Assembly (NCBI GenBank): GCA_039931575.1 | Contig: JBDTRS010000001.1 | Location: 1-45,468, forward strand | DNA from: Gaiellaceae bacterium | Lineage (GTDB): Bacteria > Actinomycetota > Thermoleophilia > Gaiellales > Gaiellaceae | Length of the DNA: 45,468 bases | Direction: 5' to 3' | Shown here: positions 1 through 45,468 of the stretch, piece after piece | Position numbering within the stretch: the first letter of the stretch is position 1 | How the letters are laid out: every line of letters begins with the position of its first letter | Notes under the pieces: generated by a model | Database searches by the model: none | The model's input: only the letters and a program-made list of their open reading frames with translations | Told to the model about the DNA's origin: nothing | Made by a program: the position numbers and the translations under genes

Positions 1-373
1 TCGCCCAGGTACCCGGGCGGCGCCGCAGGTGCCGCGTGACGACCGCCACGCGCGCGAGCTCTCCGACGCGGCCGGGCAGCGCTGCGTTCCCGAGCAGGCC
101 GACGCAGAAGGCCGAGAAGACCGTCCGCCAGGGCGGCCAGGGCGGCAGGATCGCCTGCTTCACCACCACCCGCCAGGCCGAGGCGCGCACGGCCACCGAC
201 AGCAGGTTGATCAGGACCGCCGCCGCCACCCACCCCCACGAGACCGCGCGGAAGGCGTCCTCGACGACCCCAACGTCGGGGCCGTGCCAGAGCACCAGCA
301 CGATCGCCAGGACGACGAGAGAGACGAGGAGGAGCATCCGGACGAGCGGGCTGCGAGGGATTGGCGCTCTCAT
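1..373 (-). CDS. Flippase-like / LPG-synthase-TM (UPF0104-type) membrane protein, N-terminal part; gene runs off the window start
   Basis: Own translation of the minus strand from ATG 373-371: MRAPIPRSPLVRMLLLVSLVVLAIVLVLWHGP...SAWRVVVKQAI...CVGLLGNAALPGRVGELARV. It has hydrophobic helices and the LPxRxGE-like motif typical of this family. ATGA start/stop overlap with the upstream glycosyltransferase. Confidence 0.5.
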   Translation of the reverse strand, partial: MRAPIPRSPLVRMLLLVSLVVLAIVLVLWHGPDVGVVEDAFRAVSWGWVAAAVLINLLSVAVRASAWRVVVKQAILPPWPPWRTVFSAFCVGLLGNAALPGRVGELARVAVVTRHLRRRPGTWA

Positions 374-1518
374 CAGGCGGCCACCCGTCTCCCATCCTCG
401 CCTCCGGCGAGCCCTTCGTAGATCTCCACGAGCCGCCGCGCGACCCGGTCCCAGGAGTACTCCTCGGCAACGCGCCGCGCCCCTTCGCCAAGCGCGCGCC
501 GTCTCGGCTCGTCCTCGAGCAGGGAGACGAGCGCGCCGGCCAGCGCCTGGGGGTCGTTCGGGGGAACGAGCAGCGCGCTCTCCTCGTCCGCAACCGCCGC
601 GTAGCCCTCGATGTCCGACGCGACGGCAGGGGTCGCCGTTGCGAACGCGCGCGTCAGCACCATCCCGAAGCTCTCGCCTCCGAGGGCGGGCGCCGCGAGC
701 AGGCTGGCCGCGGCGAGCTCCGCGGTGAGGTCTTCCTCGGAAACGACGCCGAGCAGGTCGACCCGCTCCAGAGAGAGGTCCTGCCGCCGCGCGAGCCAGC
801 GCACCGAGAGCGGATCGGCCCCGACGACGCGAAGCCGCGCCTGCGTCTTCGCCGCCACCTCGGCCCAGGCGCGGAGCAGCACCTCGAGGCCCTTGCGCTT
901 TTCGTTGCGGCCGATGAAGACGACGTTGCCGTTGCGATTGCCCGCATCGAAGCGCTCGGGCAGCACGACCCCGTTCGGGATCACCTCCATCGGGCCGCCG
1001 ACATAGGGCTCGGCAGACCGGCGCGCCGACTCCGACACGGCAATGCGGTGGTCGATCCGCTTCATGGCGACACCCCAGAAGACCTTCGCGGCGGGATACC
1101 AGCTGAGTCGCTCCCCCGCGGCATGTGAGGTCGCGACAAGCGGGCACGTTGCCAGCGCGAGCGCTGCGGGCGAGAGCACCGGCGCGTACGGCTCGTGCAC
1201 GTGCACGACGTCAAAGCGCTCCTGCTCGAGGACCCGCCTGAGCCGGAAAAGCGCCGGCGGCGACAGGATGATGTTCGGAAGGGACGCGTTCGCGGGCACA
1301 ATCACCGACCGCCCCAGCGGGATGACGTAGTCGGGCGGCCGCGTGTGCCTCCCCTCCTTCGGGTGGAGGAGCTTGGTCAGCCTCCCGGGCGGGTCGTGGC
1401 CCATGAGGATCTTCGCCTCGATACCGAGGCCCGCGAGTGCCCGCGCCTGGTGATCGGCGTGCTCCTGGACTCCCCCCCAAAAGGACCAGGAGTAGGGCAC
1501 GACGATGCCCACCTTCAT
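373..1518 (-). CDS. GT4-family (GT-B) glycosyltransferase, PimA/MshA-like
   Basis: ORF 373..1707. The conserved body begins at an internal Met (MKVGIVVPYSWSFWGG; ATG at 1518-1516). GT4 C-terminal region: VFIGRNEKRKG...GGESFGMVLTRAFATATPAVASDIEG. The N-terminal 63 aa of the track ORF look non-coding. Confidence 0.85.
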   Translation of the reverse strand: MKVGIVVPYSWSFWGGVQEHADHQARALAGLGIEAKILMGHDPPGRLTKLLHPKEGRHTRPPDYVIPLGRSVIVPANASLPNIILSPPALFRLRRVLEQERFDVVHVHEPYAPVLSPAALALATCPLVATSHAAGERLSWYPAAKVFWGVAMKRIDHRIAVSESARRSAEPYVGGPMEVIPNGVVLPERFDAGNRNGNVVFIGRNEKRKGLEVLLRAWAEVAAKTQARLRVVGADPLSVRWLARRQDLSLERVDLLGVVSEEDLTAELAAASLLAAPALGGESFGMVLTRAFATATPAVASDIEGYAAVADEESALLVPPNDPQALAGALVSLLEDEPRRRALGEGARRVAEEYSWDRVARRLVEIYEGLAGGEDGRRVAA

Positions 1519-1706
1519 GGCCAAAACCCTACCCGCCCCCGCCCCGCCGCATCTGGGACGCCCGCTGGTAAAGGAGCCAAGCGAGCGGCGCGCAGGACAG
1601 TGCACGTAGCACGGACAAACGCCGCGAGCGCCGGATCCTGCCGCCAGCGGCGTCAGGCGGCAGGCGGAGCCGCCGCCGGCCAGGGGCGGCGGATTAGACT
1701 CGTCCA

Positions 1707-2903
1707 ATGGTGAAGCGGGCCGAGCGAATGCAGTCGATCAGCGGCTTCGGGATCGACCGCGTTGCGGCCTCTGCGGAGGAAACCGGCGGGCGCCACGGCG
1801 GCCCCGTCCTCCGCATGGAGAACCTCGACACCGACCTGCCGCTCCCGCCCGAAGCCGTCGAGACGACCCGCGCCACCCTCGAGGATCCAAAGTCGAACAG
1901 CTGGCTTCCCTTCACGGGCGACCTCGACCTCCGCGCCGCCATCTCCGACTTCACCGCCGAGCGCGCGGGGCACCGCTACGACCCCGAGCGCGAGATCGTC
2001 GTCACCGCGGGCGGCATGGAAGCCCTGCTGAACGTCCTGCTCGCCACCGTCGACCCCGGCGACGAGATCGTCGTCACCGACCCGACCTATGCCGGCATCG
2101 TCAACCGGATCCGCCTCTGCGGCGGAACGCCGCGCTTCGTCCCCTTCCTCGCCAAGGAGAACGGCTGGCGATTCGACCGCGACGCGCTCGCCCAGGTCGT
2201 CGGGCCGAAGACGACCGGCTTTCTCTTCATGAGCCCCTCGATGCCCTCGGGCGGCTACCTCGACGAGGACGACTGGCGCGCCGTCTGCGAGGCCTGCCGC
2301 GAGCGCGACCTCTTCCTCGTCTACGACTCGGCGATGGAGCGCCTGCTCTTCGACGGGCGCCCGCTCGTCCATCCGCTCCGCTTCGACGGGATGGCCGAGC
2401 GCACCCTCGTCGTCGGCTCGCTCTCGAAGGAGCACAGGATGATCGGGTGGCGCGTGGGCTGGGTCGCCGGGCCCGCCGACACCGTTACCGACGCGGGCTG
2501 GGCGCACGTCTACAACACGACGATGCCGGTGGCGATCTCGCGCTTTGCCGCGACCGCAGTGCTCCGCGGCGACCAGGGGCACGTGGCCGAGTGCGTCGCC
2601 GAGCTCGAGCGCCGCCGCGACACGGTGCTCTCGGGCCTCCCCGGCTGGCCCTTCGTCAGCCCGGCCGGCGGCTGGTCGCTCCTCCTCGACGTCGCCGCGC
2701 TCGGCTTCGAGCCCGCCGAGGCCTCCCGGATCCTGCTCGACGACGCCAAGATCGCCGCGACCGGCATGACCGGCTGGGGCGACGAGGTCGCCGCCCGCTA
2801 CGTCCGCTTCGTCTTCAGCGCCGAGCCGGTGGAGCGGCTCGAGACGATTCCCGACCGCGTGGCCGGGACGAAGCTCGCGGAGGCCGTTGCAAGTCGAGTC
2901 TGA
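1707..2903 (+). CDS. Class I/II pyridoxal-phosphate-dependent aminotransferase
   Basis: 398-aa ORF with the PLP-lysine motif SLSKEHRMIGWRVGW, the DPTYAGI motif and aminotransferase-like length. Confidence 0.85.
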   Translation: MVKRAERMQSISGFGIDRVAASAEETGGRHGGPVLRMENLDTDLPLPPEAVETTRATLEDPKSNSWLPFTGDLDLRAAISDFTAERAGHRYDPEREIVVTAGGMEALLNVLLATVDPGDEIVVTDPTYAGIVNRIRLCGGTPRFVPFLAKENGWRFDRDALAQVVGPKTTGFLFMSPSMPSGGYLDEDDWRAVCEACRERDLFLVYDSAMERLLFDGRPLVHPLRFDGMAERTLVVGSLSKEHRMIGWRVGWVAGPADTVTDAGWAHVYNTTMPVAISRFAATAVLRGDQGHVAECVAELERRRDTVLSGLPGWPFVSPAGGWSLLLDVAALGFEPAEASRILLDDAKIAATGMTGWGDEVAARYVRFVFSAEPVERLETIPDRVAGTKLAEAVASRV

Positions 2904-3924
2904 AGCCAAGGCCGTCGTCGAAGAGATCAGCCGCGGCGGCCTCGCCGAGCTGCACACGCACCTCGGCGGCTCCGTCGATCCGGCGGTCATGTGGACGCTC
3001 GCCCACGAGCAGGGGATCGCGCTGCCCGTCAAGGACTACTGGGACTTCGTCGACCTGGTCACCGTCGACCCGCGCGGGGTCGAAGGGCTTCCCGAGCTCG
3101 ACCAGATCTACAAGTGGACGGAGCTGATCCAATCGAGCCCGCTCGCCGTCGAGCGCTCGGTGCACGGCGCCATCGGAGGCGCCTACCGGACGCAGAACAT
3201 CACGACGCTCGAGCTCCGCTTCAACCCGATGAAGCGAAACCGCGGGGGCGAGCGCGACCTCGACCACATCATCGTCGCCGCCACGCTCGGGCTCGACCGC
3301 GCCGAGCTCGAGTACCCGCGCGTGCGCGCCGGGCTCATCCTGATGATGGACCGGACGTTCACGCACGAGCAGAACGGGATCATCGTCGAGAAGGCGATCC
3401 GCTACGCCTCGCGCGGGATCGTGGGCGTGGACATCGCCGGGCCGCGGCCGAACGGGGGCCGCTATCCCTACCGCGACCTGGCGCCGCTCGTCGAGGAGGC
3501 TCGTGCAGCCGGCCTCGGCGTCACGATCCACGTGGGCGAGGAGGGCGGCAAGTACGGGATCGAGGAGATCGGCGAGGTCGTCGAGACCCTCCGCCCCGCC
3601 CGCATCGGCCACGGCATCCTCGCCGCGCAGGACGAGGCGACCATGAAGCTCCTCGTCGAGGCCGGCACCGTGCTCGAGATCTGTCCCTCGTCGAACCTCT
3701 TGACCCGCGCGCTCGCAAACGAGGACGAGCTCCGCGACACGATCCGGACCTTCAGCGACCGCGGAGTCGCCTTCACGATCGCCACGGACGGCCCCGAGAT
3801 GATGCGCACGCACCTGCGCGACGAGCTTCAACTGCTGGTCGGGGTCGGTGCGCTCGGCGAGGAGGAGCTGCGGGCCGTGAACGCACTAGGGCACGAGGCG
3901 GCCTTCATACACCAAAGGGTGTAG
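2887..3924 (+). CDS. Adenosine/AMP deaminase-family metallohydrolase
   Basis: Motifs LAELHTHLGGS, HVGEEGG, RIGHGI and IATDGP. TTG start overlaps the aminotransferase stop by 17 nt. Confidence 0.8.
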   Translation: MQVESEAKAVVEEISRGGLAELHTHLGGSVDPAVMWTLAHEQGIALPVKDYWDFVDLVTVDPRGVEGLPELDQIYKWTELIQSSPLAVERSVHGAIGGAYRTQNITTLELRFNPMKRNRGGERDLDHIIVAATLGLDRAELEYPRVRAGLILMMDRTFTHEQNGIIVEKAIRYASRGIVGVDIAGPRPNGGRYPYRDLAPLVEEARAAGLGVTIHVGEEGGKYGIEEIGEVVETLRPARIGHGILAAQDEATMKLLVEAGTVLEICPSSNLLTRALANEDELRDTIRTFSDRGVAFTIATDGPEMMRTHLRDELQLLVGVGALGEEELRAVNALGHEAAFIHQRV

Positions 3925-4216
3925 TCGCAGAGCCGTCCCCGGTGAGCGCGCTCAGCCCGCGCGGCGAGCAAGCTGAGAGAGGCCCCGGCCCTGCGAACTC
4001 GCGAAAGGGCGCGGTGATCCGGTCGAGGAACGCGGGCTCTGGCACGTCGCCTTCGAGGAGGTGCGCGTAGGTGTCGAGAGTGAAGGAGGGCTTGTGGTGG
4101 CCGAGCCAGCGCTGCACCTGCACGGCGTTCCAGCCCCGGCGGAAGAGCGCCGTCGCGCACGTGTGCCGGAAGCGGGTGTGCCATCCGTCCCTCAGAGATT
4201 CGCCCCACCCTCCCAT
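3905..4216 (-). pseudogene. Tyrosine recombinase (phage-type integrase) remnant: C-terminal catalytic box II only
   Basis: WHTRFRHTCATALFRRGWNAVQVQRWLGHHKPSFTLDTYAHLL matches the HxxR...LGH...Y box of tyrosine recombinases. Only about 55 conserved residues remain. The N-terminal about 250 aa are missing, because the next gene's stop codon lies 24 nt away. Confidence 0.75.
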
Positions 4217-4240
4217 GGGACCTTAGGACACGACTTGGGA

Positions 4241-5602
4241 TCAGACCTCGGCTTCGTAGACGGCTGCGATGGGCTGGCTGAGCGTAGAAACCGGGAAGTT
4301 GAGCTCTGCCTCCGCCTGCTCTCTCAGTGCAGCTTGATGCGGCGCGCCGGCGGTTGAAACAAGATCGCGGAGTTTAGTGTCGAGCTGTCGAGTGAGTAGT
4401 TCGAGGGCGACTAACGCGGCCTCGGCCGCACCCTCGTCCTCGGGAACTCGGATTGAGCGTTGCCGCAATTCCAGGGCTCGGATTATGAGCTCACCCGTCG
4501 CTGCCGGCAGGTCGTCTTCGTAAACGACATTCTCCGAAGCCATAACAGTCAAGCGACGTTGTCCCATCAACTGCTCGGATCTCACGCTTAACGGCGCGTT
4601 GCCAAACTGGACCGTGCGGGTCTTCGCACCGGATGGGAGAAAGTCAGCCGGAAACCGCCTTCCTCCGAGGGCGGGTCTGAGTTGTGCGGCGATGTCGGTT
4701 GCCACTTCTCCGAGGTTGGTTACAAAACGCTCCCGCTTGATCTCGCCGCGCCCCGCGGCCAGGAGGTGGCGAATGCTCCCCATCCGCAGGGTGTCGTCGT
4801 AAAGCTCCGTAAGCCTCTCGTCGCCCAGGCCGACCGCTCGGAGCACACAGCTATCGAGAGCCCGCTGCTTGTCATTTTTCTGGCCCTTCGAGGCAGGGAG
4901 CCGCTCGCCCTCGAGAAGAGCGGCCGTCGCAGTGCGCCATTCAGCCGCAAGCGTCGGATCCAACTTCCGGATGTCAGGAACCTGGAGGCCGCGAAGAACT
5001 TCAGTTCGAACTTCAAGCGCACCCTGGCCCATCGAGGTTGCTCCGAATGTTTCGCAGAGCATCACGAACCACATCGAACACAGCAGACCAATCAGCAGTT
5101 CCTCGCCCACACCTGGCCTAGCGTTGACCTGGTTGAACCGTTGGTCTACACGAACGGGTTCATCCAGGATGAACGGCGCGAAGTACTCGTCGAATGCTTT
5201 GAGCAGGGCGATGCGGGCCGGCGGCGGCATCGCCTGGTTTTGATACCAAAGGCGCTCTTTAGGCTTGACTGCCGGCGTGTCTTTCCAGTACCCGCCCACC
5301 TCGCCGCCAGAAGTCTTGTGACGCTGTTTAGCGCCCCACTTAATATAGGCAGCGGCGCCAGTGCCGACGAAGTTTTCGACCGCCTGATCGCAGAGGAAGA
5401 TTCTTAGGTGGGTCGATGAAACTGATTGAAGGAAGCGATCGCGCTTCGCATCCGAGGTTCGAAAGACGCTCTCTAGGAATTGCGGCTCGATCTGAAAAGT
5501 GTTGACCCGCTCCTCATCGACATAGAAAAACGGGTTCAGAAAGGTCTTGACGCCAAGTCGCACGTCGGCCAACTCGTCGAGGCGGGTCAACCCAGTCGTC
5601 AT
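4241..5602 (-). CDS. Target-recognition (TaqI_C/Eco57I-type specificity) subunit of a split type IIG-like enzyme, with about 200 aa of uncharacterised C-terminal extension
   Basis: ATG at 5602-5600 overlaps the upstream TGA (ATGA). LADVRLGVKTFLNPFFYVDEE and LLIGLLCSMWFVMLCETFGATSMGQGALEVRTEVLRGLQVPD resemble the C-terminal specificity domain of gamma-class N6-adenine methylases. Assignment made by eye. Confidence 0.6.
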   Translation of the reverse strand: MTTGLTRLDELADVRLGVKTFLNPFFYVDEERVNTFQIEPQFLESVFRTSDAKRDRFLQSVSSTHLRIFLCDQAVENFVGTGAAAYIKWGAKQRHKTSGGEVGGYWKDTPAVKPKERLWYQNQAMPPPARIALLKAFDEYFAPFILDEPVRVDQRFNQVNARPGVGEELLIGLLCSMWFVMLCETFGATSMGQGALEVRTEVLRGLQVPDIRKLDPTLAAEWRTATAALLEGERLPASKGQKNDKQRALDSCVLRAVGLGDERLTELYDDTLRMGSIRHLLAAGRGEIKRERFVTNLGEVATDIAAQLRPALGGRRFPADFLPSGAKTRTVQFGNAPLSVRSEQLMGQRRLTVMASENVVYEDDLPAATGELIIRALELRQRSIRVPEDEGAAEAALVALELLTRQLDTKLRDLVSTAGAPHQAALREQAEAELNFPVSTLSQPIAAVYEAEV

Positions 5603-7635
5603 GTGTGCAGGTAGTCCGTCTCCATGACCTCGAGCAGCACTCGCGGCGCCCTCATTGGAAGGTGCCACGGGAGCACCCGCCTATGGTCCTGGAGTTTCCC
5701 GAGCTCCTTGGCTCGAGAACCGATCCGTAACCGAACGGAGGCGTCTTCAAATGGCACTGAGGCTGATTCCACGCGCCCCGCGAGTGCATCGAGGGCCGCC
5801 CATCGGTCCCCACCTTCCTCAGTTGTGATTTCAGCGAGGGTTCTCTTCAGAGACACGAAACGGAGTGGGTAATCGTCCTGGAACGTCAGTGGGCTGGCGG
5901 GCTTCTCCGCGATCGTGACGACCGTGTTGATGGCAGCTTGAGGGAAGAATGGTTCTGCTTCCGATCCGATGACGGCGATCAATCGAGTGTCTCGAAGAAG
6001 GAACAACTGCAAGGCGATTCCATATTCGGTCGCGAGCCAAGCGTTGGACGTGACGAAGCCAACCCGTCCGCCTTCGCTAAGCACATCGAGGGCGTGGATG
6101 AAGAAGAGGACGTAGATGTCTAGGAGCTCCTTTTCACCCACGTTCGCCTTAAGCGCAATCTTCTGTACGCGCCCGCGGTAAGACGGGTCGAGGTCGTCCA
6201 GCTTCTGCCACCGAAGGTACGGCGGGTTCCCGACAATCGCATCAAACGCGGGAGCGATGACGGGAATCTTCTCTTGCCCTTCGCCCGCCCGCGCTGGCGG
6301 GAAGAGATGAGTGTCGCCTCGATCGAAGTCGAAGAAATCTGAGACCAGGACGCGTGGGAAGTTGTTCTGCTCCGTGAAATCCTGGCGGCAGAGATTGATC
6401 ACGGCGAGCTCGGTCGGAAAATGGCTGATGTCTACTCCCCAAATCGCCTCGAGCCGTTCGCCGTGAGTCTGAGCGGCACCGGTCTGCTTCAACCGGTCGT
6501 AGGATCGGATCAGGAACTCGCCGGTTCCACACGCCGGGTCGAGCACGCTCTTCGTTGAGCCGTCAACACAGAAGGCGACGATCAAGTCAGCGAGCTCCGC
6601 CGACGTGAAGTACTGGCCGAGAAGGTCTCGCTCCTCCACCGGAATTAGATGCTCGAACACCGACCCCAGAACTGCCGCGTCGAGGCCCGACCAGTCGTAA
6701 GTGTTGAGGCGCTCGAGCAGCTGCACGAGCCCGTTCTCCGCGGCCGCCGACAGCGGCAGCGTGTCCAGGACAACATCGTCCGCGTAGAGCGCCTCGTAGT
6801 CGACAGCCCTGATCGCCGCCCAGATGTTCTCCAGCTGCGGGCGAAGCGGCTTGTCCGCTCGGACTTTGAACGGTGGGAGCTCCTTGGAGTGACCAGCGTA
6901 GGCAAGGTAGAAAACTGCTTGCCCGACGAGCCGATAAGTGAGCTGTGCCGCGGCTCGCTCGTACAGCACCTCAGCCTTCGGTGCCGTCATCCCTTGGGCC
7001 TGTGCCCAGGCATGGATGCTCGATCGAAGTGTCTTGTCTGACGTGGCCGCGCTCCGTACACCTGTCGCCACCGCCTGCCGGATCTCTCGGACTTCTCGGC
7101 TTAGCCACTCGACGAAAACGGACGGTTCGAGGATTTGCCCGCCCACGGCGCCGGTATCGCGGAGCGCCGCGAGTGACGTGAGCAGATCACGCGCCCGCCC
7201 GCGGAGCGCAGCGACCATGGCGGGTTTGCCGACGTAATCCTTAGTGCTCACCACAGCCAACTCCGGGAAACGGGAGAGCGGGTCGTTTCGAAACGTCTCA
7301 GTTAGCCCGGCAGCGTTAGCCGGTGCGGATGGCGTCTGGTGAATGACAGTCTCGCGTTGGTTCCATTGGACGCAGTACGGAGCGCCGACGCGGCGCGCCT
7401 TCTTGATCACATCGTTCTGGAACTCAGCATCGGTTATGGGCGTTGAGAGAGTCTTGAGCTCGACCGCCGCCAGCGCGTCCAAGTCGCGAACATTCCAAAT
7501 GACGAGGTCTGATCGTTTCTGATCTGCATACTGCTTCTCTTGGCCCACGTCCTCAATGCGCAGTCCAGGCCTGGCGCTGAGGTCGGCCCCCATCCATTGA
7601 AGTACGTCTCCCTGGAACTCGAGCTCCGTGGCCAT
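5599..7635 (-). CDS. Type IIG-like restriction/modification protein: N-terminal PD-(D/E)xK-like nuclease motif plus gamma-class N6-adenine DNA methyltransferase
   Basis: D43-x15-E59-x-K61 (SDLVIWNVRDLDALAAVELK). AdoMet motif VLDPACGTGEFL. Catalytic motif IVGNPPYLRW. Eco57I-family-like tail TSNAWLATEYG. Confidence 0.75.
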   Translation of the reverse strand: MATELEFQGDVLQWMGADLSARPGLRIEDVGQEKQYADQKRSDLVIWNVRDLDALAAVELKTLSTPITDAEFQNDVIKKARRVGAPYCVQWNQRETVIHQTPSAPANAAGLTETFRNDPLSRFPELAVVSTKDYVGKPAMVAALRGRARDLLTSLAALRDTGAVGGQILEPSVFVEWLSREVREIRQAVATGVRSAATSDKTLRSSIHAWAQAQGMTAPKAEVLYERAAAQLTYRLVGQAVFYLAYAGHSKELPPFKVRADKPLRPQLENIWAAIRAVDYEALYADDVVLDTLPLSAAAENGLVQLLERLNTYDWSGLDAAVLGSVFEHLIPVEERDLLGQYFTSAELADLIVAFCVDGSTKSVLDPACGTGEFLIRSYDRLKQTGAAQTHGERLEAIWGVDISHFPTELAVINLCRQDFTEQNNFPRVLVSDFFDFDRGDTHLFPPARAGEGQEKIPVIAPAFDAIVGNPPYLRWQKLDDLDPSYRGRVQKIALKANVGEKELLDIYVLFFIHALDVLSEGGRVGFVTSNAWLATEYGIALQLFLLRDTRLIAVIGSEAEPFFPQAAINTVVTIAEKPASPLTFQDDYPLRFVSLKRTLAEITTEEGGDRWAALDALAGRVESASVPFEDASVRLRIGSRAKELGKLQDHRRVLPWHLPMRAPRVLLEVMETDYLHT

Positions 7636-7686
7636 GAACGAAGCCTAGAGTCGGCTCCGGTCCTCATCCGGCAGTGGGCAACTTCT

Positions 7687-8004
7687 TTGGGGTGGGCGCA
7701 CCCGTCTTCGTTACGCCGGTGGCGCCTCGTCAGCGACACTCGGACGAATGGCATCAAGCAGTTCGCAAACTGCGTCGAGCCCTTCAAGCTCGAGTTCCGG
7801 GACAAGCGCGCCCGCACTCGCGAGGGCGTCTCGAAGGATGAAGGCGCCCACGGCATACGGGTCGGCGTAACCGCGCTCAGGTGGCGCGATGAGCACATTC
7901 GCCCCGAGATCCGGGTGGCTCGCACGGGCCGCCGAGTCCTGTTCCCGGTGAAGGAGCTGGAGCGCTGGCTAGAGAGCCACGCTACGCGCCCACTTCTTCG
8001 CTAG
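7687..8004 (+). CDS. Excisionase/AlpA-type (HTH_17, MerR-superfamily) DNA-binding protein; start uncertain
   Basis: C-terminus DEGAHGIRVGVTALRWRDEHIRPEIRVARTGRRVLFPVKELERWLE fits the excisionase-family HTH. High third-position GC in this frame from about 7700. The listed start is the first in-frame TTG (7687). The track ORF starts at TTG 7540, inside the methylase gene. Confidence 0.5.
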   Translation: MGWAHPSSLRRWRLVSDTRTNGIKQFANCVEPFKLEFRDKRARTREGVSKDEGAHGIRVGVTALRWRDEHIRPEIRVARTGRRVLFPVKELERWLESHATRPLLR

Positions 8005-8294
8005 CCGCTTTTGGAAAGGAGAGCCTCTAGCTCGTCCAGAGCAGGGGAGATCCGAGACCAACCCTCGTCCCAGCGCACGTCCAACGATTCACTGGGGCGG
8101 CAGACGGAGGCCGAGAGTTCGTACAGCTTGTCGCAGCTAGTTGAGATGCCCTTGAACTCCGAGATCTGCGAGAGGCCAGCGCACGAGAGCAGCAGCCGCT
8201 CAAGTCGAGAGCGAATGACGTATGCCGCGTTCGGGTCAACGGCCGCCTCGCGGACGGCGGCGACCTGGTCAAGGCATTGCTCGATCGAAGGCAT
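8001..8294 (-). CDS. Small (97 aa) helical hypothetical protein, third gene of the channel-NTase operon
   Basis: ATG 8294-8292 lies 26 nt inside the end of the NTase gene. No motif recognised (no His, three Cys). Coding status supported mainly by operon packing. Confidence 0.5.
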   Translation of the reverse strand: MPSIEQCLDQVAAVREAAVDPNAAYVIRSRLERLLLSCAGLSQISEFKGISTSCDKLYELSASVCRPSESLDVRWDEGWSRISPALDELEALLSKSG

Positions 8295-8973
8295 CTACTC
8301 TCCTCTGTATGTCTTGAAAAAGGGTAGCTGCCCTTTCCGTCGACGTCACCACGTCCTGGGTCGTTGCGTCGAAAGGCAGATCGCTTCGTCCCTGTTGGTG
8401 GAGCCGGAACCCGTAGAGCGTCTGAAGTTCATCCACCGTCTCGGGTGAGAGCCGGAGCGTCGCGCTTAGCGTTTCAAACGGACTGGCACGGCCGAAGTCG
8501 GGCTGACCGGTGACGTAGCAGCCCAGGATGAACGCGTGTCGGAGGGCCGTAGCTACGACCGCCATCTCGAAGTTCGGTGAATGATCGCCGCGGAGAGACT
8601 TCGCAACGTCCTGCAAAACCACGGTGAAGGCCTGCATCTCATCAGTCGCCCTTCGATAGCGGGGGAGTCCGGCCAGAAGCTGCTCTAGGGGATCGTTCTC
8701 CTCCGGGGTCACCGCTCGCCCCTCAAGCTTCACGTGGTGGAGGAAGAGCGATCCGTAGGCACACATCGCCTCCAGTTCGCCCCAAGAAAACTGCATCGGC
8801 GAGAAGGCGTGGCCGCTCAGTTCAAGCCACGCGAGTTGTGGATCCTGGGATACGGCGTCCCGCCACTCGCCGTCCCCGCCCGCCACGAGGATGTCTATGT
8901 CACTTAGTTCGTCGGCGTCCCCGCGTGCGAATGAGCCGTATAGCCAGACGGAGGTGCCGTGCCTCAGCGCCAC
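8269..8973 (-). CDS. Pol-beta-superfamily minimal nucleotidyltransferase with a helical C-terminal domain
   Basis: LYGSFARGDADELSDIDILV gives the G13-S14...D25-x-D27 NTase signature. GTG start 8973-8971 overlaps the upstream stop by 10 nt. No Rx4-6H HEPN motif in the about 170-aa C-terminal part. Confidence 0.75.
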   Translation of the reverse strand: MALRHGTSVWLYGSFARGDADELSDIDILVAGGDGEWRDAVSQDPQLAWLELSGHAFSPMQFSWGELEAMCAYGSLFLHHVKLEGRAVTPEENDPLEQLLAGLPRYRRATDEMQAFTVVLQDVAKSLRGDHSPNFEMAVVATALRHAFILGCYVTGQPDFGRASPFETLSATLRLSPETVDELQTLYGFRLHQQGRSDLPFDATTQDVVTSTERAATLFQDIQRRVDAFDRAMP

Positions 8974-9848
8974 CGGGTGATCCGTCGGAACAAGATCGTG
9001 ATGAAGAGACCAAACCAGACCAGTCCAACGATCAGCTCCGAGAGGGCCGTTACCTTCGCCGCTGTCGAGGCGAGTACAACGCTCGATAGCCCGTTGTAGC
9101 CCGTCACGCTGTCTGCGCTGAGCAAGAGATAGTCCGCAGTTGTCGTCCCTCCGCGCACGTCATGAACGCCGCCGACGAGGTTGAAAATGATCGGGAACAC
9201 GACGAGGGTCAAGAGTAGGAAGCTCACGAGGAGTGTTAAGCCGCGCTCACCGTTACCCCAGATCACACGGTTGGCCTGGCTGGCCACCCACCTCGCCCCG
9301 GAGGCCGCGCGACCGATCGTGTTGAAGTGCTGCTTGTAGTAGCTGCTGGACGCGCGGAACGCGCCCCAGAGGTGCGCTTCGTTTGCACGGAGAGCTTGGA
9401 GGCGAAACAGCCTGGCATCGCGGGGGTGCCCGAGCGCGTAGGCCTCACGCGCAAGCTCGGCCGCAGCAAGCGAGCGGAGTTCCGGTTCAGGCGGAAGGTT
9501 CGGTCGCATCTCGTTAAACGGGATAAAGCAACCTCTGAACTGCGGGAACATGAACTTCGTGCTCTGAAGCGTGAGCTTCGGGAACTCGCAGTCGATGAAC
9601 TTGCAGCCGTCGAACTGGCTGTTCCTGATCTCCGCCTTCCTGAAGTAACAAGAGATGAACGCGCAGTCGATGAACTTGGAGTCCGCGATCTCACAGCCCT
9701 TGAAGCTCACGTTGGCGAAGGTGCAATGCGCAAACATCCCGTGCTGGATGGTGTGACCATCCAGGCGCTCCGAGAAGGCGACATCTGAGTAAGCCCACGG
9801 GTCACGCAGGGCAGCGAGCGGCCGGTTTACGAGAAGCGCATCTGTCAA
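8964..9848 (-). CDS. Pentapeptide-repeat protein fused to a 2TM K+-channel-like (Ion_trans_2-type) pore domain
   Basis: Residues about 36-107 have strict 5-residue periodicity (CTFAN VSFKG CEIAD SKFID CAFIS CYFRK AEIRN SQFDG CKFID CEFPK). C-terminus has TM1 LTLLVSFLLLTLVVFPIIFNLV, a pore/filter-like stretch ADYLLLSADSVTGYNG, and TM2 LSELIVGLVWFGLFITILF. SD-like GAGGG lies upstream of ATG 9848. Confidence 0.75.
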   Translation of the reverse strand: MTDALLVNRPLAALRDPWAYSDVAFSERLDGHTIQHGMFAHCTFANVSFKGCEIADSKFIDCAFISCYFRKAEIRNSQFDGCKFIDCEFPKLTLQSTKFMFPQFRGCFIPFNEMRPNLPPEPELRSLAAAELAREAYALGHPRDARLFRLQALRANEAHLWGAFRASSSYYKQHFNTIGRAASGARWVASQANRVIWGNGERGLTLLVSFLLLTLVVFPIIFNLVGGVHDVRGGTTTADYLLLSADSVTGYNGLSSVVLASTAAKVTALSELIVGLVWFGLFITILFRRITRWR

Positions 9849-9930
9849 TGGCTTACCCTCATCGATCCTCTGCCCGCGACCACTCGTGCGATTCTTCCAG
9901 GCGTTGCGGTCGGCAGACGGAGGCTCGCGG

Positions 9931-9962
9931 TGCGCGCCAGTTGCGCGCCAGTGCGCGCCAGT
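9931..9962. repeat. Three head-to-tail copies of TGCGCGCCAG(T) (11+10+11 nt)
   Basis: Read directly: TGCGCGCCAGT TGCGCGCCAG TGCGCGCCAGT. It lies 83-114 nt upstream of the channel-gene start codon. Confidence 0.9.
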
Positions 9963-10012
9963 TCTTGAGCGGTTCCCAGCGGTCTGGGGCGGTCATGCCG
10001 AGGAATGGCCAA

Positions 10013-10051
10013 CATGCGGAAAAGTCGGCTCTGTCCAGCGCTTTCCGCATG
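10013..10051. repeat. Perfect 10-bp inverted repeat (CATGCGGAAA ... TTTCCGCATG) with a 19-nt loop
   Basis: Read directly. It sits 8 nt from the end of the tRNA fragment, so it is a possible stem-loop/terminator or recombination-site element. Confidence 0.8.
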
Positions 10052-10059
10052 AATAGCCA

Positions 10060-10103
10060 GGTGCGCCTGGCAGGATTCGAACCTGCGACCTGCGGATTAG
10101 AAG
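10060..10103 (-). pseudogene. 3' fragment of tRNA-Arg(TCT): anticodon loop to acceptor end (att-site relic)
   Basis: Reverse complement reads CTTCTAA-TCCGC-AGGTC-GCAGG-TTCGAAT-CCTGC-CAGGCGC-A. That is the anticodon loop (TCT), 3' anticodon stem, variable loop, T-arm with TTCGAAT loop, 3' acceptor strand and discriminator. No matching 5' acceptor strand, D-arm or 5' anticodon stem lies upstream. Confidence 0.7.
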
Positions 10104-10115
10104 TTCGACGGTCGC

Positions 10116-11594
10116 TTACGCAAAAGCTGCTTCGACGAGCACCGTGTGGCGCTGCGCCTCAACAGCGAAGTCGGCTCTGGCGCCTGAGAGGTAGTTGTCA
10201 CTAGCCTCGGCGAGAATCGCTTCAAACGCAGCCGCAACCGTAGTATCGAACTGGCTACCAACTGCCTGAGCCAAGCGCATCCGAGCCACCCTGCTGGGCA
10301 TCGCGTCGCGATAGGGACGGCCGGACGTCATCGCGTTGTACGCATCAGCCACAGCGATAATCCGGGAGATGATGGGTATCTCGTCCCCACCGATTCCGTC
10401 GGGATAGCCGTTGCCGTCCATCCGCTCATGATGGTGGCGAACGATGTTTGCGATCTCGGCGTAATCATCAACATTCCTCAGAATCCGCTCTCCGATCTCC
10501 GAGTGTTCTTCCATTACCCGGCGCTCCTCTAGAGTCAGGGGCCCCGGCTTCTCCAGTAGCCCAGCCGGGAGGCCGACTTTGCCGATGTCGTGCACAAGAC
10601 CAGCCAGGTGAGCGAGTTGCCTGTCTCCTTCAGACAATCCGAGGCGGGCCGCTATATCTCTTGCGTAGACGGCCACTGCCGCGGAGTGACCCGCGGTGTA
10701 CCGATCTCGCGCATCCAACGCCGCTACGAGGGCACTCGCAAAAGACAGGCTCGCACCCTCAAGTCGATCCTTCGCGATGCTTAGGTCGCTCGCCAGCTGC
10801 CTTTGCTCCTGATAAAGAACGAACAGTCTTTGAGCCGCGACGGCCGGGACAAAGAAGAGAAGAACCGTCCAGGGTGAGAGGGACTCGTAGGAATACGCAA
10901 GAACAGCGATAACTGGCGCGTACAACGGAACCGCCGCAAAGGCCAGAAGGCCCATCGTTTTGACCGTTTCGACTGGAGGACGTCGTCTGAGCCAAGCCGT
11001 TGTCGTTGCGAGCCCGATATCGGCTGTGGCTTCGGTGACCGCGGCCACAGCCACCGCGACAACCAGCGCTCCAAACGCTTCGTGAGCCTGCGGGACGAGC
11101 GCGGCCGCGACCCCTGCGAGGGCGCCGACGATCGCCCTTGATGCCGTCCAGATCACCCATCGAGTCCGCGGCCGGCCGTAGTCCGCAAGCATGGCGCAGG
11201 CCCCGACCAGCATCGCTTCGAAAGGGCCGTAGACAACGGCTGCAAAAAGCAGAGGGAGCCCCGAAACGGACACCTGGGCATACGAAGTCACATAGATGCT
11301 TTGGCGCTCCGCGGCAAGCGCAACCGCACAGAGCGCGACAAGAACCCAAACCGGCCCATGAATAGTGGTGCCCGACCAGAGAAGGAGACCTGTGATTATC
11401 CCGACGAGAAGAACAAGGGCCGCCGCGTAGCACCTGATGCCAAGCGGCAATCGCTCGTTCTTGGCCGCAGCGTCATTCCCATGAGAAACCCTTGAAACTC
11501 CCCCAAAAGGGGTATAAGCTCGCGGAGCCGTTATCCCCCGTATCGGAGGAGACAATGCTTCGCTGGGTCGCACAATTCTCGACGCTTCTGACAA
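10116..11594 (-). CDS. Multi-pass membrane sensor with HD-GYP domain (c-di-GMP phosphodiesterase family)
   Basis: HDIGKVGLP and HHERMDGNGYPDG motifs. The N-terminal about 250 aa are hydrophobic helices. The true start may be downstream of 11594. Confidence 0.85.
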   Translation of the reverse strand: MSEASRIVRPSEALSPPIRGITAPRAYTPFGGVSRVSHGNDAAAKNERLPLGIRCYAAALVLLVGIITGLLLWSGTTIHGPVWVLVALCAVALAAERQSIYVTSYAQVSVSGLPLLFAAVVYGPFEAMLVGACAMLADYGRPRTRWVIWTASRAIVGALAGVAAALVPQAHEAFGALVVAVAVAAVTEATADIGLATTTAWLRRRPPVETVKTMGLLAFAAVPLYAPVIAVLAYSYESLSPWTVLLFFVPAVAAQRLFVLYQEQRQLASDLSIAKDRLEGASLSFASALVAALDARDRYTAGHSAAVAVYARDIAARLGLSEGDRQLAHLAGLVHDIGKVGLPAGLLEKPGPLTLEERRVMEEHSEIGERILRNVDDYAEIANIVRHHHERMDGNGYPDGIGGDEIPIISRIIAVADAYNAMTSGRPYRDAMPSRVARMRLAQAVGSQFDTTVAAAFEAILAEASDNYLSGARADFAVEAQRHTVLVEAAFA

Positions 11595-11660
11595 TGCTCG
11601 CCTCGCTTGCCGCGGTCGCGGGCCTCGGAAAAGTCTGGTAAAGCTCTCGCAGTCTTAGGT

Positions 11661-11715
11661 TTTCCACAGGTCTAAGCATCCCTCAGGTGAGGGATTCATC
11701 AACAGGCTGTGGAAA
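11661..11715. promoter_or_regulatory. Nested inverted repeats: outer TTTCCACAG/CTGTGGAAA, inner ATCCCTCA-GG-TGAGGGAT (8-2-8)
   Basis: Read directly. Located between the LuxR-type gene stop (11740) and the HD-GYP gene start (11594). Candidate operator or stem-loop. Confidence 0.5.
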
Positions 11716-11739
11716 CTCTAGGAAACCCCTGGTCGCCGT

Positions 11740-12075
11740 TTAGGCGATCAGGCCGCGCCGAAAGCCGATGGCTACGGCGTGCGCGCGGCTGCGTGCCTGC
11801 AGTTTCGCGAGCAGGTGCCGCACGTGCGATTTGACCGTTTCCTCTGAGAGGTAGAGCCGCACGCCGATCTCGCGATTCACCAGACCGTCGGAGATCAGCT
11901 GCAAAACCTCGATCTCGCGCATGGTCGGCTCCTGCTCGAGCTCCCTGAGCGGGGGCGAGAACGGGATGACCTCGGCGTCCTGATCCTGGCCGGTCCGGCG
12001 CGCAGCCGCCTCGTTGAAACGACGCGAGTGGTCCAGGTAGCGGGACAGGATGTCCTTGCGCTCGGCAGCGTCCAT
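11740..12075 (-). CDS. LuxR/GerE-family HTH transcriptional regulator (no receiver domain)
   Basis: MREIEVLQLISDGLVNREIGVRLYLSEETVKSHVRHLLAKL is a canonical LuxR C-terminal HTH. Confidence 0.8.
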   Translation of the reverse strand: MDAAERKDILSRYLDHSRRFNEAAARRTGQDQDAEVIPFSPPLRELEQEPTMREIEVLQLISDGLVNREIGVRLYLSEETVKSHVRHLLAKLQARSRAHAVAIGFRRGLIA

Positions 12076-12254
12076 CGTTCCCAGGCATCGGCACCAAAAA
12101 GCGGCCTCCTTACCCTCGTTTGAGGGAGTAAAGGCTGGTGGCTTAGGGCTACGAAAGCAGCCGATAGCTGCGAAAACGTGCTTTCAGCTTCCGCCTGGGG
12201 AAAACTCGGCCGATCCTGCGGAAAGACGTGTGGATAACTCTCGAGCGAGCTGTC

Positions 12255-13352
12255 CTACACCGGCGGCGGCTCCCAGGCCGGGACGGTCGCGGGCCGCACG
12301 AGCACCGGCTCCAACTCCTTGGGCTGGAGCTTTCCGGCCTTGATGTCCTCCGCCCAGTGGCAGGCGGCGACGTGGCCCTGCTCCAGCCGGCGAAGGGGCG
12401 GCTCCTCGTCGTGGCAGCGCGTCGGCTGCACATAGGGGCAGCGGGTGTGGAACCGGCAGCCGGACGGCGGGTTCGCCGGGCTGGGCAGGTCGCCGACGAG
12501 AAGGATGGTCTCCCGCTCCCGCTCGACCACGGGGTCCGGAATCGGAACGGCTGAGAGGAGCGAGATCGTGTACGGGTGCAGGGGATTTTCGTAGAGCTCG
12601 GCCGCCGGCGAGACCTCCACGATCTTGCCGAGATACATGACGGCGATCCGGTCGGAGATGTGCCGGACGACGGCGAGGTCGTGAGCGATAAAGAGGTACG
12701 TCAGCTCGAAGTCGGACTGCAGGTTCTCGAGCAGATTGATGATCTGGGCCTGGATCGAGACGTCGAGCGCGGAGACGGGCTCGTCGCAGACGATGAAGTC
12801 GGGGTTTAGCGCCAGTGAGCGCGCGAGGCCGATGCGCTGGCGCTGCCCGCCCGAGAACTCGTGCGGATAGCGCGTGGCGGCGTCGGCGGGCAACCCGACA
12901 ATCTCCAGGAGCTCGCGCACGCGCTTGTCGGTCTTCCTCCCCCTCGACAGGCCGTGAACGCGTAGCGGCTCCCCCACGATTCTCCCGACGCTGTGGCGGG
13001 GGTTGAGCGAGGCGTAGGGGTCCTGGAAGACCATCTGCATCCGCCGGCGGAGCGGACGCAGCGCATTCTCGGAGAGCTTCGTGATGTCCTGCCCGTCGAA
13101 GACGACCTTCCCCTCGGTCGGCTCGTAGAGGCGCAGGATCGTGCGCCCGACGGTCGACTTGCCGCAGCCGGACTCGCCGACGAGGCCGAGCGTCTCGCCG
13201 CGCTTGATCTCGAACGTGACGTCGTCGACGGCCTTGATGTCCCCCACGTGGCGGTCGAGGACGATCCCGCTCCTGATCGGGAACCAGACCCGGAGGTTCT
13301 GGACCTCGACCAGCGGGCCGTCGGATGCGCCCCTTTCGCCCGGCTCAGCCAA
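12255..13352 (-). CDS. Peptide/nickel ABC transporter ATP-binding protein (DppF/OppF-type)
   Basis: Walker [10 protein letters not shown], signature FSGGQRQR, Walker B FIVCDEP, and a C-terminal oligopeptide-transporter extension containing Cys residues. TTG start. Confidence 0.9.
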
Positions 13353-14358
13353 CTGCTGCCGCCCGCGAACGCTGCCACTCTTCAGCCGGAACGGGATTGA
13401 AGCAGGCGACCATGTGGCCCGGCTCGACCTCCCTGAGCGTCGGCACCTCCTGACGCGACTGCTCCACCTCGTAGCGGCAGCGTGGCTGGAAGGGGCAGGC
13501 CTTGGGAGGGCTCAGCATGTCGCGCGGCGAGCCCTCGATCGGGTGGAGCTTGGTCTTCCGCTCGGCGTCCAGGCGCGGAACGCTCTGCAGGAGCCCGAGC
13601 GTGTACGGATGCCGCGGCCGCGCGAAGAGCTGCTCGGCGCCGCCGGTCTCGACGAACGTGCCGGCGTACATGACGTTGACCCGCTCGCACATGCCGGCCA
13701 CGACGCCCAGGTCGTGCGTGATCATGATCAGCGCCGTCTCGCGATCCTCCACGAGCTTGTTCAGGACGTCGAGGATCTGCGCCTGGATCGTGACGTCGAG
13801 GGCGGTGGTCGGTTCGTCGGCGATCAGGAGCTTCGGCTCGCACGCGAGCGCCATCGCGATCATGGCCCGCTGGCGCATTCCGCCCGAGAACTGGTGCGGA
13901 TAGTCCTTCAGCCGGCTCTTCGCGCTCGGAATCCCGACCTGGTCGAGGAGCTCGGCGGCGCGCTCCAGCGCCTCCTTCTTGTGCATGTCGAAGTGCGTCT
14001 CGAGGGCCTCGCGGATCTGCCGCCCGATGGTGAGCACCGGATTCAGGCTCGTCATCGGATCCTGGAAGATCATCGCGATGTCCCGGCCGCGGATCCGGCG
14101 GAGCTCATCGTCCGGCATCTTCAGGAGATCTCGGTCCTGGAACACCGCCGTGCCGCCAGTCACCTTGCCGGCGCGGTCGAGGATCCCGAGCAGGGCGAGC
14201 GCCGTGACGCTCTTGCCGCAGCCGGACTCGCCGACGATGCCGAGCTTCTCGCCGGGTGCGATGTCGAAGGAGATCCCGTTGACCGCGTAGATCGTCCCAC
14301 GCTGCGTCCAGAACTGGACGTTGAGATCCTCCACCGTGAGGAGCGCCTGGCGGTTCAT
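13345..14358 (-). CDS. Peptide/nickel ABC transporter ATP-binding protein (DppD/OppD-type)
   Basis: [29 protein letters not shown]. Confidence 0.9.
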
Positions 14359-14536
14359 CCCTACGGTCGCGGGCCGAAGAGATCGCCCTCGCCGGCCGCG
14401 AGGAGCGAGCGTCGCAAGGACGCAGGGAGCGGTGCACTCTGAACGCGGACGCGTATACGGGCGCGACTGAGGACGTCGCGAGGCGATGCTTCGCAGCGGC
14501 CCGGAGAGCGCGAGCTATGATGTTCGAGGCCGTTCA

Positions 14537-15439
14537 CTAGCGGCTGCGGAGCTTGGGGTCGAGGGCGTCCCGCAGGCCGTCCCCGATCAGGTTGAAGCCG
14601 AGCACGGAGACGACGATCGCAAAGCCCGGGGCAAGCGCGAGGTGCGGGCCGCTCTGGAAATAGCGGTTCACGTCGGAGAGCATTGTCCCCCATTCCGGCG
14701 TGCCCGGATCGGGCGGGCCGAGACCGAGGAAACCGAGGCCGGCGACGTCGATGATGGCGGTTGCCATCGCGAGCGTCCCCTGCACGATCACGGGCGAGAT
14801 CGCATTCGGCAGGATGTGCGAGGCAAGGATCGTCCGGCGCGGGACTCCCACCGAGCGCGCGGCGAGGACGAAGTCGTTCTCCTTCTGCGAAAGCACCGAG
14901 CCGCGCAAGAGACGGGCGAAGATCGGTACGTTCGCGACCCCGACCGCGATCATGATCCCGAAGAAGCCGGGGCCGATGATGGCGACGATCCCGACCGCGA
15001 GGAGCAGGGCCGGGATCGAGAGCATGATGTCCATCGAGCGCATGATCACGGAGTCGACGGCGCCGCCGATATAGCCGGCGATCGAGCCGAGCACGAGGCC
15101 GATGGAGAGCCCCACCGACACGGAGACGATTCCGACGATCAGCGAGAACCGGGCTCCGTAGATGATGCGCGAGAGCTCGTCGCGCGATTGCTGGTCGAGC
15201 CCGAGCCAGTGCTTTCCGGAGGGGCCCTGGAAGGCGTCCGTGAGCGGGGCGACCACCTCGCGCGGCCCGAAGGGAGCGACCAGGGGGGCAAAGATCGCGA
15301 GGAGGACGAAGATCCCGACGAGGAAGAAGCCGGCGAGCGCGGCCGGGTTTCGCCGCAGCCGCTTCCAAGCATCGGACCAGAGGCCGGCGGCCGGCGCCTC
15401 GATCTGGAGTTCACGGGCTTCGAGCTCGGCAACGCTCAA
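14537..15439 (-). CDS. Peptide ABC transporter permease (DppC/OppC-type)
   Basis: Multi-TM BPD-transporter fold. TTGA start/stop overlap with the upstream permease. Confidence 0.85.
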   Translation of the reverse strand: MSVAELEARELQIEAPAAGLWSDAWKRLRRNPAALAGFFLVGIFVLLAIFAPLVAPFGPREVVAPLTDAFQGPSGKHWLGLDQQSRDELSRIIYGARFSLIVGIVSVSVGLSIGLVLGSIAGYIGGAVDSVIMRSMDIMLSIPALLLAVGIVAIIGPGFFGIMIAVGVANVPIFARLLRGSVLSQKENDFVLAARSVGVPRRTILASHILPNAISPVIVQGTLAMATAIIDVAGLGFLGLGPPDPGTPEWGTMLSDVNRYFQSGPHLALAPGFAIVVSVLGFNLIGDGLRDALDPKLRSR

Positions 15440-16443
15440 CTAAATCGAATCCTTGGGTTGATGAAGCCGTAGGCGATGTCGACGACGAGGTTGACGAGCA
15501 CGAAGATGATCGCGATGAAGAGCACGCCGCCCTGGAGCACCGGGTAGTCGCGGCCGGAGATGGCGTCCACGAGCCACGAGCCGATCCCCGGCCAGGCGAA
15601 CACCTTCTCCGTCAGGACGGCGCCGGAGAGGAGCAGTCCCACCTGGAGGCCGGCGATCGTCGTGATCGGGAGGAGCGCGTTCCGGAGCACGTGCCGGCGG
15701 TCGACCGTCATCGGAGCGACGCCCTTCGCCCGTGCCGTGCGCACGTAGTCCTCGTTCTGAACGTCGAGCACCGACGCGCGGGTGATCCGCGCGATGATCG
15801 CGAGCGGAATCGTCCCGAGGGCGATCGCCGGGAGGATGAGGTGCTTCGACGTGTCGACGAACGCCGTCCAGTTCCCCGTCACGATCGAGTCGAGGATGTA
15901 GAAGTTCGTCGGGTGCTCGAGGTCGATGAGGACCGAGGCCCGCCCCACGGTGGGTAACCACCCCAAGCGCACGGCGAAGACGTACTTCAGGAGGATGGCG
16001 AGGAAGAAGATCGGGATCGAGATCCCGAGCAGGGACGCAAAGAGGCTCGTGTGGTCGATCCAGGTGCCGTATTTCTTCGCCGCGATGAAGCCGAGCGGGA
16101 TGCCGAAGATCGCGGCGAAGAGCATGGCGCCGACCGCAAGCTCGACGGTCGCGGGAAAGCGCCGCTTGAGCTCGTCGGTGACCGGCTGGCGCGTGCGCGA
16201 GCTCGTTCCGAGGTCGCCCTCGATGAACGCCCGCTTCGTGTAGCGCCAGTACTGGACGTAGATCGGCTTGTCGAGGCCGTATTCCCGGTTGATGGCGGCG
16301 ACCGACTCAGGCGTCGCGCGGTCACCGAGGAGCGCGTAGGCGGGGCTCCCGGGAAGCGCCCGCAGGTAGAGGAAGATCAGGATCGAGAGCCCGACGAGAA
16401 TCGGGATCAAAAGCAAGAGCCGACGGACGATGAAGCGCAACAT
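15436..16443 (-). CDS. Peptide ABC transporter permease (DppB/OppB-type)
   Basis: MLRFIVRRLLLLIPILVGLSILIF N-terminus and the EDYVRTARAKG motif typical of DppB/OppB. Confidence 0.9.
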   Translation of the reverse strand: MLRFIVRRLLLLIPILVGLSILIFLYLRALPGSPAYALLGDRATPESVAAINREYGLDKPIYVQYWRYTKRAFIEGDLGTSSRTRQPVTDELKRRFPATVELAVGAMLFAAIFGIPLGFIAAKKYGTWIDHTSLFASLLGISIPIFFLAILLKYVFAVRLGWLPTVGRASVLIDLEHPTNFYILDSIVTGNWTAFVDTSKHLILPAIALGTIPLAIIARITRASVLDVQNEDYVRTARAKGVAPMTVDRRHVLRNALLPITTIAGLQVGLLLSGAVLTEKVFAWPGIGSWLVDAISGRDYPVLQGGVLFIAIIFVLVNLVVDIAYGFINPRIRFS

Positions 16444-16478
16444 CTCGTCCGCCGGCTCCCTATTTCAGCCTTGGCCGG

Positions 16479-18182
16479 TTACTTCCCGATCGTTACCGGC
16501 GCGAAGGATTCGAGCGAGACCGGGCTCGGTTGGTAGCCCTGGACGTCCGCCGCGAAGGCGAGCGCGGGCTTCGTGTGGACGTACGGGACGCCCGGGAGCC
16601 AATCCATGATCGCGCGGTTGGCATCCTGGTAGAGCCCTTCCCGTGCAGCCAGGTCGGTCTCGGACTCGGCCTGGTCGAGGAGGTCGGTGACCTCATTGTT
16701 GGGATGCGTGGTCGTCCCCCAGGCCTTCTGCGGGCTCTGGAAGAACGTGCCGATGAAGTTGTCCGGGTCACCGAAGTCGCCCGTCCAGCCGAGCAGGTAG
16801 AGCTGAGTATTGCCCTCGTCCACCTGCCCGAGATAGTCGGGGCTCCACGGCGCGGTCTTGGCCGTCACTTTGAAGCCGGACTGCTCGAGGCTCGCCTTGA
16901 AGGCCTCGAAGTTCCGCTTCGGGTCGGGCATGTACGGACGCGAGACGTCAGACGGGTACCAGAACGTGATCTTCACCGGCAGCGTCAGCCCCGCGTCTTG
17001 TAGGAGCTGCTTGGACTTCTCCGGATCGAACGTGTACTCGGTGACGTCGTCCGCGTAGCCGACGACTTCCGGTGGCATGAACTCATTTGCCACCTCGCCG
17101 CGGCCCGCATAGAAGCTGTCGACGACTTCCTGGCGGTTCAACCCCGCCGCGACAGCCTGGCGTACCTCGATCTTGTCCATCGGCGGGATCGCCTGGTTGA
17201 TCCCGACGTAGGCGACGTTGAACGCCGGCCGGTCGAGGACCTGCAGCGCGGCGTCCCCGGCAATGGTCGGAATGTCCTGCGGCTCGACGAGGTCGTATCC
17301 CTGGATCTCCCCGGACTGGAGCGCCTGGAGACGCGCCGCGTTGTCGGGGATCGGCCGGAAGATGACCGAGTCGAGCTTGGCCTTGTCGCCCCAGTAGTCG
17401 TCGTTCCGGACGAGTGTGAGCTTGTCGTTCCTCGTCCACGAGTCGAACATGAAGGGGCCGGTCCCGATCGGGTGCTCGCTGCCGAACGTCCCGGTCGGAT
17501 GGAAGATGCCGTCCGCGTCGACGGTGCCTTCGTCGGCGCCGAATTCCTGCAGCGCCTTGGGGCTGGCGATCGCGAACGAGGAGAGCGAGAGCGCTCCGAG
17601 GACGGACGTCGACGGCTTGGTCAGATTGAGCACCACCGTCGACTCGTCGGTCGCCTCGCAGCTCGCGTAGAGGCTGTCCTCCGGCGCGCCGCTCTCGGGA
17701 TCGGTCTTCGCGAAGCCGCCGAACACCGTCTGCCAGTAGTACGACGCACTCGGGTTCTGGAACGAGCCCGTGAAGTTGTACCAACGGTCGAAGTTGAAGC
17801 AGACCGCCTCGGCGTTGAAGGGCTCGCCGTCGTGGAATGTCACGCCCTGGCGAAGCTTGAACGTGTACGCGAGGCCGTCATCCGAGATCTCCCAGCTCTC
17901 TGCGAGCGCGGGCTCGAGCTCGGTCGTCCCGGGCTTGAGCGAAATGAGGCCTTCGTAGATCTGGTCGATGACACGCAGCGACTCGCCATCGGAGACGAGC
18001 GAACCGTCGAGGACGACCGGGTCAGAGGCCGTACCGAAAACGAGAGTGCCGCCCTCGCCCCCACCTCCTGTGCCGGTTCCCGCTGATGTTCCTGTTCCTT
18101 CGTCGCCACCACCGCAGCCCGCCGCCGCGAGTGCGAGTAGAGCGACAAGCAGGAGCACAAACTTGAGCGACTTTCCCCTCAC
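16479..18182 (-). CDS. Family-5 extracellular solute-binding lipoprotein (DppA/OppA-type)
   Basis: GTG at 18182-18180 is preceded by AGGAGA. Signal/lipobox: VRGKSLKFVLLLVALLALAAAGC. SBP_bac_5-like body. The track ORF's extra 25 N-terminal aa were rejected. Confidence 0.85.
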   Translation of the reverse strand: MRGKSLKFVLLLVALLALAAAGCGGGDEGTGTSAGTGTGGGGEGGTLVFGTASDPVVLDGSLVSDGESLRVIDQIYEGLISLKPGTTELEPALAESWEISDDGLAYTFKLRQGVTFHDGEPFNAEAVCFNFDRWYNFTGSFQNPSASYYWQTVFGGFAKTDPESGAPEDSLYASCEATDESTVVLNLTKPSTSVLGALSLSSFAIASPKALQEFGADEGTVDADGIFHPTGTFGSEHPIGTGPFMFDSWTRNDKLTLVRNDDYWGDKAKLDSVIFRPIPDNAARLQALQSGEIQGYDLVEPQDIPTIAGDAALQVLDRPAFNVAYVGINQAIPPMDKIEVRQAVAAGLNRQEVVDSFYAGRGEVANEFMPPEVVGYADDVTEYTFDPEKSKQLLQDAGLTLPVKITFWYPSDVSRPYMPDPKRNFEAFKASLEQSGFKVTAKTAPWSPDYLGQVDEGNTQLYLLGWTGDFGDPDNFIGTFFQSPQKAWGTTTHPNNEVTDLLDQAESETDLAAREGLYQDANRAIMDWLPGVPYVHTKPALAFAADVQGYQPSPVSLESFAPVTIGK

Positions 18183-18294
18183 CCTTTTCTCCTTTCGATA
18201 CGACCGCCCCCAAGGCGGACGGCACGTGAGTATCCAGGAGGTTGGACGTATCGGCAAGCCTTGGGGTTAGGCCCGGAGTAGGATCGAAGCCGCC

Positions 18295-19110
18295 GTGTGG
18301 ACGACACCGCTCCTGTATGAGCGCCTGAGCTGGCCCGAGGTGAGGCGGGCGGCGGAGGAGGAGCGCGTCTGCCTGATCCCGGTGGCGACGCTCGAGGATC
18401 ACGGCCCGCACCTTCCGATCGACACCGATTTGCGAATCACATGGGAGATCTGCCGGCGCGCCGCCGAGGCCGCTCCGGACGAGACCGTGCTCCTGCCGGC
18501 GATCCCGCATGGATACTCGCCCCACCACATGGACTTTCCCGGCCCGATCACGATCGGGTGGGACACGTTCACGCGCTATCTCGTCGATGTGGGCAACTCG
18601 CTCGCCCACCACGGCTTCCGGCGCCTGCTCTTCCTGAACGGCCACGGGTCGAACCAGAACCTCGTCGAGATGGCCGCGCGCCTTGTTGCGCTCGAGCACG
18701 ACAACGTGCTCGCCGGGGCGGCATTCCACACGTCGGGCGAGGACTCCGCGCGCCTGATCGCGGAGATTCGCGAATCAGGGCCTGGCGGAATGGCGCACGC
18801 CTGCGAGCTGGAGACGTCGATGTATCTCGCCATCGACCCCGACGCCGTCGAGATGGGCAAGGCGGTGGACGAGCACGGCTTTTCGCAGGGAAAGCACGCA
18901 CACATGGACTGGTCGGACGGGCCGCTCAAGATCATGCCCTGGTGGTCGACCTTCTCGCGCACCGGGATTCAGGGCGACGCGAGCAAGGGCACCGCCGAGA
19001 AGGGGCGCGCCCTTCTCGACGCCGCGGTCTCAGAATGCGTCGAGTTCGTGCGCGAGCTCCTCGAAAAGCCCTTGCCCGAGCGGCGTGCTCCGCAGGAGAC
19101 GCTGTCGTGA
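18295..19110 (+). CDS. Creatininase-family amidohydrolase
   Basis: LIPVATLEDHGPHLPIDTD, FLNGHGSN and HACELETS are characteristic of the creatinine amidohydrolase family. Confidence 0.8.
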   Translation: MWTTPLLYERLSWPEVRRAAEEERVCLIPVATLEDHGPHLPIDTDLRITWEICRRAAEAAPDETVLLPAIPHGYSPHHMDFPGPITIGWDTFTRYLVDVGNSLAHHGFRRLLFLNGHGSNQNLVEMAARLVALEHDNVLAGAAFHTSGEDSARLIAEIRESGPGGMAHACELETSMYLAIDPDAVEMGKAVDEHGFSQGKHAHMDWSDGPLKIMPWWSTFSRTGIQGDASKGTAEKGRALLDAAVSECVEFVRELLEKPLPERRAPQETLS

Positions 19111-20117
19111 CCATCCCGCTCATCCGCGTCTCCGGAACCCACCGGGCGGCCGGCGCAGCGATCGGCAAGGGCGCGCGCGAGACGATCTGCCGGAGCGCGG
19201 AGGCGTCGGACTTCGACCACGAGCTCGTGCTGCGCTACCGCGCGGCGAGCGTGAAGCACCTCCCGTGGGTCGTCGAGGAACTCGACGCCGCGGCGCAGGC
19301 CGCCGGGGTCGATCCACTCGCGCTCTTCTCCGACGCCGTATACGAGCTCAGCACCTTCTCCGAGACGGGCGTGCCGGCCCATTGCACCGACGTGGCTGCG
19401 ATGCCCACTCTCAGCGCCAACGGGCACCTCCTGGTCGCGCACAACAACGACCTCACGTTCGGGGAGGAGAACGACGTGGTCGCGATCGAGTGGAAGGTGG
19501 ACGGGGAGCCCACGATCTTCACGCTCGGCATCGGCCCCTGGATCAGCGTCGGCTGGAACGAAGCCGGTCTCTCGATCACGGGGAACGAGGTGGCTCCGAG
19601 GGACGAGGGGGTCGGGATCCCGCGGCTCCTCCAGGTGCGCGACGTCCTGACGCGGACGACTCTCCCAGAAGCAACGCGGGCGATTCTTCACCCCGCGCGC
19701 GCGTCGTCCTACAACTGGGTCGTCGCCCAGGGCGAGGTCGTCGTCTCGATCGAAGGCTCCGCGACGACCGCGGAGGCAATCGCGCCCTCCGAGGACGGAA
19801 CCCTCGCGCATACGAACCACTACGTGCACCCGGACATGCTCGACTACGAGGCCAGCGCCTCCAACGAAGGCTCCGCGGCGCGCCTCCAGCGAGCGCGGGC
19901 GCTCCTCACCGAGTCCGCCGCGGGCACGGTGACCCGCTCGCGCCTGCGAGAGATCCTCTCCGACCACGAAGGCCCCGAGGCCCTCTGCCGGCATGGAAGG
20001 GCCGCTGGGGACGCCCAGACCGCCTTCTGGTGCATCGCCGACGTGACGGCGCGCACCGTCATGTACGGCCGCGGCAACCCCTGCGACTCCGAGACCGAGC
20101 TCTACGCGTTCACGTAG
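19107..20117 (+). CDS. C45-family peptidase / acyl-CoA:6-APA acyltransferase-like N-terminal nucleophile hydrolase
   Basis: GTGA overlap with the creatininase stop. HCTDVAA (candidate Cys nucleophile), HNND, TLGIGPWISVGWNEAGLSITGN. The upstream 222 aa of the track ORF overlap the creatininase gene out of frame and were rejected. Confidence 0.7.
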   Translation: MTIPLIRVSGTHRAAGAAIGKGARETICRSAEASDFDHELVLRYRAASVKHLPWVVEELDAAAQAAGVDPLALFSDAVYELSTFSETGVPAHCTDVAAMPTLSANGHLLVAHNNDLTFGEENDVVAIEWKVDGEPTIFTLGIGPWISVGWNEAGLSITGNEVAPRDEGVGIPRLLQVRDVLTRTTLPEATRAILHPARASSYNWVVAQGEVVVSIEGSATTAEAIAPSEDGTLAHTNHYVHPDMLDYEASASNEGSAARLQRARALLTESAAGTVTRSRLREILSDHEGPEALCRHGRAAGDAQTAFWCIADVTARTVMYGRGNPCDSETELYAFT

Positions 20118-20261
20118 GCCCTCCCTCGCACGAGGGATGTCGGTGCCCGTCACCCGTGTGGAATACTGGTCCCGCCTGGCGTAATACGGGACATAACCTG
20201 GGTTTTTGCGGCTCCCGGGGTCGAAAGGGGGCCACCTACGCGGAGTCGACGCCGAGCCGAG

Positions 20262-22067
20262 ATGGGCCGGGAGACGGTCCGTCTGCTCCCGCTCGTCCTT
20301 CCGGTCGTCGTGGCGGAAGCGATCGCGGTCACGATCGCGGCGGCCGCGTTCGCCGCGTCGGCGCCTTCCCCCTCGACGCTCGCCGGCGTGTGGGCGCTCC
20401 TCATCGTGACCGCGGTCGCGGAGGCCTTCCCGGTCCCGCTCGAGAACGTCCCCGTCGGCGGTACCTCGCTGGCGACGATCTTCATCGTCGGGACGTCGAT
20501 CATCTACGGCTGGGAGGCCGCGACAATCGTGGCTTTCGTCGCCCAGGTCGCGGTCGAGATCGGGCGCGGACGGGATCTTTCCCGTGTCGCCTACAACGGC
20601 GGCGTCTACGCGCTCGCCGCCCTGGCAACGGCGTCGGCAGCCTTTCTCGGCAACGCCGAGGGTTTCGCCTGGCTCGCGCTCCAGACGCTCGTCGCAGCCG
20701 CCGCGTTCTACACCGTCGATCTCCTACTCGTTGCCCTGATCGTCTCGCGTTCTGGGCGGGAGCCCTTCGCAAAGCTGCTCGCTCAGGCGGTCTCCGCCAC
20801 GTTCATCCCCTTCTCGATCATGGCGTCGCTCAGCCTCATGCTCGCCGTGCTCTGGGACCGCTCGCCGTTCCTCTGCGCCGCCCTCATCGGGCCCGTCGTC
20901 GCGATCGCCCTCTACCAACGCTCGGTGCACCGAGAGCTGAAAGCGATGCGCCTGGCCCTCACAGACCCTCTGACGGGCCTGGGAAACCACCGTCATTTCT
21001 ACGGGGAGCTCGAGCGCCAAGCGCTCGCCGCGAGCGCCGACCATCCCCTCTCCCTCTGTCTGCTCGACATCGACAACTTCAAGGAGATCAACGACCGCTA
21101 CGGCCATCCGGTCGGCGACCAGGCGCTCGTCCACGTTGCCGACCGCCTGCGCCAGGACGGTGAGGCTTTCAGGATCGGCGGCGACGAGTTCGCCCTCCTC
21201 CTGCCGGGCAGCTCGGCGGCTGAGGCGGTCCGGGTTGCCGAGGGCGTGATCAAGCGCGTCGGCCGAGCGCGCATCGAGCTTTCGGCCGGAGTCGTCACGC
21301 ACCCTCACCACGGCGTCGAGCGCGCCGAGCTCGTGCGCGTGGCCGACTCGGCCCTCTACCTGGCCAAGGAGCACGGCAAAAACCGCGTGCGCGTGTACAG
21401 GCCCGACCTGCTCGAGCTGGCCGAGCTGCGCCGCCTCGCCGAGGGACCCGACCGGGCGGCGCGCCTGCGCGCGGCCGCCTCGCTTGCCCACGCCGTCGAT
21501 GCCCGCGATGCCTACACGGGCTCGCACTCCTACATGGTCGGGGAGCTGGCGGCACGGGTGGCAACGAGAATGGGGCTCGATTCCGAGCAGGTCGAGCTCG
21601 CACGCCTGGCCGGCTCCCTGCACGACCTCGGCAAGCTCGCGATTCCGGAGGAGATCCTGCGCAAGCCCGGGCCCCTGAACGAGGCCGAGCGGCTCGTGCT
21701 CGAGCGCCATCCCCAGATCGGCTTTCGCATGCTCGACTCGCTCGGGGTCGAGCCGGTCGCCACCTGGGTCCTGCACCACCACGAGCGCTGGGACGGGGCC
21801 GGCTATCCCGACCGCCTCGGGGGCGAGCTGATCCCGCTCGGCTCCAGGATCCTCTTCGTCGCCGATGCCTACGACGCGATGACGACCGACCGCGTCTATC
21901 GCTCCAAGCTCTCGCACGAGCGGGCCATCTCCGAGCTCGAGCGCTGCGCCGGAACGCAATTCGACCCGGAGGTGGTCGCGGTCCTTCTGGACGAGCTGGC
22001 TGAAAGCCGCGGCGCTACGGCAGCGGCAGCCGGTTCCACTTCCAGCCGGCGGCGACGGCGGCTGTAA
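20262..22067 (+). CDS. Membrane sensor with GGDEF diguanylate-cyclase domain and HD-GYP domain
   Basis: DPLTGLGNHRHF...FRIGGDEFALLL (GGDEF), then HDLGKLAIP and HHERWDGAGYPD (HD-GYP). N-terminal about 220 aa are hydrophobic. Confidence 0.9.
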   Translation: MGRETVRLLPLVLPVVVAEAIAVTIAAAAFAASAPSPSTLAGVWALLIVTAVAEAFPVPLENVPVGGTSLATIFIVGTSIIYGWEAATIVAFVAQVAVEIGRGRDLSRVAYNGGVYALAALATASAAFLGNAEGFAWLALQTLVAAAAFYTVDLLLVALIVSRSGREPFAKLLAQAVSATFIPFSIMASLSLMLAVLWDRSPFLCAALIGPVVAIALYQRSVHRELKAMRLALTDPLTGLGNHRHFYGELERQALAASADHPLSLCLLDIDNFKEINDRYGHPVGDQALVHVADRLRQDGEAFRIGGDEFALLLPGSSAAEAVRVAEGVIKRVGRARIELSAGVVTHPHHGVERAELVRVADSALYLAKEHGKNRVRVYRPDLLELAELRRLAEGPDRAARLRAAASLAHAVDARDAYTGSHSYMVGELAARVATRMGLDSEQVELARLAGSLHDLGKLAIPEEILRKPGPLNEAERLVLERHPQIGFRMLDSLGVEPVATWVLHHHERWDGAGYPDRLGGELIPLGSRILFVADAYDAMTTDRVYRSKLSHERAISELERCAGTQFDPEVVAVLLDELAESRGATAAAAGSTSSRRRRRL

Positions 22068-22216
22068 GCAGCAAGACGGCGACGATGCTCAAGCGGATCG
22101 CGGCAACGCGAAGCTGAGTAAACATCTGCATCCCTTTCGGAAGGTAACTGCGGCCCAGGACGGAAATCGACCGCCCCGGGCCGGTTACTCAGCCCGAAAA
22201 GGGGTGATTGCGCGGG

Positions 22217-23266
22217 TTACGCTGCGACGGAAGAGAGGTCGCGCAGCGCTGCGAGGCGCTGAAGTGCCTGGCCCTCGAGCTGGCGCACCCGCTCGCGGGT
22301 GAGGCCGAGCTCGTGGCCGATTGCCTCGAGCGTCCACGGATCGCCCTCGAAGCCGAACCGCAGCTCCAGGATCCGACGCTCCCGCTCGGGCAGGGCGTCG
22401 AGTGCCTTCCGGACCCCCTGCTTGCGCAGGGACTCCTCGGCCTCGTCGAACGGATCCGCGGCCTCACGGTCGGCGAAGAGGTCGCCGAGCTCGCCTTCGT
22501 CGTCCGCGCCAACGCTCTGGTTCAGCGACACCGACGCCTGGGCGGCGCCGAGCGCTTCGTCGACGTGCTGGACCGGCAGTCCCGTTGCCTCCGCGAGCTC
22601 TTCCTTCGTCGCTTCGCGCCCGAGCTCGACCTCGAGCCGGCGGGCGGCACGGCCGAGCTTCTGCTGGCGCTCGACGACGTGGACGGGCACGCGAATCGTC
22701 CGCGCGTGGTTGGCAACGGCGCGCTGCACGGACTGGCGGATCCACCAGGTGGCGTAGGTCGAGAACTTGAAGCCACGGCGCCAGTCGAACTTCTCGACCG
22801 CGCGGTTCAGGCCGAGCGTGCCCTCCTGAATGAGGTCCAGGAAGGGGACGCCGAGGCCCCGGTAGCCCTTGGCGATGGAGACGACGAGGCGCAGGTTGGA
22901 CTCGATCATCTTCCGCTTGGCGATCAGGTCGCCCTTTTCGATCTGCTTTGCGAGCGTGACCTCCTCGGAGGCGGTCAGCAGCTTGTGCTTGCCGACGTCG
23001 GCGAGGAAAAGCTGCAGGCTGTCGCCCGCCCCGTGATGGACGGCCTCGGGGGGCGCGGCAGCGGCAGGCGTCTCTTCCGGCTCTTCTACCGGAGCGCCGA
23101 TCTCGAGGCCGAGCACCTCGAGCTCGTGCGTGAAGTCCGCCATTTCCTCGTCTCCGAGGTCGAGCTCGAGAGCGAGCGCCTCGAGCTCAGCGGGCTCCAC
23201 GTAGCCGCGCTCCTCCGCGTTCTCCACGAGGGAGCGGCCCTGCAAAGTGTCAAGAAGTTCGTGCAT
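22217..23266 (-). CDS. Sigma-70 family RNA polymerase sigma factor (group 1/2, RpoD-like)
   Basis: Regions 2-4: [55 protein letters not shown] and [20 protein letters not shown]. Start is ambiguous (ATG 23266, GTG 23287 or ATG 23341). Confidence 0.9.
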
Positions 23267-23421
23267 GGAGTTCTGACTCTGACTCACGTAGGTCCTATGA
23301 TCCTTTCGCTGAAACAGTCTGTACGGATGGTTCCTGTCCAATTCAACGTTCGCACTGTAGGACGAATTCCCTGGTCGAACCAGGACTTTCGCCGCCGCTT
23401 AACTGACCCCTAACGTCTCGG

Positions 23422-25632
23422 TTACGCGCTGGTTACCGCTTCCGAAGTCTCGTCGGTTACAGCTTCCGACGTCTCCTCGGCAGATTGGTTGGCGGGCTCG
23501 CGCGCCCAGTCCTCGTTGAACTCGACGCGCCACTTTCCGTCCTCGCCCTGCTCGAGTTTCAGCTTGGCGCTGAAGGCCCGCCCGGAGCGGCCCTTGAAGC
23601 CCGCGACCGGCTTCTCGGTCTTATATGTCGCCATCAGCTCCTTGACCACCGACGGCGGCAGGATCTTGTTCGCCTTCTTCTTCCAGATGACGAAGCCGCA
23701 GCCGGGATCGTCCTTCGACCAGCAGGAATAGCCCTTGCGGTTTTCGATCACATCGCGCCCACAGACCGGGCACGGCCCGAGGTTCGCGCGCTCGATCTTG
23801 ACTCCCTTGAGCTTGTCCAGCTCGGCGACCGTGTCGGTCGTGAACTTGACGATGTCGTCCATGAAGGCCGGGCGGCTGTCCTCGCCCTGCTCGATGAGGC
23901 CGAGGCGACGTTCCCAGTTGCCGGTCAGCTCCGGCGATGTGAGTGGATGCTCGCCCAAAAGCGAGATCACTTGCACGCCCTTGTCGGTCGCGTGCAGAGC
24001 GCGGCCCTCGCGCTCGATGTAGCCGACCTGGATGAGCCGCTCGATGATCGTCGCGCGCGTCGCCGGCGTCCCGATGCCGGAGCCCTTCATCGCCTCGCGG
24101 AGCTCCGCGTCCTGGATGTCCTTCCCGGCGGTCTCCATCGCCCCGAGGAGCGAGGCTTCGCTGAAGCGCCTCGGAGGCTGGGTCTCCTTGCGGAGGGAGT
24201 CGACCTTGCGCGTCTCGACTTCCTCGCCGTCGTTCAGGACGGGCAGGAGTTGATCGCCGCCGGAGTCGTCGTCCTTTTGCGCGCCGTTCGCTTCCTCCCC
24301 GTAGACGCTCTTCCACCCGGCGACGAGGAGCACTCGGCCGCTCGTCCTGAAGACGTGCTCGGCGACGGTCGTCTCGACACGAGTGCGCTCGAAGACCGCC
24401 TCGGGGTGGAAGGCGGCGAGAAACCGCTTGGCGACGAGGTCGTAGATCCGCGCCTCGTCGGGGCCCATCTTCGAGAGGTTGTGCTCCCCCTTCGTCGGGA
24501 TGATCGCGTGGTGGTCCTCGACGCGCGCGTCGTTGACGACGCGGCCGAGCGGAAGCTTGTCCAACCGGGTGACGTATGCGGCCGCCTGCTCGTACTTCGG
24601 GTTGCGCCCGACCATGTTCGCGGTCGGCTGGATCTCCGGGATCATCTCGCTCGTCAGGAAGCGGGAGCTCGTGCGCGGGTACGTGATCGCCTTGTGCTCC
24701 TCGTAGAGGCGCTGGGCTGCGGCGAGCGTGCGTCGCGCCGAGAAGCCGAAGAGAACGTTGGCGTTTCGCTGCAGCGTGGTGAGGTCGTAGAGAAGCTCGG
24801 GCCTCTCGCGCTCCTCCTTCTTCTCGAGCTTCGTGATGAGGCCGGGCTGCCCGGCCGCCTCGGCGACGATCGTCTTGGCTTCGTCCTCGGGAATGCGCTT
24901 GCCGCCGAGGTAGCGGCCGTTGTACAGGCGCTCGCCGGTAGCAGCGAAGCTCGCCTCGACGAGCCAGTACGGCTCGGCAACGAAAGCCCTGATCTCGAGC
25001 TCCCGCTTGACGACGAGCGCGAGAGTCGGAGTCTGCACCCGGCCGAGGGAGACAGCGCCGTCGAAGGCAAAGCGGAGTCGGATCGAGGCGGCGCGCGTCG
25101 CGTTCATGCCGACGAGCCAGTCCGCTTCCGAACGGGAGCGCGCAGCCTCCTCGAGCAGGCGCATCTCTCCGCCCTCGCGCAGGTGCTCGAAGGCCTCCTG
25201 GATCGCCTTCTTCGTCATCGAGTTGAGCCAGAGGCGCTTGACCGGCTTCGTGACGCCGGACGTCTCGTAGAGGTAGGCGAAGATGAGCTCGCCCTCCCGG
25301 CCAGCGTCGCAGGCGTTGACGATCAGGTCGGTCTCGTCGTCCTTCATGAGCTTGTGGACGACGTTCAGCTGCTTCTTGGCCCTGTCGTCGTTCGGGACGA
25401 GCTTGAACTTGGGCGGCAGGATCGGGAGATCGTTGAAGCGCCACTTCTTCAGCTTCTCGTCGTAGGCGTCGGGATCGGCGAGGCCGACGAGATGGCCGAT
25501 CGCCCAGGAAACGACGTACCCGTCTCCGACGATGTGGCTTTTGTCCTTTGCCTCCTTGAAGGCACCCGGAAGCGCGGCCGCGATGTCGCGGCCGACGGAC
25601 GGCTTCTCGGCGATAACGAGTGTCTTTCCCAT
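23422..25632 (-). CDS. topB: DNA topoisomerase III
   Basis: MGKTLVIAEKPSVGRDIAAAL...VVSWAIGHLVGLADPDAYDEKLKKWRFNDLPILP (Toprim/TopB-type N-terminus). C-terminal zinc ribbon CPVCGR...YSCW...CGF. Start is the internal ATG at 25632. Confidence 0.9.
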   Translation of the reverse strand: MGKTLVIAEKPSVGRDIAAALPGAFKEAKDKSHIVGDGYVVSWAIGHLVGLADPDAYDEKLKKWRFNDLPILPPKFKLVPNDDRAKKQLNVVHKLMKDDETDLIVNACDAGREGELIFAYLYETSGVTKPVKRLWLNSMTKKAIQEAFEHLREGGEMRLLEEAARSRSEADWLVGMNATRAASIRLRFAFDGAVSLGRVQTPTLALVVKRELEIRAFVAEPYWLVEASFAATGERLYNGRYLGGKRIPEDEAKTIVAEAAGQPGLITKLEKKEERERPELLYDLTTLQRNANVLFGFSARRTLAAAQRLYEEHKAITYPRTSSRFLTSEMIPEIQPTANMVGRNPKYEQAAAYVTRLDKLPLGRVVNDARVEDHHAIIPTKGEHNLSKMGPDEARIYDLVAKRFLAAFHPEAVFERTRVETTVAEHVFRTSGRVLLVAGWKSVYGEEANGAQKDDDSGGDQLLPVLNDGEEVETRKVDSLRKETQPPRRFSEASLLGAMETAGKDIQDAELREAMKGSGIGTPATRATIIERLIQVGYIEREGRALHATDKGVQVISLLGEHPLTSPELTGNWERRLGLIEQGEDSRPAFMDDIVKFTTDTVAELDKLKGVKIERANLGPCPVCGRDVIENRKGYSCWSKDDPGCGFVIWKKKANKILPPSVVKELMATYKTEKPVAGFKGRSGRAFSAKLKLEQGEDGKWRVEFNEDWAREPANQSAEETSEAVTDETSEAVTSA

Positions 25633-25678
25633 CAGATTCAAGATAGCGAAGGTCGCAAACACGCCATTATTCGGCTCG

Positions 25679-26512
25679 ATGGCTGCTCGACCTTTACTCG
25701 CCGTCGACGGCGACAACCTCGCCCACCGCGCATTTCATGCGCTGCCGAGCTCGATCAAGGGCGGGGAGGGCAAGCCGGCGAACATGATCGTGGGCTTCGC
25801 GAACATGCTCGTGCGGGCGTGGGAGGCCGAGAATCCGCGCACCGTCTTCGTCGCTTTCGACACGATCAGCGAGCCGACGTACCGCAACGAGCTCCTGCCC
25901 GAGTATCAATCGGGTCGCGATTTTCCCCGTGAGCTGACCGATCAGCTCGACCGGCTGCCGGAGCTCGTCGAGGCGCTCGGCTTTCCCTGGGCGAAACAGG
26001 CCGGGTACGAGGCGGACGACTTCCTCGCGGCCGCGGTCGCTTCGGAGGAAGAGCGCCGGGGCAAGTCGCTCGTCCTTACGAACGATCGCGACCTCTTCCA
26101 GCTTGCGTCGCCCAGGACGACGGTGCTCCAACCCAAGCGCGGAGTCAGCGAGCTCCAGAGGGTCGGGCCGGCCGAAGTGCGGGAGCGCTACGGCGTCGAG
26201 CCGAGCCAGGTCCCGGACTTCATCGCGCTCCGGGGCGACCCGTCGGACAGGATTCCGGGCGCGCCGGGTGTCGGCCCGGGCCGCGCGGCCGCGATCGTGC
26301 AGAAACACGGCTCGCTGGACGCCGCGCTCCAAGACGGCGGCTTCCCCACGATCGCCGACAAGCTGCGCACATACCTGCGCATGGCCAGGCTTCAGTACGA
26401 CGCCCCGGTGCCCGAGCTTCCCGACGTCGATCCTGAATGGGGCCGCGCTGCCGACCTCGCGGAGAAGTGGGGCCTCGCCGGCCTCGCCGGCCGGCTGCGG
26501 GAGCGCGCTTAG
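25679..26512 (+). CDS. Stand-alone 5'-3' exonuclease / flap endonuclease (Pol I N-terminal domain homologue)
   Basis: LLAVDGDNLAHRAFHAL, YEADDFLAA, LTNDRDLFQL, IPGAPGVGPGRAAAIV (H3TH). No polymerase domain follows. Confidence 0.85.
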   Translation: MAARPLLAVDGDNLAHRAFHALPSSIKGGEGKPANMIVGFANMLVRAWEAENPRTVFVAFDTISEPTYRNELLPEYQSGRDFPRELTDQLDRLPELVEALGFPWAKQAGYEADDFLAAAVASEEERRGKSLVLTNDRDLFQLASPRTTVLQPKRGVSELQRVGPAEVRERYGVEPSQVPDFIALRGDPSDRIPGAPGVGPGRAAAIVQKHGSLDAALQDGGFPTIADKLRTYLRMARLQYDAPVPELPDVDPEWGRAADLAEKWGLAGLAGRLRERA

Positions 26513-26519
26513 TCCAGCC

Positions 26520-27284
26520 ATGCGAGGGCAGACTTCCAGTGTGGACAAGGTCGCGATCGTCACCGGCGCCAGTTCGGGCATCGGCTGGGCCATAGCGAAA
26601 CGCCTCCAGCAGGACGGCTTCGCGCTCGCCTTCCACACGCACGACCAGGATGAGGAATCGCGGGCGCGGTTCGAGGAGATCGCCGGGGGCGGCAAGGCTC
26701 ACTGGCTTGTTGGCGACCTGTCCGAACCGGACATCGGCGAGCGCCTGGTCGGAGAAACGATCGACGCGCTCGGCCGCATCGACGCGCTCGTGAACAACGC
26801 GGGCGTAACGTCTGCGAAGCCCGCCCTCGAGCTCGACGCAGAGGACTTCGACCGCATCTTCTCGGTCGACGTGCGCGGCGCGTTCCTCATGGCTACTGCC
26901 GCCGCGAAGCGGATGAAGGAGGACGCGAGCTGCGGTGCAATCGTGAACATCACGAGCGTGCACGAGCACATTCCCCGGCCGGGGTTCGCCCTCTATGCCT
27001 CCGCCAAGGCCGCGCTCGGGATGCTGACCCGTTCGCTTGCACTCGAGCTCGCGGAGAAGGGGATTCGCGTCAACGCGGTCGCGCCGGGCGCGATCGCGAC
27101 GCCGAGGAACGAGGAGGCCGACAAGCTCTCCGACGAGATTCCGCTCGGGCGGCCTGGGGATCCCTCGGAAGTGGCGTCGCTCGTCTCCTTCCTCGTGAGC
27201 GACGAATCGCGCTACGTCAGCGGCGCGAGCATCCTCATCGACGGGGCCATGGCGCAGCAGGTCGTCACCGAGCCCGCTTGGTAG
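26520..27284 (+). CDS. Short-chain dehydrogenase/reductase (SDR)
   Basis: [24 protein letters not shown]. Start is the internal ATG at 26520. Confidence 0.9.
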
Positions 27285-28135
27285 CGCCGCTCGTCAGTCA
27301 CCGGGACTTCGCGCAGCTCCACCCGACGGGCGACCACGTGGAGCGCCCCGAGCGGCTGCGGGTGCTCCTCGACGCCTTCCCCGACTTCGAGGAGCCTCGC
27401 CGCGCGACGCCGAAGGAACTGGCGCTCTGTCACGACCTCGACTACATCGACCACATTCGAGCGCTGTCGGAGAGCGGCCGCACCACGATGCTGGATGCCG
27501 ACACCGTGTGCACCCCCTCGTCCTATGAGACCGCGCGACTCGCGGCGGGAGCGGCGATCGCCGTGGCCGAGCGGGGCGGGATCGCGCTCGTCCGCCCGCC
27601 AGGGCACCATGCGCTCCCCGGGCGCGCGATGGGCTTCTGCATCTTCAACAACGTGGCGGTCGCGGCCCGCTTCGCCCAGGTAAACCTCGGGATCGACCGG
27701 GTTGCGATCCTGGACTGGGACGTGCACCACGGGAACGGGACGCAGGACATGTTCTGGAGCGATCCGTCGGTCTTCTTCGTCTCTCTCCACCAATGGCCGT
27801 TCTGGCCGGAGAGCGGCGGGCCCGGCGAAGGCAACGAGACCACGCTCAACGTGCCCCTCGAGGCGGGATCCGGCGACGAGGTGTACGTGGACACGCTGAA
27901 GCGCGTCGTGGCCCCGGCGATCCGCGCCTTCGAGCCGGAGCTCCTGCTCGTCTCCGCCGGGTTCGACGCGGCCGCAGGCGATCTCCTCGGCGGGATGCAA
28001 GTCTCCGAAGACGGGTTCGCGGAGATGACGCAGGTCGCGCTTGGGCTCTGCGACCGCACCGGGTTCGTGCTCGAGGGCGGCTACACGCTCGAGACGCTTC
28101 CGGGCCTGGTCGGAGCGGTCCTCTCGGCTACGTGA
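27278..28135 (+). CDS. Histone-deacetylase-family (AcuC/Aph-type) deacetylase
   Basis: [26 protein letters not shown]. Confidence 0.85.
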
Positions 28136-28535
28136 GGGCGAGGCCGACGATGACGAGGGCGATCGCCGCGAGCGCTCCTGCGGCCGCCTCCGACCTGCCG
28201 GCGCCTGCGACGTCCTTCACCGCCAGGCCGGCGAGGACGGCTGCGGGCACCAGGAGCAATCCGATCGAAAAGGCACCGAGCAGCGCCCACGCGCCGAGGA
28301 GCGCCGTGGCGGCCGCGAAGAGGCCGGCCTGCGCCCTCGGACTCAACCTCGAGCCAAGGACTAGGGCGACCGCCGCCGCCGCGAGACAACCGGCGACGAA
28401 CACGACCCGCGCGCTGGCGAGCTCACCTTCGCCCTCGCGCCAGATGATGAGCAGATAGACGCCGGTCACCGCAAGCGCGGCCGCAGCTGCGGCCGTCGCC
28501 AGCCACTGGGCCCTGGCGAGCCGGTGAGATGGCAT
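28128..28535 (-). CDS. Small hydrophobic membrane protein, unknown function
   Basis: 135 aa from the internal ATG at 28535, with about 4 Ala/Leu/Gly-rich predicted helices. No motif recognised. Confidence 0.45.
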
Positions 28536-28584
28536 CGATCGAAGTGTAGGCCCGCCTGCGGGCGAACACGCAAGATGAAGAGCC

Positions 28585-29514
28585 GTGAGCGCAGCCCCAT
28601 TCGAGATCCGACCCGCCACCGAAGCCGACGCAGAGCCGGTCACGGAGCTCGTCGTCGCCTTCGACGTGGACGAGTACGGTGCGCCCGATTTCGAGCTCGA
28701 CGATCTCCTGGCGGACTGGGGCAGTCCAGGGCTCGACCTCGGGCTCGACACCTGGGTCGCCGAGCTCTCCGACGGTCGGATCGCCGCTTATGCAGCTCTC
28801 CACTTCAACGAGAACGCCGAGGTGTGCGTGCATCCGGCGAGCCGCGGTCTGGGCATCGGCAGCGACCTGCTGCGGCGAATCGAGAGCCGCGCGCTCACCC
28901 GCGCCCGAGCCGGGGAACGCGTGCTGGTCGCCCAGGCGCTCAGCTCCTTGAATGCACCCGGTCGCGCGCTGCTCTCCCGGGCGGGTTACGAGGACGTGCG
29001 CACCTACTGGCGGCTCGTGCGGGAACTGGATTCCGAGCTTCCCGCGCCTTCGCTCCCTGACGGCGTCTCGATCCGCACCTTCGAGCGCGATCGAGACGCT
29101 CACGAGACCTATCGCGTGATCGCCGCGGCCTTCGAGGACAACATTCGCCGGCGGCCGTTCGAGTCGTTCGAGGAGTGGGAGGCGCACGAGGTCAATCGCA
29201 AGGCGTTCGACCCCACTCTGTGGTTCGTCGCCGAGGCAGAAGGCCGGATCGTCGGTGCGATCGTCTGCCCCGACTACGAAGGGGAGGGCTGGATTCGGCA
29301 GCTCGGCGTCTCCAGCGAGTGGCGCGGCCGCGGAATCGGCACGGCGCTCCTCCTGACCGCCTTCGCCGAATTCCGCCGCCGCGGGCGGCGCGACGCCGCC
29401 CTCGTGGTCGACTCGTGGAACCTGACCGGAGCCAGGTCCGTCTATGAGCGGCTCGGGATGCGAACGGAACGCGAGTATTCGCGCTTCGAGAAGGAGCTGC
29501 GGGCCGCCTCCTAA
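28585..29514 (+). CDS. Tandem-GNAT N-acetyltransferase (MshD-like architecture)
   Basis: Two GNAT cores: VHPASRGLGIGSDLLRRIE and LGVSSEWRGRGIGTALLLTAF. About 309 aa, as in mycothiol synthase. The MshD call is architectural only. Confidence 0.7.
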   Translation: MSAAPFEIRPATEADAEPVTELVVAFDVDEYGAPDFELDDLLADWGSPGLDLGLDTWVAELSDGRIAAYAALHFNENAEVCVHPASRGLGIGSDLLRRIESRALTRARAGERVLVAQALSSLNAPGRALLSRAGYEDVRTYWRLVRELDSELPAPSLPDGVSIRTFERDRDAHETYRVIAAAFEDNIRRRPFESFEEWEAHEVNRKAFDPTLWFVAEAEGRIVGAIVCPDYEGEGWIRQLGVSSEWRGRGIGTALLLTAFAEFRRRGRRDAALVVDSWNLTGARSVYERLGMRTEREYSRFEKELRAAS

Positions 29515-30338
29515 GAGTGGGCCGGGTACGACCCGAAGACGCGCAGCTCGCGCGTGAGACCCCGGACCTCGGCGAGCGTGTCGGTGACGATCGGGTCGAG
29601 GGGGTGCCCGGCGAGCACCGCGTCGAAGCGGTAGCGCCAGTTGGACTGCGGGATCGGCCGCGAGACGAGCTGGACGAGGTCGAGGCTGTGGCGGCCGAAC
29701 GGCTCGATCGCTCGGTGGAGCGCGCCGGGCTCGTGGTCGGTGATGAACGAGAAGGCGGTGCGCCAGCTTTCGCTCTCGCGGTCGAGCCGCGTGTAAGGAG
29801 CGACGGACACGAACCGCGTGTATGCCTCCGGGTGATCGCCAACGTCGCCTGCGAGGACGGTCAGGCCGTACATCCGGGCCGCTCGCTCGCTCGCAATGGC
29901 AGCCTCGGCCGGATCACCGTGTTCCGCGACTTCCGAGGCAGCGTCTGCGGTGGTCGCTGCCGCAATCGCGGTCGCCCATGGCATCGCGGCGAGGAGACGC
30001 CGGCACTGATCGAGAGCAACCGGATGCGACCGCACCACACGAATGTCCTCCAGCGGAACCGCCTTCGGGCCGACGAGGCAGTGCCGGATCGCGAGCACCG
30101 TCTCGCCGGCGATCGAGAGAGGCGACTCGTAGAGGAGGTCGTGCGTCTCGTTGACCGGGCCGGTGAGCGAGCTCTCGATCGGGAGGACACCAAACGCAAC
30201 CTGGCCCTCGGCGGTCGCCTCGACGACGGCCGTGAAGCTGGGGAGCGGCACCAGCTCGGCGCCGGTCGGAAAGAGGCTGTCACACGCAGCCGCGCTATGC
30301 GCTCCGTCGCGCCCGGGATAGGCAACCTGCGGTCCCAT
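29511..30338 (-). CDS. pheA: Prephenate dehydratase
   Basis: VAYPGRDGAHSAAA, GVLPIESSLTGPV, TRFV, and an ACT-like C-terminus. Confidence 0.85.
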   Translation of the reverse strand: MGPQVAYPGRDGAHSAAACDSLFPTGAELVPLPSFTAVVEATAEGQVAFGVLPIESSLTGPVNETHDLLYESPLSIAGETVLAIRHCLVGPKAVPLEDIRVVRSHPVALDQCRRLLAAMPWATAIAAATTADAASEVAEHGDPAEAAIASERAARMYGLTVLAGDVGDHPEAYTRFVSVAPYTRLDRESESWRTAFSFITDHEPGALHRAIEPFGRHSLDLVQLVSRPIPQSNWRYRFDAVLAGHPLDPIVTDTLAEVRGLTRELRVFGSYPAHS

Positions 30339-30356
30339 CAGCGGAAATTAGCGCAG

Positions 30357-31286
30357 TTACTGCCGCAGCTCGGCGGGGAGGCGGAAGAAGACGTTCTCGC
30401 GGGCGATCTCGACTTCCTCCCGTTCGGTGAAGCCGAGGTCGGCGAGCCGAGCGAACACCCGGTCCACGAACACGTCGGGCGACGAGGCGCCCGCTGTGAG
30501 GCCGACGGTCTCGTGCCCTTCGAGCCAGGCGAGATCGAGGTCGGTCTCATCGTCGATGAGATAGGCCTCCGCGCCGCGCGTGCGCGCCACCTCGACAAGT
30601 CGGTTCGCGTTCGAGCTCGTCTGGGAGCCGACAACGAGGACGAGGGTCGCCTCCTCACAGATCCGCTTCACCGCGTCCTGACGGTTCTGCGTCGCGTAAC
30701 AGATGTCGGCTGACGGTGGACCGACGAGATCTGGGAACCGTTCGCGGAGCGTGTCCACCACTTCGGCCGTGTCGTCGAGGGAGAGTGTGGTCTGGGTGAT
30801 GTACGCGACCTGCTCTCCGTCCTCGACCTCGAGATCGCGCACGTCCTCGGGGGTCTCGACTAGGACGATCGAGTCGGGCGCCTCGCCCATCGTGCCTTCG
30901 ACCTCGACGTGGCCGGCGTGGCCCACGAGAGCGATCTTGAGGCCCCGGCCGGAATAACGGCGGGCCTCGGCATGCACCTTCGAGACGAGCGGGCACACGG
31001 CGTCCACGACCTGGAGGCCGCGGTCCGCGCACTTCTCGTAGACGCGCGGTGCCACCCCGTGCGCGGAAAGGACGATCAGCTCCCCCTCGGGTACATCGTC
31101 CTCGGAGTCGACGAAGACCGCGCCCCGCGCCTCGAGATCGCGGACGACGTGCACGTTGTGGACGATCTCGTGACGGACGTACACCGGAGGGCCGTGCTGC
31201 TCGAGCAGCTTCTCGACGATGTCGATCGCGCGGACCACCCCGGCGCAGAAGCTTCGCGGCGCCGCGACAAGGACGCGCTTGCTCAC
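30357..31286 (-). CDS. ispH: 4-hydroxy-3-methylbut-2-enyl diphosphate reductase
   Basis: APRSFCAGVVRAI, HEIVHN, SAHGV, CPLVSKVH, HAGHVEV, SSNANRL. Confidence 0.9.
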   Translation of the reverse strand: MSKRVLVAAPRSFCAGVVRAIDIVEKLLEQHGPPVYVRHEIVHNVHVVRDLEARGAVFVDSEDDVPEGELIVLSAHGVAPRVYEKCADRGLQVVDAVCPLVSKVHAEARRYSGRGLKIALVGHAGHVEVEGTMGEAPDSIVLVETPEDVRDLEVEDGEQVAYITQTTLSLDDTAEVVDTLRERFPDLVGPPSADICYATQNRQDAVKRICEEATLVLVVGSQTSSNANRLVEVARTRGAEAYLIDDETDLDLAWLEGHETVGLTAGASSPDVFVDRVFARLADLGFTEREEVEIARENVFFRLPAELRQ

Positions 31287-31870
31287 GAGAACTCCTTCGC
31301 GCCGCGGCTGAGCGCGCGCATGGCGAGACGAGCATTGCGGGCTGATCGCACCGAGCGGACCGGAGCCGTCGAGAAAGCCTTCGCCACGACCTTCCAGTCG
31401 GTGCTGCCGTCCGGCTTGCCCGCGGCTCCGAGCGCGCCGACCGGCTGGGCGGGGGTATCCGTCACCGCTCGCAGGACGCCGGCGAGCCTCCCTGTCGCCG
31501 CCAGGTTCCCGCTCTCCATGTCGACCGCCTCGGCGCCCGAACGTGCGGCGAGCGCTCGCCGTGCCTGCGGATCGTCAACCACCTCGCTCACCGAGCAGAT
31601 CACCGTCGGGCGCGCACCCGGGATCCCCAGCGCATCACCTTCCCAGAGCGTCGCGCCATCCGGGTCGACGACCTTGGTGGCGGTGAGAAGCTCGCCTGGC
31701 GCGAGGCTGTCGACGAGGCTGCCCGCAAAGCCGAACGAGACGAGCTCGCCGGCGGGGGCTGGGACCTCGGCTCCCAGGCCCACGAGCATCGTCCGCGCGC
31801 CCGCAGCACGCGCAACGCGCTCTTCCACCTTCAAGGCGCAGGCCAGGGTGGGCGTCAGCGAAGCGTCCAC
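31283..31870 (-). CDS. hpnG: Hopanoid-associated phosphorylase/nucleosidase (PNP_UDP_1 family)
   Basis: C-terminal 195 aa of track ORF 31283..32674. GTG at 31870. AEAVDMESG nucleosidase motif. Position between hpnH and ispH. The rest of the track ORF overlaps hpnH out of frame. Confidence 0.65.
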   Translation of the reverse strand: MDASLTPTLACALKVEERVARAAGARTMLVGLGAEVPAPAGELVSFGFAGSLVDSLAPGELLTATKVVDPDGATLWEGDALGIPGARPTVICSVSEVVDDPQARRALAARSGAEAVDMESGNLAATGRLAGVLRAVTDTPAQPVGALGAAGKPDGSTDWKVVAKAFSTAPVRSVRSARNARLAMRALSRGAKEFS

Positions 31871-32853
31871 GCGAGACTCCGCACCGTCTCCTTGACGCTC
31901 GAGGTCGTCGCGATCGTCGCCGACGGCTCGAAGCCGGAGTGGATGCCGCAGTGCTCGCAGCGGTGATCGTTCCCCGGCCCGTAGCGCTCCCACTCGATGC
32001 CGTCGATGAGCGCCTCGTACGTCGGGAAGATCCCGTCGGTCAGCAGATAGCACGGGCCCTTCCAGCCATAGGGATTCCGCGTCACCGAGCCCCAAGGAGC
32101 GCACGGAAGCTTGCGGTCGCCGGTGAGGAAGTCCTGGTACACAGGGCTTGCCAGCCACCTGTAGCCGTGCTTGCGCACGCCGTCTCTGATCGTGCGGAAC
32201 TTCTCCTCGTGCTCCGAGCGCGTCATCGTGAGCGCGGGATCGATCTGCGAATACTGGTAGCCGGGGGCGACGAGCATCCCGTCGATGCCGACCTCGTCGG
32301 TGAGGAAGCGCATCATCTCGAGCACGTCGTCGACGTCGGTCTCCTTGAAGATCGTCGTGTTCGTCGTGACCCGGAAGCCCGCCTCGCGCGCCTCGCGGAT
32401 CGCGGCGACGGCAACATCCCAGAGTCCGGGGTAGTCGCAGATGTAGTCGTGGATCTCGCGCATGCCGTCGAGGTGAACGACGAATGTGAGACGCGGGTTG
32501 GGCTCGAACTTCTCGAGTAGCTCGGAGAGGCGAAGAGCGTTTGTGCAGAGCTGGATGTTCCGCTTCATCTCGAGGAAGCCGGCGACGACGTCCTCGATGC
32601 CCTTGAAGATCAGCGGCTCGCCGCCGCAGATGGAGATGACCGGGGCAGGGCACTCGACAGCGGCCTGAAGGCATTCCTCGACCGTCAGCCGGGCCTTGTT
32701 CGACTCGTACTCGCGGATCTTGCCGCAGCCGATGCAGGCGATATTGCAGCCCAGGGTGGGCTCCAGCATGATCACGAGCGGGTAGCGGTCATTCCTCTTC
32801 TGCGAGGCGACGTAACGCCCGATCTGGACGGTGCTGCGAAGCGGGAACTTCAT
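31855..32853 (-). CDS. hpnH: Radical-SAM adenosyl-hopene transferase
   Basis: LEPTLGCNIACIGCGKIREY (CxxxCxxC), HpnH-like length, and hopanoid cluster context. Confidence 0.85.
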   Translation of the reverse strand: MKFPLRSTVQIGRYVASQKRNDRYPLVIMLEPTLGCNIACIGCGKIREYESNKARLTVEECLQAAVECPAPVISICGGEPLIFKGIEDVVAGFLEMKRNIQLCTNALRLSELLEKFEPNPRLTFVVHLDGMREIHDYICDYPGLWDVAVAAIREAREAGFRVTTNTTIFKETDVDDVLEMMRFLTDEVGIDGMLVAPGYQYSQIDPALTMTRSEHEEKFRTIRDGVRKHGYRWLASPVYQDFLTGDRKLPCAPWGSVTRNPYGWKGPCYLLTDGIFPTYEALIDGIEWERYGPGNDHRCEHCGIHSGFEPSATIATTSSVKETVRSLAWTLR

Positions 32854-33731
32854 GCGCCTCCCTTCCTGTTCAGGGCTTCCGCCGTGGCGCGCGCGAGCGC
32901 CGGCTCGACTGGCCCAGGTGCGTAGCCGAGTTTACTCCGAGCCTTCTCCGAAGAGAAATACATGGGGATGCGGGCCAGCTTGACTTCGTCCGGGTTCACG
33001 AAACCTGCCCTGGCGGCGGCTACGGCAACAGGATAGGGCACGCGCAAGCGGGGACGGGAGCGGCCCGCGAGGTCGGCGATGGCGGCGAAGAGCTCCTCGA
33101 GCGGCATGTCCGCGCCCCCGAGCAGGTAGCGCTCGCCCGGCTCCCCGTGCTCGAGGGCGAGCGCGTGGCCGCGCGCCACGTCCCGTACGTCCACGATGTT
33201 GAGCCCGGTCGTCCTGACGAACCCGCGGACGCGCCCGTTCGCGACCCCTTCGACCATGCGGCCGGTGGGAGTGGGTTTGGAGTCGCCCTCACCGACCGGC
33301 GTCGTTGGGTTGACCACAACGGCGCCCGCGGCCAGGGCGATACGCTCGGCTTCGAGCTTGGTCCGCTTGTAGGGCACCGTCAGCTCCCAAGCGGGGGGCG
33401 CGTCCTCCTCCGTGGCCGCACGTCCCGGAACGGGCCCGCAGGTTCCCGCCGTGCTCGTGAAGACGAAGCGGCGAACGCGCTTCGCGAGAGCCGCGTCGAC
33501 GAGCGTTCGCGTCCCCTCGACGTTCACGCGCTCGAACTCCTCCTCCGGAGCGTCATAGCTGTAGAGAGCGGCCACGTGCACCGCAGCGTCACAGCCGTCG
33601 AGCACGCGCTCGAGGCCTTCCCGGTCAAGCAGGTCGACGCGCTCGTCGCGGACCTCCGCCCCCTGCTCGCGCAGCTCGCGGGCGACGTGGCTTCCGACGA
33701 AGCCCGTCGCGCCCGAGACGTAAACGATCAC
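32850..33731 (-). CDS. hpnA: NAD-dependent epimerase/dehydratase, hopanoid-associated
   Basis: GTG 33731 is preceded by AGGAG. VIVYVSGATGFVGSHV Rossmann motif; YKRTK. The upstream 194 aa of the track ORF were rejected. Confidence 0.75.
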   Translation of the reverse strand: MIVYVSGATGFVGSHVARELREQGAEVRDERVDLLDREGLERVLDGCDAAVHVAALYSYDAPEEEFERVNVEGTRTLVDAALAKRVRRFVFTSTAGTCGPVPGRAATEEDAPPAWELTVPYKRTKLEAERIALAAGAVVVNPTTPVGEGDSKPTPTGRMVEGVANGRVRGFVRTTGLNIVDVRDVARGHALALEHGEPGERYLLGGADMPLEELFAAIADLAGRSRPRLRVPYPVAVAAARAGFVNPDEVKLARIPMYFSSEKARSKLGYAPGPVEPALARATAEALNRKGGA

Positions 33732-33903
33732 CTCGCGCTCCTGGGCGGCGCGGCTCCTGCCGGGCAGAGCCCGGCTCCGCCCGCCCCTGGCGCCCCTGGC
33801 CGCAGGATCCTTCGCTCGCGCCGCCACGCCGTACCCCTTTGTACTGTCGCGGCGGCGCTCGCTTGCCTCCTTTGCCAGCGGCGCCCCAGAAACGCGAGGA
33901 AAG

Positions 33904-35754
33904 TCACGCGAGCGCGGTCTTGAGGCGGCCGAGGGCCAGCACCGGCCAGTACGTGCGGTAGAGGTGGTAGTTGATGAGGAAATCGCGGGGAAAGCCCGTG
34001 CCGGTGAAGTAGTCCTCGTCCCAATCGCCGTCGTCGCGCTGGTTTTCGGCCAGCCACCGAGCCGCGCGGGCCGCCGCGTCCGAGCGGCCGGCGCCTCCCG
34101 CAACGAGCCCCAGAAGAGCCCAGGCCGTCTGGGAAGGCATCGACTCTCCGCGCGCGTGCCAGGAGCGGCCCTCCTCGCCGAGGTTGTAGGAACGGCAGTC
34201 CTCTCCATAGCCCCCGTCGTCTCGTTGCACCGACTCGAGCCACGCGACCGCCCGGCGGACAACGGGGTGGTCGGCCGCGAAGCCGGCCGCTTCGAGAGCC
34301 GGGAGTGCGGCACCGGTTCCGTAGACGTAGTTGACGCCCCAGCGCCCGAACCACGACCCGTTCGGCTCCTGCTCGCGCAACAGGTAGTCCACGCCTCGGC
34401 GGACGACGTCCTCGTAGCCCGGCTCGTGCGCGAGGAGCTCGACCGCGTGACCGGTGACGTCGACGCTCGGCGGGTCGATCACCGCTCCGAAGTCGAAGAA
34501 CGGGATGTCGTAGAGCCAGTAGGCGTCGTTGTCCTTGTCAAAGGCGCCCCACCCTCCTCCGCGGGACTGCATCGCCGCGACCCAGCGGCAGGCGCGGTCG
34601 ACGGCAGGGCGGCCGAAGCCGAGCTCGTTCAGTCCGATCCCCACGACTGCGGCGTCGTCGATGTCCGGGTACAGGTCGTTGTCGTATTCGAACGACCACC
34701 CGCCCGGCTCGACGCCGGGCAGCTTCACCGCCCAGTCCCCGCGTGCCCGCACCTCCTCCACCACAAGCCACTCGCCTGCCTTCACGAGCGCCGGGTCGTC
34801 GGCCGCGACGCCGGCCGCGCGGAGCGCGACGACAGCAAGGCACGTGTCCCACACCGGGGATTGACAGGCCTCCGGGCACAAGCGGTCGCCGTCCTCGACC
34901 GTGAACCGCCGCCAGCCGTCGATTCCGCGCCGGATGTAGGGGGATTCGGGGCCGTGCCCGCGGCAGGCGAGCGCGATCAGAGCCCAGACCCACGGCGGCT
35001 GGATCCCGCCCCAGGACCCGTCGAGCTCCTGCCGGTCGATCAGCCAGCGCTCGGCGTACGCGAGGGCGCGCTCGCGGCCCGGCTGCACCGGTTGTCCGTT
35101 GTACCAGCGCAGGAACGAGTCGGCGAGGTTCCAGGCCGTGCGCGGGCGGGGTGCAACGCCCAGATCGATCTCGCGGCACAGTCGCTCCTCCGGCAGGTGG
35201 CGTACGGGCCGGTAGTGCATGACGATCGAGAGCGCCACCATCGTTTGCCGCGCCCAGCAGGCGAAGCTGTAGAGCGAGAGCGGAAGCTCGGGCCTGAGGA
35301 GAACCAGCTCGGGCGGGATCGCTTGAATCTCCTCCCACGGCCAGAGACCGAAGAGCGCGAGCCAGATCCGGGTGAAGACTCGGGCGGCGCCGATGCCCCC
35401 TTGCTCCTCGATGTAGCGGCGCGCGCCGGCAAGGCGGGGGTCGTCCGCCGAGAGCCCTGCCATGCGTAGGGCGGCGTACGACTCCACCGTCGCAGCGAGG
35501 TCGGGCTCGCCCCCCCAGTAGATCGCCCAGGTTCCCTCCGGGCGCTGGCGCGCGAGCAACTCGTTCGCGCAGCGTCGCACGGTGTCCTCGTCCGCGATCC
35601 GGAGGAACTCGTGCCAGAAGATGTGCTGCGCCGTCATGGTCACGTTGGACTCCAGCTCCCCGACCCACCAGCCGCCCGGCTGTTGCAGCGAGAGGAGGCG
35701 CTCGACGCCCGCGTCGAGAGCCCGGTCGAGATCGGTGCCGACGGTCGTGCTCAT
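33904..35754 (-). CDS. shc: Squalene-hopene cyclase
   Basis: DxDD motif (YPDIDDAAVV), multiple QW-type repeats (e.g. QQPGGWW, QRPEGTW, QELDGSWGG, QSRGGGWG, QEPNGSW, QRDDGGYG, QRDDGDW). Start is the internal ATG at 35754. Confidence 0.9.
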   Translation of the reverse strand: MSTTVGTDLDRALDAGVERLLSLQQPGGWWVGELESNVTMTAQHIFWHEFLRIADEDTVRRCANELLARQRPEGTWAIYWGGEPDLAATVESYAALRMAGLSADDPRLAGARRYIEEQGGIGAARVFTRIWLALFGLWPWEEIQAIPPELVLLRPELPLSLYSFACWARQTMVALSIVMHYRPVRHLPEERLCREIDLGVAPRPRTAWNLADSFLRWYNGQPVQPGRERALAYAERWLIDRQELDGSWGGIQPPWVWALIALACRGHGPESPYIRRGIDGWRRFTVEDGDRLCPEACQSPVWDTCLAVVALRAAGVAADDPALVKAGEWLVVEEVRARGDWAVKLPGVEPGGWSFEYDNDLYPDIDDAAVVGIGLNELGFGRPAVDRACRWVAAMQSRGGGWGAFDKDNDAYWLYDIPFFDFGAVIDPPSVDVTGHAVELLAHEPGYEDVVRRGVDYLLREQEPNGSWFGRWGVNYVYGTGAALPALEAAGFAADHPVVRRAVAWLESVQRDDGGYGEDCRSYNLGEEGRSWHARGESMPSQTAWALLGLVAGGAGRSDAAARAARWLAENQRDDGDWDEDYFTGTGFPRDFLINYHLYRTYWPVLALGRLKTALA

Positions 35755-35866
35755 TCGTGGCTCGCCTGTGCGTCCTTCTGCGCTTGCGCCGCGACACACG
35801 CGCGCCCGACAGCGTTACGCTGGAAGCGGGAGGTGGGATGGGGTGCATCCCTATCTATAAGCCCTC

Positions 35867-37111
35867 TCACGCGACCACTTTCTCACGAACGGAAGCAGCC
35901 AGCACACGGGCCGCCTCGCGGCCGCTTCGGATGGCCCCTTCCATCGTGGCGGGCCACCCGGTATCGGTCCACGCGCCCGCTCGCACGACGTCCGGCCGCC
36001 TCGTTCGGGGTCCCGGGCGCTCTCGGGTGGTGCCCGGGCGCGCCGCGAACGTCGCCGCAGGTTCACGGCTCACCCGTGACCACAGGACCTCGGCGCGGCC
36101 GAGTCGCGCGGTCACCTCGCCGGCGATGTGATCCACGAGCGCCCGGCCGCGGAGCTGGAGCAGCTCCGGCGCACCACTCGAGACGACGGTCAGGTACTGC
36201 CCCTGCTCGGGCACATGGCCCGTCAGGGCGCCGCGGTCGAAGACCCAGTGCGCGTCGCTGCCTAGGAGCGCCGCCAGAGGAAAGCGCAGGACCGGGCGGT
36301 CGAGAAGGAGATGGACGCTGACGATGGGCGAATCCACGAGCCGGGGCGGTGCCTCTCCGAGCAGCCGGGCGCTCTCGGCAGGCGGGACCGCGAGAACGAC
36401 CCCGTCCGAATCGAGCTCGTCGAGCGAGCCCACGCGGGTGTCGAGGGAGATCTCCCCTCCCCGCCTGCGTAGCTCCTCGCCTGCCGCCTCGCCGTGCATC
36501 TCGCCGAGGGGCGCCGTGGGAAGGAGAAGATCGCTGGCGCCCCGGCCGGCGAGCAAGGCCGTTTGCACCGTGAAGATTCCGAGCTCAGCGCTCACGTCGT
36601 CGCTTCTCAGGTTGAGCGCCGGCCGGACGAAGACGTCCCAGAAGCGATCGATTCCGGCCTGGGACTGCCCAAGCCGCCGCAGAAGCGCGCCAAAGGTCTC
36701 CTCATCGTGGAGAGCGGGGTCCAGCTTGGCCAGCCGCCGCGCGACGCGCGCCACCGCCAGCCGCTCTGCCACGTCGAGGTGCACGTAGCGCAGCAGCCCG
36801 ACGAGCCCTGGTCGGATCGTCGCGACGCGACCGTCCTCCGCGACAACCGGGAGCCGGAGCCGGAGTCGGCGCAGGGCGGGCTCCTGCCCGATCTCGGCGA
36901 CGAACGCGAGATACGCCGTGCAGCAGCCGAGGGCAATGTGCTGCCCGTTGTCCGGAGGCGGACTCGGGTCTCCCTCACGCTCCGGCAAGGTCTGAACCGC
37001 GCCCCCGAGCGTCGGCCTCGCCTCGAGGAGAACCACGTCGTTCCCCTCCTTCGAGAGCTCGAGCGCAGCCGCGAGCCCGGCAAGCCCGCCGCCGACGACG
37101 GCCACCTTCAC
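35867..37111 (-). CDS. hpnE: FAD-dependent amine-oxidase-family hydroxysqualene dehydroxylase
   Basis: MKVAVVGGGLAGLAAALEL dinucleotide fold. Position between hpnD and shc. Confidence 0.8.
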   Translation of the reverse strand: MKVAVVGGGLAGLAAALELSKEGNDVVLLEARPTLGGAVQTLPEREGDPSPPPDNGQHIALGCCTAYLAFVAEIGQEPALRRLRLRLPVVAEDGRVATIRPGLVGLLRYVHLDVAERLAVARVARRLAKLDPALHDEETFGALLRRLGQSQAGIDRFWDVFVRPALNLRSDDVSAELGIFTVQTALLAGRGASDLLLPTAPLGEMHGEAAGEELRRRGGEISLDTRVGSLDELDSDGVVLAVPPAESARLLGEAPPRLVDSPIVSVHLLLDRPVLRFPLAALLGSDAHWVFDRGALTGHVPEQGQYLTVVSSGAPELLQLRGRALVDHIAGEVTARLGRAEVLWSRVSREPAATFAARPGTTRERPGPRTRRPDVVRAGAWTDTGWPATMEGAIRSGREAARVLAASVREKVVA

Positions 37112-37932
37112 AGCGCAGCCACCGCCTTCATCTTTCCCACGGCGGAGAGGTGCGGCCGCTCGCTGAAGACGTCGTACTCGCGAGTCCGCATCTGCTGGAG
37201 CAGCCCGCTGTAGATGCCTGCGAAGGTGCGAACGCAGAGCGCGCTGCGGCGATCCAGGAGCGGGAGCAGCTCGAGGCCCTCGCGCATGAGCGCGTCAGCG
37301 CGCACCGCCTGATGCTCCATGAGCGGTCGCCATCCGGGCCCGCGGCGACCGGCGGCGATCTCTTCTTCGGACACGCCGAACCGTTCGAGCTCGTCCTGGG
37401 GCAGGTAGACGCGCCCCAGTGACCAGTCCTCGGGAACGTCGCGCATGATGTTGATCTGCTGGAGCGCGAGTCCGAGCGTCTCAGCCCTGGGGTGGGCCGC
37501 TTTCCAGCTCGTAGGCCCATACACGGCGGCGCACGCCACGCCCACGGCCCCCGCCACGCGGCGACAGTACTCGCGAAGCTCGTCCCAGCTGGCGTAACGG
37601 CTGTACTCGCAATCCATGAGGGCACCGTCGACGAGGTCGACGAGCGCCTGCTGCGGAATCGGATAGCGCTCCATCGCGTCGGCGAGTGCGACGAGCACGG
37701 CATTTCCGTCCTGCGAGGCGGGAAGAGCCGCCACGGCGCTTCGCCATGAGTCGAGCTCGGCCCGCGCGGGCTGCTCACGGTCGGCGAGATCGTCCACCTG
37801 CCGGGCGAAGGCATAGAGAGCGGCGATCGCCCGGCGTTTCGGGGCAGGGAGGACGCGGATCCCCCAGGCGAAGTTCTTCGCCGTCTCCCGTGTGATCCGA
37901 TCGGTCTCGGCGTAGGCTTCTTCCGTGTTCAT
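37108..37932 (-). CDS. hpnD: Presqualene diphosphate synthase (squalene/phytoene synthase family)
   Basis: YAFARQVDDLAD and QQINIMRDVPED Asp-rich motifs. ATGA overlap with the hpnC stop. Start is the internal ATG at 37932. Confidence 0.8.
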   Translation of the reverse strand: MNTEEAYAETDRITRETAKNFAWGIRVLPAPKRRAIAALYAFARQVDDLADREQPARAELDSWRSAVAALPASQDGNAVLVALADAMERYPIPQQALVDLVDGALMDCEYSRYASWDELREYCRRVAGAVGVACAAVYGPTSWKAAHPRAETLGLALQQINIMRDVPEDWSLGRVYLPQDELERFGVSEEEIAAGRRGPGWRPLMEHQAVRADALMREGLELLPLLDRRSALCVRTFAGIYSGLLQQMRTREYDVFSERPHLSAVGKMKAVAAL

Positions 37933-38768
37933 CGACGCACGAGCTCCCGGAGCGCGAGGAGCGCGAACGTCAGCCTGGTGGGCGCCGGGCGCCTCGTGAA
38001 CACATCCCAACCGGCCCGTTCGAGCGCATGGAGAGCGGCGAGGCCGCCGCGTGCGTACAGGGCGACGGACATTCCAGGTCGCCCCCCGAGTGCACGCGCA
38101 AGCGGGGCACCGGCCTCGAGCAGCGTGCGCGCCCGCTCGCCTTCAAATCGCAGGAGTGCTGCCACCGGCTCGGTCAACGGCCCCGCGAGATCGCCGTCCG
38201 ACACCCCGAAGCGCGCCAGCTCGTCCTGCGGGAGATAGACGCGGCCGAGCGCGAGATCTCGCGGCGGGTCCTGGAGGAAGTTGACGAGCTGGAGCCCGGT
38301 GCAGACGGAGTCGCTCAGGCGCGAGAGCTCTGGCTCGCCGGCGCGGCCGTAGACCCCCAGGACGAGGCGACCCACAGGGTCGGCCGAGTAGCTGCAGTAG
38401 TCGCGCACCTCCTCCCAGCTGGCATACCGCGTCTTACGCTGGTCGATCCGGTTTGCCTCGATCAGGCGCCGGAACGGGTCGGCCGGGAGGGTACATGCCG
38501 TCATCGTCGTCCGCAGGCGCCGCATGATCTCCGTGCGGGGCGAGCCGGCGAGCTCCCGCTCCAGCTCGTCGAGAAGCGCGAGCCGGTCTCCTTCGGCTTC
38601 GTCGCCAAGGTTGTCGACGAGCCGGGCGAAGCCGTAGATCGCCCGCAGGTGCGGTCGGGCTGCCCGCGGGGCGAGCAGGGACGCAACAGGAAAGTTCTCG
38701 CCGCCGGCGCGTGCGTCGATGCGCTCGGCGGCCAACTCCGGCGCTTCGAGGAGGCTCGTCGCGGGCAT
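37929..38768 (-). CDS. hpnC: Hydroxysqualene synthase (squalene/phytoene synthase family)
   Basis: ENFPVAS, YGFARLVDNLGDE, LQLVNFLQDPPRD. Confidence 0.8.
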   Translation of the reverse strand: MPATSLLEAPELAAERIDARAGGENFPVASLLAPRAARPHLRAIYGFARLVDNLGDEAEGDRLALLDELERELAGSPRTEIMRRLRTTMTACTLPADPFRRLIEANRIDQRKTRYASWEEVRDYCSYSADPVGRLVLGVYGRAGEPELSRLSDSVCTGLQLVNFLQDPPRDLALGRVYLPQDELARFGVSDGDLAGPLTEPVAALLRFEGERARTLLEAGAPLARALGGRPGMSVALYARGGLAALHALERAGWDVFTRRPAPTRLTFALLALRELVRR

Positions 38769-38781
38769 GGCGTCTCATAGT

Positions 38782-39573
38782 ATGGAGCGCCGCCGCCTCG
38801 GAAAAACCGGCGTCGAGATTCCGGTTGTCGGCCTCGGAACCTGGCTGACCTTCGACCTCGGCCCCGACGGGCAGAGCCTGGCCGACGAGGTCGTGGAGGC
38901 CGCGCACCGTCGAGGCACACGGCTCTTCGACTCCTCCCCGATGTATGGACGGGCGCAGGAGGTACTCGGCCTGGCCGTGGAGAGGCGCCGCGAGGAGGTT
39001 TTCATCGCGACGAAGATCTGGACACCGTCCCAGGAGCAGGGCCGCTTCCAGCTCGAGGCGCAGCTCCGCTTCTTCGGTGGCCGTGTCGACCTCGAGCAGT
39101 TGCACAACCTCGTCGCCTGGGAGCAACACCTCTCGTGGCTACGGCAGGAACGGGACGCGGGGCGCGTCCGGTTCCTCGGGGCAACGCAGTACCAAGCGTC
39201 GGCCTTCGACGAGCTCGAGGCGGTGATGAAGACAGGCGAGATCGACGCCGTCCAGGTCCCGTACAACCCGTCGGAGCGGGAGGCGGAGCGGCGCATCCTG
39301 CCCCTGGCCGAAGAGCTCGGCCTCGGGGTCATCGTCATGCGGCCCTACGCCGAGGGGGCGCTGCTCCCTGGCCCCGGGCCGGCGGAGCTCGAGCCGCTCG
39401 GCGTCTCGACCTGGACGGAGGCCCTGCTCAAGTGGATCCTGTCCGACGACCGGGTCACCTGCGTGATTCCTGCCACTACGAACCCGGCTCATTCGGCGGC
39501 CAACGGCGCGGCCGGCGAGGGCCCGTGGTTCGACGACGAACAGCGGAGAATGGTCGAAAAGCTCGCATCGTGA
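38782..39573 (+). CDS. Aldo/keto reductase
   Basis: MERRRLGKTGVEIPVVGLGTW, SSPMYG, and AKR-like length. An alternative ATG at 38767 overlaps the hpnC start codon. Confidence 0.85.
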   Translation: MERRRLGKTGVEIPVVGLGTWLTFDLGPDGQSLADEVVEAAHRRGTRLFDSSPMYGRAQEVLGLAVERRREEVFIATKIWTPSQEQGRFQLEAQLRFFGGRVDLEQLHNLVAWEQHLSWLRQERDAGRVRFLGATQYQASAFDELEAVMKTGEIDAVQVPYNPSEREAERRILPLAEELGLGVIVMRPYAEGALLPGPGPAELEPLGVSTWTEALLKWILSDDRVTCVIPATTNPAHSAANGAAGEGPWFDDEQRRMVEKLAS

Positions 39574-39609
39574 TCGAGGGTGGACGGACGGAGCGCGGCC
39601 GGCAGGTGC

Positions 39610-40755
39610 TCAGCCTGGCTCGACGCCGAGCTCTCCGAGCACCTCAGCGGTGTGCTCGCCGAGCCCGGGAACCGGACCTAGCTCCGGCCGCTCTCCCGCG
39701 ACGAGAAACGGGTTGCCGACGGTCGGAATCGGGCCGGCCGGCGAGCCGACCTCGGCGATGAGCCGATTGTGCGCCAGCTGCGGGTGCTCCATCACCTCCG
39801 GCATGGCGTTGACGGCGCCGCAAGGAATCCGCGCAGCCTGCAGGCGCTCGAGCCACTCGGCAGCAGTGGCTCCTGCGAACAACCGCACGAGCTCGGGCTC
39901 GAGCTCGTTCCGCGCCCGTACGCGGGATTCATTCGTTGCGAAGCGCTCCTCCTCATAGAGGTCGGGCCGGGAGACCACGTCCAGGCAGAGGGCGCACCAA
40001 TGCTCGTCGGAAAGAACGGCCAGCCCGAAGAGCTGTCCGTCACCCGCAGGGTAGGGCCCGTAGGGGCAGAAATGCGGGTGCCGCATACCCGTGCGCTCGG
40101 GCACCTCCTGGCGATGCCACCAGACGTGCGGGAAGTACCCGAGCCAGTCGATCATCGTGTCGAAGAGAGAGACCGAGACGCGCTCTCCCTCGCCAGTCCT
40201 CGCTCGCCGGGCGAGCGCGGCGGCGGTCGCGACAGCGGCGTAGCTTCCGGCACCGACGTCGCAGATGGAGACGCCCACGCGCGCGGGCTCCTCGGGAGTG
40301 CCGGTCACGGAGATCAGCCCGGTCTCTCCCTGGACGACGAGATCGTAGGCGTTCCGCTCCGCGTACGGTCCGTCCGGGCCGTAGCCGGAGATCTCGGTGT
40401 AGACGATGTCGGGCCGGATCGCGCGAACGCTTTCCTCGTCGAGGGCGACGCGGGCAGCCCAGCCCGGGGTGTAGTTCTGGAGGAAGACGTCACTCGCCGC
40501 GATCAGGCGCTCGAGCGTCGGCCTCGCCGCGTCGTCCTTGACGTCGAGCTCCACGCTCCGCTTGCCCCGGTTCATCCAGACAAACCCGCTCGACTCACCG
40601 TTGGCGACCGTGTCCCAGCCGCGTGTGACGTCGCCGATCCCGGGCCGCTCGATCTTGATCACCTCGGCGCCCAGATCGGCGAGCAGACGCGAGCAGAGCG
40701 GGCCCGCGAGGCCGTTCTCGCAGGCGAGCACGCGGGTGCCTTCGAGAAGTGGCAC
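39610..40755 (-). CDS. Family III CoA-transferase (CaiB/BaiF)
   Basis: VPLLEGTRVLACENGLAGPLCSRLLADLGAEVIKIERP. GTG 40755 chosen. The upstream 50 aa of the track ORF look non-coding. Confidence 0.85.
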   Translation of the reverse strand: MPLLEGTRVLACENGLAGPLCSRLLADLGAEVIKIERPGIGDVTRGWDTVANGESSGFVWMNRGKRSVELDVKDDAARPTLERLIAASDVFLQNYTPGWAARVALDEESVRAIRPDIVYTEISGYGPDGPYAERNAYDLVVQGETGLISVTGTPEEPARVGVSICDVGAGSYAAVATAAALARRARTGEGERVSVSLFDTMIDWLGYFPHVWWHRQEVPERTGMRHPHFCPYGPYPAGDGQLFGLAVLSDEHWCALCLDVVSRPDLYEEERFATNESRVRARNELEPELVRLFAGATAAEWLERLQAARIPCGAVNAMPEVMEHPQLAHNRLIAEVGSPAGPIPTVGNPFLVAGERPELGPVPGLGEHTAEVLGELGVEPG

Positions 40756-40884
40756 CCGCGTACAGTATTTCCTCGTGCACTGGGGTGCCGCTGGCAATGG
40801 AGGCGAGCCCGAGGGGCGACGGACAGTGCCTCCCAGCCCCGAGGGCGAAGCATCCTGCCGCCAGCGGCTCCAGGCGGCGCGCGG

Positions 40885-40903
40885 AGCCGGGCTTCGCCCG
40901 GCC
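40885..40903 (-). terminator. GC-rich stem-loop (AGCCGGGC-TTC-GCCCGGCC) downstream of the VOC gene; no U-tract
   Basis: Read directly, 30 nt after the stop at 40933. Only a candidate, because no T-run follows. Confidence 0.35.
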
Positions 40904-40932
40904 ACAGCCTGCCGCCGCCCAGAGTGCGAGGG

Positions 40933-41280
40933 CTACATTCCTTCGACTAGGCCGACCACGTGACCTTCCGGATCGGCGAAGAGGCCGATGGTCACCATGT
41001 CACCGAGCTCGGTGCGCGGCATGACCGTCTTGCCCCCGAGACTCTCAGCCTTCTCGAGGTGCTTCGCGATGTCGTCGGTCTGGACGTAGAACGTCACGTG
41101 ACCATCCCCCTGCTCGGTTCCACCGACGCCCCCGTTAATGCCCTCGCCACCGTTGTCGACGATCCCGTAGTTCATGGGGTTGTCGGTCTTCATCTTCCAG
41201 TCGAAGAGGTCACCGTAGAAGCTCTGGAGCTTGGCTCCGTCCTTCCCGACCACCTCGAAGTGGATAACCGGATTTCCCAT
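40933..41280 (-). CDS. VOC/glyoxalase-family protein
   Basis: 115 aa from ATG 41280, preceded by AGGAGGAGAA. MGNPVIHFEVVGKDGAKLQSFYGDLFDW is typical of glyoxalase-like proteins. Confidence 0.8.
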   Translation of the reverse strand: MGNPVIHFEVVGKDGAKLQSFYGDLFDWKMKTDNPMNYGIVDNGGEGINGGVGGTEQGDGHVTFYVQTDDIAKHLEKAESLGGKTVMPRTELGDMVTIGLFADPEGHVVGLVEGM

Positions 41281-41296
41281 TTCTCCTCCTCTGGCG

Positions 41297-41764
41297 TTAT
41301 GCGGATTTCGTTGGCCCGCCCGAGGCGTGCGAATCGACGCCCGGGTCCTCCCCGGCGGCAGCCTTCGCCAGCCGCGCGAGGAAGTGCTCCCAACCCTGCC
41401 CGTGGATCGCCCGCTCGTCCTCCGGGAGGTCGAGGTGGCGAAGTCTGACGATGGTTCCGTCCCCGTCGGGGACGAGATCGATCTCGACCCGGCTCGACCC
41501 CGGTGGCACCGGGTTGGAGATCCCTTCCCAGCCCCATGTGAAGACGACCCGGTTCGGCGGGTCGACCTCGACGTACTCGCCGCGCGCGACCGCCATGTCG
41601 CTGATGTCCACGCGGTAGATCCCACCGGGCCGCGGATCGAGCTCCGCCTGCCGGCCCTTCCACTGGGTCATCTTCTCGGGATCGACGAAGAACTCAAAAA
41701 CGGTGTCCGGCTGCGCGGCGATCCGGATCTCCTGCTCGATGGCGTTACCCTGGTCGACTGGCAC
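41297..41764 (-). CDS. SRPBCC / AHSA1-like domain protein
   Basis: IRIAAQPDTVFEFFVDPEKMTQW...VVFTWGW. Usual partner of ArsR-type regulators. Confidence 0.8.
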   Translation of the reverse strand: MPVDQGNAIEQEIRIAAQPDTVFEFFVDPEKMTQWKGRQAELDPRPGGIYRVDISDMAVARGEYVEVDPPNRVVFTWGWEGISNPVPPGSSRVEIDLVPDGDGTIVRLRHLDLPEDERAIHGQGWEHFLARLAKAAAGEDPGVDSHASGGPTKSA

Positions 41765-42071
41765 GTCGTCTCCTCCCCTCCTCGAGCTCCGCTGCGAGCT
41801 TGAGCCTTTCGAGGCCCTCGCCCCAGAACTTCTCGAGGAACGCTTTCAGGTCGATGAAGCCCTCCGGCCGAGCCCTGTAGAACCGGCGGGTGCCCTCGCG
41901 GCGCTCGACCACGAGGCCGGCGGATTTGAGCACCGTCAAGTGCTGCGAGACGGCCGGGCGCGTGATGTCGAACTCCCCGGCGATCTCCCCGGCGGAGCGC
42001 TCGTCCTCTGCCACGAGCTCCAGGATACGACGGCGGTTGGGTTCCGCGATGGCCCGAAGGGCGGCTTCCAT
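41745..42071 (-). CDS. ArsR/SmtB-family transcriptional regulator
   Basis: LRAIAEPNRRRILELV...SAGEIAGEFDITRPAVSQHLTVLKSAGLV. Confidence 0.9.
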   Translation of the reverse strand: MEAALRAIAEPNRRRILELVAEDERSAGEIAGEFDITRPAVSQHLTVLKSAGLVVERREGTRRFYRARPEGFIDLKAFLEKFWGEGLERLKLAAELEEGRRRRASRPG

Positions 42072-42080
42072 CCCGGTATT

Positions 42081-42096
42081 GTAAGCAGATGCTTAC
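42081..42096. promoter_or_regulatory. 7-2-7 inverted repeat GTAAGCA-GA-TGCTTAC, candidate ArsR operator
   Basis: Read directly. It lies 10 nt upstream of the ArsR start codon, in the divergent 87-bp intergenic region. Confidence 0.5.
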
Positions 42097-42158
42097 GTAA
42101 GACGCAACTAACTATCAGCGGGCGGCTAGCATCGGCCTGACAGCGAGAAGGAGAAGAG

Positions 42159-42554
42159 ATGGCTGAGCTGAGCGAGAAGGCCCGGAAGCTTTTCCAAGAC
42201 CCGAACTTTCTCTTCGTTGCGACGATCAACGCGGACGGGTCCCCGCAGGTGACTCCCGTCTGGACGGCGCTCGACAACGGCCACATCACGTTCAACACTG
42301 CCGTCGGACGCGTCAAGGAGCGCAACATGCGCCGCGACCCGCGCGTGGGCCTCTCGATCACGGCGAAGGACAACCCCATGGACAAGGTCGACGTCGCCGG
42401 CCGCGTGGTCGACTTCATCGAGGGCGACGAGGCGTACGCGCAGATCGACGACCTGGCGGAGAAGTACATCGGCCAACGCCCGTACCCCTGGCTCCAGGAG
42501 GGCGAAAAGCGCGTGAAGATCGTCGTCGAGCCCGTACGCGTGCACGAGATGTGA
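42159..42554 (+). CDS. PPOX-class (pyridoxamine 5'-phosphate oxidase-like), probably F420-dependent, protein
   Basis: FLFVATINADGSPQVTPVW...RVKERNMRRDPRV. RBS GAAGGAGAAGAG. Confidence 0.75.
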   Translation: MAELSEKARKLFQDPNFLFVATINADGSPQVTPVWTALDNGHITFNTAVGRVKERNMRRDPRVGLSITAKDNPMDKVDVAGRVVDFIEGDEAYAQIDDLAEKYIGQRPYPWLQEGEKRVKIVVEPVRVHEM

Positions 42555-43477
42555 GCCTGCTCTACCTGTCGCGCGAGGAGGTCGCCGGCCTCCTTCCGCC
42601 GATCGCCGCGCAACTCGACCTCGTCGAGGAGACATATCGTGCCGTCGCTTCCGGCCGCGTCGAGCTCCCCCCGAAGCCGGGCATCCACCCGCGCCCCGAT
42701 TCGTTCATTCACGCCATGCCGGCGTATCTGCGGGACGAGGATGTCGCCGCTCTCAAATGGGTCGCGGGCTACCCTCGGAACAAGGAGCGGGGCCTTCCCT
42801 ACATCAGCGGCCTGATTGTCCTGAACGACGCGGAGACCGGGTTGCCCGAGGCCGTCATGGACGGAGCCGAGATCACAGCCGCCCGCACGGCCGCCGCGAG
42901 CGGGGTGTGCATTCGCCGGTTCGCCCCTGAGCAATGGTCGAGCGCGGCCATCCTCGGCTGCGGCGAGCAGGGGCGCTTCCACGCCCGCGTGCTCGAAGAG
43001 CTCTCGCCGGAGGTCTCGATCCGGGCCTACGATCCCCATCCAGAGCGGATCGCCACGCTCGGCAACGGCATCGTAGCCGCGGCGGGGGCACGAGAGGCAG
43101 TCGACGGCGCGGACGTGGTCGTGACGGCTGGGCCGATCGTCGAGAACCCGGACTCCCCGCTCTCTTCCGACTGGCTCGCCGAGCGTTCGCTCGGGCTCCC
43201 GATCGACTTCGATTTCTACTTCAGCGCGGAGGCGGTCGCTACGGCCGACCTGTTCCTGGTCGACGATGTCGATCAGTTCGAGTACTACCGCTCCCTGGGG
43301 CACTTCCAGGGCTGGCCGGAGGCGGCCGGGAGCGTCGGCGATGCACTCACCAAGGACGGCAAGCCCGCGCGCGTCGTCTGCTGCAACCTCGGGATCGGCG
43401 CGCTCGACGCGGCCTTCGCGAGCAGGGTCCTCGCAGCAGCGCGCGAGGGCGGCGGCGGGGTGGAACTGCCGCTCTAG
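42551..43477 (+). CDS. Ornithine cyclodeaminase / mu-crystallin family protein
   Basis: ALKWVAGYPRN, ITAARTAAASGV, ILGCGEQG Rossmann motif. Confidence 0.8.
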   Translation: MSLLYLSREEVAGLLPPIAAQLDLVEETYRAVASGRVELPPKPGIHPRPDSFIHAMPAYLRDEDVAALKWVAGYPRNKERGLPYISGLIVLNDAETGLPEAVMDGAEITAARTAAASGVCIRRFAPEQWSSAAILGCGEQGRFHARVLEELSPEVSIRAYDPHPERIATLGNGIVAAAGAREAVDGADVVVTAGPIVENPDSPLSSDWLAERSLGLPIDFDFYFSAEAVATADLFLVDDVDQFEYYRSLGHFQGWPEAAGSVGDALTKDGKPARVVCCNLGIGALDAAFASRVLAAAREGGGGVELPL

Positions 43478-45468
43478 CTCTTGATTCGCTCGCCGCGGGG
43501 ATCCCAGAGCGGCTCCTCGACGACCTCGCCCCCGACCCACTCGCCGAAGATCTCGACCTCGACCGCTTGCCGCGGCGCCGCCGCGCCGGCGGGAAGGTAC
43601 GCGTAGGCGATCGACCGCGCGACGCTGTAGCCGTAGCCGCCGCTCGTGACGCGGCCGACGATCTCGCCTCCAACCCGCACAGGCTCAGAGCCGAGCGCGA
43701 CGGAACGTGGATCCGCGAGGACGAGGCAGGCGAGGCGGCGCTCCGGAGATGCCTTAGCCGCCGCTTCGAGCGCCTCGCGCCCGATGAACTCCTCCTTGTC
43801 GAGCTTGACGGCGAACTCGAGGCCGGCCTCGTAAGGGTTCTCGTCCGGCGTGATGTCGGCGCCCCAGACGCGGTAGCCCTTTTCGAGCCGGAGCGAATCG
43901 ATCGCCTTGTACCCGCCCGCGACGAGTCCGTGCTCCCGCCCTGCGTCCCAGACGGTGTCCCAGAGGCGGAGCCCGAACTCCATCGGGCAGTAGAGCTCCC
44001 AGCCCAGCTCGCCGACGTACGTGACGCGGAGCGCAAGGCAAGGGACCGAGCCAACCGCGAGCTCGTGCGCGCGCATGTACGGGAAGGCTTCGTTGCCGAG
44101 GTCGGCCTCGGTCAACGGTTGCAGGATTTCGCGCACCGCAGGGCCCCAGAGGCCGAGGCACCCGTAGCGGGAGGTGACGTCTTCGACCTGCACGCGGCCG
44201 TCGTCCGGAAGATGGCGGCGGATCCAGGCCGCGTCGTGGCGGCCAAAGGCAGTTCCGGTGACGATGCGAAAGCGCTCGTCTGCGAGCCGCGTGACCGTGA
44301 AGTCGCACTCGATTCCTCCTCGCTCGTTCAGCATCTGCGTGTAGGTCACAGCGCCGACGTCGCGGGCGACACGGTTGTCGCAGAGCAGCTCGAGGAAGGC
44401 GGCCGCGCCCGGACCGAGCACGTCGAGCTTGGCGAAAGACGTCTCGTCGAAGAGCGCAGCGGCCTCGCGGCAGGCGCGGTGCTCGGCGCCGATAGCCGGC
44501 GACCAGATCTCCCCTGCCCACCCGCGCGGCCGCAGGCTCTCGTCCCCGCGCTCGACATTCGGCTCGTACCAGTTCGGCCGCTCCCAGCCCGACTTCTCGC
44601 CGAAGGATGCGCCGAGCTCCTGCAGGCGCTGATAGGTCGGCGAGAGCCGGAGCGGCCGTCCTGCTTGCCGTTCCTGGCCCGGGTACTTGATGTCGTAGTA
44701 GGTCGAATAGACCTCGTACGTGCGGGCGAGCGTGTACTCGCGACTCGCGTAGTGAGGGCCGAAGCGCCGAGAGTCCATCTCCCAGACGTCAAGGCTCGGC
44801 ACGCCATCGACGATCCACTCCGCCACGAGCTGGCCCATCCCACCCGCTCCCGCGAGCCCGTGGGCGCAGAAGCCCGCGGCGACCCAGAACCCGCGCACGT
44901 CCGATTCGCCAAGGATGAACTCCCCGTCGGGAGTGAACGCCTCCGGCCCGTTGATGAGCTTGACCACCTCGGCGTCCTCCAGCTCGGGCACGCGCGCGAT
45001 CGCGTTCCGAAGCAGCTCGTCGAACCGTTCCCAGTCCTCCGGCAGAAGCTTGCCGTTGAAGTCAGCCGGGATGCCGTCGAGGCCCCAGGGCGCCGGATTG
45101 CGCTCGTAGCCGCCCATGACCAGGCCGCCCGACTCGCCGCGGAAATAGACGAGGAGCGACGGGTCGCGCATCGTCGGTACCTCGAACGGCACGCCGCTCG
45201 GGCGGGTGATGAGGTACTCGTGCGCCATCGGGATGATGGGGACGTTGACGCCGGCGAGCCGCCCGATCTCGGTGGCAAACATGCCGCCGGCATTGACGAC
45301 GATCTCCGTCTCGATCCGGCCCTTGTCGGTCTCGACCCCCGTCACGCGTCCCTTCTCGACGGAGATCCCGGTCACCCGCGTGTTCGTGTAGATCTCGGCT
45401 CCGCGGCGCCGCGCTCCTTCGGCGAGTGCGAACGTGAGCTGGCTCGGATCGATGTAGCCGTCGGTCGG
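43474..45468 (-). CDS. FAD-dependent oxidoreductase fused to GcvT-type aminomethyltransferase domain (dimethylglycine/sarcosine dehydrogenase family); N-terminus lies beyond the window end
   Basis: DAO-type segment (VVNAGGMFATEIG) followed by a GcvT-like fold (LRVTYVGELGWELY, LRLEKGY). The frame stays open to 45468 (PTDGYIDPSQLTFALAEGARRRG...). Confidence 0.85.
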   Translation of the reverse strand, partial: PTDGYIDPSQLTFALAEGARRRGAEIYTNTRVTGISVEKGRVTGVETDKGRIETEIVVNAGGMFATEIGRLAGVNVPIIPMAHEYLITRPSGVPFEVPTMRDPSLLVYFRGESGGLVMGGYERNPAPWGLDGIPADFNGKLLPEDWERFDELLRNAIARVPELEDAEVVKLINGPEAFTPDGEFILGESDVRGFWVAAGFCAHGLAGAGGMGQLVAEWIVDGVPSLDVWEMDSRRFGPHYASREYTLARTYEVYSTYYDIKYPGQERQAGRPLRLSPTYQRLQELGASFGEKSGWERPNWYEPNVERGDESLRPRGWAGEIWSPAIGAEHRACREAAALFDETSFAKLDVLGPGAAAFLELLCDNRVARDVGAVTYTQMLNERGGIECDFTVTRLADERFRIVTGTAFGRHDAAWIRRHLPDDGRVQVEDVTSRYGCLGLWGPAVREILQPLTEADLGNEAFPYMRAHELAVGSVPCLALRVTYVGELGWELYCPMEFGLRLWDTVWDAGREHGLVAGGYKAIDSLRLEKGYRVWGADITPDENPYEAGLEFAVKLDKEEFIGREALEAAAKASPERRLACLVLADPRSVALGSEPVRVGGEIVGRVTSGGYGYSVARSIAYAYLPAGAAAPRQAVEVEIFGEWVGGEVVEEPLWDPRGERIKS

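Follow-up and report, generated by a model that had tools for sequence, protein, structure and literature searches.

Three overlapping genes in a lower-GC tract

The window, a 45,468-nucleotide stretch of DNA from a Gaiellaceae bacterium, carries three overlapping genes on its minus strand. In the list of open reading frames (ORFs), gene 1 (8964-9848) starts with TTG and encodes a HalA-like effector of 294 residues, and gene 2 (8269-8973) starts with GTG and encodes a HalB-like nucleotidyltransferase (NTase) of 234 residues. Gene 3 (8001-8294), the ATG start of which falls within the 3' end of gene 2, encodes a small conserved partner of 97 residues, provisionally called 'HalC-like'. The start of gene 2 overlaps the stop of gene 1 by 10 nt, and gene 3 overlaps the 3' end of gene 2 by 26 nt. 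A Shine-Dalgarno-like GAGGG, read directly from the sequence of the minus strand (9856-9860), is positioned 7 nt upstream of the gene 1 TTG. The original prediction, made from the letters of the window, described the three minus-strand ORFs, their overlaps, and the GAGGG as they were found here, except that it assigned an ATG start to gene 1. The codon at 9848 is TTG, and the corresponding N-terminus is backed by the alignment of homologs. The proposed operon structure is upheld. A scan for promoters and terminators identified no sigma-70-type promoter and no convincing terminator, with nothing above background.

The GC content of the window drops from about 0.71 to 0.58-0.63 between approximately 4 and 12 kb, in agreement with the lower-GC tract described previously. 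The tract is shared by the three genes and by two minus-strand ORFs (4241-7635) that are not part of the system. The first of these (5599-7635) encodes a type IIG restriction-modification-like methylase with matches to Pfam Eco57I and N6_Mtase and to PADLOC REase_MTase_IIG (1.8e-34). The second, a partner ORF of 475 residues (4241-5668), has a weak match to the C-terminal part of a type II methyltransferase model of PADLOC. The ORF at 7540-8004 has only a weak HTH_17 match, under the Pfam cut-off. A tRNA-like sequence on the minus strand (10062-10127), just upstream of gene 1, may be what remains of an integration site, as had been suggested; it scores 25.6 bits (E 0.04) against the Rfam tRNA model, below the gathering score of 29, and ARAGORN found no tRNA, this sequence included. 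The integrase relic that had been expected nearby was not found in the window with Pfam.

Two proteins with the architecture of HalA and HalB

Genes 1 and 2 are distant homologs of the two genes of the defense system Hailong, as determined by NCBIfam, profile, and fold comparisons, and the earlier statement that the locus matches no named system does not hold. Hailong was reportedly described by Tan et al. (Nature 2025) as consisting of the effector HalA and the nucleotidyltransferase HalB, and the abstract of their study is said to name the C-terminal tyrosine of HalB as the primer of DNA synthesis. The Hailong reference entries are PDB 9nyi (HalA), 9dbh, 9dbi, and 9dbj, and NCBIfam NF051894 (HalA) and NF051895 (HalB).

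The gene 1 protein has the architecture and fold of HalA, in which a helical linker connects a cytoplasmic domain of pentapeptide repeats to a two-helix pore of the Kir type. In the AF2 model (pLDDT 89.9), the N-terminal β-helix of pentapeptide repeats comprises approximately residues 19-105 and is followed by a cytoplasmic linker of four to five helices (111-200). Helix M1 (203-225), a pore helix (237-248), and helix M2 (262-293) form the Kir-type pore. In the sequence, the pentapeptide periodicity, which had been placed at residues 36-107, spans residues 29-109, and the Pfam Pentapeptide_4 model matches with 41.6 bits against a cut-off of 38. Two hydrophobic segments (approximately 200-231 and 264-291) and the SVTGYNG stretch at residues 247-253 bear out the two-helix pore module. 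HalA (9nyi_A) is the top fold match of the model (E 2.9e-9, 332 columns, TM 0.50/0.45) and the only one that extends over the full length, the remaining matches being restricted to the β-helix. The gene 1 family profile matches transmembrane residues 50-136 of KirBac3.1 (E 2e-4). BLASTP aligns residues 44-294 of the gene 1 protein with residues 75-358 of canonical HalA at 22% identity (E 4e-8). The best NCBIfam match is HalA (NF051894), yet the score of 47.4 bits is below the equivalog cut-off of 250, with the highest-scoring segment (residues 40-102) situated among the pentapeptide repeats.

The gene 2 protein has the architecture of HalB with an intact GS / DxD catalytic core. It is composed of a Pol-β nucleotidyltransferase core, which contains G13 S14, D25 x D27, and Y73-GSLFLHH-80, and a helical C-terminal domain. 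The G13-S14 and D25-x-D27 signature, recognized already in the original prediction, is invariant across 50 homologs, and the Rx4-6H motif is absent from the gene 2 sequence, as had been stated. The best PDB match of the gene 2 family profile is HalB (9dbj/9dbh, E 2.3e-8), and the alignment reaches past the generic GS/DxD region into the GSLF..H..E motif. The 13 best fold matches of the AF2 model (pLDDT 95.2) are all HalB chains aligned over the full length (E 2e-6, TM 0.53/0.56), with ANT(4') behind at 1e-4. HalB (NF051895) is also the best NCBIfam match, at 36.7 bits against an equivalog cut-off of 190; a canonical-type HalB from locus L010, used as a control, scores 220.8 bits on the same model. 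Residues invariant across both nucleotidyltransferase clades are, in HalB numbering, G9, S10, R13, D21, D23, G58, L60, F61, H64, E68, R128, and F143, the last two of which belong to the helical domain. The original domain calls of a pentapeptide and two-helix channel, a minimal Pol-β nucleotidyltransferase, and a small protein of no known motif are supported.

Alignment of the gene 1 and gene 2 families with canonical HalA and HalB by hhalign covers the N-terminal halves only (approximately 81-83 columns, about 95.5% probability). The full-length relatedness is carried by the fold matches, the MAFFT-invariant residues, and BLASTP, and the fold TM-scores to HalA and HalB are modest, at about 0.5.

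A small partner with invariant tyrosine and serine

The gene 3 protein contains two conserved blocks and a variable middle linker, which in the window is about 22 residues shorter than in most homologs. The first block reads C7..R15..DP..AY25-xx-R28-x-R30-xx-R33, and the second C65-(R/Q)-P-S68-E69-x-x-D-x-R74-W75-xxx-W79. Arginines 28, 30, and 33 are conserved basic residues, and E69, D72, R74, W75, and W79 constitute an aromatic/acidic block. Besides 32 homologs that were found and aligned, a library of 1.84 billion proteins holds 164 cluster representatives (50% identity), nearly all of which are stand-alone proteins of 100-130 residues. Tyr25 is invariant in 194 of 194 sequences, Arg33 in 196 of 196, and Ser68 in 203 of 203. 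Across these approximately 200 sequences, Tyr25 is never replaced by Phe or Trp, and Ser68 never by Thr or Ala. Two very distant plasmid loci (L013 and L014) contain a small third ORF, putatively homologous to gene 3, with Phe at the position of Tyr25.

Profile searches of Pfam, NCBIfam, PADLOC, PHROGs, and PDB gave no match to gene 3, and the protein contains no histidine, in line with the original description. No homology of gene 3 to canonical HalA or HalB was detected by hhalign, and a by-eye likeness of its CRPSES..RW to the SRPSVS..EY of HalB was therefore dropped. There is little to suggest that gene 3 stands in for an N-terminal segment of HalA lost from gene 1, as both the N-terminus and the pore region contribute to the difference in length. 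Fusions were considered as Rosetta-stone evidence; the few long gene 3 matches (P0305, P0312, and P0296) are frameshift read-throughs, and so is an apparent channel-nucleotidyltransferase fusion (P0183). In the papers searched, neither a third Hailong gene nor 'HalC' was mentioned.

Distribution of the trio

Each of the 40 related loci has the genes of the channel, the nucleotidyltransferase, and the gene 3 protein in this order on a single strand, which answers positively whether the trio is syntenic in unrelated genomes. A gene of approximately 100-130 codons directly follows that of the nucleotidyltransferase in every one of these loci. The trio was found in 30 species among 185,579 species genomes, distributed over about ten major lineages, many of which are groups of soil and sediment, for example Thermoleophilia, Acidobacteriota, Gemmatimonadota, and Nitrospirota. 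The three proteins have correlated pairwise identities (r 0.77-0.86), with similar means of 0.38, 0.38, and 0.34. The association of the trio is far beyond chance, and the three overlapping genes are inherited together across these lineages.

In related loci, the trio is adjoined by integrases, IS elements, and HsdM. The 116 flanking proteins include type I R subunits, type II/III methylases, defense-associated reverse transcriptases, Schlafen/AlbA_2, and nSTAND proteins. The defense-island setting attributed to the window is supported, and the neighbors of the trio are often defense or mobile-element genes. IS elements interrupt two copies of the trio, in one case within the channel gene. Some loci (L005 and L006) are surrounded by housekeeping genes, and no mobile element is obvious in their vicinity. 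A tblastn search of a phage collection with a HalB fragment gave no match.

Comparison with Hailong

The trio shares with Hailong the order of effector and nucleotidyltransferase genes with overlapping stop and start, as in the canonical locus L045, and the setting in mobile elements and defense islands. The likeness extends to the pentapeptide-repeat cytoplasmic domain and Kir-like two-helix pore of the effector, and to the GS / DxD / G(S/D)LF..H..E / R / F motif set and helical C-terminal domain of the nucleotidyltransferase. However, sequence identity is only about 16-22%, the NCBIfam scores reach 47 of the 250 bits set for HalA and 37 of the 190 bits set for HalB, and the window effector has 294 residues compared to 351-385 in Hailong.

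Two further differences concern gene 3 and the presumed priming tyrosine. The third gene is present in 40 of 40 trio loci and in none of the four distinct canonical HalA-HalB operons sampled (L045/L046, L049, L050/L051, and L052), where neither a gene 3 homolog nor an overlapping ORF was found downstream of HalB. A tyrosine is located within the last 1-11 residues of all 11 distinct canonical-type HalB sequences sampled, four of which end in it, and this conservation is in keeping with a C-terminal tyrosine as the primer. In contrast, the window nucleotidyltransferase has no terminal or sub-terminal tyrosine; its C-terminus reads ...VDAFDRAMP, and its last tyrosine, Y187, is positioned 47 residues before the end. 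None of the 40 trio nucleotidyltransferases ends in tyrosine, and six have one within the last eight residues. In the wider family, a tyrosine within the last ten residues is present in 10 of 50 nucleotidyltransferases, aligned with Phe229 of the window protein. The tail tyrosine is thus not lost throughout the clade, whereas gene 3 is present in all of it.

The novelty claimed for the trio holds in part: the obligate third gene and the nucleotidyltransferase without a C-terminal tyrosine are new, and the pairing of channel and nucleotidyltransferase is already known from Hailong.

Proposed mechanism and possible role of gene 3

In Hailong, the effector is repressed by oligodeoxyadenylate that the nucleotidyltransferase makes constitutively, and the system is triggered by DNA exonucleases of phages (PMC13434031). 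HalA is a homotetramer that binds oligodeoxyadenylate at its subunit interfaces and depolarizes the membrane when unliganded, and the primer of HalB is the hydroxyl of one of its own tyrosines (PMC13434031). The nucleotidyltransferase was shown to be an antitoxin-like regulator, and the channel a membrane-depolarizing effector (PMC13434031).

We hypothesize that the locus is a divergent three-component abortive-infection system of the Hailong type on a small lower-GC island, which we consider likely. By analogy, the logic of Hailong would probably hold for the trio, and so would the general scheme of the original prediction, in which the nucleotidyltransferase is an antitoxin-like regulator and the channel a membrane effector. 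The nucleotidyltransferase would constitutively make a nucleotide polymer, probably oligodeoxyadenylate, which would hold the tetrameric channel shut by binding to its cytoplasmic domain. Destruction or sequestration of the signal by a phage nuclease would open the channel, depolarize the membrane, and stop the growth of the infected cell.

Gene 3 may supply in trans the hydroxyl that starts the synthesis, or otherwise carry or present the signal to the channel. Our leading guess, and a tentative one, is that gene 3 acts as a detached primer or carrier of the nucleotidyltransferase product; we propose it because the nucleotidyltransferase has no C-terminal tyrosine and always occurs with gene 3, and because Tyr25 and Ser68 of gene 3 never vary. 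We speculate, with some doubt, that the self-priming tyrosine moved to gene 3, that the nucleotidyltransferase builds DNA on Tyr25 or Ser68, and that the resulting protein-DNA conjugate, not free oligo-dA, gates the channel. The reverse transcriptases of the DRT9, DRT1, and AbiK type are defense enzymes that synthesize non-templated or homopolymeric DNA starting from a protein hydroxyl, and they offer a conceptual precedent both for a priming residue and for an effector restrained by DNA adducts (PMC13275509, PMC12483538). They differ from the trio in having a reverse transcriptase fold, unrelated to that of a Pol-β nucleotidyltransferase, and in carrying the primer as part of the polymerase; a small primer protein encoded separately is hypothesized for the trio only.

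It is a serious possibility, short of probable, that gene 3 of a Hailong-type system acts instead as an adaptor or second lock of the channel, as an assembly factor of nucleotidyltransferase oligomers, or as a sensor of the phage trigger. The protein is small, and judging from its sequence, the basic face of R28, R30, and R33 together with E69, D72, R74, W75, and W79 would suit protein-protein or nucleic-acid binding. Moreover, the fifth of trio nucleotidyltransferases that retain a near-C-terminal tyrosine have gene 3 nonetheless, and the putative third ORFs of the two distant plasmid loci carry Phe in place of Tyr25. However, the strict invariance of Tyr25 and Ser68 is unusual for purely structural residues, and gene 3 was found only with the clade in which 34 of 40 nucleotidyltransferases have no tyrosine in the last eight residues.

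A system similar to type VII toxin-antitoxins, in which the nucleotidyltransferase would mono- or oligonucleotidylate gene 3 or the channel as MntA does HepT, with no free DNA ligand, is improbable. MntA is a minimal Pol-β nucleotidyltransferase that restrains a toxic partner, as the gene 2 protein would, and it modifies tyrosine in HepT, the type of residue that is invariant in gene 3; this tyrosine-directed nucleotidylation is a precedent for a nucleotidyltransferase acting on a small partner protein. MNT antitoxins are among the fold matches of the N-terminal domain of gene 2, which also has a weak match to the MntA model (NF047752, 23.7 bits against a cut-off of 60). However, HalB surpasses MntA by profile, by fold, and over the full length. 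The trio has neither a HEPN domain nor an Rx4-6H motif, the gene 2 protein has a large HalB-like helical C-terminal domain, and its toxic partner would be a membrane channel with the HalA fold.

We regard it as very unlikely that the locus has no role in defense and encodes, along with two accessory proteins, a regulated ion channel for routine physiology such as ionic or osmotic homeostasis. The loci among housekeeping genes, L005 and L006, would fit such a function, but the patchy occurrence in 30 of 185,579 species genomes over about ten major lineages, the lower-GC tract around the window copy, the frequent proximity of integrases, IS elements, restriction-modification systems, defense-associated reverse transcriptases, and other defense genes, the disruption of some copies by IS elements, and the fact that the closest characterized relatives form a defense system argue against it.

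The assignment of gene 2 as an antibiotic nucleotidyltransferase of the ANT/Lnu type with unrelated neighbors, named in the original prediction as the result that would overturn it, is effectively refuted: ANT(4') kanamycin nucleotidyltransferase and other aminoglycoside nucleotidyltransferases share its two-domain fold of nucleotidyltransferase and helical domain (ANT(4'), AadA/ANT(9), and LinB are significant fold matches, E 1e-4 to 1e-3, TM about 0.5), but HalB ranks above all of them by profile and fold, the NCBIfam ANT(4')-II score is 12.5 bits against a cut-off of 350, which places gene 2 outside the sequence family, the motifs YGSLFLHH, R145-H146, and R162 differ, and in all 40 loci gene 2 is strictly linked with the channel gene and gene 3.

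Implications of a probable Hailong-type trio

Hailong is among the first examples of immunity under an inhibitory, constitutively made DNA signal. If the trio is a divergent Hailong-type system, this widespread sister clade would show the mechanism to have greater age and diversity than the two-gene model published so far implies. A clade with an obligate third subunit and a nucleotidyltransferase mostly lacking the presumed priming tyrosine would be a natural experiment on how a DNA signal is primed, sized, and delivered to a channel. Synthesis primed on gene 3, if true, would make the trio an immune switch of three components, a primer protein, a polymerase, and a DNA-gated channel.

Hailong is absent from PADLOC v2 (PMC13586616). 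The PADLOC run proposed as a check matched the methylase (REase_MTase_IIG) and, within the trio, gave only the generic nucleotidyltransferase matches PDC-S09 and PDC-M05A, a result that is uninformative because v2 has no Hailong model and canonical HalA also goes unmatched. Trio loci are invisible in censuses of defense systems, since the NCBIfam cut-offs exclude them and PADLOC v2 contains no model for Hailong.

The trio is a distant three-gene relative of Hailong

The trio is encoded on the minus strand by three overlapping ORFs, which are arranged as described in the original prediction. Gene 1 (8964-9848, minus strand; 294 aa) starts with TTG rather than the ATG assigned to it previously, the sole error in the ORF description. 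A GAGGG sequence is positioned 7 nt upstream of the TTG, and the N-terminus read from this codon is conserved across 59 homologues. The first 10 nt of gene 2 (8269-8973, minus strand; 234 aa, GTG start) overlap the end of gene 1, and gene 3 (8001-8294, minus strand; 97 aa) begins with an ATG 26 nt inside gene 2.

The protein encoded by gene 1 is composed of a pentapeptide-repeat part and a two-transmembrane pore module, both of which had been recognized from the sequence. A hydrophobic residue recurs at every fifth position of residues 29-109, and the match to Pfam Pentapeptide_4 is above the cut-off. The SVTGYNG stretch at 247-253 lies between hydrophobic segments at approximately 200-231 and 264-291. 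The AlphaFold model of gene 1 (pLDDT 89.9) contains a β-helix, a helical linker, and an M1-pore helix-M2 unit. In gene 2, the nucleotidyltransferase (NTase) signature residues G13-S14 and D25-x-D27 are invariant among 50 homologues, and the Rx4-6H motif is absent, as was previously noted.

The best NCBIfam matches of genes 1 and 2 are HalA (47.4 bits, equivalog cut-off 250) and HalB (36.7 bits, equivalog cut-off 190), the channel and nucleotidyltransferase of the two-gene anti-phage system Hailong (Tan et al., Nature 2025). HalB is also the top PDB match of a profile built from 50 gene 2 homologues (9dbj and 9dbh, E 2.3e-8), and the alignment extends beyond the generic GS/DxD region into a common G(S/D)LF..H..EG motif. 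The thirteen best fold matches of the gene 2 AlphaFold model (pLDDT 95.2) are HalB chains, aligned along the full length (E 2e-6, TM 0.53/0.56), ahead of ANT(4') at 1e-4. HalA (9nyi_A) is the sole full-length fold match of the gene 1 model (E 2.9e-9, 332 columns); the remaining matches are limited to the pentapeptide part. HalA has been described independently as "pentapeptide repeats plus an IRK potassium channel domain" (PMC13586616), and the match of the gene 1 family profile to the transmembrane region of KirBac3.1 agrees with this.

A canonical reference is provided by locus L045, in which a HalB 100% identical to the PDB protein (227 aa) is encoded by a gene that overlaps that of HalA (359 aa) by 4 nt. 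Residues 44-294 of gene 1 align in BLASTP with residues 75-358 of this HalA (22% identity, E 4e-8). In a joint alignment of canonical-type HalBs and trio-type NTases, the residues G9, S10, R13, S20, D21, D23, L25, G58, L60, F61, H64, E68, R128, and F143 (HalB numbering) are invariant. Since sequence profiles alone link only the N-terminal halves of gene 1 with HalA and of gene 2 with HalB, the kinship is real but distant. The channel-NTase pair is thus a distant member of an already known kind, described in 2025, and the earlier view that the module corresponds to no named system does not stand.

The three-gene layout is conserved across genomes

Homologues of all three proteins are repeatedly carried by the same metagenomic contigs, including loci L004, L005, and L007, in which the third ORF is present and was overlooked by gene callers. 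In a single scan for the NTase motif YGSLFLHH, contigs that represent each species by one genome yielded 30 loci from 30 species of Actinomycetota, Acidobacteriota, Syntrophobacteraceae, Gamma- and Alphaproteobacteria, Bdellovibrionales, Gemmatimonadota, Nitrospirota, Binatia, and Latescibacterota. When HMMs of the three families were searched against all six-frame ORFs of 40 loci, the order channel, NTase, gene 3 was found on one strand in 40/40, with gene 3 starting at or within the end of the NTase gene; the predicted synteny is therefore borne out. The three proteins have diverged at comparable rates (mean pairwise identity 0.38, 0.38, and 0.34), and their pairwise identities correlate with each other (r 0.77-0.86).

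The exceptions to the intact layout are two decayed copies. An IS-type transposase ORF (6644-7615) separates a truncated NTase from gene 3 in L042:6046-8060, and the channel gene of L038:3709-5986 is split by an ISL3-like transposase (4271-5503, minus strand). Such decay is in keeping with counter-selection of a toxic effector.

Among 1.84 billion proteins, the gene 3 family is represented by 164 clusters (50% identity), nearly all of them stand-alone proteins of 100-130 aa. The few longer members were considered as fusions and rejected as frameshift read-throughs. Tyr25 (194/194), Arg33 (196/196), and Ser68 (203/203) are invariant in approximately 200 aligned members; for Arg28, Arg30, Glu69, Arg74, Trp75, and Trp79, conservation exceeds 93% in each case. 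Relative to nearly all other members, the gene 3 protein of the window and its closest homologue, P0192 (85% identity), have a proline-rich variable linker that is shorter by about 22 residues, but every conserved residue of the family is retained. The window protein contains no hydrophobic segment, and, as anticipated, no histidine and no match to a known family. No relative of gene 3 was detected in any protein library searched or in the PDB, and comparison with HalA and HalB revealed no similarity.

Two plasmid loci, L014:2478-4363 (Pseudomonas sp. GLE121 plasmid pGLE121P1) and L013:3941-5839 (Rhizobium sp. N324 pRspN324d), encode a pentapeptide channel and an NTase followed by an overlapping ORF of 106-112 aa, which is unannotated in L013. 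Their channels are very distant from gene 1 (25-28% identity). All that the third ORFs share with gene 3 is a short F-xx-R-x-R/K-xx-R motif (F/Y-xx-R-x-R/K-xx-R when gene 3 is included), by which homology is only suggested. If they were homologous, the three-gene layout would predate the YGSLFLHH clade, and the tyrosine of gene 3 would not be universal.

Differences from canonical Hailong

Hailong is described in the literature as a two-gene operon (PMC13434031). Our sample of canonical-type HalB loci, drawn from viral and metagenomic contigs, contains four distinct operons with a recognizable upstream HalA (L045/L046, L049, L050/L051, and L052), as well as L048, where HalA is represented only by a truncated, similar ORF at the end of the contig. 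Neither a gene 3 homologue nor any overlapping downstream ORF was found in these loci; the third gene distinguishes the trio from the four canonical HalA-HalB operons. The gene 1 effector is also shorter than its canonical counterparts (294 aa compared with 351-385 aa).

The NTases differ at their C-termini. The priming tyrosine of HalB is reportedly C-terminal, and all 11 distinct canonical-type HalB sequences that we collected have a tyrosine within the last 1-11 residues, four of them as the final residue (...ESPY, ...TFDY, ...SINY, and ...SDGY). In contrast, gene 2 ends in ...VDAFDRAMP, and its last tyrosine precedes the end by 47 residues. Tyrosine is the final residue in none of the 40 trio NTases and falls within the last eight residues in six. 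The novelty is a widespread three-gene sister clade of Hailong, whose third protein is undescribed and under strong constraint and whose NTase in most cases has no C-terminal tyrosine.

Some NTases that reach or approach the NCBIfam HalB cut-off (221 bits for L010, cut-off 190) are encoded next to WYL-domain proteins, DUF1883 proteins, or other ORFs, without an adjoining HalA channel. They include L010:3989-4672 (Rhizobium leguminosarum plasmid pCC283b_5), L011 and L012 from small plasmids of Klebsiella pneumoniae and Yersinia ruckeri, and L053-L062. All have a tyrosine in the last 1-11 residues. Since NTases of HalB level adjoin other proteins, HalB-type enzymes may serve effectors or regulators besides HalA.

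Putative mechanism and role of gene 3

In Hailong, a nucleotide polymer keeps the channel closed, and phage nucleases provide the trigger (PMC13434031, PMC13276650). By homology, the trio NTase would constitutively produce a nucleotide polymer, probably oligo-dA, that holds the tetrameric channel shut; removal of the polymer by phage nucleases would open the channel and depolarize the cell. The division of roles proposed originally, with the NTase as regulator and the channel as effector, holds on the same grounds.

HalB primes DNA synthesis with one of its own tyrosines (PMC13434031). Most trio NTases lack a C-terminal tyrosine, gene 3 is strictly coupled to these enzymes, and its tyrosine and serine never vary; therefore, our leading hypothesis, for which the support is circumstantial, is that gene 3 acts in trans, either by furnishing the hydroxyl for priming or as a carrier of the signal. 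However, a near-terminal tyrosine is kept in a fifth of the trio NTases, and the third ORFs of L013 and L014 may have phenylalanine at the position equivalent to Tyr25. Both observations argue against a primer, and overall it is at least as likely that gene 3 acts as an adaptor, lock, or sensor.

Genomic context

The trio is located in a tract of the window where the GC content drops from about 0.71 to about 0.60. It is flanked on one side by two overlapping minus-strand ORFs (4241-7635), a type IIG restriction-modification-like methylase (678 aa; Eco57I and N6_Mtase; PADLOC REase_MTase_IIG at 1.8e-34) and a 475-aa ORF with only weak similarity to the C-terminal portion of a type II methylase model. 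Together, they may represent a split restriction-modification-specificity enzyme. The mobile-element features predicted around the trio were recovered in part. The excisionase-type HTH is present nearby as a weak match, and no integrase relic was found in the window. The supposed tRNA att relic corresponds to a tRNA-like sequence upstream of gene 1 (10062-10127, minus strand) that scores below the Rfam gathering threshold (25.6 compared with 29 bits) and is not called by ARAGORN; it may be what is left of an integration site.

In other genomes, the neighbors of the trio include integrases, IS elements, HsdM, type I R subunits, type II/III methylases, defence-associated reverse transcriptases, Schlafen/AlbA_2, and STAND NTPases, and in some loci the trio is surrounded by housekeeping genes. 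In the window, the gene immediately upstream of the trio, within the same lower-GC stretch, encodes a 492-aa protein (10116-11594, minus strand) whose N-terminus spans the membrane several times and which carries an HD-GYP-type HD_5 domain (E 2e-37). The 3' end of this gene (stop at 10116) overlaps the tRNA-like sequence, which lies at the trio's upstream border.
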